DNA of 64,000 nucleotides from NCBI RefSeq assembly GCF_036321535.1, contig NC_087458.1, positions 5,766,001 through 5,830,000 of the forward strand, written 5' to 3'. This document shows positions 1 to 64,000 of this stretch, piece by piece. A program made the translations under genes and the position numbers. Origin of the DNA: Camelus dromedarius (lineage: Eukaryota). The notes under the pieces were generated by a model, which was given only the letters and a program-made list of their open reading frames with translations, was not told the origin of the DNA and ran no database searches. The number at the start of each line of letters is the position of its first letter. Position 1 is the first letter of the stretch.

Positions 1-163
1 GGCACAGCCCCTCCTCGGGAGACCCAGCGTTGGACCTCCAGTCCTCAGGGCTAAGCTAGGGTGGGAGGAGGGCTATCCTCAGATGAGGAAGTCTGAGGAC
101 CTGGGTGCAACTGGAAAGGGGCACCACAGTGTGTCCCCACAAGGTTGTCTGAAGAATCCAATT

Positions 164-311
164 GGAGGGATGGTATATCTCAGAAGAGTGCATGCTTAAT
201 ATGCATGAAGTCCTAGGTTCAATCCCCAGGACATCCATTAAAAAAATAAATAAATAAACCTAATTACCTACCTACCCCCCCTAGAAAAACAAAAAAAGAG
301 CTTTTAAAAAA
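164..311 (+). mobile_element. tRNA-Ala-derived camelid SINE (Vic-1 type)
   Basis: Head GGAGGGATGGTATATCTCAG...GGTTCAATCCCCAG, A-rich tail, 12-bp TSD AAGAATCCAATT at 152-163 and 312-323. Confidence 0.9.
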
Positions 312-477
312 AAGAATCCAATTAGACAAGAGTCATGAAAGCAATATATAAACTGCATAAAGGTCAATAGAGATGGCAGCTGTATTGCTCAGGGGAAGTC
401 TGTACATGTGTGAGTGTCTCCGTAACTGTGTCTTCACATCCACAAGCCAAATAGGAACTTAAAAGATGTTTATGGGT

Positions 478-698
478 GGAGGATAAATTAAGAGTATGGG
501 ATTCACAGATACACACTACTATATAGAAAATAGATAAGCAAGAGGGATTAACTGTATAGCCCAGGGAACTATATTCAATATTGTAATAACCTATAATGGA
601 AAAGAAGTTGAAAATAAGTATATATAATTGAATCACTTTGCTGTGCACCTGAAACTAACACAATATTGTAAATCAACTATACTTCAGTGAAAAAAGAA
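478..698 (+). mobile_element. 5'-truncated cetartiodactyl L1 3' end (L1_Art-like)
   Basis: GGGATTCACAGATACACACTACTATAT...CACCTGAAACTAACACAATATTGTAAATCAACTATACTTC, then an A-rich end; a typical artiodactyl L1 3' UTR. Confidence 0.75.
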
Positions 699-974
699 GA
701 TTCATTGCTGGAGTGATGGCAAGAGTTGGACCGTCCTGGTTCATGAACCTCAGCTTTGTACACGGGCTGCTTTGGGAAGTTACTTAACCTCTCTGAGCTT
801 CAGTTTCCCTCCAGTTAAGTTGTACAAAACACCTGGTGGAGAGTCTGACCAGTGACCTACCCGTTCATTCTCAGCCCTCTTTCTGCTGGGGACCAGGAAG
901 TGAGCGTTCGGTGCCCACTGTGCTTCCGCCCCAGGCAGCCAGAGCGAGTTCTCTGCCCCGACTCGCCCAACTCA

Positions 975-1205
<231 letters not shown>

Positions 1206-1539
1206 TCACAGAGACACCCCTGTTTTCCCTATCCCACCCCCAGTCATGTATTCTGAATGCCCACCCGACTCCCATCCCTCAGGGAGCACTTGGAGCAACC
1301 CTGCTCCCGCTAGAGAGGCTGCCTAGAAAAGCAGGGCTTGGAGGGGAGATGGTGTGGGAAATTCATGCTTGGGGCAGTGAACACCTGCAGGGCCTAGTGC
1401 ACAGGCTCTGGGTTTCAGGCAGCCAGCTCACAAGAGTGCTTTCTCCACCCCTCACTCTATCCAGTGTACTCCCATGGCTCAGCCCACAGCAGCCCCACCC
1501 TAACCCATTCTCCCTCCCAGCGCGGGGTGAGGCCGCTGG

Positions 1540-2100
1540 AGGCCTGCCCAGGGGCCCCGTAGCGGAAAAAACCAGCGGCCTAGAGCCCAGCATGGGGAGG
1601 GGCAGGGTGAGGTGGCAGAGGCTTCGGATGCAGGGGAGGGACCAGGAGGCCACCCTCCCTTGGGCTAGGCTGCTGCGTGCAGGGCAGAGGCTCCTAGGAC
1701 ACAAGCAGACAAAAGTCCACAGTCGCCTTCTGCATTCACCGTGCTCCCTACATCCGAGGGCGAACACACGAGCTTGTGCAACCCAGCAGACACAAGCCAA
1801 GGTGCATGCCCACCAGTCACACATGCGCTAAAACACACTACAGCATCTGCAAGCCCCAGCGTCACGAAACCACACAGAGGGCTCCCACCCAGCCACCTGC
1901 ACACTTTTTCTTTTGTGTTTTTTTTTTCTCTCTCTTGCAAGCACACACGCGTGCATGCCCACCACACACACGCACATGTCCCAGCCCAGAGCCTCTGCAT
2001 CAGAATCTCACATCTGGATCCACTTAGTCATCTGGTCCCCACCAGCTTCCCCTTCTTCTGCCCCAACAGCCCTTGCAAGCCAGTCAGGAGACCACAACTC
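1540..2100 (-). promoter_or_regulatory. S100A4: Candidate S100A4 intron-1 enhancer
   Basis: kB-like TGGTTTTTCC (about 1563-1572), RUNX cores ACCACA (1868-1874, 2090-2096) and an alternating purine-pyrimidine tract (about 1941-1978). An intron-1 kB/CBF enhancer is known for mouse S100a4; orthology was not verified. Confidence 0.4.
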
Positions 2101-2102
2101 AC

Positions 2103-2187
2103 CAGGCCAAGAGAGAGGAAGCTCTGAGGAGAGAGGGTTGGGGAGAGAGGAAGAGTGGGGAGAGCCCAGCAGTGTGACCTATTTATA
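2103..2187 (-). promoter_or_regulatory. S100A4: S100A4 TATA box and non-coding exon 1
   Basis: Minus-strand TATAAA at 2182-2187, a pyrimidine-rich exon about 30 nt downstream, and donor CTG|GTGAGT at 2103/2102. Confidence 0.85.
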
Positions 2188-3267
2188 CCCTGGCCAGGCC
2201 CTGCCCATGGCAGGGGATGGGGGAGAGCGGGAGACAGCCCTCCTATCGTGAGCTGATGTGGTAAATGCCACGGGCCCCCTCCACCAGCCCAGCCTGCAAA
2301 CCCAGTTTCCTGCCCTGAGCAGGCAGAGATGGATAATGGAAGACCTCCGCTGGGCACAGGGAGGGGCCCTGGTTGGGTGGGCACCCCCACGTGCGCAGCT
2401 CAGCCTGAGTTTTAGGGAGCTAGAGGAAGGGGCAGTCTGTGCCTGGGGCGTGAGGGACAGGGATGGTGTGGTCCCACTGAGCAGCCGGCATAGAGGAAAC
2501 GGGTTCGGGGTGGTGGGTAACAGGTGGGAAATTGCCCTGGAGTGAGGCTGCCTAGGAACACAGGGAAGGGACCCCAGGCTCGGTGCTGGGGACAACTCAG
2601 GCTGTCCTTCTCCCCTTCCCCAAAGGCTCTCTGCCAGGCTGGGTGACGCCCAGGACAGGAGCTGCAGGTCTCGGGGGAGGAACAGATTGACACCCAAGGA
2701 GGTGCTGGGACCCCCACAAGCAGGTCCATGGAGGAAGGTTTTGGGTGAAGTCGTGATGGAATGGAGAAGGGGAGTCAGGCCTAGGGGCTCAGAAACGGAC
2801 TGAAGGGACCAAGAGAGGATGCAGAGGTGAAGCAGAAGGTGTCAGAAGAGGGAGTTGAGAGTTGGGATGGGTGACAAAAGTGATGAGTGCAAGTTGGGGT
2901 GGAAAGTTAGAGACAACATGGCACAAAATGGGGGAGGCAGGGATCAAGGTAACCTCTTCGGTCTGGGTATGACCTCAGGGATTGAGGGAGGGTCCGAAGT
3001 AAGGGGTTAAGTCCCTCAGGTGGCTGTAGCTTCTGGGATGGGGTCTGCCTGAAGGGGTCCCCTTCCCCCTCCAATGCAGGGCACCCCTCCTCTGCTGATC
3101 AGGGAGCAACATCTTAGTCAGACCTCTAATCCCATTAGTGCTGCACCGTGGGCTCCCACAGCCCAGCGGGGCGGGGGGAATAGACCCACTCCCTCCCCTA
3201 TAGCTCCACCCTCCTCCCAGAACATCCTGTCAGGTGGACAGCCCAAGGGAGCTGCTTCTTCAAAGAC

Positions 3268-3270
<3 letters not shown>

Positions 3271-3320
<50 letters not shown>
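3271..3320 (+). repeat. (AG)25 microsatellite
   Basis: Perfect dinucleotide run read directly. Confidence 0.97.
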
Positions 3321-3322
<2 letters not shown>

Positions 3323-3882
3323 CCCCCAGCCACCAGCCTCCCACAGACAAGATCCCTGTGTTGATCCCAGCCCCTCCTGCTGGATATTGAAAACATTTCA
3401 TTTCCGCAGGGCCAGAAACTGCCCTCAGCCTCCCATCCTCCAGTGGCCAGAGAGGAGCGAAGCCTCGGCAGGACTCTGACCTGACCCCAGCTATCCTCTC
3501 AGAAGAACCAAACAAAGCCAAGTGATGCCAGTTCTTTATTAGGAGAGAAACAGGACCTTTCTCGCCATGGTCTCATTCCTGCACATACTCTGTGGGCCTG
3601 GACAGTCTCAAAGCAGATCCCCGCCTCCAGCCAACATGGGCCACAGTGAGGAGGCAGCGGCTGGCTGCTCTACTGGTCACTCACTGAGATCCTTGGGGAG
3701 GTCCCCTCATGCCTCCTGGACTCACAGATAAATGGGTTCACAGATTAGGGGCAAACCTGGGAGATTCTGGATGGAGGGGACACGAGGAGGGAAGGGGAGC
3801 TGACAGACCCAGGACAGCTCAGGGCAGAGATGGAGCAGGTCCTAAGCAGACCCAGATCCCTGCCCCAGGGCAGCCCTGCCCA

Positions 3883-4047
3883 TTACTGAGAGCAGGGGGC
3901 TTCTGGGGGGCAGTTCTTGAAGTATTCGTGGCAGTAGATGCAGAGGCAGGCAAGCTTGTTCATGTACTCCGCGAAGTCCACCTGCTGATCTTTGTTGGTG
4001 TCCAGGACACTCATCAATTTATTGTAGTCACACTCCCGAAGGCCCGT
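3883..4047 (-). CDS. S100A3: S100A3 last coding exon (codons 48-101 plus stop)
   Basis: TGLRECDYNKLMSVLDTNKDQQVDFAEYMNKLACLCIYCHEYFKNCPPEAPCSQ*, with the S100A3-specific Cys-rich C-terminus. Acceptor GCACAG|ACG; AATAAA at 3535-3540. Confidence 0.96.
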   Translation of the reverse strand, partial: TGLRECDYNKLMSVLDTNKDQQVDFAEYMNKLACLCIYCHEYFKNCPPEAPCSQ

Positions 4048-4219
4048 CTGTGCAGGGCAGGGTTGAGGAGGGATGGGGAGGCAGGTTGAGGAGGACAGAA
4101 CAGTCTCGTACACACATTCAGCTTCCCTTCCACCATCCTGGGTGGTCCCGCTCAATCCACACCCCTTCTATTCTGGTAACTCACCTGTGTCCGTCCCCCT
4201 CCCAAGTCCTCCTTCTCAG

Positions 4220-4385
4220 GCCATTTACTGAGCACCTGCTCTGTGCTACTGAGTGCCTACTGTGTGTCAGGCATTCTTCCCAGTGCTGTCGCTAGGTCCT
4301 CCGAACAGCCCTGCCAGGCCACCCGTGTGATGATTGTCCTCCCATTTCACAGGTGGGGAAATTGAGATTCCTGCTGTGTTAACCC
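4220..4385. mobile_element. MIR/L2 fragment in S100A3 intron 2
   Basis: ATTTACTGAGCACCTGCT...CCCATTTCACAGGTGGGGAAATTGAG hallmark motifs. Confidence 0.6.
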
Positions 4386-4514
4386 GCTTCCTAGCACCCC
4401 CTCCCCACAATCCGGCCTCCACCCCCTGGCTGTCTGATTCTCAACTCATCTCCAGGTCTCTCTTTGCAGAGTCTTAGCAGTGCTTCCCGTGGGATGGTCA
4501 CCCCAGGTGCTCAC

Positions 4515-4655
4515 CGGGGTCCAGGTGGGCAGCTCCGTCTGTACCAGCTCCTTGAGCTCCGCCTGGCAGAGCGTATAATTGTCCCCGAAGCGCTCAGCAT
4601 GTCTCTGGAAGCTGGATATAATTGTAGCCAACGCCTGCTCCAGAGGACTGGTCAT
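4515..4655 (-). CDS. S100A3: S100A3 first coding exon (codons 1-47)
   Basis: [47 protein letters not shown]. Acceptor GACAG|TGAGGATG (exon starts 4660); donor CCG|GTGAGC at 4515/4514. Joined ORF is 101 aa, like human S100A3. Confidence 0.95.
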
Positions 4656-5591
4656 CCTCACTGTCACAGAACAGGGGTACGACTCAGGGCAGAGGCCATG
4701 TCAGCCCCCTGCTCCTCCCTGCCTTCCGTGTGTCCCAGGGACTGTGCCCAGATCTGACTTAATCTCCTCCAGGCTTCCAGCCCCACAAACTGCCCCTCCT
4801 CTGAGTAGCCCTCCCTGACTACACCAGCCCCTCCTCATCTATTTCCCGACTGTCCCCTCCACACTTGTTCTTCCCCTGGACCGAGGACTTTTTTCTCCCC
4901 AACATCATTGCAAACCCCTCAGGGAGAGTGGCCCACCCCCTAGCTGGCACACCCCACCCAGGGGCTTCCTGAGGACTCCCTGATTCTCTCCACCTTTTCT
5001 CACCCCAACACCCAGCGAGGGCTCAGTCCCACTCTGCACCACCCCATCAGACACAGGCCCTGGCCCTAGAAGCCTCCTCCCCTTCCGACCCCAGAGTTCC
5101 TTCTCTAGGAACCTGTACTAGGAGACCCTGGCCCCGTGTACCCCGTCCTCGGGCCCTTGGCAAGGCTGGGCATTCTCAGGGAGGGTCAGATCTCAGAAGA
5201 ACCCCCCACCTCACCAACACAGGTATGCACCTACCAATGTGTGATCTGCCCCACCTGAGGCCATCCCCCTGACCCCAGGGGTCTTGAGACAGAAGGCTCT
5301 GCAGAAGGGTACCCTGCTCTGTTAAAGGGGAAATCCTTCCTGGAATGGCCCACCCCCGCCATTCCACTGGCCCCACCCACCACCCTTCAGGGAGTTGCCT
5401 CCAGCCTGGGGAAACCATAAGGCAGCCAGGAAGGCATGTGTTGTTTCCATGTGAGCCCAATGACTCACGCCTGGTTCCCCCAGGGGACAGGAGTCCTGCA
5501 ACACGAGGCAGCCTGGGCCAGGGCTCTCTCCCTGATGTTTCCCCCTCTGCTGGGCCCTGTGGAGCAAATGGCCAGCCTGGTTGTGGCTGGC

Positions 5592-5611
5592 GGGGGGGGG
5601 GGGGGGGGGGG
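5592..5611 (+). repeat. G20 homopolymer in a G-rich tract upstream of S100A3
   Basis: 20 consecutive G followed by GGGGGAGGGGGAGGGG. Confidence 0.9.
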
Positions 5612-7599
5612 AGGTGCAGGGCTGGGGGAGGGGGAGGGGCCCTGCCCTGCCTGAGGTCTAACTGTCTGTGACAGCTCAGGATTGGGGCAGGGGGCAGGAA
5701 GGGTCGCGATGTCAGGGAACAGGGAACTGCAGAGGTGCCTGGCCGCCCTTCCCAGCTCCTGCCAGCCTGCCTGGCGCCACTGCTGTTGCTCTTTCAGAGG
5801 CTCCGTGCCTGGCAACCGGAAGGAGTCCTCTCCTCCGCAGGGCCCTAGCCCGTCTCAACCTGCTGACAGGAATGAAGGAGGCGGTGGGGGCAGGGAGGGT
5901 GATAGCAGCACCTTTAGCTTTTAGCTCATTGCCCGCGCCGCTCGGCCAGACCTCAGCTCTGCACACCCCCAAACCCAAGCTCCCCAACAACTCCTCGCTG
6001 TAAGAGGGCACCCCTGAATCCACCATATCTGATTCCCTTCGCCTCGTCAATCCCTGCTGTGGTCATCCCTCTGCCCCCTAGGCCAGACCCTGGGCCAGGA
6101 GCCGGACCCCGGCCACTCACCACCCAGCCCAGGGCAGGACCCAGGCAGCCGGCACTCACCCCCGGTGCTGGTGTTTCAGCTCTAAGAGCCCAGCCACAAG
6201 GCATCCCTATTTGTAGCTTTCCAAGGAGAGAAAGGAGCAATTATGGGGGTCCAAGTAGGTCAAGCTGAGGGTGTCCCCAGGGGTTCCCCTGCTTCCTTCC
6301 TTGGCAACCCCTATTACAGGCCCCACCCACCCACCTAGCCATGCACACATCAAAGGCCCACTCTGGGCTGCAGACACCACCACCTCTTCATTTTCCCTCT
6401 GCACAGCCTCCTGCCTGTCTCCTTCCAGTGAGCTTGGAAGAGACAAGTGATTCATCACAACCATCCTCTATCCCTTCACACTGAAGAGACACTCCAAAAG
6501 ACAAAGTGGGGACACACTCTAGCCTCACCCCCAGAGAATCCCCGTGCCAGAGGGGGTCTTGGAGGGCATCTGGTTAAGCCCCCTTATTTACGATGACAAC
6601 ACTGAGGCCATGAGACCACCTCCCTGCCTGATCTCCAGACCGATGGTGCTTGGCCGCTTTGGGCTGAGAACTGCTTCCTTCCCTGGGCAGATCGCCCGAG
6701 GGATGTCTTTGAGGCCTAGGAGGATATCCTAGGGGTGCTTCCAGAAGTCTAGGCTGCCTTCTCTTGGTTACCCCCCCCCCGACACCAAGTGCAGACTCAT
6801 GCCCGGGTGGCCTGTAGCCAGAGCTCCTCAGGCCTTTCCTGGCCCCCCTTGGCGCCAAGGCCGAGTTCCCTGCACTCCTGTGGGGTGGGGGTACATTGCC
6901 TCTGGGTTTTGGCTCAAGCAGGTAGCCCTGTGAGGTAGGAGGTGTCCCCCTTGTCTCCCCTCCTCAAATGGGCCCTTCCTCATGCCACAAACTGTCACAA
7001 ACTGTCAAAGCCAAAGGTCATTTGGGCTCGGTTTGGCCAATGCCCTCAGGGCCCAAGGGCCTCGGCACCCTGCCCACCTCCTGGAGTCTGCTTTCACTTA
7101 GATTATGATCTCCTCAATACTTGCTGCCTTGTGAGCTCGCCAATGCTTTGAAAAAAAATGTTTTTATTTTATCCAGATTTTTGGTTGTTCTTAGCTGCAG
7201 CCCGCACAAGCCACCATGTTAGCAGAAATGAAAATCCGTCGGTGTCATTTCCCTGTTCCCTCCCTCATCCCCAGGCCTGAGACACACACACCCCCCTCAC
7301 GTCACAGGAAGAGAAGGCAAGACCCAGCAGAGTGTGGGAGGGGGACGAGAAGTCAACACCCAGGCCTCTGAAGACCCCCAAATGCCCCTGGGGCAGCCAG
7401 AGAGCTCACGCCACCTGGACCTCACCCCGGGCCCCGCACCCAGAGCTCGCCTGTGCCAGCTCGCTGAAGACGCAGCCCCTGTGGGTGAAGGGAGTGGGCA
7501 GTGGGGAAGGCAAGGAGGGGAGAGCTGTGATTAACCTTGTTTTATAGGCAAGGAATTATGGGGAGTAGGGGACAGAGGTGGGGGCCAGAGTGGACCAGC

Positions 7600-8100
7600 A
7601 ATTAATTCGGTTCTAGGTCAAGCACTGTTCCCACCTATGACAGCCCGGCTCTGCCACCAGCCACCTCCCTCAAGCAGGTCACCTCATCTCTCTGGGCCTC
7701 CTTTTCCCATCTGTCGCTGGCCGAGGAAAATCGTGGCCACCACTCCACAGGATTGCTGTGAGGCTTAAATGAGTTAATATTTACAAAGCTCATAGGTAAA
7801 TAGCGCTGGTACACGGTAAGGGCAACATGTTAACCGAGAGGTAGGTAATTTGCCCAGGTCACATAACTAATTAGCGGCAGGGTGAGAGCCTTTCATTATT
7901 AATATTATTACAAATATTTAGAGGCACCTGTCATGAGCATTGGGGGTACAGCTGTAAACAAAACAGACAAAACCCAAGCTCTGTGGCGAGGACCACCTCA
8001 GGGAAGTAACAGACACATGTCTGCTAGACTGGCGATGGAAGTGCTCGGAAGAACCATACAGCAGGGCTAAGGGGGAAGTGGTGGTGGGACCTGGAGAGCT
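7600..8100. mobile_element. MIR followed by L2 3' fragment
   Basis: TCTCTGGGCCTCCTTTTCCCATCTGT...GGATTGCTGTGAGGCTTAAATGAG (MIR core); GGGGGTACAGCTGTAAACAAAACAGACAAA (L2 3' end). Confidence 0.65.
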
Positions 8101-9547
8101 TTATCTGGGTGGTCAGGGAAGAGCTGGGCAGCCTCTTCCCAGCCCGGGTCCTTCTCCTTCAGCTTTTCACGTTTCACGGCCTGGCTGCACCTGCCTGGGA
8201 CGCCTCACCTTTGTTTGTCCACTGGGAGAGGCTCAGACTGCGGGGCATCAGGGGGAGAACCAGACCTTTCCCACGAGGTCACTGTCTCCAGGCTTCTGCC
8301 TCCATGCAAGCGGTGGGCAGAGCTGCAGCCTCTCTTCCTTTGCTTTCCCAAGTTCCTCTGGCCATGACTGGAATCTTCCTGGCCTGCTGAGAGTTCCTTC
8401 CCAGCGTCTACTCAGAAACCCCCTTCTGCTGTGGTTCCAAATGCACGTGACACCAGCCAGCCCTCCGAGACCCAGACAGGGGCCATCCCCCTCCTTTCCC
8501 ACCCTCCGCTGTCCACACCGTCCACTCGATTCTCTACCCTGGACGGAGCCCAATGCCCTTGGCCTCTCTCCCAAGCTGCCCTACTGCAGATGTGGAGCTG
8601 ACCCCCGAGAAGTGCGTCACATCTGGAAGAGAAGGAACCAGGTGAGTGTGGGAGAGTGGGAGCAGGTGCTCTCTGACCTGGCAGGGCTGTCCCTCTCTCC
8701 TCCCCATCTCTCCCTGCCTCTGGCTCCCACTGTCACCACCACCACCTTACAAAGGCTCCTGGGAAACTGCCTTGCCCTCTGAAGGTCGGTGTCTGGTTCT
8801 GCCCCTCAGGGAGAAATAAGATGAAGGGCCCCAGAGCACCCAGACACTCATGGGCTTGTGCCAAAGAGACCTGGGCCGGAGGGACAGGGTGACCCTAGCC
8901 CCAGTCCAGAGTCCCAGGGGGCCAATCAACCTCTTCAGTCTGATTCTCCTCCTTTCTCACCATCTGAGGCAAGTGTGGGGACAGTGTGGGAAGGAGTATT
9001 GGATTACTGGGGCTGGAGTCAAGGAGGCTTTTGCTACAGAATTGAAGGGGGAGAAGATCTGAGTTGGGGATCTAGGAGAGCCTGGGGGGCTTCGACCTAC
9101 TACCTCACTGAATGCCCAGTCATTGCCTGATTGTCCCCATTTCCCAGATGGGAGCACTGAGTTGGTGGGGAGATGGATCAAGGGACTTAAATGTGGGCAC
9201 GTGGGGAGCCCCATTTCAGTCATTCTCCTGCCTCAGAACCCACCTGTTGCTTTCAGTCTCTCTCTTCTTGGAGGGTCGATAGGCTGTCAGGGATAGACCC
9301 CAAAGAGCACAGGACAAAGTGACAGCAGGATGTGATGGGAGGTGCAGTATGTATTCCTGAGGGTCACCTCCCAGCCGCGACTCAGGAGGAGGTGAGAGAG
9401 AATCTGGCCAGCAGGCCTTTGAACAGCACCATTTCCCGGACCCTCCTGCTCTCAGCAGATTTGTGGGGAGAGGCGGGATGAGGGAAGATTGTTGAGACCA
9501 GCTAAGAAAGTTACGAGTTTGTTAGTTTGTCTAATACATAGAAGGAA

Positions 9548-9655
9548 GGGGGGAAGGATATAGCTCAAGTGGTAGAGTGCAAGGCTTAGCATACCCAAGG
9601 TCCTGGGTTCAATCCCCAGTACCTCCTCCAAAAATAAAAATAAGTAAACCTAATA
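9548..9655 (+). mobile_element. Camelid tRNA-Ala SINE (Vic-1 type)
   Basis: GGATATAGCTCAAGTGGTAGAG...GTCCTGGGTTCAATCCCCAGTACCTCC plus A-rich tail. Confidence 0.9.
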
Positions 9656-11706
9656 TACAGACAGAAATTAGCCCCAGGCAGTGCCTAGCCAGCCAGGGGC
9701 AACTTCAGAGGCAGTCAACTCAGGCCAGTGTCCACCAACCCAAAGAGCCCCAGAGCCTGGAAATGAGCCCCAGGATCCCACGTGAGCAATCAGACTACAG
9801 TAAACGAGTCGCTGGCAAGCGGACCCACTTCTTCCCCTTGGATTCAGGATCAAGAGACCAAGAGCATCTGGACTCTGCTCACCCAGGTCCCCTTCATCGC
9901 ACACCAAGCTTTGGAGGAAGGGGAGGCACCCCACCACTACCCCATCCACCCCATCCCCATCCCATAGGGGTATAGGGGTAAGTTTCTTACAGACCCAGGT
10001 CAATTCCCAACACTGCTCTTGATTTAATCTCCCAGCCCCTCCTCCATGAAATGCAGAAACTAACAACACCTCCGAGTGCTACAAGGATTACTTGCAAAGG
10101 CCTAGTGGAGACCCCGGCCACCTCTCTTTTCATTGCTGGGGCCTGCCCAGCCTCACCTCACCAGCTCCAGACGTGCAGCTAAGTTAGAGCAGTGAGAACA
10201 GGCAGGTTGCCCCAGAACCTCCTCACTTCCTTCCACCTTTGGGGAGCTCTTGTCTGAGCTACTCTGTAAGCAGATCCAAGCATCAGCGCTTCCAGGGGAC
10301 TAAGAAAAGTAAGAAAACAATTCAGGAAAATCTTGTTCACTGCTTGTCTACTATCCATGCCCCCCTTTCCTTATTATTAAAACCCTTTTTCTTTTCTTTC
10401 AAAGTGTCACGATGCCCAGCTCAAAATAGTTGGTTGTAGCTAGGACTAGCTATATTATATAGCTAAGGCCAAAGAGATGGAAGTAGAAATCCCTGGAGAG
10501 AGTGCTTCTTGCGTGATAAGAAGGCAAAAGTCTCTTGAAGGAAAGCTTTTTGCACCTTACCTGTCCTCTGTCTTCCAACCTGGAACATGGACAGTGAGAC
10601 CTGGAGATATAGCAGCCATCTTGTGATCATGAAGCAACATTCATGAGGGGAAAAGCATACATACTATAGATAACAGAGCAAAAAAAAATGAAAAGACAAT
10701 GGGTGTCATATGACACGACTGGGCCCCTGAACCAACCCTGAACTGCCTACCCCGGACTTCTTGTTACATAGGGCAATTAAAGCCACTATTATTAGATTAT
10801 CTGGAACTCAAAACTGCATAAATTCCTAACTGATAGAGATTTTTACATCTGAAAGTGGAGTCCTCAAACAAAAGAATCTAAAAGGTGAAACTGGCCAAGT
10901 GGAGGAGGGAAGATAGTGAGATATGAGGACCCAATACATACAGGCTGAAAAGTCAGGAAGCTTTGCTAGAAAATGACAAAATATTCAATCAAACTGTCCC
11001 CTGATGTATCTTGGGATGCAGACCAAATGGAAACCTAGGTGCAGTGATAGAGGAAGTGGTAGGAAAAGCTTAGCAAATCAGCATGAGCTGGCTGGCTCCT
11101 GGAAACTTTCATCAAAGACCTGAAAGAGAAAGAGGCTGCTATTACAAAAACTTAAAGTGGGTGTAATTGGCTTTGGGACAAGGCAATGAATGGGTGCAAG
11201 CTAGAATGACCTCAAGACCTCAAGGAGGTTGCTAGTAATAATTTGAAGGAGAGCGAGGAAGTTGTTACTGGAGACTGAAGAAAAGGAGACCCCTATTGTG
11301 TCGTACTGGAATGTCTGGAAACGCTAGTATCCATGGTAACGTGCAAAACAGAAAGATTACCTAATGAACTCACGGGTTGGCTAAGGAGATTTTTAGACAG
11401 AATCCTGAAAGTCCCAACTGGCTTCTTCTGGCTGCCTGTGATAAGATATGAGAAGAAAGAAATGAACTAAAGAAGAAACTCTTCAGCTTTGAGCAGAATT
11501 TAGAGGAAATATAGAGGGCCCCAGACAGCCTTTCCAGGCAGCAAATGGCTCTCAAAGCAATAAATAGCCTCAGGGCAAAGATCAAATCCGAAGCCATGCC
11601 ATGGTAAAGGGTTTCAGAGTGAGATCACGTCAGAGGAGACTTCAAAAGGGTTTAAGGGCACGTCTCAGATCTTCTCAGACAAACAGTATGGCGTCTAATA
11701 ATTTTA

Positions 11707-11852
11707 CTTATTTATTTTTAATTTTGTAGGGGAGAGGTAATTAAGTTTATTTATTCATTTTTTTAATGGAGGTACTAGGGGATTGAACCCAGGACCCTGT
11801 GCATGCTGAGCACGTGTTCTACCACTGAGCTGTACCCTCCCCCTTGGCTTCC
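11707..11852 (-). mobile_element. Camelid tRNA-Ala SINE (Vic-1 type)
   Basis: Reverse-complement SINE head ending about 11843; TSD AATAATTTTA at 11697-11706 and 11853-11862. Confidence 0.9.
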
Positions 11853-12332
11853 AATAATTTTAGAAGTGTGCCTCTTGACCCTTTCAGACAAGAAGGCCTT
11901 TAAAAATCATAAGGGCATTTTCTCACAGCATCCTGACTCTAAGATACAGAGAGGCACCTCTCAGAGAGATTTGTAAATATGGCTTTTGTCTAATCAAGTG
12001 AATTGTAAGTTGATACACAGGAAGCCCACAACATTTTTAAAGGAATTATATTATCTGGGACTGAAAGGACTACAGACTGCTCAAAACAAAAAGAAGCTAT
12101 GGGCAAGAAACAGGCTGAGAAATCCACTTAGCTACAAACACAGACATTTCTTATAGAAAAGAAAGAGTTAATTCAAAATGAAACCAAGAGCCTAGAGGGT
12201 GGGGCCAAGAAGAACCATTTATAGAAAGCAGAACTGGGTCCTAGTCAAGAATCTGGTGGCATGTGTCTGACACAATTTCAGAATTGCTATGGACCAGTGA
12301 CCACTTTGTGCCTCCAATCCACCACCACCCCT

Positions 12333-12474
12333 TTTCGTTTTTGTTTTTTTTTCTGGGGGGCAGAGGTAATTAGGTTCATTTTATTTTATTTTTTAAAGGA
12401 GGTACTTGGGATTGAACCCAGGACCTCGTGCGTGCTAAGCATGTGCTCTACCACTTGAGTTATACCCTCCTCCC
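12333..12474 (-). mobile_element. Camelid tRNA-Ala SINE (Vic-1 type)
   Basis: GGAGGTACTTGGGATTGAACCCAGGACCTCGTGCGTGCTAAGC...CTACCACTTGAGTTATACCCTCC. Confidence 0.9.
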
Positions 12475-14212
12475 ATCACCCTTCTTTGAATAGGAGTGTT
12501 TATTGGAGTTATCGATCACTGTCTCATCTTTGTACAGTGAATGTGTTGTTTGCAAATCTCCAGATCAAAGGGAATCATTCTTGAGGACCTGGTCTTGAGA
12601 AGTTGTGGAGGAACTGCACCTGAGAAGCCAAATCCGTATCTAGAACTGACTTAAATAACAGGATCCTGGATCTTCAAGTTGATGCCTCCATGGAATAAGA
12701 CTTTAGATTTGGGGAAGGAAGTGAGTACATTTTGCACACGGAATGGATGTGAACTGTGGTTGCTAGAAAGCAGACTACAGTACGTAATCGCCAAAGATAG
12801 TCACCATCAATTTCATGCATGCTGTTCCTCACATTAGAAGATGGAGCCTAATTCTCCTACCCTTGAATCTGGGCCAAACTCAATAACTTGCTTGATCAAC
12901 AGAATGCAGCAGAAGCCATGTGCTGGGATTTCTGTGATAAATCTTAAGAAGCCTCACAGCTCCCCTTTGGGCATCTTGGGATGCTTGCTTTGGGGGCATT
13001 CCCTCTCAGAACCAAGTGCCGTGTTCTGGGAAGCCCAAGCCACACAGAGAGGCCTTGAGTGGGCATTCCAAACGGCAGTCCCAGCTGAGCTCCCAGCTGG
13101 CAACCAGCATCAGTTACTAGACACATTGAATGAGCCGCCTTGGATGCTGATAGCTTGAACTTTCAGATGACTCCAGCCCCAGCTTCCATCTGCAACCACA
13201 TGAGAGGTCCCACATGAGAACCCCATCATCTGATCCCAGTCTCCGCACAGAACCTTGAGAGATAATAAATTCACTGTTTAATTTACCAAGCGTTGGGGTG
13301 GTTTGTGATGCAGCAATAACTGGAAGAGCATCTTTGAGCCACTGGACCAAACCTGAACTGCACACCACAGACATCTTATTGTCTGAGGCATTTAAATGTC
13401 CATTTATTGAAGCCATTGTTAGTTAGGTTTTCTGCAACTTACAAGTGAATACATTCCTAACTAGTAAAGAATCTGGTAACTGAAGTGGGTTCCATCGAAG
13501 AAAAGAAAAAAAGAACCTAAAATGTGGAATTGGATGAAGGGACGAAAGAATAAAATATGAGCACCCTAACCTTTGCAAACTGGAAAGTTGGTGGTTTTGT
13601 TATGAGACAGCAAAGCATTTGGCCAAACTGTCATTTGATGCACCAGAGGGTGCGGAATAATATACAGTCACTTAGGCTACAATCTTAGGCAACAGAGTAG
13701 AAAAAATACGAATGTTGGTACGAACTGGCTCCTAGGAGCTTTCAGCAGAGACCAACAGGAGAAGAAAAAACCCAGACTGGAGCTAGCCAATCAGAAAGCA
13801 GATAGAAAAAGAAACACAGCTTTGCTAGAAACAGGGACACTGCCTATGGCCTGCGATCTGACAGGAAGTCCTTAATGCAAAGCTCTGCCAGGCTGGTTAG
13901 ACTAATGCCCCTCGAGCTGATCCTAGAACAACTGATTGTTTGTAATATTGAATGTCAAGGTCTGTTCTTCATTCTGAAACTATATCCTTCCTTTTTGTTG
14001 AAGTTTTCTTTTTATGAAATGCTAGTGATGGTGGATGGTATTTGCCCTTTTAAAATAGCTTTATTTGGCAAAATTTTTAAAATGTTAGCGATATTGGTCA
14101 ACAAGCAAAAACAATATTTTCAACAAGTGAAAAAGTTTATTGAGTATAAAACTAACTACAGAGAGTCCTCCTGGGCCCCCGAGGCCCGCGGGAGGGAGGC
14201 GAGCGTGCTGCA

Positions 14213-14551
<339 letters not shown>

Positions 14552-15112
14552 CTAAGCACAGGATTCGCTCTACTCCCCACAGGAGCCCAGCGAGGTGGGC
14601 ATTACCCTCATCGGCTGATGAGGAAATGACAGTTTTCTGAGGCCACCGCCACTCCCCATCACCAGCAAAGTGAATTCAGAAAAGACACACCCTTTTTCAT
14701 GCCAGCCAAAATAAAATCAAATTAGACAAATGAGACCAAAAGAAACATTTAAAAAGAAAGGGCCTGTCTCAACGTTCAAAGCCTGAGACCTGACTTTGGG
14801 ATTCCCCAGGAGTCAGTAAGGGGAAGGCAAGGGGCAAACTGAGAGCTGACTGCGTCTCTCCGCAAAATGTCCCGGGGGGTGTGTCTTCGCTGGACTGCTC
14901 TCTCCTTACACACTTTTGTAGTTTGGCACATAAATATGGAAAATGAGAGAGAGAGAGGACACACACACACATGCTGTGCGATCATGAGCCAGTCACTTCC
15001 CCTCTCTGGGCTCTGAGAGTGCCTCCGTTCTCTGAGGCCATGAAGGGCCCGGCCCCACCCTGCTGTCTATGTCAGGAGGCACCCCAGAGGAAAGGAGAAT
15101 AGATTTATCCTA

Positions 15113-15472
<360 letters not shown>

Positions 15473-16353
15473 TCACCCTTCCGCTGGCTGTGTTCGGAAG
15501 GGCCTCAGGGCTCCTCTGATCCCACTTGGGGCCCACCCCCGAGGGCAGGGCTCCCCCTTTGAGTGTCTGTGGAAGGGAAATGGCAGGGCGACCTGAGTCC
15601 CATCTGGGATCATCTCTCTGCAGCTCCTTCCACAGGCCAGTGGGCTCTGTGCCAGCGCTGGGGAGGCAGGCACCTCCATGGGCTACTCACTGGGGCTGCT
15701 GGCTCCCCTCAGGGGTAGGAGGGTCCCTGAGGGGTCACTTCCCTCCTCAGCCAGAGGGTGTCGCTCTCTCATCTAACTGGAAGCTCCCCGGGGCAGGCAC
15801 ATGTCCTCCCTGGGACTCAGGGCTCTCATAGGGCAGGGAATGTGTCTCCCCTCATACTGGAGGCCCCTGAGCGGCGGTGCTGGCTCTATGCAGATGGGGC
15901 ATGGGTAGGGTGGAGGCAACTGAACACCCTTCTCCCCAGGAAGGATCTTACTGGGGCTGGAATGAAAGAAATTAAAAGCCCAGGGCCCCGGGATCAGGAA
16001 AGAATCTGGGACATAAGGACAGACCTCGGAGGTCATCTTTTCCAAGGTCCTGCTTCGAGAATGCTCAGACCAGCCCAGGAGGGTTAGGCGGGTCCAGGGG
16101 GAAGCCAGAGGAGCTGGTGTCAGAGGCAGGGAGAACCCAGGGGCCCATCCTGCCAGCCCTGCCTTCAGGAGGTGGGAGAGGACAGGAAGCAGCAGTGGGC
16201 AGAGCTAGGCCGCTACTCAGGGCAGGGACCCAGGAGGGCCCACGCACTTGAGAGCCTTGGCTCTTGTTCCTGAGTCCTGCTGGAATCCAGGATTTTGCAA
16301 AAACAAAAACAAAAACAAAACAAACCCAGGATTCTTGTTAAAGCGCTCCAACA

Positions 16354-16357
<4 letters not shown>

Positions 16358-16398
<41 letters not shown>
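16358..16398 (+). repeat. (CA)n microsatellite, about 20 units, S100A2 intron 1
   Basis: Direct reading. Confidence 0.95.
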
Positions 16399-16400
<2 letters not shown>

Positions 16401-16689
16401 CATACTCCTAGGCCTAGACCTCCAAGAAGGGCTTCTAGACTGACACCCAGACTGGGAGCCCCAAGAGGGGGCCTCAGAGTAATCCCTAAACTGAAACCTC
16501 ACCGAGGAGCCTGGAAAGTCTCAGTCTGACACTTCACAGGAGGTTCCCCTCAAGTGCAGAGACTCACAGAGGCCCCAGGACTCTTCCAGCAATGCTATCA
16601 GAATGAGACAAAGATCGAGACAAAGGCACAAAGGCAGAGACCGACGGGGGTCCTCCCCACCCAGACCTCAGCAGGACAGAGTTACTCAC

Positions 16690-16758
16690 CAGACCTGATG
16701 GTAGAGAGAGACTCAGGACGGAAAGCAAGGGCCAGGTGCCCAAAGTGAGGATTTATAT
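16690..16758 (-). promoter_or_regulatory. S100A2: S100A2 TATA box and short non-coding exon 1
   Basis: Minus-strand ATATAAA at 16752-16758; donor CTG|GTGAGT at 16690/16689. Confidence 0.8.
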
Positions 16759-19700
16759 GCCACCCACAGGCCCCCAACACGGAATTCAAGGAAACCAAAC
16801 CTGCCCTAACCTGATCTCGCCAAAGCCTGGCTTCCTGCCACCCCCACCTACTCCCTCCCAGCCCCCTCCTTCCCAGAGACCGCCAGCCCCACCGCCAGCT
16901 GGGGACAGTTCTAGGCTGGCCAAGGGCAGCCCCCAGGCCCACCCAGGCCACGGTGAGGAGCGAGAAGCTGGAGGTGTCGAGGGGAAGGGGGATCCTGGGC
17001 CCACGGCTTGGGGAGGCAGCCCCTGTTCCTGGGGCCTAGAGACTCAGACCAGGCCGTGTTCTCATGACACATGCCTATGAGTCATGGCTCACTGGTGTAT
17101 CAGAGGCTGCAGGTGCACACTGGGACTTCACAGGTGTGTTTGTGTGTGTATGTACATGTGTGCGCGCTGGGGGCTAGCAGCAGCTGGGGGGCATCAGGAA
17201 AGAGAGGGCGGGGTGACCTCAGGGAATGAGGGAAACACAGTTACATTTAATATCTGGCACCACAATACCTTTTAATGATGTAATGAGGAAAGTTGATGTG
17301 CCTAAAAGTACCTGCAAAAGACCCCCTTTGTGTTGGAAGGGGTCTGGAAGGAGACAGGGAGGCAGTGAGAGGTGAGATGGCTGTTTACCATCAGCTGGGG
17401 TGAGCAGCAGTCTGTGTGGTGTGGAAGGAAGCCCCAGGAGGTCTGAAGGAAGAAGAGAAAACTCTGGTCTCCTCTTCTCCAGCTTGAGGGGTGAGTGAGT
17501 GGGGGGGGGGGGGGGCTGACCACTTCCCAAAGCCAGGGGGCCAGGCCTGGGGTGAGGCCTCCCTCAGCCCACTCCTAAAGGCCCCTCCCCATAGGGAGAG
17601 ACAGGCAAACACTGAGGCCTTTCAGGACCCAGCCCAGGGGAGGGGTTTTCAGGGAAGAGCAGGCTTCTTGCCGCCCCTTCCCAGGCCCCCTCGCCTACTG
17701 CCCCGGGCCAGTCTGGGCTCCACCCTTCCTGTGGGCCCAGCTCCCCTCCCCCCTCCAGATGTCCACTAGCCTCCTTCCCCTCCCCCAGCACCCCTGGTCC
17801 TAGGTGACTCACCCGTGGTTCCAGGCCCAGATGCCCAGGCAGTGACTCACCAGCACCGCCCTCCTCCCCCAGGGCCAGGGCAGCCTCAGTCCTGAGGCAG
17901 CAGGCGGAAACCCCAGCCCAGCTTGGGAGGCGAGGGCGCTGGCACACAGACCCTTCCCAGGCCCGGGACCTTTGGATCGGGACACCACAGAGAAGCTCAG
18001 ACTGAGAACCGCCAGAGGATCAGCTGTGGCGCCAGACTGCTCTCTTTCTGGGGCCGCCCTGGGATTCAGGGGCAGCCTGAGAGCACAAATGAAGTCACAC
18101 TTTGGGGGCCCCCAGCATCCTCTCCTACATCTTTGCAAAGCCGCCCAGTGTCCCCTCCTCCCCAAGGCACTTTGACCTATCAGGTTACTGTACCTCCCCT
18201 TCAAAACCTATTTCAGGTAGAGCTTGGAATCAAAATTGTTCACCCTGAGGGTAAGGACCAAAGGGATGCAAGGCATTGCTTTTTGGAGGACTTCTTCCAT
18301 GTTAACTGAGGACTTCGGCAGATGCCACTTCTGCTCAGAAGCCACAGTGGTGTCCCCGCAGCTCCTCCCAGCAGTAAGGTGCTTGGACCCTGGCCCCCAC
18401 CTGCACTGAGCCTCCCCTGCGTATACACTAACTGCCTTGCTCGTTGCACCTAAGCCCTTGGGGGCACGTGCCCCTGGTGTGGCCACGACTCTTGGCATAT
18501 GCCCACCCCTCTACTCAGAATGCGCCCACTCATCACATCCCTTCCTGCTGAAATCCCACCCTGCTTTCACAGGCCAGTAAAACGTCCCCTGCTTCACAGG
18601 GCTTTCCCTGGGCCCAACCAGATTCTGTCTGTACCTGCTCTGACCCCTACCAGGCACTCCTTTTGTCCTGTGTGCTCAAAGCATTCTGCTCTCGATTGAA
18701 TCACTCATGTACTGTCTTCTCTCGCCCACATGGTGAGCTCACTGGGAGGGATTGCCCACACCAGGTGCCAACCAGTTTATGGTTACCAAATTGCGGGGGG
18801 GGGTGTTGCTGGGGGTAGTATTTAGGAGCCAGGGGGCCTTCTCACCTCCCCACATCACACCACTGATTATGCTACCAAATCATCACTTCTCTGGATCCCA
18901 TGAGCGGAACTAAGACACTGGGTTGGAAAACAGAGCTTGAGAGAGCTATGAATCCCTGAGGAGTGACTGCAGGAAACATCTCACTCTGGGGACCTAGCCA
19001 GGAGCTGAGCAAACTCCCCAGAAGGCAGGGATGGAGACAGGAGGCAGAGGAAGAGACACAGGGGCAGTCAGATGGAAACTGGGAGAAAAGGTCAGAGAAA
19101 AATAGAGTCACGGAAACAAAGGGACTGTGAGGTAAAAGGGACTAAGATGGAAGAGGGAGAGAGCTCCTGATTGCTCAGGGGCAGCACCTGGACACCTGTC
19201 CCTAAATGAGAACTGAGGCCAAGATAGTGTCCATTAAGTGGCGCTATTCCTGAGACTTATGAAAATCACAGTAATTTGCCACTAACTTGCTGTGTGATGG
19301 ATCTTGAGCAATTCTCATCTCCTTGGCAGAACGGGAAGGTTGGACAGACTGACCCGGAGAGTCCAATCCCACTCTCCATTCTCCGCCTCTCCATGACGGC
19401 AGAGAAGCCAGGGCGCAGACAGGCAGTGGGCACACCTGGCCATGACTCTGTCCAGGCCCAGCCTGAGAAGCAGGGTCTCTGCTTCCCGTCCATCCACCTT
19501 GCGCCCGGTTCCAGGCGCCAGACGTTTCCCACCAGCGGCTTCTGGATTTTTCCCGTCTTGTTCTGTCCCCCGGTGGTTAAGATGTGTCATTGCGGGCTGG
19601 TCTCTCCCTGCGCTCCCTCTTTCCCTCCCTCCGGTCCGCGCCCGGCCAGCCCATGCCCTGCCCTGCTCCTGACTCAGGAAGGAGGCCCTGCTGACTCATC

Positions 19701-21101
19701 TCCATCGAGCCTTCCCACACCCACACCTCTCACACCCGCCTGATGTATAAGGTATTTCCTGGACAGGTCCTGCTGGGAAACCCAGGTGGGCTGCTGAGAC
19801 GAAAGACAGATGCCTGTAAACTGTTTAATAGCCATTGGGAGAGGGCAGGAGGGAACTAGGTAGCAGAAGTGAGGGGCTGAGCACTGCCAAGCTCTGCCAA
19901 CCTACCCACTGTCCCCGGGGCAGTTCAGCAGAAAGAGAAATGGCCTCACTGTTGGGGCCCCAGGTTTAAGCCCTGGCTTTCCCCTGGCTGACTGTGCGAT
20001 CTTAGGGGAGCTGCACCAACAATTGACCTTAAACTTTTTCACTACAAAGAGCCCTTTTATTATTCTTCTGATCCCCAAAATATGCTTTGAGATATTTGCT
20101 CTTAACAAACTGCATTAAATAATTTATCTAACTATCCCCTGCGTTATCGCACTGTTTGGGTTATTCTGAATCTGCCATGTGTATTGCGTTTGTCATCCCC
20201 TTTGCTGCAGAGGTGCAGACTGACTTTGTGTCCCTACTAGGGGATCTGGTCAGGAACAAATCATTCCTTGTGTCCCTAGCCTCCAGCCACCCCCACTGTC
20301 GTCCCTGTCCTGATGACAGCAGGCTCACAGGAACACAGATACTCTCTGGGGGGGGACAGGCCTCCTCCACCCACAACTCCTCACGGAGTCAGTACAGAGC
20401 CCTGTAGTTCCTGAGATCTGATGCCTGAAAAGCACACAGCCCTGGGTGTCAGGCAGCCCTGGGTCTGAAGCAGGGTTCCACCATTTGCCAGAATGGATGC
20501 TAAGCACAGAACAAGTCAGCTGGAGAAAGGGGTGATAACCGGAATCAGCAGAAAGCAGAGTGGTTAACAACCTTCTCGGAAACACCCAACTTGAGAGATG
20601 TGTTCTAATGCATTCTGATAAACCCAGGGAACTTCCCAAATCTCAGAAAAGAACTAAAGGCAGCTTCAGGGGGAAAAAAAAAAAAAAGGTGACTCAGGAA
20701 GGTAAGCAGTGATGTTGAAAAGCATAGAATATTGCTCATGAGGAAGTGGTTTAAAGAGAGGCGTTTTAAGAGATTAGGGTGTAATACTAGGAAATGGTTA
20801 TAGCAGAGAAGGTAAGATGTTGGATTCTGAGTTTGAATCTTGACTCCACCACATTCTGGCTCTAGGGATCAAGACCGTTCAGCTCTAAGAGACAGAAATT
20901 CCAGGCAAGCTCACTGAAGCAAAACAAAAAAAAAAAAAAAAAGTGGGGAGGGGGCTGTATTATGTTACATAACTGTTAAGGTCACTGCAATAATTCACAG
21001 GATCAATGAACCACAGCCTTGGGGGCTAGAACAGGACACTCAACACCATGCATCCACCCATCCAACCTTCTCTCATCGCTGTTTGTCTCTCTTTATATGT
21101 T

Positions 21102-21602
21102 TGTTACTGAGTCCAAACTCGTTCTACTTGCCGCACAACAGGTCAATAAATCAGGCAAGGAATAATGACTTTATTCGGAAAGCTGGCAGACCGAGAAGAT
21201 GGAGGGCTAATGTCCTGGAGAACCATCTTTCCCAAGTCAGAATTCAGGCTCCTTTTATGCTAAAAAGGGGAGGGGATGTGGTCGTTGCAAACTTCTTGGT
21301 GTCCGAATCCTTTGTTCTTGCAACTGTCCACGTGGGTCAGGTCATCGCGTCCCTGTAAACCTCCAACAAAACAATGTTATTTTCTATTCTGCAACTTTTT
21401 ATCTTTATATGAATGGGAAAAATATTAATACCCTTAAAGGTCAGAGCCTTGAGAATCGGCTATCCTGTATATTTCAGGCTATATTCAACATTCTTTTACG
21501 AAAGGGGCAGAACCAGCACAACTAAGCCCAGGAAACAGAACACAGGGTTGAAGCCAAAGGAAGAGACCAAATATGGAGTCAGATTTGTTCTCTTCTATTA
21601 CA
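21102..21602 (-). mobile_element. ERV1-class solo LTR (501 bp)
   Basis: Minus strand starts TGTAATAGAAGAGAACAAATCTGACTCCAT and ends CTCAGTAACA; internal AATAAA near 21170; 4-bp TSD TGTT at 21098-21101 and 21603-21606, typical of class I ERVs. Confidence 0.88.
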
Positions 21603-21859
21603 TGTTGGCTTCACTCTTACTATAGTAGGGTCTATCGAAATAACAAGGAACATGGCCACAGACTGTTCTACCTTCGTAAACCCAGTGTCCATATATCCCA
21701 GGAAGAGCCCTAATTGGTCCTGCTTGGTTCATGTACTCAGCTATGGAGCAACCCCTGTTTCCAGGGAGTCAGGGAGCTATGAGCAGCCAGTGTGGGTGAG
21801 GTACCTGGCCCTATGGTCAAGGGTCTCTTTCCAAAAGAAGGAAGCAGGTCACCGCAGTC

Positions 21860-22015
21860 AGTACACTAGCCATGTCACCTTATGAGCACTGCTTAACCTC
21901 CCTCTAGGAATCAGTTTCCTCCTCTGTAACATGAGGCTACTGTCACCCGCCTCACAGATCGAATGAGATAGCCCGTGTAAAGTACCTAGCGAGCACTCAG
22001 TGAATGTTGTTAGAT
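21860..22015 (+). mobile_element. MIR
   Basis: CTTAACCTCCCTCTAGGAATCAGTTTCCTCCTCTGTAACATGAGG MIR core. Confidence 0.65.
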
Positions 22016-23547
22016 ACAGCAGTAGAAGAAGAAACCATGGCAGGCAGCTAGAACCAAGGTCATTGCCGAGATGGGGTCGTCTGACACGTCAGCAATGGAC
22101 AACCACTACCAAGCCCCGCATAGCCACTAAAACACGAGGGCGATAATCAGCTCCTCGTTTCCCTGTCAACACTGATAGGCTTTTTTTGAGCCCTCATTTT
22201 GTCATCTGCTAGTGTCATGTGTTAACAGTTTAATTTTTAAAAATAATAAAGAAAAGCTTAAAATTAAGGAAAATCCACTCACTTGCTTCATTCTTCCTCC
22301 TAGCTTGGAAATGATCATATTTCTCCCATTCTAACTGGCAAAACATCTAAGGCCAGCTGCAGATATAGCGGAGTTCGGTGACAACCTAGGCTGACCTAGT
22401 TCAGTGCCTCCTGGTGCTCCATCCCATAGGTGAGGGGGTGGACTTCGTGCCTGGGAGTAGACACACCCGCACATCGTCATCCAAGCTAACGCACCGGTGT
22501 CGAGAGCATTCACTTCCAGTCATCCTGGCTCTCTATTCACCAGCCAGCCTCTGGTTTGTATTGGATCCTCACAGAAACGTTCCTTCTGGAAAGAAACTGA
22601 GCTGATTTCCAGACTGAGTTTACCACGCAGTCATAAGGATGCACAAAGATTGGTCTCTCGGAACAAGATCATCTCTAAGTCAAGTAATAACAAATTACTT
22701 TCTGAACCTGTCCCCCCTCTGACCAGATAAACATCTGCTTCTAAGGAAGGAGGGCAGCATTAAGGTGGGAAGGAAGAAATTCAAGTGTGCTGAGTGCTTA
22801 CTCTGTGTGGAGATTGTTTTAAGTAGTACATTATCTAATTTAATCCTCCCCACCAGCCTAGAATGTGGGCCATGCCTGTGATTAATAGATCAAGAAACAG
22901 AAGCTCAGGGGATTAAGAGCAGAGCTGGGATTTGAACTCAGATTGGCCCGGCTGCAGAGCTCAGTTACCCCAACCGCCTGCTTCTCCTTCACCAGAAGTT
23001 CCTTCTCTGCCACGTCCCTGGTCCCCTTCTGTTCCCTACCCCTGACATTAGTTTTCTACCCTTTCTCTCCTGCTGTCTTCCCTCTGTCTCCTTTCTCTCC
23101 ATCTTTCTCACGGCACCATCACCTCCTCAATTTAGATGACTCCTAGAATGAAAGGGTGTGAATCGGCATTCGGGCAGCCCCGCCCTCCCAGCCCCAGGCT
23201 CTCACTGCTCCCCTAGTCATCCAAGCCCCAACACGGGCATCGTCTCCGCCCGGCTCTGTAGAACCCAGGATCCAGCCAGGCAGCCTCGCCAGCCACAAGT
23301 CCCTACCGAGCACACACCCAGTGCTGCTGGGCATTTCCCTGGAAGCTCACCTGGCCGACCCTTCCTTTCTGCACCCATAGCAACAGGCTCACCCAGGCTG
23401 TGCTGGGACAGCAACCTCCTGACCAGTCCCCTCCAGGACTCTAGTCTCTCCCCTCCTCCATTCTGATCAGAACTATCCATTCTGACCCTCACTTGCTCAA
23501 AGACCATCCAGGTCTCTCTACTGACCACCACATCATTTAAACTCTTC

Positions 23548-23627
23548 GAGGCAGGAAGGGTATAGCTCAGTGGTAGAGCACATGCTTAGCATGCACCAGG
23601 TCCTTGGTTCAACCTCCAGTATCTCCA

Positions 23628-23675
<48 letters not shown>

Positions 23676-23715
23676 ACAAGCACCCCCAAATAAATAAAAT
23701 TAAACAATTAAAAAG
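23548..23715 (+). mobile_element. Camelid tRNA-Ala SINE with (TAAA)n-expanded tail
   Basis: SINE head; (TAAA) about 12 times; 10-bp TSD TAAACTCTTC at 23538-23547 and 23716-23725. Confidence 0.92.
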
Positions 23716-23759
23716 TAAACTCTTCAATGTGGTTCCCAAGGGTACAACTTTCCAATTCC

Positions 23760-24330
23760 CTCTTCATCATGCCACAAATGTTTATTAGGTCGTGACACTA
23801 CACTGGGCCCTGGGGACACACTGGTGGAAAAAAATGGATGCATTCCTCTCCCTGGTGGGGCATGTAATCAAGTGAGGAAGCCAGGAAATAAGTGTAAATT
23901 ACAAGCTGTAGTAAGGGCTGTGAATGAAAACAAACGGGTGCTGTGATAAAGAGTCACCACCTGGGTAGGGTGGTCAGGCGAGGGCTTGCCAAGGAGGAGA
24001 CATTTCACCTGAGACCTGAGGAATGAGGAGTTCCCCACACGGGTTAGTCGGGGATGAGCGTTCCGGGCAGTGGCCCAGAGACAGGAGGGAGTTTGGGAGT
24101 GTGAAAGAAGCAAAAGAAGACAGGTGTGGGTGGGGCACGGGTGGCGAGGGAGAGAATGGCATCAGATGGAATTGCAGAGGCCCGTGGGGGTCAAGTCACG
24201 CAGAGCCTCTGAGACCAGCGTCAGGAGCCTGGGTTTTATTCCAAGTACCACAGGAAACCATGGAAGGATTTTAAGTAATAAGAGTGACAGACTCTAACTT
24301 AGGGCTTAAGCATGACGCTGGGACACGCTC
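23760..24330 (+). mobile_element. L2 3' fragment
   Basis: CAAATGTTTATT...CATTTCACCTGAGACCTGAGGAATGAG...GGAAACCATGGAAGGATTTTAAG L2 hallmarks. Confidence 0.65.
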
Positions 24331-25099
24331 TCAATGAAAGATGGCAGAGTAGAGGTGTTTTTTGTTTCTCCACTTTGGAACCTCCAAAGAATTAAAAAAA
24401 AAAAAAAGTAGAGATGAAAAAGACCATGTTTGATGAAACTGGTATAACCGCAAGCCACAAATCATGAAGAGCACCTGCCAAATATAGTTATGTGTGGACC
24501 TAAGCAAGGGCATTCTATGAAAGCAGAAACACACTGCCCAAACCCTTGGGTGGAACACCTCCTGGAAGGGAAATCCAATGTCCCTTTGATTGAAACACTA
24601 ATATTGGAGGTTGAGAACAGGCTTAGGAGAGGACTCCCTGCAGAGACCTAGTTTGTCACCGCAGGACATCAGGGAAAAGGTAGCTTGAGAAGAAGCCATG
24701 CTGGCATGACATTCCTGTTGCCTTGACATGGCCTCCTGGTCAAGGATGCCACCAGAGGTGAACTGGGGTGAAGCAAGAGAGGAGGCAGAGGATGTCAGAC
24801 TAGATGCCACCAAGTTTTACTGAGATGCACCCCTACCTCCCAAACACTGAAAGTGAGAGGAGATATGTACCCCTACACACCCCAGGGACCGCTCCAGCCC
24901 ACCTACACCGCCCCCGCTCTACAGCGCACCACCCTTCAGGCGATAGCTAGCTCTGCTCAAAGTCAACGATAATCAGAAAGGATAATGGTCAAGAAAATTT
25001 AAAAATAACTTTTAAAAAAGATACAAGGATTCAGAGAAAAGATTATATAGCAAAAGGAGAAGGGAGAATTAGAAGACTTCAGATAAGAAATAAAAAGCG

Positions 25100-25230
25100 G
25101 GGAGGGTAAGCTCAGTGGTAAAGTGCCAGCCTGCAGACATGATGTCCTGACTTCAATCCCCAGTACCTCCACTAAAAAAATAAACCTAATTACCTCCTCC
25201 ATTTAAAAATAAAACAAAACAAACAAAAAA
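25100..25230 (+). mobile_element. Camelid tRNA-Ala SINE (diverged)
   Basis: GGGGAGGGTAAGCTCAGTGGTAAAG...TTCAATCCCCAGTACCTCC...AAACCTAATTACCTCC. Confidence 0.85.
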
Positions 25231-25350
25231 ATTGAAAAAATTCAAATGTTACACAGATGAAGGTCATATGCTAAAATAGAATAAACACAATGGAAATTAA
25301 AATCAGGAACCTAATGATAGGTTTAAGAAAATCATAAAGCAGAAATGGAC

Positions 25351-25440
25351 AGGGTTGAGGGTGTAGGTCAGTGGTAGAGCCCATGCTTGGTGTCCATGAG
25401 GTCCTGAAAAAAAGAAAAAAAGAAAAAGAAAGGAAAAGCA
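25351..25440 (+). mobile_element. Truncated camelid tRNA-Ala SINE
   Basis: GAGGGTGTAGGTCAGTGGTAGAGCCCATGCTTGG...GAGGTCCTG then poly-A. Confidence 0.7.
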
Positions 25441-26559
25441 AAACAATGAAAATATCAGATGGAAAGAAGAAGAAATGTGGAAAACAGAAAAATCCAATCA
25501 ATATGTAATCTGCATTCCTAAAGAAGAGAATGAAGCAAATCGAATAAAATAATCTAAAATAAATCCTTGGCTGTTCAGCATATTCCAAGGAAAAGAATGA
25601 TCCAGAATTTATCAAAACTGAGACATATTCTGATGAAGTTACTGTGTTGAGAAAAAAGAATTTGACTTCCATTTCCATCTGGTTGAAACAGTCATACTTT
25701 TTCTAATTTATTGCTAAACTCACAAAAAAGTAAAGGAAATCTTTGGAGACTCAAAGCAAAGGAGGAGCTGAAAACCAAGCAGCATGAGTTAATGTTACAG
25801 CTGTCCTCAGGAAGGGGTGGTTTCTAGCCTCAGGAAACAAAGGGCTTCAGTCTTTAGGGATCAGTTGAGAAGAAATGAGTCTTTATATCTGCAAATAGCC
25901 AGGAATTGGAAAGCCCCCTATGTGAAGCAAAGACCCTCAAAGAATTGCTCCCTTAGTGGAGGAATCGCCCTGAAAGAAAAATCTCCCACCAGCAAGAAGA
26001 GATCACAAGGAAGATTGCATAGCCTGATCCGGGACTCTGGATGGAAAAATCATCCAGAGAAAACGGTTTTCCTGGAGAAATTTTACCCATGGGTCTGCCT
26101 TCATGCAGATTTGGGATTTTAGTTTACATGGCTGGCGTGGTTCAGAAAATCTCAGAATAAGAAATTAGCATAAAAAGTGGTGTTATACTGGCAATGGCCT
26201 GAGGTGCTTGGCAAAAGCAAAATGACTTTGAAAACCCAGACTCTTAAAACAGATTAACCAGAATCCCCACCACCACCCCCAGATACAACTGAGATTGAAA
26301 TTTGAAAAATTACATAAAATAGGCAGTTTTGCAGGAAATAAATATATATAATATACCAACATTGAGAGAGAGAAAATCTAAAGACCTATAACTATTAAAG
26401 AAATTGATCAGTAGTATAAATCTACACAATAAAGGTAAAAATTAAAAATACAGTAGACTAAGATGGGTTTTGTGGGCAAGTTTATCAGATAATCAAGAAA
26501 AAAAATCTGTATCTCCAGAAAAAAAGGAAATAGTGCCCAGCCTACTTTATGTGGCAGAT

Positions 26560-27910
26560 ATGAAATAACCTTCGTGATAAAGATTGCTGGTTGCCCCATC
26601 ATCTGTTCTCCTCTTGTCTCTCATAGCAAAAGAACCCTTACTTGTAAGTTCAAATAAAGGCCACACTTCCCAGCTAGGTGTAGCCACGTGACTAAGCTCT
26701 GAGCAAGAGAAGTAGACAGAAGTGATGTAACTGAGCAGGACCCTATGGGACCTTCTCCAGACAGACCCACCATGTTCTCCACCTGCCTTGTGTTTGTAGA
26801 CAAGCTTTGGTGTCCCAGGCCTCCTGTGAGTCACAAAAAAAACAGCTCAAGAGTTAAGGATGGGAAGAATGTGAACACATAGTAACAAAAGTTATCAGTT
26901 GGACCAGGAGAACTGGTAACAATTTAAGCAACAGGTCAGCCACATAGCAGTCACAGACTCCTTAGTCCTTCCCTAAGGACATAGATAAGTGTCTGATGCA
27001 CATTCCTGAGTTGTTTTGCTGATACTAAAACCACTACCAGAAGGGAAAAGCTGCATGATCAGACCATAGCCATAACAAGCTGCTCCATCTTGAACAGTAC
27101 TCAGTCTCTGGCTTGGATAACTCCAGAAACTGGCCTCAAGGAAATGGGAACAAACTGGAGTTTGTTGATTAACTGCACTTAAAACAATCAAGGTGATGCT
27201 GACCAGACCACTGCTGGACCAGTTTTGAGCTGACTGTGCTGCTCTGCACATAGCCCCCACCTGCACACCCCTGAAACTTCCAGGTTTTCCCTATAAAATC
27301 CTCTTCCATCTAACTGGAAACTCAGAGGTGATTTTGGGGACACTAGTCCACCATCTTCCCAGATTGCCAGCTTCCTGAATAAAGCATCTGTCTTTTTTTT
27401 TTTTTTTTTTAGTTGACATATAGCCAGTTCACAATGTGTCCATTTCTGGTGCACAGCATAATGTTTCAGTCATACATATATATACATATATTTCTTTTCA
27501 TATTCTTTTTCATTATAGGTTACTACAAGATATTGAATATAGGTCCTGTGCTATACAGTATAAACTTGTTGCTTATCTATTTCATATATAGTTTTTCCAC
27601 CAACCCTTGTCTCTGGAACACTGACTTTTGAGCAATGATCAGCCAAACCTAAGTTCGTGTCTGGCTCTGATTCCGAACTTCTGATTCATGCCCTGAATGG
27701 CAGAGAACACCCCATTCTTTCATACTGCTGCTTAGAATACAGATGAGACGTCTGAACAATACAAACTAGGGATAGCTGAGCAGAGCCACCAAACCAGCCC
27801 TAGACCTCAAACCTCCAGATAGTACATCACAAAGAAATCAACTTCTTCCTCCTTCAAGCCACTGCTGTTTTTAGTATTTGTTACACACAGTCAAATCTGT
27901 GTACTAAGTA
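26560..27910 (+). mobile_element. MLT1 LTR split by an ERV1 LTR (about 26826-27680), itself split by an antisense L1 3' end (about 27392-27590)
   Basis: MLT1 5' part (CACTTCCCAGCTAGGTGTAGCCACGTGACTAAG) and 3' part (CAAGCCACTGCTGTTTTTAGTATTTGTTAC). ERV1 LTR with TATAAAA and AGTCCACCATCTTCCCAGATTGCCAGCTTCCTGAATAAA, similar to the 21.1-kb LTR. The poly-T-led L1 tail is the reverse of the family at 478-698. Confidence 0.7.
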
Positions 27911-28104
27911 GAGCACCCTAGATTCTAACAACAGAAATGTACCATCTGAGAAAGTAAATTAGCAGCCAATCTCACATCTGCTTACAGACTGAAAATCCTA
28001 AATAAAATGTTAGCAAATGGAATCTAGCATTACACTTAAGAAAAATACATCATGACTAAATTGGGCCTATGCCATGAATGCAGAGATGGTTTTATTTTGT
28101 CTTT

Positions 28105-28247
28105 GGTGGTTTTTTGCTTTGTTTTGTTTTTTGTTTTGATGGGGGAGATAGTTTTATTTATTTGTCTGTTTTTTGATGAAGGTACCAGGGATTGAACCTA
28201 GGACCTCGTGCATGCTAAGCACATGCTCTACCACTGAGCTATACCCG
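28105..28247 (-). mobile_element. Camelid tRNA-Ala SINE
   Basis: GGTACCAGGGATTGAACCTAGGACCTCGTGCATGCTAAGCACATGCTCTACCACTGAGCTATACCC. Confidence 0.9.
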
Positions 28248-29159
28248 CTGCATCCAGATATGGTTTTAACATTAGAAAATATATTACTGTAAGTCACCCC
28301 ATTAACAGATGAAAAATCAAAACCATATGATTATCTCAATAGATGTCAAAAGCAATACAAAGGAACAAAATCAAACTGACATCAGACTTCTCAACAGAAA
28401 GACTAGAAGCAAGAAGGCAAAGTAACAATGGTTTTGAATGTGTAAAGAAATCTTGGCTAGGGCCAAATAGTGGTTCAAATGTGAGGGTAGAATGAAAATA
28501 TTCTCGGACAAAACAGGCCTCAGGAAAAAGACCTGCATTAAAAACACTCTTAGAGAAAGGACTCAAATCAGAGGAGACGTAAATTAGAAGGATCCCTGAG
28601 ACATGGGGAGTAGAATTGGTTAAAGAATATGATCAAATTGATTATTTTAAAAGGCCAAAGGGGAAAGGAGAAAGAGGATGGGATGGTTGGTTGGCGAGCA
28701 GTCTCCAGTTGTTACAGACTGTATTTGCAGCTGGACTCCGTCTGCAGATGAGCTGTAAGCAAAAAGGCCTTGGCACAGAATTTTATTATCAGCCTCAGGA
28801 AAAGCCCTTAAAGGACAAGCCAGCTAGCCTTTGCTTGGAGACTTACACAAAGCAAGAATCAGCCTGAATTACAGGAACTTTCAAGATGAGGGGATGTGAG
28901 AGAGAGGAAAAAGCAAGACTACAGGGATGAGGGTGTGAAAAAGTACTTTTCCTTTTAATGGAAATGTAAAATGAATGATACAACTGGAAATTATTCAGAG
29001 GAGTAACATGGACTTAAATGAAAGCAACCATAACATTTTAAAAATGTAGAATGTATAACTTTTAAAATAGAAGAAAGTTGCCTCTATCCATTGGAAAGCA
29101 AGAAAGAAAAGAAAGAAAAAATAGGCATAGTATATAGGAAATTAAAAAAAAATGGCAGA

Positions 29160-29545
29160 GAATACTGCTTAGCTAGGAAAAAGAACGAAATTTTGACATT
29201 TGCAGCGATGGATGCACTTGGATGGACTTGGAGGGCATTATGCTAAGTGAAATAATTCAGACAGAGAAAGACACTGTATGATAATACTTATATGTGGAGT
29301 CTAAAAAAATACAACAAACTAATGAATATAACAAAAAAGAAGCAGACTCACAGATACAAGGACAAACTAGTGGTTATCAGTGTTGGGGAAGGACAAAAAG
29401 GGTTGGGGGATGGGGAGGTATAAACTATTGGGTGTAAGATAGGCTACAAGGATGTATTGTACAACAGGAGGAATACAGCCATTATTGTGTAATAACTGTA
29501 AATGGAGTGTAACCTTTAAAACTGTATAAAAGTTTTTTAAAAATT
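29160..29545 (+). mobile_element. Cetartiodactyl L1 3' end
   Basis: GGATGGACTTGGAGGGCATTATGCTAAGTGAAATA...AGCAGACTCACAGATAC...ACAAACTAGTGGTTA L1 3' hallmarks. Confidence 0.8.
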
Positions 29546-30594
29546 TATATGGTGGAATAAGTCTTAATTCCATAACAGTATTTGTAATCATGATGAACAA
29601 AATAAACATATTTCTTATAAGACAAAGTTTCCCAGATTGGGTTTAAATTTTTTTTCAGGAGTATGTTGCATACAAGAGAAATAAAATTAAATTAAATATT
29701 TAAATATTTTAAATTAATATTTAAAATATAAAAAATTAAATATTTAAAATAAAAGAATAGGAAAAAATTCACCAGGTAAACATAAAACATAGGAAGTATC
29801 AGAGAAGCAATTTTGATATTTGATAAAAGAGAATTCAAGATGAAAAAATATGAGACAAGAGGAACATAATACAAGAAAATATAAACATCATGAACATAAA
29901 AACACCAATAATATAGCCTCAAAATATACAAAGCAATAGCTAACAAAACTTCTGGAAGAAAGAAAGAAAGAAATTATAGTTAGAGATTTTAATACACTCT
30001 TCTTGGAAACTGATTGACCAAGGAGAAAAAAAAATAAGCAGAAATATAAAATAGCTGAATAATATTGAGAAATTCAAGCTACTGGTATCTATAGATCTCT
30101 ACACCCAACAAAGAGGAAGTGAACATTCTTCTCTAGCCCATGTGGATCATGTAATATTGAATAAGCTCTAGGACACAAAAGAAGTCTCAATAAATTCTAA
30201 AAACTCAATATCATATAGATTACAATTATGTTTTCTTACTATAATACAATAAAAATTTCTAATTAATAGATGATAAAATAGTCTTAAAGGAAACAGAAAA
30301 AGAAATGAAAACAGCTCTAATGGTCACAACAGGAGTATAGGTAAATAAATTAGAGCATATTTTTTAAGTGAAATATGATATAGTAATGGAAATGAATGAA
30401 CTCCATCAATATGGATAAATCTCTTATTTTAAACAAGAGGGGAAGTTGCTGAAGAATCCATGCATTATGATACCATTTATATAAAGTGCAAAAACATGTA
30501 ACACTAAGTAACATATTCCTTAGGAATATGTACATATGTGATCAAAAAAATTTTTAATCAAAGGAATCGTAAATACATAATTCAGGATGTTTGC

Positions 30595-31110
30595 ATAGGG
30601 AGAGAAAAATTTGCCACTCCAAAATGTGTCTCTTCAGTTTGAAGATTAATTTAGGTTGTTATTTTTTTAAGAAACAGAAGATTCAGGAAGTCTTTCTTTT
30701 TACCTCCCCCTCAGCTGCCTAAAGAATTTAGATAAAGGGCCTGTTCTCCAAACAGAGCTATCACCAGCTATACCTGCAGAGAATACAGGCTGGGTGTGGT
30801 GGAAAAGAGATCAGAGTCCACTGTGTGTCCCATTGTCTCTGCCTGCCTTAGCAAACATTTGTTTACCAAATGTTTACTTTTCCATTTCCAAGTGAATTGT
30901 CTACCTCCCCTTTGAAGCTCCAAACCACTACCCTTAAATTCCCCTTTTGTCTTTAGCTGAAGGAGGTATTTAAGATGAGGGTTTTGGCCATTTTAGTGAG
31001 TTACCCAGTTTTCCTGAGTCTCTCCCATGTATACATGTTATTAAACTTTCGTTTGATTTTCTCCTATTAATCTGTCTCATGTCAGTTTAATGCTTAGACC
31101 AACCGGAATA
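30595..31110 (+). mobile_element. ERV1-class solo LTR (MER34/LTR39-like)
   Basis: AGGGAGAGAAAAATTTGCCACTCCAAAATGTGTCTC start, TATTTAAG box, ATTAAA signal, ends ...GGAATAACA. Confidence 0.7.
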
Positions 31111-32199
31111 ACAGTGGCTACAGTGATGGGAAGGGCCCATGCAATATAAGATGGCACGTGGAGGCCTTCACCTGAATCTGTAGGTTTTGTTTTATTGCAA
31201 GTGATCTAAAGCAATTTTTTTAATATGTTCAGATTCAGCAACGCTTATGATTGGATACTGTGCTATTTTCTGTACTTTTCTGTATGCTTGAAATATTTCA
31301 TCACTAAAATGGTAGAAAAGGAAAGAGAAAAAAAAGAAGAGAGACCATCCATGGAGGGAAAGCAAGCCACAGACAAGGCAGGAAACTCCAGTTAGCCTGA
31401 GATTTTCCCATGCAGCTCGCAATGGCAGCAACAGTGGATCCATGTCTACGGGGCTCAGAGAGAAAGAATGCATGACCTGAGAATTTTATGCCCTACAAAG
31501 TATCAACAGTCTCAAGCTGAAAGAACTCAGGGAATACAGAAGCCAAGAGCCCTTTGAAACCCAATGAAAGAAGTGATGACTCAAATAAAGGATGCAGGAA
31601 TGAAGAGGCCAGGCTGAAAGGTCTGTTTGTGAGCACTGAATTCATAGAACTAAGACTAAACTTGCTTTGGAAATCTACAAAACAGAATGTAGATACTGTA
31701 TACGTCAACATTTTAAAATTAAGTAAGATAACTATCAGAAATTGGTAGATTGGGGTAGGGAAAACGGGAGGAAGTGTGAATATACTATTTTCCTTATGCT
31801 TCTGGCAGAGTCCAAAAATGCTATCCAGAATGAAAGCATGTGGTGAGGAGCTGTTTTTCATCTCTGAATCCTTTACAAATTAATATTTCTCATGATGAAA
31901 AATATTTATCTGAAGCTCAGTAATTTGTTCATTTTCCCTTTGATACTTTTCCCTTTTGTTATCTATAAGTAAAACTTTAATAGTACCTTTCATTATAAAT
32001 AACATGTATTATGGTTCCATTTTTGTAGCTTTTTTTCTGTTAGTCTGTCAGTCTCTCTCGCTGTCTGTACTGGTAGAGAGTCAAATGGTGTTCCACAAAT
32101 ATTAATGCTTATTTCTGGGTAGTGGGATAGTGATTAAATTTTTCCTTTCTTCTCTATACTTTACTGCATTGCTTAACTTTTTGTTGATGCTTCTGCTGC

Positions 32200-32870
32200 T
32201 GCTGGAGGATATGGGTCGTGGGCATTCTTTTAGAAGAAGTAGAAAAGATGACCTTGGCAGTTATTTCAAGAATGGATTGAAGCAGGTCATGTGGAAAACA
32301 GAGAAGACTGGCACTTGCAGTCGGGGGAGATGGTGATGGTTTTAAAATGATGGGAGGGGCATTAAAGAAGGAAACAAGTGGACAGATTTGAGATTTACTT
32401 TTGAGGTAAAACCAATAGAACTTGCTGACCAATTAGGGTAAGGAAGAACCCAAGAAGACCTCTGGATTTGGCTTGAACAGCTGAATATATGGTAGCACCA
32501 TTAATATGGGAAGGTGGGGTTGGAGATGTGGATTTGGAGGGAAAAACAAGAGTTTGTTTTTGGACTTGTCAGTTTCATACACTGTGAGACATCCATGTGG
32601 AAGTCACTTCCACAAGGACACTCCCCATTCCCAGGCTACATCAGGTTCCTTTGTTAAAAACTATTATAAGTATGATCCCTTAGGAGTTGACCTCAGTTTG
32701 TAATTATCCACTCAACAAATACTGAGTACTTAATCAGTGGCAAGTCTGCTAGTCACCAGCCATGTGTCTTTGGCTGAGTCACATGGCCTCTCTGAGCCTC
32801 GATATCTTTGTCTGTAAAATCCTATCTCACAGGATTGTCAGGAGGACCAAATGAGCCTTGGATGAGAAAG
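32200..32870. mobile_element. L2 and MIR fragments
   Basis: GATTTGAGATTTACTTTTGAGGTAAAACCAATAGAACTTGCTGA (L2); CTCTCTGAGCCTCGATATCTTTGTCTGTAAAAT (MIR). Confidence 0.6.
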
Positions 32871-33689
32871 ATTTTTGGTGTTTTTTTTTTAACTTTTAAC
32901 ATTGAACAAGCAGAAAGGATTGTATAGTTTTCCAAAAGGAACTTTATTAGGAATCGAAATGAAAAGGAAAACCAAAAGTACAGGAAGTACAAAAGCTGAC
33001 ACAGGTGGTTTTGGGTTCCTTACCCTAATGCGGCAAGATAAACCAGATTCTCACCCTGTAGAATGACAAGTGTGGCTACAGATGGGTTTGATGGGCATCA
33101 GTGGGCATGCCCACCTCAGTCTCAATAGTTTAGACACTAGACCAGGCCAGTGTGAGACTCCAGACAGATGGACCCTTCTCAGCTCCCCTGTGGGACCCCC
33201 ACAGGACCCTGCTTCTGGCTCCCTCTCCCCTGCTCTGTTCAGGCTGTCTGGTCCCTGGACTCCTTGGGGAGAGAGGAAGACCCACCCTTCTCTGACCCCA
33301 GCACTCCCCAGGGAGGCCTCCAGCTGAGCTGCCTGACTTTGCAGCGGCTGCTTTTGCTCCTTTGGGGCCTCTATGGTTTCAGGCCCTGCAGCCCAAGCGC
33401 TGACTGTTGTTAAGGTTCTCTGACCTCCACTGAAGCTCAGCATCCTCCCCAGCGCTCTAGGCTTGTGCTCAGACCCCTCTAGAAACAGGCCTCTAACTGA
33501 GGTCACACACCTGTTCATTTTAGAACAGCTCAGGGCCAGCTGTTCAAAAGTCCTAGAGGGATGGAAGTGTTGGTCTCCAGACACAAATCAGGGACAGCGA
33601 AATGAGCTCTATTCTGAGCCACCTCTGGGGTTTCTCATGGCACACCTGCACCTTAGGTTTCAAGGAACCACCGCATCAAGGACTTGGCA

Positions 33690-36600
33690 CCTGAGACAAA
33701 TGAAAATAAAAGCATAGCATACCAAAACATGAAATGCAGGAAAAGCAGTGCTAAGAGAGAAATTTATAGCAGTAAACATCTACATTAGAAAAAGAAGAAA
33801 GGGGATTTTTAAGGCAATAAAAGTACTCTGTATGATATTATAATGACAGATACATGTCATTATACATTTATCCAAATACATGTACCCGTAGAATGTACAA
33901 CACCAAGAATGGAATGTAATTGTAAGCTATGGACCTTGGGTGATTATGATGCGTCAAGGTGGCTTCATCTATTGTAACAAATGCACCACTCTGGTGGAAT
34001 ATGTTTATAATTGGGGAGGCTACACATGTGTCAGAGCAGGGAGTATATGAGAAATCTATATACCTTCTCCTAAATTTTGCTGTGAATTTAAAACTTCTCT
34101 TTAAAAAACTTAATAAAAATAAAAGAAAAAGAAAAGCAATATCAAATCTCAACCTAACTTTACTCCCCAGGGAACTAGAAAAGGAAAAAATTTAAATTTA
34201 AAGTTAGCAGAAGGAAGAAAGGAATAAATATCAGAGCGGAATAAAAGAAATAGAGAATTAACACAACAGAAAAAATCCAATAAACTAAGAGTAATTCTTA
34301 AAATACCAACAAATTTGACAAGTCTTTAGCTAGATTAACTAAGAAAAAAAAAAGAAGATTCAAATCGCTGAAGTCGGAAATGAAAGAGGAGACATTACAA
34401 CTGATGCCAGGGAAATACAAAGGATAATAAGACACTAGTGTGAACAATTATAAGCCAAAAATTTGGATAACCTAGACAAAATGGGTAACTTCTTAGAAAC
34501 ACAGAACCTACCAACACTGAATCATGAAGAATTAGAATTTCTGAACAGACTTATAATTAGTAAGGAGACTGAATCAGTAATCAAGAAAAAACCCAAACAA
34601 AGAAAAGCCCAAAACCAGATAGTTTCAATGCACTTTTCTATCAAACAATTAAAGAAAATTAACACCAATCCTTCTCAAACTCTTCCCAAAAGTTAAAGAG
34701 AANNNNNNNNNNNNNNNNNNNNNNNNNNNNNNNNNNNNNNNNNNNNNNNNNNNNNNNNNNNNNNNNNNNNNNNNNNNNNNNNNNNNNNNNNNNNNNNNNN
34801 NNNNNNNNNNNNNNNNNNNNNNNNNNNNNNNNNNNNNNNNNNNNNNNNNNNNNNNNNNNNNNNNNNNNNNNNNNNNNNNNNNNNNNNNNNNNNNNNNNNN
34901 NNNNNNNNNNNNNNNNNNNNNNNNNNNNNNNNNNNNNNNNNNNNNNNNNNNNNNNNNNNNNNNNNNNNNNNNNNNNNNNNNNNNNNNNNNNNNNNNNNNN
35001 NNNNNNNNNNNNNNNNNNNNNNNNNNNNNNNNNNNNNNNNNNNNNNNNNNNNNNNNNNNNNNNNNNNNNNNNNNNNNACCTCACCATAATGTAAGTCAAT
35101 CATAATGAAAAGCTCACAGTAAACATCATACTCAACAGTGAAAAACAGAAGACTTCTCCTCTAAGATCAGGGACAAGGCAAAGATGCCCACTTTTACCAC
35201 TTCTGTTCAGTGTAATACTGGAGTCCTAGCCAAAGCAATTAGGCAATGAAAATAAATAAAAGGCATCCACATGGGGAAAGAAGAACTAAAATTATCTCTG
35301 TTCCCAGATGACATAATCTTATATGTGCAAAACCTAGAGATTCCACAAAGAAATTGTTAGAACTAANNNNNNNNNNNNNNNNNNNNNNNNNNNNNNNNNN
35401 NNNNNNNNNNNNNNNNNNNNNNNNNNNNNNNNNNNNNNNNNNNNNNNNNNNNNNNNNNNNNNNNNNNNNNNNNNNNNNNNNNNNNNNNNNNNNNNNNNNN
35501 NNNNNAGTAATTAACTTAACCAAGGAGGAAAAAGACTTGTACATTGAGAACTACAAAACATTGTTGAAAGAAACTAAAGAAAGCACAAATAAAGGGAAAG
35601 ACATCCTATGTTCATGGATTGGAAGACTTAATATTATTAAAATGTCCACACTATCCAAAGTCATCTATAGATTAAATGCAATCCCTATCAAGATTCCAAT
35701 GGAATTTTTTTGGAAGAAGAAAAAAACTATCCTAAAATTCATATGGAACCTCAAATGACCTCAAATAGCCCAAAAAATCTTGAGAAAGAGCAAAGCTGAA
35801 GCCCTTACACTTCCTGATTTCAAAACATTTTACAAAGCTACAGTAATCAAAACAGTCTGGAACTGGCAAAAAGACAGACATACAGACCAATGGAACAGAA
35901 CGGAGAATGCAGAAATACACCTTCACATACATGGTCGAGTGATTTTTCAACAAGGATGCNNNNNNNNNNNNNNNNNNNNNNNNNNNNNNNNNNNNNNNNN
36001 NNNNNNNNNNNNNNNNNNNNNNNNNNNNNNNNNNNNNNNNNNNNNNNNNNNNNNNNNNNNNNNNNNNNNNNNNNNNNNNNNNNNNNNNNNNNNNNNNNNN
36101 NNNNNNNNNNNNNNNNNNNNNNNNNNNNNNNNNNNNNNNAGAGGAAAATCCTCATGACCTTGTAATGAGTGACGATTTCGTGGCTATGTCACCAAACACA
36201 GGTAACAAAAGCAAAAATAGGCAAATGGGATTACATTAAGCTTAAAAACTTCTGTGGGAAAAAATCAACAGAGTGAAAAGGTAACGTACAGGATGGGAGA
36301 AAATATTTGTAAACCATATATCAGATAAGGGGTTAATATCCAGGACATAAAGAACTACAACTCAATTACAAAAAAAAACCAAAATGAAAGAACAACAACA
36401 ACAAAAACATTTATAAATGGGCAAAGGAGCTGAATAAACATTTCTCCAAAGTAGATACACAAATGGTCAAGAAACATGTGAAAAGATGCTCAACGTCACT
36501 AATCATCAGGGAAATGCAAATTTAAAACAAATAAGGTATAATCTCACACTCATTAGGATGACCCCTATAAAACAAACAAACAAGAAAACAGAAAATAACA

Positions 36601-37265
36601 AGTATTGGTAAGCATGTGGAGAAATTGGAACATTTGTGCACTGTTGGTGGGAATGTAAAATAGTGCATCCACTATGGAAAATAGTATGGTGTGTCCTCAG
36701 ATTTTTAGCAGTAGAACTACTATATACCCAGCAATCCCATGTTTGGATTTACATTGAAAATATCTGAAAACAGGATCTTGAAAAGAAACTAGCACTCCAT
36801 GTTCATTGAAGCATTATTCACAATAGGCAAGATCTAGAAGCANNNNNNNNNNNNNNNNNNNNNNNNNNNNNNNNNNNNNNNNNNNNNNNNNNNNNNNNNN
36901 NNNNNNNNNNNNNNNNNNNNNNNNNNNNNNNNNNNNNNNNNNNNNNNNNNNNNNNNNNNNNNNNNNNNNNNNNNNNNNNNNNNNNNNNNNNNNNNNNNNN
37001 NNNNNNNNNNNNNNNNNNNNNNNNNNNNNNNNNNNNNNNNNNNNNNNNNNNNNNNNNNNNNNNNNNNNNNNNNNNNNNNNNNNNNNNNNNNNNNNNNNNN
37101 NNNATGGGGAGTTGTTATTGAACGAGTACAGAGGTTCAGTCCTGTAAGATGAAAAATTTCTGGAGATCTGCTGTACAACCATGTGCATGTAGTTAACAGT
37201 ACTGTAATGTGCATTTAAAATTTGTTAAGAAGGTAAATTGATGTTGTGTGTGTTTTTATCACAAA
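33690..37265 (+). mobile_element. 5'-truncated L1MB-type LINE-1 (degenerate ORF2 plus 3' UTR), four N runs, with a nested L1MC-like 3' end at about 33805-34120
   Basis: ORF2 peptides [21 protein letters not shown]...[12 protein letters not shown] and [32 protein letters not shown]; 3' end ATGGGGAGTTGTTATTGAA...TTCTGGAGATCTG; frameshifts and stops present. Confidence 0.9.
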
Positions 37266-38665
37266 TATATATATAATCACAAAAATATTCTTCTTCACAT
37301 TTCAGTCAAGGTGCCATTGTGATCCCCAGGACAGGTAAAGGCTATTCCTTCCATATTTGACTGGGGGAGGGTTATTGTGAAGGAGGGATGGGAAAGACCA
37401 GCATGCTACCTTGACTGCAAGCCCATTCAGAAGTAGGTCACTTTTAGAAGGTTAAGGATCTAAAATGGATTCCAATGAAAACTGTCTATGCCTATAATCT
37501 TTTGAAAACTCTTAAACGTTGGAGTACACTGCCCCAGGTTGAAAACCACCGACCCAGCCCTGCAGCCTGGATTTCCTGCCCTGCTTCTTTGCCTCCCCTT
37601 GGTGGCATGTGCTGTCTTTCCATGGTAGGGACTCCCTTGATGCAACAGCAGGAGAGAAACAGAGAATCTGGCATTGTCCTCTCCAACAGCTACGAATTCC
37701 AACCCTGGCCTCCCACACCTCTTCCTTTGCACTCTTACTTTCTTATCCCACAAACTTCTATGTATTAGAATAATCTGTTGCTGAGAATTCATTATCTCAC
37801 ACTATTCATGACTCAAGACTGAGGGTCATGGCCCCTCTCTCATGTAATTGCAGTGAGGACCAAATGGGAAACACTGTGAGCCTGGAAACTGAATATGAGT
37901 TGAGTTTGGGCTGTGAGGGCCCAGAGGTGGTGACAGGTGGCCTTTGGCCTTTCATAGAGGAGGGGAGGAGCTGCTGGCTCAGGGCTGACAGCACTTGCTG
38001 GAACCTGAGTTCTGCTTCTTGCTATGCCTTGGGGTTTCTTGGTGAGATTCCCCCTTGCCTCGGGGCCCAGGGCAAAGATCACCAAGGCATAAGGAGGTTC
38101 CAAGGAGTGGAAAGATTTTAATGAATATTACAAAGGGACTGGGTGAGGGAGACACAAACTTCAAATCCAGCCTTTATTGCCCATTTCCACAGCTGAGCAG
38201 GAGGAAAGGGGCTCAATCTTGCTTTGCTGTTTCCAGACCCAAAGGCAGCTGGAAAGCAATCCCTGGAAGTCTCCTCCACCCAGCAGAGGGGCTGAGAGAA
38301 AGGGGAGAGAGGTCTCTGCTGGGGCTGCCAGGCGCAGGGAGACCTGAAGCAGCAAGCTGCCCTCTAAAGGTCAGGAGACACCCGGTATCAAGTAGGAACA
38401 TCAGACGTTGGAAAGGTAGATAGACTGAACAGGTGGGGAAACTCTTGGGTCCCCAAACAGCATTGAGATCTCACAGAGGGGCCCCAGAGAGGCACCCCAG
38501 ACTGAGACACTCACAAAGGGGTGCTGACATCCCCCCCTTAGCTATTCAGCAAGGGTCAGGAGAAGGTCTGGAGGGAGAAGAGAGGACGGGGGTCTGGGCG
38601 GGCAGAGGAGGCTGAGGAGGAAGCCTAGGAAGAGCACTGGGGGGTGGGGACAGGGGGCGGGTCCT

Positions 38666-38824
38666 CTAGCTGCTGCTCAGCTGCTCCTGCTGGCGGATGA
38701 GGTTGGCGATGGGGCTGGTGATGCCGCCTATCAAGGTCCAGTACTCATCAAAGCTGATGCGCCCGTCGTGATTGGCATCCAGGTTCTGGATGAGCTTGTC
38801 AGCAGCCTTTCGGTTCCCCGTGTC
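38666..38824 (-). CDS. S100A16: S100A16 last coding exon (codons 52-103 plus stop)
   Basis: Translated by hand: DTGNRKAADKLIQNLDANHDGRISFDEYWTLIGGITSPIANLIRQQEQLSSS*. Acceptor CTCCCCAG|GAC; AATAAA at 38173-38178. Confidence 0.96.
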   Translation of the reverse strand, partial: DTGNRKAADKLIQNLDANHDGRISFDEYWTLIGGITSPIANLIRQQEQLSSS

Positions 38825-39133
38825 CTGGGGAGGAATCAGGGGTGAGCAGGGCTGAGGGTGGCAGCTCCGCAGAGCACCCCCTGCAGGACCCTAGGCAGAG
38901 TCCAGGGTCCGGCTGGGCAGCTGCTGCCCTTGGGGAAAAGGGAATAGAGCCCTCAGCGGCTCAGTCCTGGGCACCTGAGAACAGAGGCCTGGATGGGGTT
39001 GAGACCCTGGTTTGGGGGGATAACTCTGAAAGGACAGAGGCAGTGGTGGGGAAGGACACCCAGAGAGGACAAGGGCTTTCGGAGCTGGGGAAGGAGGGGG
39101 CGAGAAGGCCAAGCCCTCAGATAGGGCCCCCAC

Positions 39134-39286
39134 CGTCAGCATGTGGTTGAGCTCTTTCTGAAGCATCTTCCGGAAGCTGCTCTTGCTGATCTTGTTCTTA
39201 ACCAGGCTGTATTTGGACACGTATTTGTAGAAGTTCTCCACCAGGACGACGACCGCCTTCTCCAGCTCCGTGTAGCTGTCCGCCAT
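39134..39286 (-). CDS. S100A16: S100A16 first coding exon (codons 1-51)
   Basis: MADSYTELEKAVVVLVENFYKYVSKYSLVKNKISKSSFRKMLQKELNHMLT. Donor ACG|GTGGGG; probable acceptor CCCAG| at 39313. Confidence 0.97.
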
Positions 39287-42200
39287 CTCACTGCCTCAGT
39301 CCTCCAAGGGGGCCTGGGTGCCACCGCGACAGAGGGGAGATGAGAAGAGGCCCTGCAGGCCACAGCCCCTCCGGTCTCCCTGCCCTTGTCTTCCTGACTG
39401 CCCCACCCCACCCCACCCCCACCGCCCAGCTCCCCAGGCTTGCTGGTCCTTGAGAGAAGGGAGGGGGAGGGAAAAGTGGACCCAGGGTGGGCGCAGGGGT
39501 GGGCCTGGAATGAGAGCTATGTCTCCTCTCACCCAGGTGCTCCCCAGCTCAACCGCCTCAGCAGGTTTTCCAGGCCCTTCCCCAGCCCCAGGCACTGGGC
39601 TTGTCACAGCTCCAGAGAGAATAGAGGCTCCCATGGGAAGGGGAGGAGGGCAAGCACCCATCCTTCCGCCCTCTCCAAACCTGGCCCATCCAGGGTCCCT
39701 GCCGCGGGAGACAAGCACAGGAGACAAGCACGGCTAGAAACTGCTAGGATGGGCCTCCAGGGCTGGGGAGGGGCAGGAGCCACTGTTTCCCCAACCCAGT
39801 GTTGGCTGAGACCCCGGCCCCAGGCAACAAAACAGGAGGCGGGACTAGGCTGTGCCCAGTCCCTTCAGCCAGGCTCCAGGACAGTGCATCCAGGGTCTCA
39901 GGCCATGAATGCCCTTCTCTGGGAAAGGGCAATCCATCAAGTCTGGCCCCCAGCCACTGCCCGCCAGCCTATCATCCCTCATACCCACCCCAAAATATAC
40001 AGTAGGATACAAGGCCCCCCCACCCCATTACCTAAGGAGGAGCCAGGCCTGGCTCTGCCCAGCTGGAGACAGCTGGAGATGGAGCCTCCTCCGCAGCCAG
40101 CCAGAGGCTACACACGTCACCCCCTCGCCCCAGGACAAAAGGCACTCACATTCCAAGCGGATACAGCCCACTGAATAACAGGATGTGAGGGGAGCGGGCG
40201 GATCTACTCTGTGAGTCACCGCCCATGCCCAGAGCCCCCCCAAGTGAACCCTGGCAAATGAGCCTCCCCTCCCACCCTCAAGCCCAGGAATGAGACGCAG
40301 CGCCTTGCCCATTGGGTCCTGGCAAGAGAAGGTGGACACAGCCACCATCTGGTCCTGGGCATCCCACGGTTCCATTTGGAAGGGAGGGAGGTGGGCTTCA
40401 CTGCGCCCCACCACCGCGCCTGCCCTGCCACCTGCTTTCTAATCCCCCCTTGGCCATCCGCCCCTCCTCCGGCGCCCACTGCCCTGCCCTCTCCACCTGG
40501 CTGAGGCCTGCCCAAACCACGCCTCCCGGGGAAGCCTGCCCTGACCCTTGCCCTCAGCGCCCTCCTCCCCGACTCCCACAGACTCAGGCAGCGTTGGCGG
40601 GGCCCACTCGCTGGTGTGGCTGCAGTCTTTCCCTGGGTCTTGTCTCCCCGGACATCAGACATTCCCTGAAGCAAGGGGAGTGTTTCTTACATGCAGCCAT
40701 TGTGTTTTCTGAACCAAACAGTAGGACTCGGAGATTTGGGGAGGGTTTTTTAAAATCTTGGATATAACACCTCCCTGCGTTTAATCTCCGCATCTCCCCT
40801 CGGCCACGTTGCCTGGAGCAATGCCCTGCTCTAGGTAGGTGTTCTATAAATATTCCACCTCCTTCGGCCCTGCTACAAGGTATCCAGGGCCCTGCATCAT
40901 CCTTCTAAGAGTTTTCTTTTATGACGCTTTTTCTGGAGGAAGGGTGAGACCCAGAAGGACAAAATCAGGATGCAGGAAGGAAAGAGAGTTGAGAGGGAAA
41001 GGGGTCAGGTTAGGGCAACTCTGATCAGGAATCCTCCCCTTCTCTCTCCTGCCGCATCCACCTGGTCTGTTGCCAAAAGAATGAAGTGTGGGACCAGGAC
41101 TGTAGGAAACCGTATTTCTTTTTCCAATACTTTTTTTCTATTGTGTGTAATTGTGTGGTTCAATGTTTATACCCCTGTAAGACTTTTGCACAAATGGTCT
41201 AGCGTTAGCAAATGAAGACAAAAGGGTCTCAATCTGTGAACTGTCTGCCCTGCTGCCCTTGGGTGGGGAGTGGCCTAGGTCTGTGACCAGCACTCCTGGG
41301 GATTCTGAAAGCTATTTCAGCAAGGATGGTGTCAAGCCTATTTCTAACCAGCCTTGGGAGTAGGGAGGAAGTTCAAAGAACCCCAGCACCTTACCCAGCC
41401 CAGACCTCGTACCCTAAGTGAGGAGTCCGTGGGGAAGTCAGGAAAAGGAAAGAGATGGATTTTACGCAGTAGTGTGCCTCTGCCCCTCTCCCTACTGGCC
41501 GCCCACTCCCCTCCCATCATCTTCCCTCTCGGAGTCTTTTTCCTCTGACCAGGGGAGCCTACTCCTGCCCTTTCTTGAGCCCAGGCCTCAGCCTCTACCT
41601 GGCAAGACACAGGTGAGCTTGCAGGAGCCATCTCAGCACCTGCTGTCAGGTACACAGTCACCCCAGAGAGCTGGGCTTCAGCTCCCAGGCCTCCCAATCG
41701 TCCCCACACCACCTTCTTCTAGTCAAATAGGCAACTCTGGAGATAACAATCTGGACAAATGCTTTTCTGAAGCTTTTTCTGAAGGAAGGGTATGGGGGGG
41801 GAGGTCAGGTGTCATTACCCTCTTTCCCCTTCCCTCCCCTGGGGGCTCTGCCACCACACCCATGCCAAGGTCACCTGCTCCTCCAGCCTGCCCAGCCTTC
41901 CCACCAACCTGGCCAGAGGGTCCCCAGGCATGGGGTTGTGGGGAGGGGAGGTAGCTGGCAGTCCCATCAGCCCCTCCCTGGGAAGGGCAGGGCAGGGGGT
42001 AACGCCTGCATTCACTTGGCCACAGGTAGATCCTGGGCTGAGTTAGCGGAGAGATGGATGGTACATTGTAGACTTCCCAAAGTGGCAATGGAGGGACTTG
42101 CCCTCCAGAGGACAGTGGGGCCCCCAACCGTCCCCAAGTGTTCTCACTGTCTTCTCCATGGCTGATTCATCATTGAGCAACCAAGAGGACCCCACCCCCA

Positions 42201-43992
42201 CCCCGCCCACCTCAGCCCAGCTTGCTGAGTTCTCCAAAAGCCCAAATTGCCCTGACACCATGCCCCTGGGTCTCAGCCACTCCAGCCCCGCCCTCCCACC
42301 CCCAGGTTCTGGGCCCCACCCCTCCTAGCTTCGCCCATTCACCCTGCCTCTTCAACTCCCCAGTCCCCTTCAATGTGGAGCCCTGAACGTCCACCACACT
42401 CTCTAAAATTCACCTTCTCTTCCCATCTCCACACACACTCCTTGAGTGTTAAATTGTTCCCAAGTGTTGGGAATGTCCCTGCATTCCTATCACTCCTAGT
42501 CACCTCCCCTCAGGAGCCTAGACCACTCTGAAGCCTAATTGTGCTGTTCTCTGTGTCCCTTCCATCTACCTCGAATTTGTTCACTCATTTATCCACCATT
42601 CACTTGTTTATTCACTCATTCATGGACTCCTTTATTCATTCTCATTCATTCACTCATTCATTTCCTTCTTAATTCACTCACTTGCCCCAACTGCCCGTAG
42701 CACACAGGGAAGGTGCCATCTCCACTGGGCTGGTGAAGCTTTACTCTGTTTGCAAGCCTGGTTCAAATTAATCTCTCCAGCCTCTGCAGCCCCATTCTCT
42801 GTTCCCTCTTCTCATGCTCTTTCCCCAGTTCCAGAGGCTAGCACCTCACCCACGTGTCCCAGTCTTGCCATCCCCACCCTCACAGGACTCACTGCATCTA
42901 ATTCACATTTACACTTACGTACACAATGAGCAAGGAATCCTGCCATTTCTGATTCCCTCTGCTTGGGCGAACCATCTACCCTCCAAACACTCCTGTTTTC
43001 GGAGGATCTCACTGGAAGAAGCAGCCTGTTCCTCCGAAGTTAGGTGCACACACACACACACACACTGCTGCCCCTGGCCCCACCAAAACCCAGAGAGCTC
43101 TTTTCTAGCAGATGGGGAAAGTGAGCCCCACTCCCAGCACCCTAGTGTGCCCTCTCCCAGCACCCCTGCCCTCACCCCCACCCACCTGGACAGGGCCAGG
43201 CAAGGGAAAGCTCTAGAGTGCAGGTGGCTCCCCCAAGCAAAGCAAGTCAAGCCAGGACCTGCCTGGGTCCCGAGGTGGAGGAGAAGCTGCCCACTTTCCA
43301 GACCCTTCTCCTGGAGCTCAGGCTCCAGGGGGCCTCACCCAGGTTCTTCCTGGGTCCCATCATCCCTCCCACACACAGAACAGCTCCCAGAGCACAGTGG
43401 GGTCAGCCTTGGGGACCTGCCCGAGTCATGAGGTGGAGAGACGCCACCTAGGTGCCTGCCTCCTGTCCTCGGGCTCTCAGGCTCCCTGAGCCCTCCCTGG
43501 CTCCTCCGGGACCCCATCACCTCTCCCAGGATACAGCCCCTAGAGCCCAGTGAGACCTGTGTCCAAGGTCTTACCGCTCCTCGACCCCCTCCAACATACA
43601 TCTTTTTCTGTTGGGGAAAATTTGCCCTTTTTCTGTTGGGGAAACTTTTCTTGTTGGGGAAAAGCAGCTGTGGGCAAAAGCTACCAAACACTCTGAACAC
43701 TCTGCCTGGTGGCCCAGCCCCTGGAGAGGAGCCCAGTCAGCTGCTGGGCCAGGGAGGGGGTCTTGCCACCGCCTCCACTCCGCTGAAGGCCTCTCCTGCC
43801 CACCACCTCACCAGAACTCTCCATTCCCCAACTGGCCTTTTGGGAAAGTTAACAATTAACGAAACCTTCCTGCCCAGTCTCTAGTAGGCCCCCCTGCTCA
43901 GGCCCCCTTCACTGCCCTTTCTCCAGGCCTCCCAGGCCAGCAGGGCCCCTCTGGCAGGCCCATGTCTCCCAGGACGGACCTGGGGGGCTCAC

Positions 43993-44100
43993 CTGCCTTC
44001 TGGATCCACCTCCTCTCCCGCAGGGCTCTGGGGCCTGGGCTCTGGCACTGAAGCAGCTCCACACTCAGCCCCGCCAGGGCTCCTCCCCACTGCACTCCCA
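43993..44100 (-). promoter_or_regulatory. S100A16: Probable S100A16 non-coding exon 1
   Basis: Strong donor GCAG|GTGAGC at 43993/43992 in GC-rich sequence about 4.7 kb upstream of exon 2; TSS position not determined. Confidence 0.6.
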
Positions 44101-44899
44101 GAATCTGTCCCACTCCCTCCCGGCCCTGCCTGGCTGAGCTGGCTCGGTGGGAAGGTAGTGACTGAGCTCCCTCTTGTCTTGGCCCCGGGGCTGGGCCCTT
44201 GTTAAAGGGATACACACCTTTTTTTTAACACTCCTCAGCTCCCACCCCAGAGGGAGTGGTGGAAGCTGGCACTCCCCTAACCCCACCCTCCCAGCCCCAC
44301 CAGGCCTGAGCAGAATTTACAACTTCGAGAAAGAAAGGGAAGGACTGTCACCTGCCCTTCTCACCTGGGTCACTGGGGGCCCAGTTTCAGGGGCCCTTAA
44401 CAGACAAGTTCAGTTAGCTTCCCAGGCCTGGCTGGCTGGCCACAGAAACTTCCTCGCTGTTGGGATTTCAGGTGTAATGCCTGATTTCTATGGGCTCAAG
44501 TCAGAAAGGACCAGAGTGTCTCTGTCTTCCACTTCCAGTTGACCCATCCCTAGGACCTCTCCTATGCAGCAGCGGATTCCTCTGGAAACACCCCTCCACC
44601 CTTTCTCCAAGATACCCAAGGGAACTGGCCAGTTTGACATCCCAGAGGCAACAGCTGAAACCAGAGGGGACCCATCCTTTACATGATGTGTCACTGTACT
44701 ATCCTCCTAACAATGCTGCGAGGGAAGGACTATGAATATCTCCACTTTCGAGGTGAGGAATCTGACACTCTGAGAGCACGCCCAAAGTTCCGAAGATAGT
44801 GAGTGCAGAGCTGGGATTCAAACCAGTCAGTCTGTTTCTCAGTCTTACAGTTCCCAAGCTACTAGTCAGCCAGGCTCCAGCACAACTGAGTTCACATCC

Positions 44900-44997
44900 C
44901 TTTTTTTTTTTTTTAATGGAGGTAGTGGGGATTGAACCCACGACCTAGTGCATGCTAAGCACATGCTCTACCACTGAGCTATACCCTCCGGGCACAG
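44900..44997 (-). mobile_element. Camelid tRNA-Ala SINE adjacent to a MIR (about 44690-44860)
   Basis: Reverse SINE head; TSD GTTCACATCC at 44890-44899 and 44998-45007. Confidence 0.88.
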
Positions 44998-45922
44998 GTT
45001 CACATCCTTTTCCATGCTCTCCTCTCCTGTCAGAGGGCCAGGTCACTGGCAAAGAGAAGCCTGTCCCTCAGAGAGGACAGGTCTCCCACCTTTTAGGCCT
45101 GATGCCATTCTCAACCCAAATCCATGGGGGAAAGTGAATCCCCCCTTCACTTCCATTGCCAACCACTGCAGCCCCGCACAGCCCACACCACCCAGTGACT
45201 GCCATTCACCCCAACATCTCTTCACCCATGGACCCTGGGAGGGTGTCCAATCAAGACAACATCTTTCACTTTTTCCATTTTTTTATTAATCAAATGATAC
45301 AAAACAATCATCATTTTTTAAATGCCCAAGCACCCAGCTCGTTCTCTCGCTCCCAAAGTCACCCTCCTCAGCCTCTCCCCCAGCCTGCTCTCTCTCTTTT
45401 CCCCTCCCCAGCCCAGGGACAAGTCCTGGGAGCAGGCTGGGGCAGAAGAAGAGGCAGGGAGGGGTAGCACTGGACAGACAGCTACAGTTTGGGTTGGGAA
45501 AGAGATTAGGAGGGGTAGGTTCTTAGAGACCCTTTTTCATAACAAATATCCAGCCTTATTCCCACCCCCTTCAGATTACTTCACGTAGCCCAGCTCCTCA
45601 CTGCCCTTCCCCCATCACCAAATGATCAGGCCCTTACACCATCCTCAACCCTCCAGCATCCCTCCACATCCATCCCTGGCCCCAACTCGCCCCGGAGCCT
45701 TCCTCTGACAGGGCACTACTGGACCCATTAGCTCCTGGGAGCTCCCAGGGATGAAATGCATAGAGGCCCCTGGCAGGGCCATTATGGACCTGAACCTTGC
45801 AGAGGTGAGGCAGGTGGGGCTTGGGAATAGTGTAGGGGGGTGGGGAGGAGTTTTATTTCCAAGCCCATAGGCTTTAAAGTCCCCTTTCCCCAGCATCCCC
45901 CTCCAATTCCAGGGGAAGCTTT

Positions 45923-46060
45923 TCAACTCCCCCGGACAGGGTTCTCCAGCTTCACACTCTTGGCTGCTTCTCCAATCAGCTCCCAGAAACTCCCGAACTC
46001 CAGTTTAGAGTCATTACAGCTGCCCAAGTTGGCGATTTTCTCTTCCAGCCCACAGTTGCT
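45923..46060 (-). CDS. S100A14: S100A14 last coding exon
   Basis: [45 protein letters not shown]. Acceptor TTCTCTCAG|AGC; AATAAA at 45282-45287. Confidence 0.96.
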
Positions 46061-46280
46061 CTGAGAGAAGGGAAGACACCACAGCTCAGGCAGGAGGACC
46101 TTCCACCCTTCCCACCCAAGACTGCCCAGGAGCAGGGAGCAGGACCTGAGCCTACCTGGCACTGACAAGGGGTAGGGCTGGGGGTTGCCAGTGCCAGGGG
46201 CCCAGGCAGCGTGGGCGGGGTCTTGGAGCACTTGCTTGGGAAGTCAGGGTACTGCCTGGGGTAGGGCCCACTCCCTCAGT

Positions 46281-46420
46281 NNNNNNNNNNNNNNNNNNNN
46301 NNNNNNNNNNNNNNNNNNNNNNNNNNNNNNNNNNNNNNNNNNNNNNNNNNNNNNNNNNNNNNNNNNNNNNNNNNNNNNNNNNNNNNNNNNNNNNNNNNNN
46401 NNNNNNNNNNNNNNNNNNNN
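46281..46420. other. N run (others at 34703-35077, 35367-35505, 35960-36139, 36843-37103)
   Basis: Direct reading. Confidence 0.99.
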
Positions 46421-46429
46421 CTGGGCATC
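46283..46429 (-). CDS. S100A14: S100A14 middle coding exon, almost entirely within an N run (end inferred)
   Basis: Acceptor TTGCCCTCAG|GAT GCC CAG (D-A-Q, the expected exon start) at 46429, then 140 N. The expected 147-nt exon would end at 46283. Confidence 0.8.
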
Positions 46430-46871
46430 CTGAGGGCAAGGGACATCGCCCATGTCAGGGAGGCTCCACCCACCCTATGACACCCTGTTTCCTCAGGAGA
46501 CAGGCAGAGCCAACAGGGCCGAAGACAGCTGGCAGGCACGTGGGCCCCCGCCCACTCCAGAACCCAGCATCCAGCCCCCTTGCCCCCGCTGTCCTCTGCC
46601 CTGAGCCACAGGTTGGGCAAGACTTCCTCCCCGCCACCCGCCAGCACCCAGGCAGGGCAGGTCCCAGCACGTGGCCCAGGCATCCTCCTCCAGGGAGGGC
46701 CCATCTACATCAGCCTGTGTGGGCACCAGAGAGGGGCTTCGGGTCTCACCGGCAGGGTCAGGAGTGCAGGGCAAGGCCTGGGTTAGGGGGCAGAAGTCAA
46801 GGGGGGACACAGACCCTCAGGGTGAAGGAGAGGAGGGTGGGAACAGAAAGGCCAGGAATGAATGGACCCAC

Positions 46872-46901
46872 CTCCGCATTGGCTGACCGACACTGTCCCA
46901 T
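46872..46901 (-). CDS. S100A14: S100A14 first coding exon (MGQCRSANAE)
   Basis: ACC ATG GGA CAG TGT CGG TCA GCC AAT GCG GAG|GTGGGT; exon acceptor GAGCAG|ATC at 46979. Confidence 0.95.
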
Positions 46902-47373
46902 GGTACTTGGTGCACTTGGTCCTGTGTTGAGAGTTTTGTCGTCCTACGGCCTGTCCCAGAGAAGCTGATGGCTCATGATCTGCTCAGAGGAGAGGGGAGG
47001 CTGGGGTGAGGGGAGAACTCAGCATTTCTTTCTCAACTATCCCCTTTGGCTGCACCCCAGATATTTTGTGCTTCACCCAGGGGCTCGGAGCCAACTCCAC
47101 ACAAGCCCTGTCCCTGTCCAGGCTCCAGGAGCTAAGGTCACAGCCCTCAGGCCAACCTGTTTAGAGGGAATTCCTTGGGCCTCACTTAGCTTCATTCCTC
47201 CCATCTCTTCCAACCGGCACCCCAAACCCCAGTCCTGTCCAAACACACACACACCCCAACCTCCAGGACCTGGTCCCCCAGCCCCTCCCCTGGCAGACTA
47301 AGGCGGGACAGGCTCCGCATGCCCTCTGCGCTGGGAGCAGCCCATTTGGGTGACAAGCCCTGGCTCTCCTTAC

Positions 47374-47433
47374 CTGCTGGCAGCTACTGAGACCGGACTG
47401 GAGGAACCAGCTCTCTTGAGCTCAGCTCTTATA
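47374..47433 (-). promoter_or_regulatory. S100A14: S100A14 TATA-like box and non-coding exon 1
   Basis: TATAAG at 47428-47433; donor CAG|GTAAGG at 47374/47373. Confidence 0.75.
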
Positions 47434-48918
47434 CCTGGGGGAAGGGAGGGGAGGCAGGGGGCTGGGCCTCACCCATGAGCCACCCCTGCTATTGCAGCTG
47501 CCTAGGCCGGTGAGCCAGCTCTGTGGGCCCCACCCTCCACTGGTCACAGCTCCGAGAGCCCGCCCCCACCCCTGCCCCATGGAGAAACCCTTGGAGGGCT
47601 GGGCCTGGGATCCCCCTGGCCCCAGACCAGCGAGAAGAGTGGAGGGAAGATGGGGAGAGGAAGCTGGGGAGGGAGAGAGGGAGGACTTGAACACTGTGAC
47701 ATACAGCCTGGGAGGAAAGGCCTGGAGGAATCATAGGGCAGGGAGGTAGGGGGCTCTGAGGGGCTCTGAGTCAGTAATCAGGAAAGAAGGAGAAGCAGAG
47801 GCTGGTCAAGGCAGGTTTTGTGGTCTAGGGGGAGGTGAGGGACACGTGGGTTGAAAGAAGTCCCCAGTGCCCTCTAAGGTACTTTAATGTGTCACACACA
47901 CACACACACTCATACACGCATTCCTCCTCCCCACTCCCTCAGGGCCAATTTGGATAGTGACACTCAAGGCTGCCCAGATCCCACATCCCAGCCTTCCCTA
48001 GTCCTGAGGGCAGAGAGATGAATGAGGACTCAGGTCAGGAGGAAGGAGCCAGAGGAGGGCAGCCTGGTAGAGGGGGACCGATTGAGTGATGTCCTGACTT
48101 CACTCGGCCCCTCAGCCAGTGTGCACACTTGCAAGCCCCAAGCGAGTTATGTGGCAGCTGACAACCTCTCCAGACTGGTTGGGCTGCCTGCCCCTCCCTC
48201 CTTCCCTCAGAATCCCATGCCTTCCCCAACACAGGGACTGAACAGCAACCCCCTCACACACACACACACACACACACACAATCCAGTACCCAGAATGACA
48301 CCCCAGGGAGCCGGTCCAGACTCAGCACAACCTGGTGGCCCACCCCACCTGAGGAGGAGAAAAGGAGAAGGGCAGGGGAGTCTGTGTGGGTCAGGGCAAG
48401 GATGGGGCGGTGCCCAGAGTCAAAATTTCTGGGCTCCTCTCCTAAACTCTGAGATCAGAGCATTCCTCCCAGGGCCCCTCCCCGGGTCTCCTACTGGGGC
48501 TCCTCTGTACTTTTGGCCTCCATCCGAGTGTGTGTCTAATGAAGGGGCCCTTCCCAAAGTATCTTAATCTGAGTTCTTCTGAGGGTCTCTCAATCTGAGG
48601 GTTTCTCCGAGAGTGACTGAGCCTGAAGTCCCTCAAGGTGTCAGTCTGGGGGTCCCTTCTAGGGTCTCTCATGTTGGGGAGCCCCTTTGGAATGTGTCAG
48701 CCAAATGGGCCCTCAGAGTCCCAGCCTGGAGGGCCCTCTGAGGTCTCTCAGTCTGGGGGCACTTAGATGGAAGTTCTCAATCTGGGACCCTTTAATGGTG
48801 TGTGATGGGGAGCTTTTCCCAGCCTAAATGCTCCTCTGGATTAACAGCTGCCTCAGCTGGACACCTGACAGGCAGTGACAGTCCCTGGAAGGCAGCGCCC
48901 GCTGGGCCGCCCCGCCCC

Positions 48919-48935
48919 TGCTCCCTCTGGCGGCA
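48919..48935 (-). promoter_or_regulatory. Candidate CTCF site in a small CpG-rich patch between S100A14 and S100A13
   Basis: TGCCGCCAGAGGGAGCA matches 12/14 of CCASYAGRKGGCRS; motif evidence only. Confidence 0.35.
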
Positions 48936-49770
48936 GGCAATGCAAACCACATGCCCCTCAAGCCAAGAAGGACGGGGAGAGCAGCGCCGAGGGCGCCCCA
49001 AAGTTCTGCTTCCTGCAGCCCCGCGCCACCCTCACCCTACAGTCCTCCACCCGGAACCCTGTAAGTATCCATCTGCTTCCCCCTGGCTACGGAGGGAGAG
49101 AGGGGAGGAGGGTCCAGTCCCCAAGTACCCATCCAGAGAGGATCCAGGTCCATCACGGAGGCTCTGGAATTTCAACCCAGTTCTAACTATTCTTGTCTTT
49201 GTGACTTAACCTCTCTAAAATCTGTTTTCTCATCTTTAATACAGGACTTAAAAATAGTACCTGCCTCAAAGGGCTGTGAGAATTAACTAAGAGAATGCAA
49301 GAAATGTTCAGCACTGCGCCTGGCACAGGGCAAGCCAACTCATGTTCATCACTGTCATTACCAGCCAATGACAAAAACCCCCAGAATAAAAATAGTGGGA
49401 GCCAAGATCAAGCCCCTCAGAACCGGGTGGGATATGAGTCACCTCACCTGCCCCAGAGATCCATCTCTATCTTTCATATATTCATTCATCAACCATTTAT
49501 TTATTGAGCACCTATCCTGGACAAGACCTGATGCTGCAGAATATTCAAAGATGAATACCATTCCTGGTCCTCAAGGGGCTCATAATTTTTGGAATCACCC
49601 TCAGGTCAGAGCAGAGCTTTCCCACCCCTGGTCTCAAGAGAAGAAACTGGTGATGGGGGTGCGGGGAGTGGTGAGTAAGAAACGTGTATTTCAAGGAGGA
49701 AACTTTATTTGGGGGGGAGTAGGGTTCCACAGAGACCTGCCATGCCTGCCTCCATCCCGGCCAGCCCGCT

Positions 49771-49914
49771 TTACTTCTTCCGGATCTCCAGGACCTTCTC
49801 CTTCCTGAGCTCCTTGGCCAGCTCCCCAATCAGTCTCCAGTATTCATTGAACTTGAGCTCTGAGTCCTGATTCACATCCAAGCTCTTCATCTTCTCATCT
49901 AAGGAGCCCACATC
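49771..49914 (-). CDS. S100A13: S100A13 last coding exon
   Basis: Translated by hand: DVGSLDEKMKSLDVNQDSELKFNEYWRLIGELAKELRKEKVLEIRKK*. Acceptor GTCTCCTTAG|GAT; AATAAA at 49704-49709. Confidence 0.96.
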   Translation of the reverse strand, partial: DVGSLDEKMKSLDVNQDSELKFNEYWRLIGELAKELRKEKVLEIRKK

Positions 49915-50497
49915 CTAAGGAGACACCACAGGGAAGAGTCGGGTTAGAAATGAGGGCTCTTGAGACATGGAGAGAGGGGAGAATTGCCAATCACCATTAC
50001 CTTCAGGCCCTGCCCCGCACCTTCAGGACGAAGCTGCAGCCCCAAGACAGTGCTGCCAAGGTGCCCAACTCCAAGGGGAAGCAGAAAAGGGAGGTAGGGA
50101 ACCTGGTTACAGTGTTGGCTGTGGTCTAAAAACTCCCACCATGGAGGATTATGAACCACAAGCATGATGTCACTGAGTGCAGAGCAGGGAACCGATGCAC
50201 ACAATGGGTCCTCACCTGCAGGTACGGCGGGCTGCAGCATACCACTGCACCCAAGGAGCCCTTGCAGGCATGGAGCAACCCACTCTCACCACCCTCAGAG
50301 CCTCCTCCTTCACAGAAAGCTGGAGAAGTTCACAGCACTTGGCTGCCCATTTGCATAACCTACTGTCTTCTCACTTTTCCAGTTGGGTCACTAGCCTGGT
50401 AGATTGGGGGAATGGCAAGGACACGCAGTATCTGGTTTTCTAAGGGGCCCTTGACAAAGTGTCTCTTGGCAGACCTCAGAAATCAAAGGATATTCTA

Positions 50498-50630
50498 GAG
50501 GGGAGGGTATAGCTCAGCAGGTAGAGTGCTATACCTAGCATGCACGAGGTCCTGGGTTCAATCCCCAGTACTTCCATTAAATAAATAAACCTAATTACCT
50601 CCCTGTCAAAAAACAAAACAAAACAAAAAC
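50498..50630 (+). mobile_element. Camelid tRNA-Ala SINE with 14-bp TSD
   Basis: Near-consensus head; TSD CAAAGGATATTCTA at 50484-50497 and 50631-50644. Confidence 0.93.
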
Positions 50631-51049
50631 CAAAGGATATTCTAAGCTGGACCATCATGATCAAAGGATGTATTGCCAAATAAACAACCACAACCAAAAA
50701 GTTGACTGCTGAACAATGGATCGATGTCAAACCAGACAAGGGTGCCTCAGGCAGAGTGTGGTGCTCAACATTTGAATAAACATCTGGATGAAGCAGAGAA
50801 GACTTGCCAAATCTAAAGGTGGCACAAAACTACTTCATAGAAATGCTGAACAAGGCTTTTGTTAAAGCCACAATCATGCTTAATTATAAAATACCATAAG
50901 CATTGACAGTGGAAGGCAAAAGTGACCCGTTAACACTATGTCGGGAGGGAGGGGAAAACATAAGTTAGTCAAAAGGAGGAAATAAAAGGCATAAGTGTTA
51001 GTAAAGAAAAATCAAGTTCACCTCTTATTACATTAGCAATTATATAACT

Positions 51050-54000
51050 GTATACCTAGAAAAAAACAAAGGAGTGATAATGGCTAACATGTCAACAATA
51101 GTGCTGACCATTCCAAGCATTATGCTGAACACATGACAGGCTTTACATCATTTAATCTTCATAATCTGCTAGAATGAAAGGCTCCATGAGCACATGGATC
51201 TTGTCCATCTTGTTCACCACCATAATCCCAATGCCCGGGAGAGTGTCTGGCACATGGCAGAGGCTTGGTCACCACTATGGCACAAAGCCTAGGACGGCGA
51301 CAGGACAGGACACAGTAGGTGCTCAATAAATATTGACTGAATGAACACAAGACCAATCCAATAAGAAAGGTATTATTATGAGTCCATTTCACAGATAAGA
51401 AATTAAGGTTCAGAAAGATTAAATACCTAGCCAGGGATGACAAGCTAGACCTTGCATTTGAACCTAGACTGTCACTCAGAGCTTATACTCTCACACACTA
51501 TTCTGTATTTCTTCCCCCAAAACTATTAGACGCGATGGTGACAATATTAACACACAAAAACTACTACCAGTTCAAACATACAATATGAAAGATCCCATTT
51601 AAGTAATAAAAAAACTAAGAACTCAGGAATAAATGTAGAAATCAATCAAGCTTTTGTGAAGAAATGTGAACTGAAGGATATGAAAGGAAGCATGAATAAG
51701 TAGAAAAGCCGACTTGTTTTTAGAGAGAAAGACTTACAGTGTGAAAAAATCAATTTTCCCTAAAATAACATTTGATATGATCCCAATTAACATATCTGCT
51801 GGATTATGATTTTTTAATATGATTAATATGTTTTTATGATTTAATTTTTAATATGATTTTTAATGTGATTTTTTGATATGATTAAATTTTTATGATTAAT
51901 ATGTTTTTAATAGGATTAAATGTTTCTAAAATTCTCCTTGAATAATAAACATGTGGAATTCACTGGTAAAATTCTGAAAAACAAGAATAATGAGGGAGAG
52001 CCCACCATACAGGTTATCAAAGTATATTATAAAGCTACAGTAATTAAATGAGGCTGCTTTTAAATAAATAATAAACAGATGAATGAAACAGAACAAAGAG
52101 ACCCAAAATATACAGAAGAATTAAATAAATAATGTGTCACATCAGTGAGAAAATTTTAATAATAAAATAAAGTCTGGGAGTTTTTTTAATGTGTTAAATT
52201 GGGGGAGACCTTTCTAAGCATGGCATAAAACACAGAAGCCATTCAGAAAAGGTTTGACAGATCTGAGTACATAAAAATTCCTTATATTCTGTATGGCCAA
52301 AACTACCAAAAACAAAGTCAAAGGACAAAGGGCAAATTGGGGGGAAATATTTGCAACACACATAACAGACAAAGGCTAATTTCTTTATTCTATAAAGAAC
52401 CATAATAAATTAATATGAAAAGAAAAAACTCAAGCAGTTCAACAGAAAAAGCAATATGCATGATTATCAAAAATATTTTTTAATGTTCTATTTCACTCAG
52501 TATTAAAGAAGTGTAAATCAGAACAAGATTTCTACATAGTAGACTGGCAAAAACTCACACAAGGACAGGGGAAACAGGCAGTCACATGCACTCTTGGTGG
52601 CCATGAAAATTAGCACAATCTTGTTGGGAGGCAAATTGATAATATCTGTAAAAATTAAGAACAACCTGCCTTTTGACCTAATATTTGTACTGCCAGACAT
52701 TTACCCTATAAATATTTTCCTCCAAGTATTTAAAGATACATAAATAACAATGTTTGCAAAAGTGGAAAAGTGGACAGAAGAGAAATATTCCTCAATAGAG
52801 GATTAGCTACATAAATTTGTGGTGAGTTACATATTAGAATACAGTGCATCATTTTTTTTATAATGGGAAAATAGCCTATATGCATTGTTACATTTTTAAA
52901 AAGCTATTTGTAGAACAGTAGGTAAGATGCATTTATTTATTCACTCACTCAACAATTTTATTTTTTTTCAACTTTTTTACTATCTCCCAGATACCCTCCA
53001 TACTTTATTGAGCACCTACTAGGAGTCAGACACTACTCTAAGTGCTGCAGGTAAAACAGTGAGCAGGTTCCTTTCCTTCATGGAAAAAGACTTGTTTCCT
53101 ACATGGAAAGGAAAGCAATTATATGTTACTTCTTAGTGACATATAATTATGTAAAGGAGGTTAAGCTGTGATGGAAGTGTTCTGAAAGAAAATATCCCAG
53201 GGCAAAGGAACAGAGCACAAGGAGGTGACTTCTGTACTCAGGGGTGAAGGAAGCTCATGCTGAGGATTTGCCATATAAGCAGAAATCTGAGTCAAATGAA
53301 GAATAAGCCTAGGAGATAGCTGGGGAATGAGCATTCTAACCAGGGGAGGAAAAGTGGAGACAGTAAGTATAAGTAACTCTCACTGCTTTTGAGGAGTTTT
53401 GCTACAAAGGGGAGCAGAGACATAAGGCATAGCCGGAGGGAGTTACAAAGTCAAGGGAAGTTTTCTTTTAAGCTGGGAGATATTTGGCTTGAAAAAGCGT
53501 GTTTGTAAACTGATCAGAACAACCGAGTAGAGAGGGTAAATGTGACAAAAGAAAGAAAGGTAAAAATGGAAACAGTAGCATCTTTAAGTGGATGAGTAGG
53601 GATGGGAGTTAAGGCACCAGTGGAGGGGCTGGCCTTAGGAGCAGAGACGGATCATTCACAGTAACAGAAAAGAAGGCAGGGAATGTGCTGATGGATTGGC
53701 TGATTAGGGGGAGGGAGCACATAGAAGTTTCCTGATTGTTCTTATTTAATTCATGAGAAATTTTCTCATTAAGAAAGCAAATGTGGAAAGAGGCACTGGA
53801 GTTCGAGGAGAAAGGGAAAGCTGTGAAATAACCATCCGAAAGATGGTCAATGAACCCACTAGGGAAACGTAGTTGAACAGCCAGGCATTGCTAAGGGTCC
53901 TGTTGGGCTTTGGGCTTATAGATTTAACATGAGACAAGTCAACATGGCAGTGCGCTCGTCTCCAGCCAGATTCAGCTGTACGGTGCAGACGCAGAATGGT

Positions 54001-54900
54001 GGGTTTCACCAGCAAGTTAATGGAGGTGAAATGTTGCATTTAACCTAAGTTGGGATTTTGCCCAACCCACAGAGAGGACAGAGAGAAAGAGAATCAAGGG
54101 AGTTAAGGGTATGATTATAATGATGAACCTTAGAACCCAGCTGAGTAAGGAGGGAAATGAGGTCATGAGGGAAGGTGATGGAAGGCGAAAAAGTGATAGG
54201 GTCAAGAGACTGAAGGTCCCAGTGGTGTCAGGAAATGGTGGAGAGGAGGAACGAAACAGAGGAATAGAACTGGGATAACAGGAGGTGGTAGACAGAGAAA
54301 GAGAGTCCTGGAATTGAGATTCCGGAGGTGGTACATTGGTAATAAGAGCTGAAGAATGAACGGGGGGTGGGGGGGGGATGCAGCAGGAAGATAGAATCTT
54401 TGAAAGTGAGGAGTTCAAGAAGTTGAGAGGCCTGGATGCTGGATGAGCTGTCCATGTGGATACTGAAGGTAACGGCAGCAGCAGTGATGAGAAGGAAATC
54501 AGTCAGCCAGAGCTGAAGGGCGAGAAGGAATGCAGTAAGAACGGTGGAGGCGGGTACATAGGAGCTTCAAGGAGCTGGACGTCTTAGGAACAGGAAGAAA
54601 CTAAGATCTGGAAGCAGCAAGAAGAGCAAAGAGGTCACTACCTGCATCTCCAGGCCCAGAGGGAGTTGGATTTGGGAGAAGAAAACACTCACTATTTAAC
54701 AAGACTACAGGGAATGTTGCATTTTTAGGGGAGAGCCTGAAGTTTCCTGTGAAAGGAAGAAGGGGAAAGTCTTAAGGGTGTAGGAGATACTGAAGATGAT
54801 AAGACTATGAATTTCAGAACTGTTTGTGTTTTTTTAAAAAATCTATATTCACACACTTTTATGTGCCTGTGAATTTTCAGAAAGGATGTAAGAGAAACTG
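51050..54900. mobile_element. MIR, L1ME-type and long L2 fragments filling S100A13 intron 2
   Basis: MIR (CCATTTCACAGATAAGAAATTAAGGTTCAG), L1 ORF2/3' remnants (TATTATAAAGCTACAGTAATTAAA) and L2 (TTTATTGAGCACCTACTAGG...). Boundaries approximate. Confidence 0.6.
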
Positions 54901-55536
54901 TTAACAGCCTGGGATGATGTGCCAACCCAGAGCAGATGAAATGTGAATCCCTACTCCAGCCTGTGAGTAGGAGAGAAGGAAGGATCCTGTCAGTTGCATT
55001 ATTGAGGGCACTCCCAGAAGGGGTGAGGAGTAATCACAGACCACTTACTGGTCCCTCCTACACTGAGATCCTATGACTCCAAGGATTAGACTCATAGAAT
55101 TATTTTTGATAAATCCTCTCCCATAGCTGAGCCCGTTTCTATACACATGAAGTGAGGAATCAGGACTGTGTTTTCTCTTGGCCTCGTTCTAGCTCTGATG
55201 GTCTATGAATCTTCTGGAAACCAGCTCTGGGTCCAGCCCTGTGTTGGGTAAATGAGACCAGAGAGGCACAGAGCAGACACAACAGGAATCCAACAGCATC
55301 GCCTGATGGAAGAACAAAGCCCAATAACACACTTGCACTCACAGGCACACTGTCACGGAGTTATGCACACACACACCAGGTAAGAACATCCAGAACCATT
55401 TACACACATGCAGTCCCCACACCCTCCCCCACGACACCTTGTGCTGAGCCTTATCATGCTGAGCAATGTCACCTCACATACACAGCGTCCTACAGCCACT
55501 GGCTCCCGAGATCTCAGGCCCAGAGATTCCACTCAC

Positions 55537-55689
55537 CTTGAGCAGGTGAGGCAACTGCTGAGTGACCAGCTCCTTGAACTCATCGATGCTGAGGCTGCCC
55601 TTCCGGCCCTCCCGCCCTGCAAAGGTGAAGAAGGTGGTAACCACTGTCTCGATGGCCACCTCCAGCTCGGTCAGTGGCTCAGCTGCCAT
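55537..55689 (-). CDS. S100A13: S100A13 first coding exon (codons 1-51)
   Basis: MAAEPLTELEVAIETVVTTFFTFAGREGRKGSLSIDEFKELVTQQLPHLLK. Donor AAG|GTGAGT; acceptor CCTCCTGCAG| at 55730. Joined ORF is 98 aa. Confidence 0.97.
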
Positions 55690-56678
55690 TATGACCCTGG
55701 GGCTAGAGCTGGTGTCCTCACGGAGCTAACCTGCAGGAGGGGAAGGAGAGAAAGGGAGAGTCAGGAGAGACCAGAGCGCCCCTGTCCTGGCGTGTCCACC
55801 TCAGGCCTCTACCTGGAGGAGACCTCACGGGGAAGCAGGGAAGGAACAGGGATGCAGGGATGGAGCTTGGGGCAGTGGACCAGGTACATCAATGTAGGTG
55901 AGGGAAGGAACGTTCACTTCCAGAAACCCCTTCCTCTTTAAGTCTCACAGTCTGGGGATCCTTTCGAAGTCTCAGGGACCCCTGCGTGATGGCCCCTCAG
56001 TCTGGAGAGCCCCCTGTCTGGGAGGAGGCTTTCAGTATGGGATCCTTCCTTGAAGTCCTCTCAGTCTGCTGGACCTTCTGTGGAGTCCAGACCCAAGGGC
56101 CCTTTCTCGAGTTTTGCCGGCCTCAAAGGGTCATGAGGTTGTTTGTCTCCAAAGCTTGTTTGTGCAAGGACCTGGGTCTCCACCCGCCTGCGCTGCGCCC
56201 GCCCACACACACACTGGCTGCTCTTCCCAGCAGAGAAGCCCAGGATCTGGCAAATGCCCAGCTGTGGTCAGGGCTGGCTCCGTCTGGCCAGACCCGGCCT
56301 CCTGGCCCCACCCCCCCCCTTCCCTCGGCGACAGCCGGGCAGAGTGCGGAGCCCAGGACCCCACAGCCCTTCCCGCGCTTGTCTGCCCGCGACAGGGGTC
56401 CTGGATGGGGCTCCCCTGGCTGCCCGAGCCCAGGAAGGGCTCGATACCTCCACTCGCAGCCCTTGGGCGGGGTGGGGGACAAGGCTGGGGGAAGGGGACT
56501 TGCCCACTCGTCCTCCCTTCAACCACGTACCCCCTCCCCTCGGCAAAGACTGTTGCTGGACCTCCCAAAGCCATTTCCTGAGTCCCCATGTGGGCCGGCT
56601 CCAAGGGGAGGGACCTGGGAGCCCAGGGCGGAGAAGAGGCTCCCGAGGCTTTCTCCAGGGTTAGGGGATGCGACTCAC

Positions 56679-56731
56679 CGGGGCAGGGAGATGGGGAGCA
56701 GCGAGCAGAAGCCCTAGGGCTGAGGTTTATA
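56679..56731 (-). promoter_or_regulatory. S100A13: S100A13 proximal TATA box and very short exon 1 in a CpG-rich region
   Basis: TATAAA at 56726-56731; donor CCG|GTGAGT at 56679/56678; GC-box and C-rich tracts at about 56850-56935. Confidence 0.7.
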
Positions 56732-57681
56732 AGCGTTCCGGAGGGAGGAAAGAGCCCCTCCCAAGCCCGGAGGTGTCAAGTTTCCGTCGTGGATTCTGAA
56801 GAAAGGAGACCGCCCATTCACGCCTCCACACACACACACACACACACCCGCCCCCGCCCCCACCTCCAGCAAGCGGGCCAGAAACCCTGCCCGCCCGCCC
56901 GCCCCCCCCACCCCCCACCCCCCCACCGCCCCAGCCCATGCAGCCTCCACTTGGTGAGGGGAGGACCTGCCTGGAGCTGCCTGGTCAGATTCCAGTCAGC
57001 AGGTATCCTGGGGTCCCATCCTTTCCAATACAGGGAGCCTGCAGTCCCACTACACCCTCCTCCTCTAATCAGGTGTGTATGTCGGGGGAGGTGGGGAGGC
57101 CACTGCAGGTTAAAAGAACAAACTGAGGGAGCTCCACACTGAGAGGTCCCCTCTAAGAAACACCACAGAGGGCCCCTCAGAATGAGAACCCGCCAAGGAC
57201 CCTGCAGCCCAAGACCCCCACAGAGGATCTGGACTGAGACCCCACAAACACAGAGGGGGATCCAAGCTGACTTCACAGAGGAGACCCTAGATTGAAGTCT
57301 CTCAATGGGGTCTCAGGCTGAAACCCCTCAGGGAGCCCAAGACTAAATTATTCACAGAGAAGCCCCCTCACTGAGCCCCCTCAGTGAGGTGCATGCCTTC
57401 TGCCCTGCCTAGCAGCACACCAGCACTGGGGCGTGGGGGGTGCAGGGAAGTCCTCTCCATGTTCCTTCCTCCCAAGACCTTTCCCACCTCCCTTCCTTCT
57501 GCGCTGTGCCTGTTGGGGCCCAGCAGTTGAGGGGGCAGACAACCAAGGCTGGAGAAGAGGACACAGGGCAGCCTGTCCCAGCCCAGGAGACAGAGGGCGC
57601 CTCTGTCCACTCCTGGCCCCTTGCCCCACTGGGTGTCTGTCTGTGAAGGGGTGGAGCCGGTGGGGGGGGGTGGCGGGGGAA

Positions 57682-57782
57682 GGACGACTGAAGGCAGGTC
57701 TCCCCACACAGCTCCGGTAGCCACATTTGCAGCCTTGCCTGTCTTTCCGGGAACCTGCTCCCACCTTGCGCCCAGGCCGACA
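57682..57782 (+). promoter_or_regulatory. S100A1: S100A1 non-coding exon 1
   Basis: GGACGACTGAAGGCAGGTCTCCCCACACAGCTCC...CCCAGGCCGACA resembles the recalled human S100A1 5'UTR; donor ACA|GTGAGT at 57782/57783. Confidence 0.8.
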
Positions 57783-59808
57783 GTGAGTATCCTGTCCCAT
57801 CTGTGCTAAGTCCCTGCCCTGGCCAGCTTGCAGGGAAGGGGACTTCAGCAGGGCTCCAAGAGTCTGGGGAGGATGGCGTTGTGGTGCCTTGTGGGTCTGG
57901 GACGAGTTTGGGCTTTGGGGGAGACAGTGTTTGGAAGGTGGTGAGGGAGGCAAGGGAAGGTCAAAGGGAGATCTGGGAGCTCAGTGAATGAGGAAGCCAG
58001 TGGGGAACACAACCGCTGAGCCTCCAGGACACCAGGCCCTCCTACCACAGAGCCCTCAAGGGCCCTCCCAAGACTCCCTCAGTCTCCCAGGTGCTGGGGA
58101 GGGGACCCAGCTCTCGCCTTGTTTCCAGTGGTGTAAGAATAAGAGAGCAGATGGAACAGCTACTTCTGCCCACCCCACCCCCCGCCCCAGCCTTGGTCTC
58201 TCTGCCACCCCACCCAGCCTTGCCAAAAGCTTGGGGCCTAGGGAAGTTGGGGGGCGGGGGAGAGTGGGTGGTGTTGGTGGCAGAGCATAGACCATGTGAT
58301 ACCAGAAAGGGGGGCACTAGGTACTGTTCCCACTGCCAACTCTCACTTCACGTGACCTCCCCTTTCTCCTCCTCCTCTTTCTTGGCCCATATCCCCAGAC
58401 TCCTCTTTCCCCCATTCTTTCCCTTTGTTTTCCTGTCTGCCCACTCCCTGCCAAGGTCCTCTCAGAATGGCCCCTACGCAAAATCCCAGGCTGCTTGAGG
58501 TGTCCAGGCAACCTCTAGGTGCCCTCCCTGGATGGGGCCGATAACTGAGCCACCAGCACCCCTCCTCACACACCCTCTTATCCTCTCCATCAGCCCCAGC
58601 TTGGGTTCCATCTCCCTCATGTCTCTGTGACAACCACTTCTCATGTCTGGAGTTCAGGTGACACTCACAAGGGCACCATTGAAGAGCTGGGATGTCATCC
58701 GATCAGGGCCCATTGTCCAGCCCCTCAGGCCTGGAGAAGGATGGGGACACCTGATCTGAGACACCTGAGTCGCCCCCTGAGGCTGTGGAGGGGCTGACAG
58801 TCCCAAGGCCAAGGGAAAGAGGCCCCCTGGCTTAGCAATCCCCTCTTCTCAACAGACCTCTCCATTTTTCCCCTCCCCTCTCGAAGCCCCTTGAACTTGG
58901 AGGACCTCATGCATTTAGCCTTTATCTCCCCAACACATACCAGCCCCATTCTCCCTGATGCCACCGTCCCCACATCGACCAGGCTGGGCCTCAGGGTGGG
59001 AGTGGCCAGCAGCAGCGACAAGATCTCACATGTGTCCTCTCCCTGTCCCTGGGAGCCCTGACTCCAGGGAAGAGGCTCAGACATTACTCTTCCCTTTCCC
59101 ACCACCACCCAGTGGAAGGACTGATTCTGCAGAGAAGAGGAACCAAACTAGAAGTAATGGAGGGAAGCCAAAGTGACAGGTTCAGGAGGGAACAGAACTG
59201 AAGGATCAGGAGAGGCCCCCAGTCTGGTGACAGGAAACTCAAAGGCAGTGAGATGCTCCTTCCCCATGAACCTTGGGCTGCCCACTCAGACTACCACCCC
59301 CTCCCCAGGCTGACCGGAGGCACCAGACTGACTCCTTGCTCAAGGTGGGCAGCAGAGTCAAGGCTGTAGAGGGGAGCCCAGCCCACCACCCCCAAGAGCA
59401 GAGCTTGCTTGTGCTGGGCAGGCAAGTCCAGGGTAAAAATAGAGCCAGAGGAAGCCCGGCCGGGTCCTGTGACCACCCCCACCTGCCTGCCCCACCCTCC
59501 TCAGCGTCTGCCCGGGCAGCCCAGAGCCACTGCAGGGTCAACTGCAGGCCTCTAGCACCAGCCCAGCTCCAGCTGCTCTACCGCCGTGCCCTCAGCCCTG
59601 ACTCCCTCTGGCTGGAATGTGGATTGAGGGACACAGAGTTCAAGTCTAGATTTAGATCTGTTTGCGTAAAATCTCAGAAAAGATAAATTGTGGTGGGGCT
59701 CTGATCTCATAGCTCTTTGAGCTGTGGGACCCGAACCCGAACCCCAGATACCCCGAGCATGGTCCCCAGCTCACTTCCATGGTGGGACGTGGGTAGGTAA
59801 GCTGCGCA

Positions 59809-59949
59809 ATGGGCTCTGAGCTGGAGACGGCGATGGAGACTCTCATCAACGTGTTCCATGCCCACTCGGGCAAGGAAGGGGACAAGTACAAGCTGAGCAA
59901 GAAGGAGCTGAAAGAGCTGCTGCGGACGGAGCTCTCCGGCTTCCTGGAC
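59809..59949 (+). CDS. S100A1: S100A1 first coding exon (codons 1-47)
   Basis: [47 protein letters not shown]; donor GAC|GTGAGC. Confidence 0.97.
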
Positions 59950-60911
59950 GTGAGCACAGGGTCGGGGTACGGGGTGGAGTGGGCGAGTGGTGGGGGAACA
60001 GAGTGGGCACCTCCCTGCCATCTCCCGACCCCATCCTGGCTCAGCCCAGTCATCTCCTTCCTCTCCCAGGCTCCCCTTACTCCTCCTGGTTCAAATCAAA
60101 ATGCCCTATTTACTGATCACCTGTTAAGTGCTAGGCCCCATGTAGATGCATCAGTAACAAGGCTCACAGTCTAGAAGGGAAAAACTGACACTTGAAAGTA
60201 AACCTTGAACATCAGGAAGCACGCAGAGCCTTAACAGAGGTGCCGGAAAGGCTTATGGGAGAATATTAACCTGACTGAAGTGGGACGGCTTCTCCAAAGA
60301 GGTGGCACCTGAGCCATAGATTTCCACTGGAAAATTATTAGGGTAACTGTAGCTATCTTAGGAGAAGGTACATTATGGAAACAAGAGCATGGGGGGAAAG
60401 ATGGAGCATGCTTAGTAGTTGTGACTGGACTGAAGGATGCAGAAAAGGAGAAGCCAGAAGAAAGTGCACCAGCTTTGAGGTTTTATTAGACCCAGGTTCA
60501 AATTCTGACGCTGCCACTTTCTAGCTGTGTGACTTCGGGCACATTATTTCACCAACAACTGTGAATTTGTCTTTTCTCTAGAATAGCAATAATGAAACCA
60601 GCTTCATACTATGTTAGAATTAAATTAGACATTGCTTGTAAAGCTCCTAGTGTAGTGTTTGCCACATGGTAGGCACTCAACATATGGTAATTGATGTTCT
60701 TATTACTCTGCCTTGTTAAGCTTATTCCGTAGGCAACAGGAAGCCACAAGTGTTTCAGTTTTGAGGAGGGCAGCAAGAGTCCCATAGTTAGATGAAGTTC
60801 TCCCTCCTCCCCATCTCTGCCTCCTTCTCCCCAATGAGCTACCCACCACGTCCCTAACTCAGTGATATTCATCTTCCTATACACCGACCTCTCCATCTCC
60901 TCCCTGCACAG

Positions 60912-61055
60912 ACCCAGAAGGATGCGGATGCTGTGGACAAGGTGATGAAGGAGCTAGATGAGAATGGAGATGGGGAGGTGGACTTCCAGGAGTACGTAGT
61001 GCTGGTGGCTGCCCTCACTGTGGCCTGTAACAACTTCTTCTGGGAGAACAGCTGA
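60912..61055 (+). CDS. S100A1: S100A1 last coding exon
   Basis: TQKDADAVDKVMKELDENGDGEVDFQEYVVLVAALTVACNNFFWENS*. Acceptor CCCTGCACAG|ACC; ATTAAA at 61207-61212. Confidence 0.97.
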   Translation, partial: TQKDADAVDKVMKELDENGDGEVDFQEYVVLVAALTVACNNFFWENS

Positions 61056-61999
61056 GCCGATCGCCCCCGTGGGCAGCGCCCTTCCCCTCCACTCTGCCAT
61101 ACCTGCCCTGCTTCCCCCTTACCCCACTTTTACCTCCCCACATTCCCACCCTTGCCCACCCTCCAAGGGCGCAAGAGTAGTGGGCCAGGCCTGCAACTCC
61201 TCTTTCATTAAAGGCTCCTCTCTACCAGCTGCCAGCTGCTGTCTGTCTCCTTTAGGATATGGAAGTGGGTGGGGAAGTGAAGGCTGCTGACTCTCAATTT
61301 CCCCTTTTTTGGGGAAGGGTCTTTTGAGGGGGAGGGATTTTATTTGGAGAGAGATCAGGGGACCATTACATATTCCTACTTAAGGAATGCTCAGGGTCCA
61401 TGAAGGTAGGGGTTCAAGGTTTCAGCTGGAAGTGGAGGAGACATCAGCTTCTCAGCTATAAAGCCAGAAGAATTTCCCTTCAACCTTCAAAGAATATTTA
61501 CTGAAGACCTAACATGTGTTAAACATTGTATAGGAACTGGAGATACAGCAGTGAGCAAAACACATACAACCCTCAGCGTCACATAGGTAAAGTCCAGTAA
61601 GGATGCCAAACCATTAAACACAAACATAAATGCTAGAAAGGAAAATTAAAGGATCCGATGCCCCTGGGGGCGGGGGAGGGGGAGCGAATGAAGACGTGTT
61701 CATTCACTCATTCTTCACACATTCAAGCCTTTTATTGTGTGCCCAGGCGTAAGGAAAATCCCGTGTAGGTCTGCATCAGAATCCACATGGATGGCAGATG
61801 GCGAGAGGAAATGTAAGGGAAGGGGGAGCAGGAACGCAAAGGTCCCTGCAAATAAGGATTTGGTTAGACCAAATTGGGGAGGAAGTGAAGAGACAAATAT
61901 GCAAGAGCGGTGGTGAGTGGCATAGGATCCAGCAGAGGTGTGCTCCCGGCCCTGGTCCCCATGGCCATCCACAACTCTCTGAGCCAGGCAAATGATAAG

Positions 62000-62950
62000 T
62001 GGAGAGCCAGCGGAAATTACCCGGGCCACGTGGTCCGGAAGAGAAAGCGAGGCACGTCTGCGTAAAAAAAGTTTAATCTGTCTGCCTTAGCTTGAGGCGC
62101 TGAGGGACGCGAGAGGAAATAGGAACATCCTTTACGTGGGCACCAAATCTGCCCCGAGCGGCCCAAATCACTATCGCACAGTTCCCTTAAAACCCAAGAG
62201 CTATGCCACCGGCCACCTGGGCGGAGCGCAGGGCGTAACCCAGACAGGGCCTTTGCTAAAGCCCGCCTACTCTCTAGGGCGCCTTCCCGATCCCCGCGCA
62301 GGCGTGGCACAAATTTTCCCGCCCCCTAGTTGTGCGCGGATCTGACGTCTGACGTAATTACGTCGACGCCATTTTAGCCGGTCCCACTCCGCACTGGGCG
62401 TGGCGGCCATTTTGTTTTGGGCACCGAGCGGGAGTTGGCGGCCGCGGCTGTGGTGAAAGGCAGGAAAGGGCAGGCCGGGCGAGCAGGCGGACCAGCGGAC
62501 CGGACAGCCAGCCAACAGCAACGAACTAAGCTAGCACTCCACCGCTTAACACATCTAACCAACCGCCCACCAAGTTAACCCGAGCCCCTCCACCGTCAAC
62601 TCAGGTTCGGCCGGCCCCCGGCCCGCCTTCCGCAGCCGTGGTGGCAGCCCCGGGAGGAGCACTGGCGTCCGTTTCCTTCGGTACGTTTCTGTAGTGAGAA
62701 GGGGGGCAAGAGTCTTGGGGAGCTGAAGGGCCCGGCGGACGCGGAGCGGGAGCTGTGGGGATGTGGAAGCAGATAGGGTGTCGGAGAGCGGACGCCCCGG
62801 GGAGGGGGCGGAGCCCCAGAGAGGGAGGCGGGGGAGGGGGAGTTTTCCGAGCTGGAAACTCAGCCGCGGGGTTGATGGGAAAGGTTGGGATTTAATAGGG
62901 ATGAAAAGGAACCTTGTTTGGCGGGTTGAACAAAGTTGGCGGGGCTGACG
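62000..62950 (+). promoter_or_regulatory. CHTOP: CHTOP CpG-island promoter and non-coding exon 1 (donor at 62680/62681)
   Basis: High CpG density; tandem TGACGT, palindrome GACGTAATTACGTC (62351-62364), YY1-type GCCATTTT twice (62365-62375, 62403-62413); donor TCG|GTACGT. Confidence 0.85.
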
Positions 62951-63218
62951 GAGCTTTGAGATGGTAGGGAAATCAGAGGAGGACTTCACGACTTTAGGGA
63001 ACGTTGGAGAGTAATGGCAGCGTTAGGGTTAAATTTTGTAGCATGCTCTCTGGGAGGTGACTCCCAGGTGAGTGCCCATTTAGAAAACCTTTACTTCTCC
63101 TCCTCCTTATCCCCCCCCCCCCCCCCGCCAGGTCCCCAGTCCCTTGCCAAGGCCCCTGCTTGATTTTGGAGTCGAAAGCCAATTTTGAAACTGATACACC
63201 TGTATCATCTCTGTAGAT

Positions 63219-63390
63219 CAGTGGTTCTCAATTTTGGCTACACATAAGAAGCGCCGAGGTAGACTTTTTTTCCCCCCGTTTAATTGCTGATCCCCAGCCC
63301 TCAACATCAGGGATTGTGCTTTAAATGGTTTGGGCCCAGGCTTCTGTGTTTTGTTTAAAAGCTCCTTGCCGCCAAGGTTGAGAAGGACCG
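63219..63390. mobile_element. MER5-type hAT-Charlie DNA transposon in CHTOP intron 1
   Basis: CAGTGGTTCTCAA terminus and TTGAGAA..ACCG opposite terminus; flanks CTGTAGAT / CTCTAGAT match the hAT NTCTAGAN target. Confidence 0.75.
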
Positions 63391-63684
63391 CTCTAGATGA
63401 AAAACCAAACTCTTAACACTTCCTTTAGCTAAGTCTAGGACTGCCATTTTGGAGGCTTGGGCAGATATTTTCTGTCATGTGGCCTGAAAGTTTATTCACT
63501 TCAGGTGACTGGCTTATAAATTTAAGCAGCTGAAATGAGTTTTAAAGTGATCATCAGAAGTCACTGATACGTGCCTTTCCATTGATTTCTGGTTTGGGCC
63601 TTTAGGCCTTGTTGAAATGAGGTGGTCATCATTCTGATTTGCTTATTCTGCCCATTGTCCTTTGTAGATTCTCGGGATTTGAAG

Positions 63685-63749
63685 ATGGCTGCACAGTCAG
63701 CGCCGAAAGTTGTGCTAAAAAGCACCACCAAGATGTCTCTAAATGAGCG
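63685..63749 (+). CDS. CHTOP: CHTOP first coding exon (MAAQSAPKVVLKSTTKMSLNER, phase-2 end); gene continues beyond the window
   Basis: Acceptor CCTTTGTAG|ATTCTCGGG at 63668; ATG at 63685; donor GCG|GTGAGG; peptide matches the CHTOP N-terminus. Confidence 0.95.
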
Positions 63750-64000
63750 GTGAGGCAGCCAACAGCAACTTCAGCTCGTTCATAAGAAAACATTACTTAA
63801 GTTGGCCCTGGGGTCCAATGCTCAAAAACCGGTTTTAAACTAAATACCAACAGAAGGCTACAGACCTCTGTTCTTAATTGCATCTTATGTGGTACACAAA
63901 ACAAATTGGGCGGTTGTTTCAAAACCCCTTATCAGTAGATTTTTATGTTAAGCTATCTGAAATATTTATCTGGTGGGATGTATTTTAAAAAGACTCCTCA

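What the first reader, a model, noticed from the sequence alone, without database searches (positions are those of the whole stretch)
3883..4655. S100A3 has lost Cys68, one half of the Cys30-Cys68 disulfide, and Cys14 and Cys23
Seen: codon 68 is CAG (Gln, 3985-3987) in loop DTNKDQQVDFAE, position 14 is Ser and position 23 is Phe, leaving 7 Cys (30, 53, 81, 83, 86, 93, 99). Established: human S100A3, a hair-cuticle protein, has 10 Cys, disulfides Cys30-Cys68 and Cys81-Cys99, a Cys83/Cys86/His87/Cys93 Zn site, and Arg51 citrullinated by PAD3. From my recollection of the structural work, disrupting Cys30-Cys68 impairs Ca2+ binding and slows citrullination. Arg51, the Zn ligands and Cys81/Cys99 are all kept here. 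Inference: this lineage may use a rewired S100A3 with a free Cys30 and a more canonical, S100A2-like second EF loop, which is relevant to camelid fibre cuticle biology.
Basis: partly seen in the sequence, partly recalled or inferred. Interest (0 to 1): 0.75.

Follow-up and report, generated by a model that had tools for sequence, protein, structure and literature searches.

The report
Camel S100A3 lacks the Cys68 disulfide partner
The camel gene for the hair-cuticle protein S100A3 really encodes glutamine where the human protein has the disulfide-forming Cys68, but mammals have replaced this cysteine independently about nine times (pig, sheep and goat, weasels, lemurs, some bats), so it is a recurrent variant and not a camelid speciality.

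Summary
The minus-strand S100A3 gene (coding exons 4515-4655 and 3883-4047) encodes a 101-residue protein identical to NCBI's Camelus S100-A3. It has Ser14, Phe23 and Gln68 (CAG, 3985-3987) and seven Cys. Arg51, Cys30, Cys81/Cys99 and Cys83/Cys86/His87/Cys93 are kept.

It is not an assembly error. Alpaca has the same CAG. DNA contigs from two organism labels match. Spliced RNA contigs from two studies cover the codon unchanged.

In 98 mammalian S100A3 sequences, residue 68 is Cys in 83 and Gly, Gln, Asn, Arg or His in 15. With extra bat, mole-rat and cetacean sequences, that makes about nine independent lineages: camelids, pig, sheep/goat/oryx, mustelids, horseshoe and fruit bats, lemurs, gundi, African mole-rats and some dolphins. 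Gln68 (CAG) also arose in Mustela and in lemurs. Cys14 and Cys23 are missing in about 35-40% of species, so their loss is ordinary.

Every Cys68-less protein outside cetaceans keeps Cys30, Arg51 and all Ca2+-ligand positions of the EF loop. Most replacement residues are those that S100 paralogs carry at loop position 6. The best reading is a functional S100A3 that works without the Cys30-Cys68 bridge. Biochemistry is untested. Interest is modest.

The parts
5469..5558 (-). S100A3 non-coding 5' exon. The donor is at 5469. The upstream limit is uncertain because the contigs end beside a poly-C repeat.
   Evidence: RNA contigs in X15 and X17 join 4660 to 5469, skipping 808 nt with GT..AG on the minus strand. 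Sequence read.
4515..4660 (-). S100A3 exon with the start codon (ATG 4653-4655). Encodes residues 1-47, the pseudo-EF-hand, with Ser14, Phe23 and Cys30.
   Evidence: Translation. Match to human S100A3 PDB chains at E 2.5e-15. Exon limits from RNA joints.
4048..4514 (-). Intron of 467 nt, phase 0, between codons 47 and 48.
   Evidence: GT..AG read. Skipped in RNA contigs of two studies. Same length in alpaca.
3529..4047 (-). Last exon. Encodes residues 48-101, with stop TAA at 3883-3885 and a 3'UTR down to about 3529.
   Evidence: Translation. PDB S100A3 match at E 2.3e-25. RNA contigs span 3529-4047.
3967..4002 (-). Canonical EF-hand loop, residues 63-74 (DTNKDQQVDFAE). The ligand positions Asp63, Asn65, Asp67, Asp71 and Glu74 are intact.
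3985..3987 (-). Codon 68, CAG = Gln (EF-loop position 6), where human and most mammals have Cys.
   Evidence: Unchanged in DNA and RNA contigs.
4614..4616 (-). Codon 14, TCC = Ser (Cys in human).
4587..4589 (-). Codon 23, TTC = Phe (Cys in human). Phe here is seen only in the two camelids among 98 sequences.
4566..4568 (-). Codon 30, TGC = Cys30, retained but without its Cys68 partner.
4036..4038 (-). Codon 51, CGG = Arg51, the PAD3 target residue in the human protein, retained.
   Evidence: Arg51 as target: PMC7014782.
3892..3948 (-). C-terminal Cys/His cluster: Cys81, Cys83, Cys86, His87, Cys93 and Cys99, all retained.
3535..3540 (-). AATAAA polyadenylation signal just upstream of the end of the RNA contigs.

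Best explanation
This is the intact, transcribed camel ortholog of S100A3. In it Cys68, which is position 6 of the canonical EF-hand loop and the partner of Cys30 in the human SS1 disulfide, became Gln in the camelid stem lineage. The change needed all three bases of the codon (TGC to CAG). It is one of about nine independent replacements of Cys68 in mammals. Most of these ended at a residue that other S100 proteins carry at loop position 6 (Gly, Gln, Asn). Inferred mechanism: the protein is still a Ca2+/Zn2+-binding S100A3 and a PAD3 substrate whose second EF hand works as an ordinary, S100A2-like loop without the redox-dependent Cys30-Cys68 bridge, which leaves Cys30 as a free thiol. On this reading SS1 is a dispensable feature of some lineages, not a defining feature of mammalian S100A3. 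Shown: sequence, orthology, fixation in camelids, splicing and transcription, recurrence in other mammals, retention of all ligand residues. Inferred: retained Ca2+ binding, citrullination and a cuticle role.
For: Orthology:
- 100% identity to NCBI Camelus S100-A3.
- Best PDB match is S100A3.
- Pfam S_100 domain.
- The gene lies between an S100A4 exon (1041-1181) and S100A2 (14219-15307).

Real and fixed:
- The same CAG is in alpaca.
- DNA contigs under two organism labels and spliced RNA contigs from two studies cover the codon unchanged.

Still constrained:
- The ORF is intact in both camelid tribes.
- Camelus vs Vicugna shows 2 synonymous and 2 nonsynonymous changes (w about 0.25). Nonsynonymous divergence is 0.8% against 2.1-2.6% in the intron and flanks.

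Recurrence:
- Residue 68 is non-Cys in 15 of 98 sequences (G7, Q5, N1, R1, H1).
- The identical CAG is present in Mustela and Propithecus. CGT (Arg, otter) and CAT (His, aye-aye) occur in their sister lineages, which suggests a stepwise Cys-Arg-His-Gln path.
- The loss also occurs in slowly evolving backgrounds: pig differs from the majority consensus at 9 positions and horseshoe bats at 7.
- All 15 keep Cys30, Arg51 and the loop ligands at positions 63, 65, 67, 71 and 74.

Paralog residues at loop position 6: Gln in S100A2, Gly in S100A1 and S100A16 (window), Asn in S100A4.

S100A3 is listed among fibre proteins that differ in abundance between cashmere, wool and guard fibre of sheep and goats, whose S100A3 has Gly68 (PMC9539809).
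Against: - By my recollection of Unno et al. 2011 (cited in PMC7014782; the text is not held), the human C30A+C68A double mutant lost Ca2+ binding and was citrullinated more slowly. A natural SS1-less protein could likewise bind Ca2+ poorly. PDB 3NSL does carry Ala68.
- Camelid S100A3 is fast-evolving: 28 of 101 positions differ from the mammalian majority against a median of 12. The changes include usually conserved sites (Y19H, K40T, R77N). The three-taxon dN of the camelid branch is about 0.14 against 0.03 for pig. Some relaxation is therefore possible.
- The constraint test between the camelids has little power (p about 0.07, my Poisson estimate).
- The tissue of the RNA runs is unknown, so cuticle expression is not shown.
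- No biochemistry exists for any Cys68-less ortholog.
Confidence: 0.7

Rival explanations
1. Camelid-specific adaptive rewiring. Loss of Cys68, Cys14 and Cys23 was selected in camelids to change the redox or Ca2+ behaviour of S100A3 in a way that shapes camelid fibre cuticle.
For: Gln68, Ser14 and Phe23 are fixed in both camelid tribes. The camelid stem carries many substitutions, several at otherwise conserved sites. Reaching CAG needed three base changes.
Against: The same or equivalent change occurs in about eight other lineages with very different coats, including pig, horseshoe bats, weasels, lemurs, gundi and mole-rats. Cys14 and Cys23 are absent in 35-40% of species. The synonymous rate on the camelid branch is also raised, so w is about 0.5 and not above 1. 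No link to any fibre trait was found in the searchable literature.
Confidence: 0.1
2. Relaxed constraint or functional decay. Camelid S100A3 is drifting. Losing SS1 reduced or abolished Ca2+ binding, as in the human C30A+C68A mutant, and the protein survives only as a Cys-rich Zn-binding or structural component, or is on its way to loss.
For: Divergence from the mammalian majority is high (28/101). Pairwise w of 0.3-0.5 against other orders is high for an S100 gene. The human double-mutant result points the same way (recollection; 3NSL carries Ala68). Cetaceans, which carry degenerate S100A3 genes, also show Arg68 in some species (co-loss with PAD3 is stated in PMC7014782).
Against: The ORF, the splice sites, Arg51, all EF-loop ligands and the whole C-terminal Cys/His cluster are intact in both tribes. 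Nonsynonymous divergence between the tribes is about one third of the non-coding divergence. Spliced mRNA is present. Most replacement residues are the ones typical of loop position 6 in S100 paralogs, and the single-step neighbours Ser, Tyr, Phe and Trp are never seen.
Confidence: 0.15
3. The CAG codon was copied from a paralog. A very short gene-conversion tract from S100A2 (GAC CAG GAG GTG GAC TTC) or a local templated event produced the CAG CAG tandem at codons 68-69 in one step.
For: All three bases of the codon differ from TGC. S100A2, 10 kb away on the same strand, has CAG at the homologous codon within identical flanking bases (GTG GAC TTC). The result is a CAG CAG repeat.
Against: There is no tract outside the codon. 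Identity of the 90-nt segment to camel S100A2 is 55/90 in camel against 54/90 in pig S100A3, and codon 69 keeps C where S100A2 has G. Mustelids and lemurs show Arg and His intermediates, so a stepwise path to CAG exists.
Confidence: 0.05
4. Assembly or sequencing error at codon 68.
For: None found.
Against: The codon is identical in an independent alpaca assembly, in 14 DNA runs from 8 studies, in laid DNA contigs under two organism labels and in RNA contigs from two studies.
Confidence: 0.01

Closest known systems
Human S100A3 (PDB 1KSO, 3NSI, 3NSO)
   Same: 101 residues with the same two coding exons. About 70% identical (the primate rows). Arg51, Cys30, Cys53, Cys81, Cys83, Cys86, His87, Cys93 and Cys99 are conserved, and so are all EF-loop ligand positions.
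   Different: Ser14, Phe23 and Gln68 replace Cys, giving 7 Cys instead of 10, so the Cys30-Cys68 disulfide cannot form. There are further changes at usually conserved sites (Y19H, K40T, R77N).
Human S100A3 C30A+C68A mutant (PDB 3NSL)
   Same: It also lacks the SS1 bridge. Ala68 is seen in the chain sequence.
   Different: The camel protein keeps Cys30 and has Gln at loop position 6, a residue used there by S100A2, where the mutant has Ala. The mutant's loss of Ca2+ binding is my recollection of Unno et al. 2011 and may not transfer.
S100A2 (window 14219-15307; PDB 2RGI, 4DUQ)
   Same: The second EF loop has Asp-Gln at positions 5-6 followed by x-Val-Asp-Phe ([12 protein letters not shown] against DTNKDQQVDFAE). 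No disulfide crosses the two loops.
   Different: It is a different paralog. It lacks the C-terminal CLCxYCH...C...C cluster and Arg51 of S100A3.
S100A3 of pig, sheep, goat, oryx (Gly68), Mustela and lemurs (Gln68), otters (Arg68) and African mole-rats (Asn68)
   Same: These are natural orthologs without Cys68 that keep Cys30, Arg51 and the loop ligands. Mustela and Propithecus have the identical CAG codon.
   Different: The origins are independent. Ruminants also lack Cys93, carry a two-codon deletion in the pseudo-EF loop and have Lys33, whereas camelids keep all of these in the common state.

Membership tests
S100A3 ortholog | S-100/ICaBP domain followed by a canonical EF-hand | tested here: met
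   Pfam PF01023 at E 4.5e-15, above its cut-off. The EF-loop consensus is present.
S100A3 ortholog | Closer to S100A3 than to any other S100 paralog | tested here: met
   PDB S100A3 chains score 90 and 58 bits. The next single-protein chain is S100A4, at 42 and 38 bits.
S100A3 ortholog | Position in the S100A cluster between S100A4 and S100A2, on the same strand | tested here: met
   S100A4 exon at 1041-1181 (-), S100A3 at 3883-4655 (-), S100A2 at 14219-15307 (-). The human gene order is from my own knowledge.
S100A3 ortholog | Two coding exons split by a phase-0 intron after codon 47 | tested here: met
   The same structure is seen in alpaca, pig, otter, Mustela and lemurs, and after codon 45 in ruminants. 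It is confirmed by RNA joints.
S100A3 ortholog | C-terminal Cys/His cluster (Cys83, Cys86, His87, Cys99 invariant or nearly so; Cys81 and Cys93 common) | tested here: met
   All six residues are present in camel. Cys83, Cys86 and Cys99 are found in 98/98 sequences and His87 in 97/98.
S100A3 ortholog | Arg51, the PAD3 citrullination site | tested here: met
   CGG at 4036-4038. Arg in 96/98 sequences. Citrullination itself was not tested.
Human-type S100A3 disulfide pattern | SS1: Cys30 paired with Cys68 | tested here: not met
   Residue 68 is Gln. One of the two SS1 cysteines is also missing in 18 of 98 mammalian sequences: 15 lack Cys68 and 3 lack Cys30.
Human-type S100A3 disulfide pattern | SS2: Cys81 paired with Cys99 | tested here: inconclusive
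   Both cysteines are present. Formation of the bond cannot be tested with these tools.
Human-type S100A3 disulfide pattern | Ten cysteines, including Cys14 and Cys23 | tested here: not met
   Seven Cys. Ser14 and Phe23.
Hair-cuticle S100A3 function | Expression in hair cuticle, Ca2+/Zn2+ binding, PAD3-driven tetramerisation | not testable with these tools
   Spliced mRNA exists in RNA libraries of unknown tissue. No biochemical data are available.
Canonical EF-hand loop | Acidic or Asn ligands at loop positions 1, 3, 5, 9 and 12, and a residue at position 6 that paralogs also use | tested here: met
   Asp63, Asn65, Asp67, Asp71, Glu74, with Gln68 at position 6 as in S100A2.

The most novel reading that the evidence does not exclude
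Replacing Cys68 with a paralog-like loop residue (Gly, Gln or Asn) is a convergent, selected change that makes the second EF hand of S100A3 canonical again. It would free Ca2+ binding and PAD3-dependent tetramerisation from the redox state of the maturing cuticle. On this reading it arose about nine times in mammals, three times reaching the same CAG codon, and the SS1-dependent mechanism worked out for the human protein is a lineage-specific special case.
Probability: 0.2. Interest if true: 0.5.

Novelty: new variant of a known kind. Interest (0 to 1): 0.3.

Why it matters
The only mechanistic model of S100A3 comes from the human protein. In that model the Cys30-Cys68 bridge is described as necessary for Ca2+ binding and efficient citrullination (my recollection of Unno et al. 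2011).

The survey here shows that the bridge cannot form in about one in six sampled mammalian S100A3 sequences. These include the main fibre animals (camel, alpaca, sheep, goat) and pig. Cys83, Cys86, His87, Cys99 and Arg51, by contrast, are practically invariant.

This gives ready-made natural variants for testing which features of the human model are general. It also argues against reading the camel sequence as a camelid-specific fibre adaptation.

The finding is amino-acid variation in an annotated ortholog, not a new system.

Tried and rejected
- **Exon-only protein search.** It returned only the camel protein itself. The full-length queries and the cluster listings gave the orthologs.
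- **Assembly error.** Rejected.
- **Gene conversion from S100A2.** No tract beyond the codon. Kept only as a low-probability account of how the CAG arose.
- **Cys68 loss as a mere side-effect of fast evolution.** Rejected, because pig, horseshoe bats and otters lost it in slowly evolving proteins.
- **Hairlessness as the cause of Asn68 in the naked mole-rat.** Weakened, because the furred Fukomys shares Asn68.
- **Literature.** No held paper mentions S100A3 together with Cys68 or Cys30. Unno et al. 2011, Minato/Unno/Kitano 2019 (Gene 713:143975) and Ite et al. 2020 are not held. Whether Cys68 variation has already been described there could not be checked. The camel/alpaca paper search gave nothing on S100A3.
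- **Scan notebook.** It held only this same finding.
- **DNA look-ups.** The dog look-up and the first Propithecus look-up were not sent because the queue was full. Only the Propithecus one was repeated. The naked mole-rat protein is not on record by exact sequence.
- **Not run.** Structure prediction and complex prediction, because sequence evidence already settles family and fold and no coordinates are returned that could measure the 30-68 geometry.
- **Operator rules.** N stretches of the window were left untouched.

Full report
**What is there.** On the minus strand of the window lies a three-exon gene.
- The reading frame starts at ATG 4653-4655 and runs to 4515 (47 codons). It is interrupted by a 467-nt GT..AG intron (4048-4514) and resumes at 4047, ending at TAA 3883-3885.
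- The joined product of 101 residues is identical to the protein that NCBI names S100-A3 in Camelus dromedarius and C. ferus (P0001).
- It carries the Pfam S_100 domain.
- Both halves match the human S100A3 chains of the PDB far better than any other S100 paralog.
- The neighbours are an S100A4 exon at 1041-1181 and S100A2 at 14219-15307 on the same strand. S100A16 and S100A1 lie further on. Orthology to S100A3 is therefore secure.

**Check of the observation.** Against human S100A3 (1KSO) the camel protein has Ser14 (TCC), Phe23 (TTC) and Gln68 (CAG, 3985-3987). The codon is not an artefact.
- An independent alpaca assembly has the same CAG (L001).
- Fourteen DNA runs from eight studies hold every sampled word of the stretch.
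- Laid DNA contigs under two organism labels show no difference in the coding sequence.
- RNA contigs from two studies cover codon 68 unchanged. They join 4047 to 4515 and 4660 to 5469, which shows that the gene is spliced and transcribed and has a non-coding 5' exon at about 5469-5558.
- The only coding variant seen is a synonymous one in codon 28 (4572 C>T in one RNA run).
- An AATAAA signal at 3535-3540 sits just before the end of the RNA contigs.

**How unusual the change is.** I collected 98 mammalian S100A3 sequences from the hits and their 90% clusters and tabulated the key positions. Residue 68 is Cys in 83, Gly in 7, Gln in 5, and Asn, Arg and His in one each.

The non-Cys lineages, combining with the extra sequences, are:
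- Camelidae (Gln);
- pig (Gly);
- sheep, goat and oryx (Gly), while cattle, buffalo and deer keep Cys;
- mustelids (Mustela Gln, otters Arg);
- horseshoe, leaf-nosed and fruit bats (Gly);
- lemurs (Propithecus and Microcebus Gln, aye-aye His);
- the gundi (Gly);
- African mole-rats (Heterocephalus and Fukomys, Asn);
- some dolphins and porpoises (Arg). Their predicted proteins look degenerate, in line with the reported co-loss of S100A3 and PAD3 function in cetaceans (PMC7014782).

Judged against the accepted mammalian phylogeny (my own knowledge), this is about nine independent events. Three of the cetartiodactyl groups sampled are affected: Camelidae, Suidae and part of Bovidae.

Cys14 is present in only 63 of 98 sequences and Cys23 in 59 of 98, so their absence in camelids is ordinary. 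Phe at position 23 is, however, unique to camelids in this sample. Cys30 is kept in all 15 Cys68-less proteins. The three species that lack Cys30 (pika, sloth, wallaby) keep Cys68. The SS1 pair is therefore incomplete in 18 of 98 sequences.

**Codon paths.**
- Pig and goat have GGC, one step from the TGC seen in cattle.
- Camelids have CAG, three steps away.
- Mustela and Propithecus have the same CAG. Their relatives, the otters and the aye-aye, have CGT (Arg) and CAT (His). This suggests a stepwise Cys-Arg-His-Gln route that was completed three times.
- I looked for a conversion tract from the window's S100A2, which has CAG at the homologous codon, and found none outside the codon: 55/90 identical bases in camel against 54/90 in pig.

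**Signs of retained function.**
- Camelus and Vicugna differ by two synonymous and two nonsynonymous changes (w about 0.25). Nonsynonymous divergence is 0.8%, against 2.1% in the intron and 2.6% in the flanks. Power is low: by my Poisson estimate, two or fewer changes where 5.9 are expected has p about 0.07.
- All 15 Cys68-less proteins keep the loop ligands at positions 63, 65, 67, 71 and 74, together with Arg51.
- The replacement residues seen in the survey are Gly, Gln, Asn, Arg and His. The single-step neighbours Ser, Tyr, Phe and Trp are never seen. Gly, reached by a transversion, was fixed four times. Under equal single-step probabilities, four or more Gly in nine events has p about 0.03. 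This is a rough figure.
- Most of the replacements match what paralogs carry at EF-loop position 6: Gln in S100A2, Gly in S100A1 and S100A16, Asn in S100A4.
- Cys68 was also lost in slowly evolving S100A3 proteins (pig, horseshoe bats, otters), so the loss is not merely a by-product of decay.
- A sheep and goat fibre proteome lists S100A3 among fibre proteins (PMC9539809), and Ovis and Capra S100A3 have Gly68.

**Caveats.**
- Camelid S100A3 is among the faster-evolving orthologs. It differs from the mammalian majority at 28 of 101 positions, against a median of 12. Only ruminants are clearly higher.
- From the pairwise values, the camelid branch has dN about 0.14 against 0.03 for pig, with otter as outgroup. 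The synonymous distance is raised as well, giving w about 0.5 on very few sites.
- The functional claim about SS1 rests on Unno et al. 2011. I could cite that paper only through reference lists and recall from memory. The PDB confirms that a C68A chain (3NSL) and an R51A chain (3NSK) were solved.
- Minato, Unno and Kitano 2019, on the evolution of S100A3 and PAD3, is not held. It may already describe some of this variation.
- The tissue of the RNA runs is coded, so expression in hair cuticle is not shown.

**Verdict.** The idea that this marks a camelid-specific rewiring relevant to camelid fibre is not supported, because the loss of Cys68 recurs across mammals and the losses of Cys14 and Cys23 are commonplace.

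The most likely mechanism is an S100A3 whose canonical EF hand works without the inter-loop disulfide (confidence about 0.7, inferred). The main alternative is partial functional relaxation in camelids (about 0.15). The wider point is that the human SS1 bridge, and in muroid and hystricognath rodents also SS2, is not a conserved feature of S100A3, whereas Cys83, Cys86, His87, Cys99 and Arg51 are. That point is modestly interesting and directly testable with recombinant proteins.

Noticed in passing
alignment of 98 S100A3 sequences; camel codons 81-99 at window 3892-3948: Cys93, which is counted among the Zn ligands of the human protein, is replaced in 22 of 98 sequences (Ser in ruminants, Val in cats, Gly in horses). 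Cys99 is invariant. Cys81 is replaced in muroid rodents (Ser), hystricognaths (Arg) and tenrecs, so the Cys81-Cys99 bridge cannot form in mouse either. The invariant set is Cys83, Cys86 and Cys99, with His87 in 97 of 98.
   Followed up: partly
alignment A2, ruminant rows; loci L004-L007: Ruminant S100A3 has a two-codon deletion in the pseudo-EF-hand loop (camel residues 26-27). It also has Lys-Phe in place of Glu33-Leu34, so the conserved Glu at position 33 is changed.
   Followed up: no
window 5235-5318, 5770-5857, 6158-6220 (minus strand): RNA contigs show further upstream pieces joined to the S100A3 5' exon or to each other (joints 4660/5235, 5318/5469, 5555/5770, 5857/6158). These may be alternative 5' exons or upstream transcripts. 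The 5555/5770 joint has non-canonical ends.
   Followed up: no
window 5578-5651: A long poly-C/G tract lies just upstream of the S100A3 5' exon. The reads tool skipped it as a repeat, and the contigs end there.
   Followed up: no
L009:664-924 (Logan contig of run SRR16767793): A mouse-like genomic S100A3 fragment (P0037, 16 cluster members) has Leu68 (TTA) where Mus has Cys. The species of the run is not known to me.
   Followed up: partly
P0189, P0190, P0192-P0194, P0209: The cetacean 'S100-A3' predictions look degenerate. They show a changed N-terminus, PCWRQV in the pseudo-EF loop, Arg51 changed to Gln or Trp in two dolphins, His87 to Arg in some, and altered C-termini. This is consistent with the reported loss of function in cetaceans.
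   Followed up: partly
P0019 (Ovis hybrid), P0186 (Fukomys), P0041 (Camelus ferus, 205 aa), P0056 (Capra, 215 aa): P0019 and P0186 are fused S100A3-S100A4 products, probably from read-through gene models between the two adjacent genes. P0041 and P0056 have lengths that would fit the same kind of fusion, but I did not read their sequences.
   Followed up: no
window 34703-37103 and 46281-46420: Five runs of N (1095 bases in all) lie between S100A2 and S100A16 and beyond.
   Followed up: no
window 1041-1181, 14219-15307, 38744-39265, 55540-55665, 59809-61040: The window holds much of the S100A cluster: an S100A4 exon whose 47 residues are 100% identical to the sheep protein, S100A2, S100A16, one further S100 exon (A13 or A14) and S100A1 on the plus strand.
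   Followed up: partly
L003 (Logan contig of run DRR831799): A pig contig, apparently a transcript because it has no intron, carries the uninterrupted S100A3 CDS with Gly68. The Cys68-less pig gene therefore appears to be expressed.
   Followed up: partly
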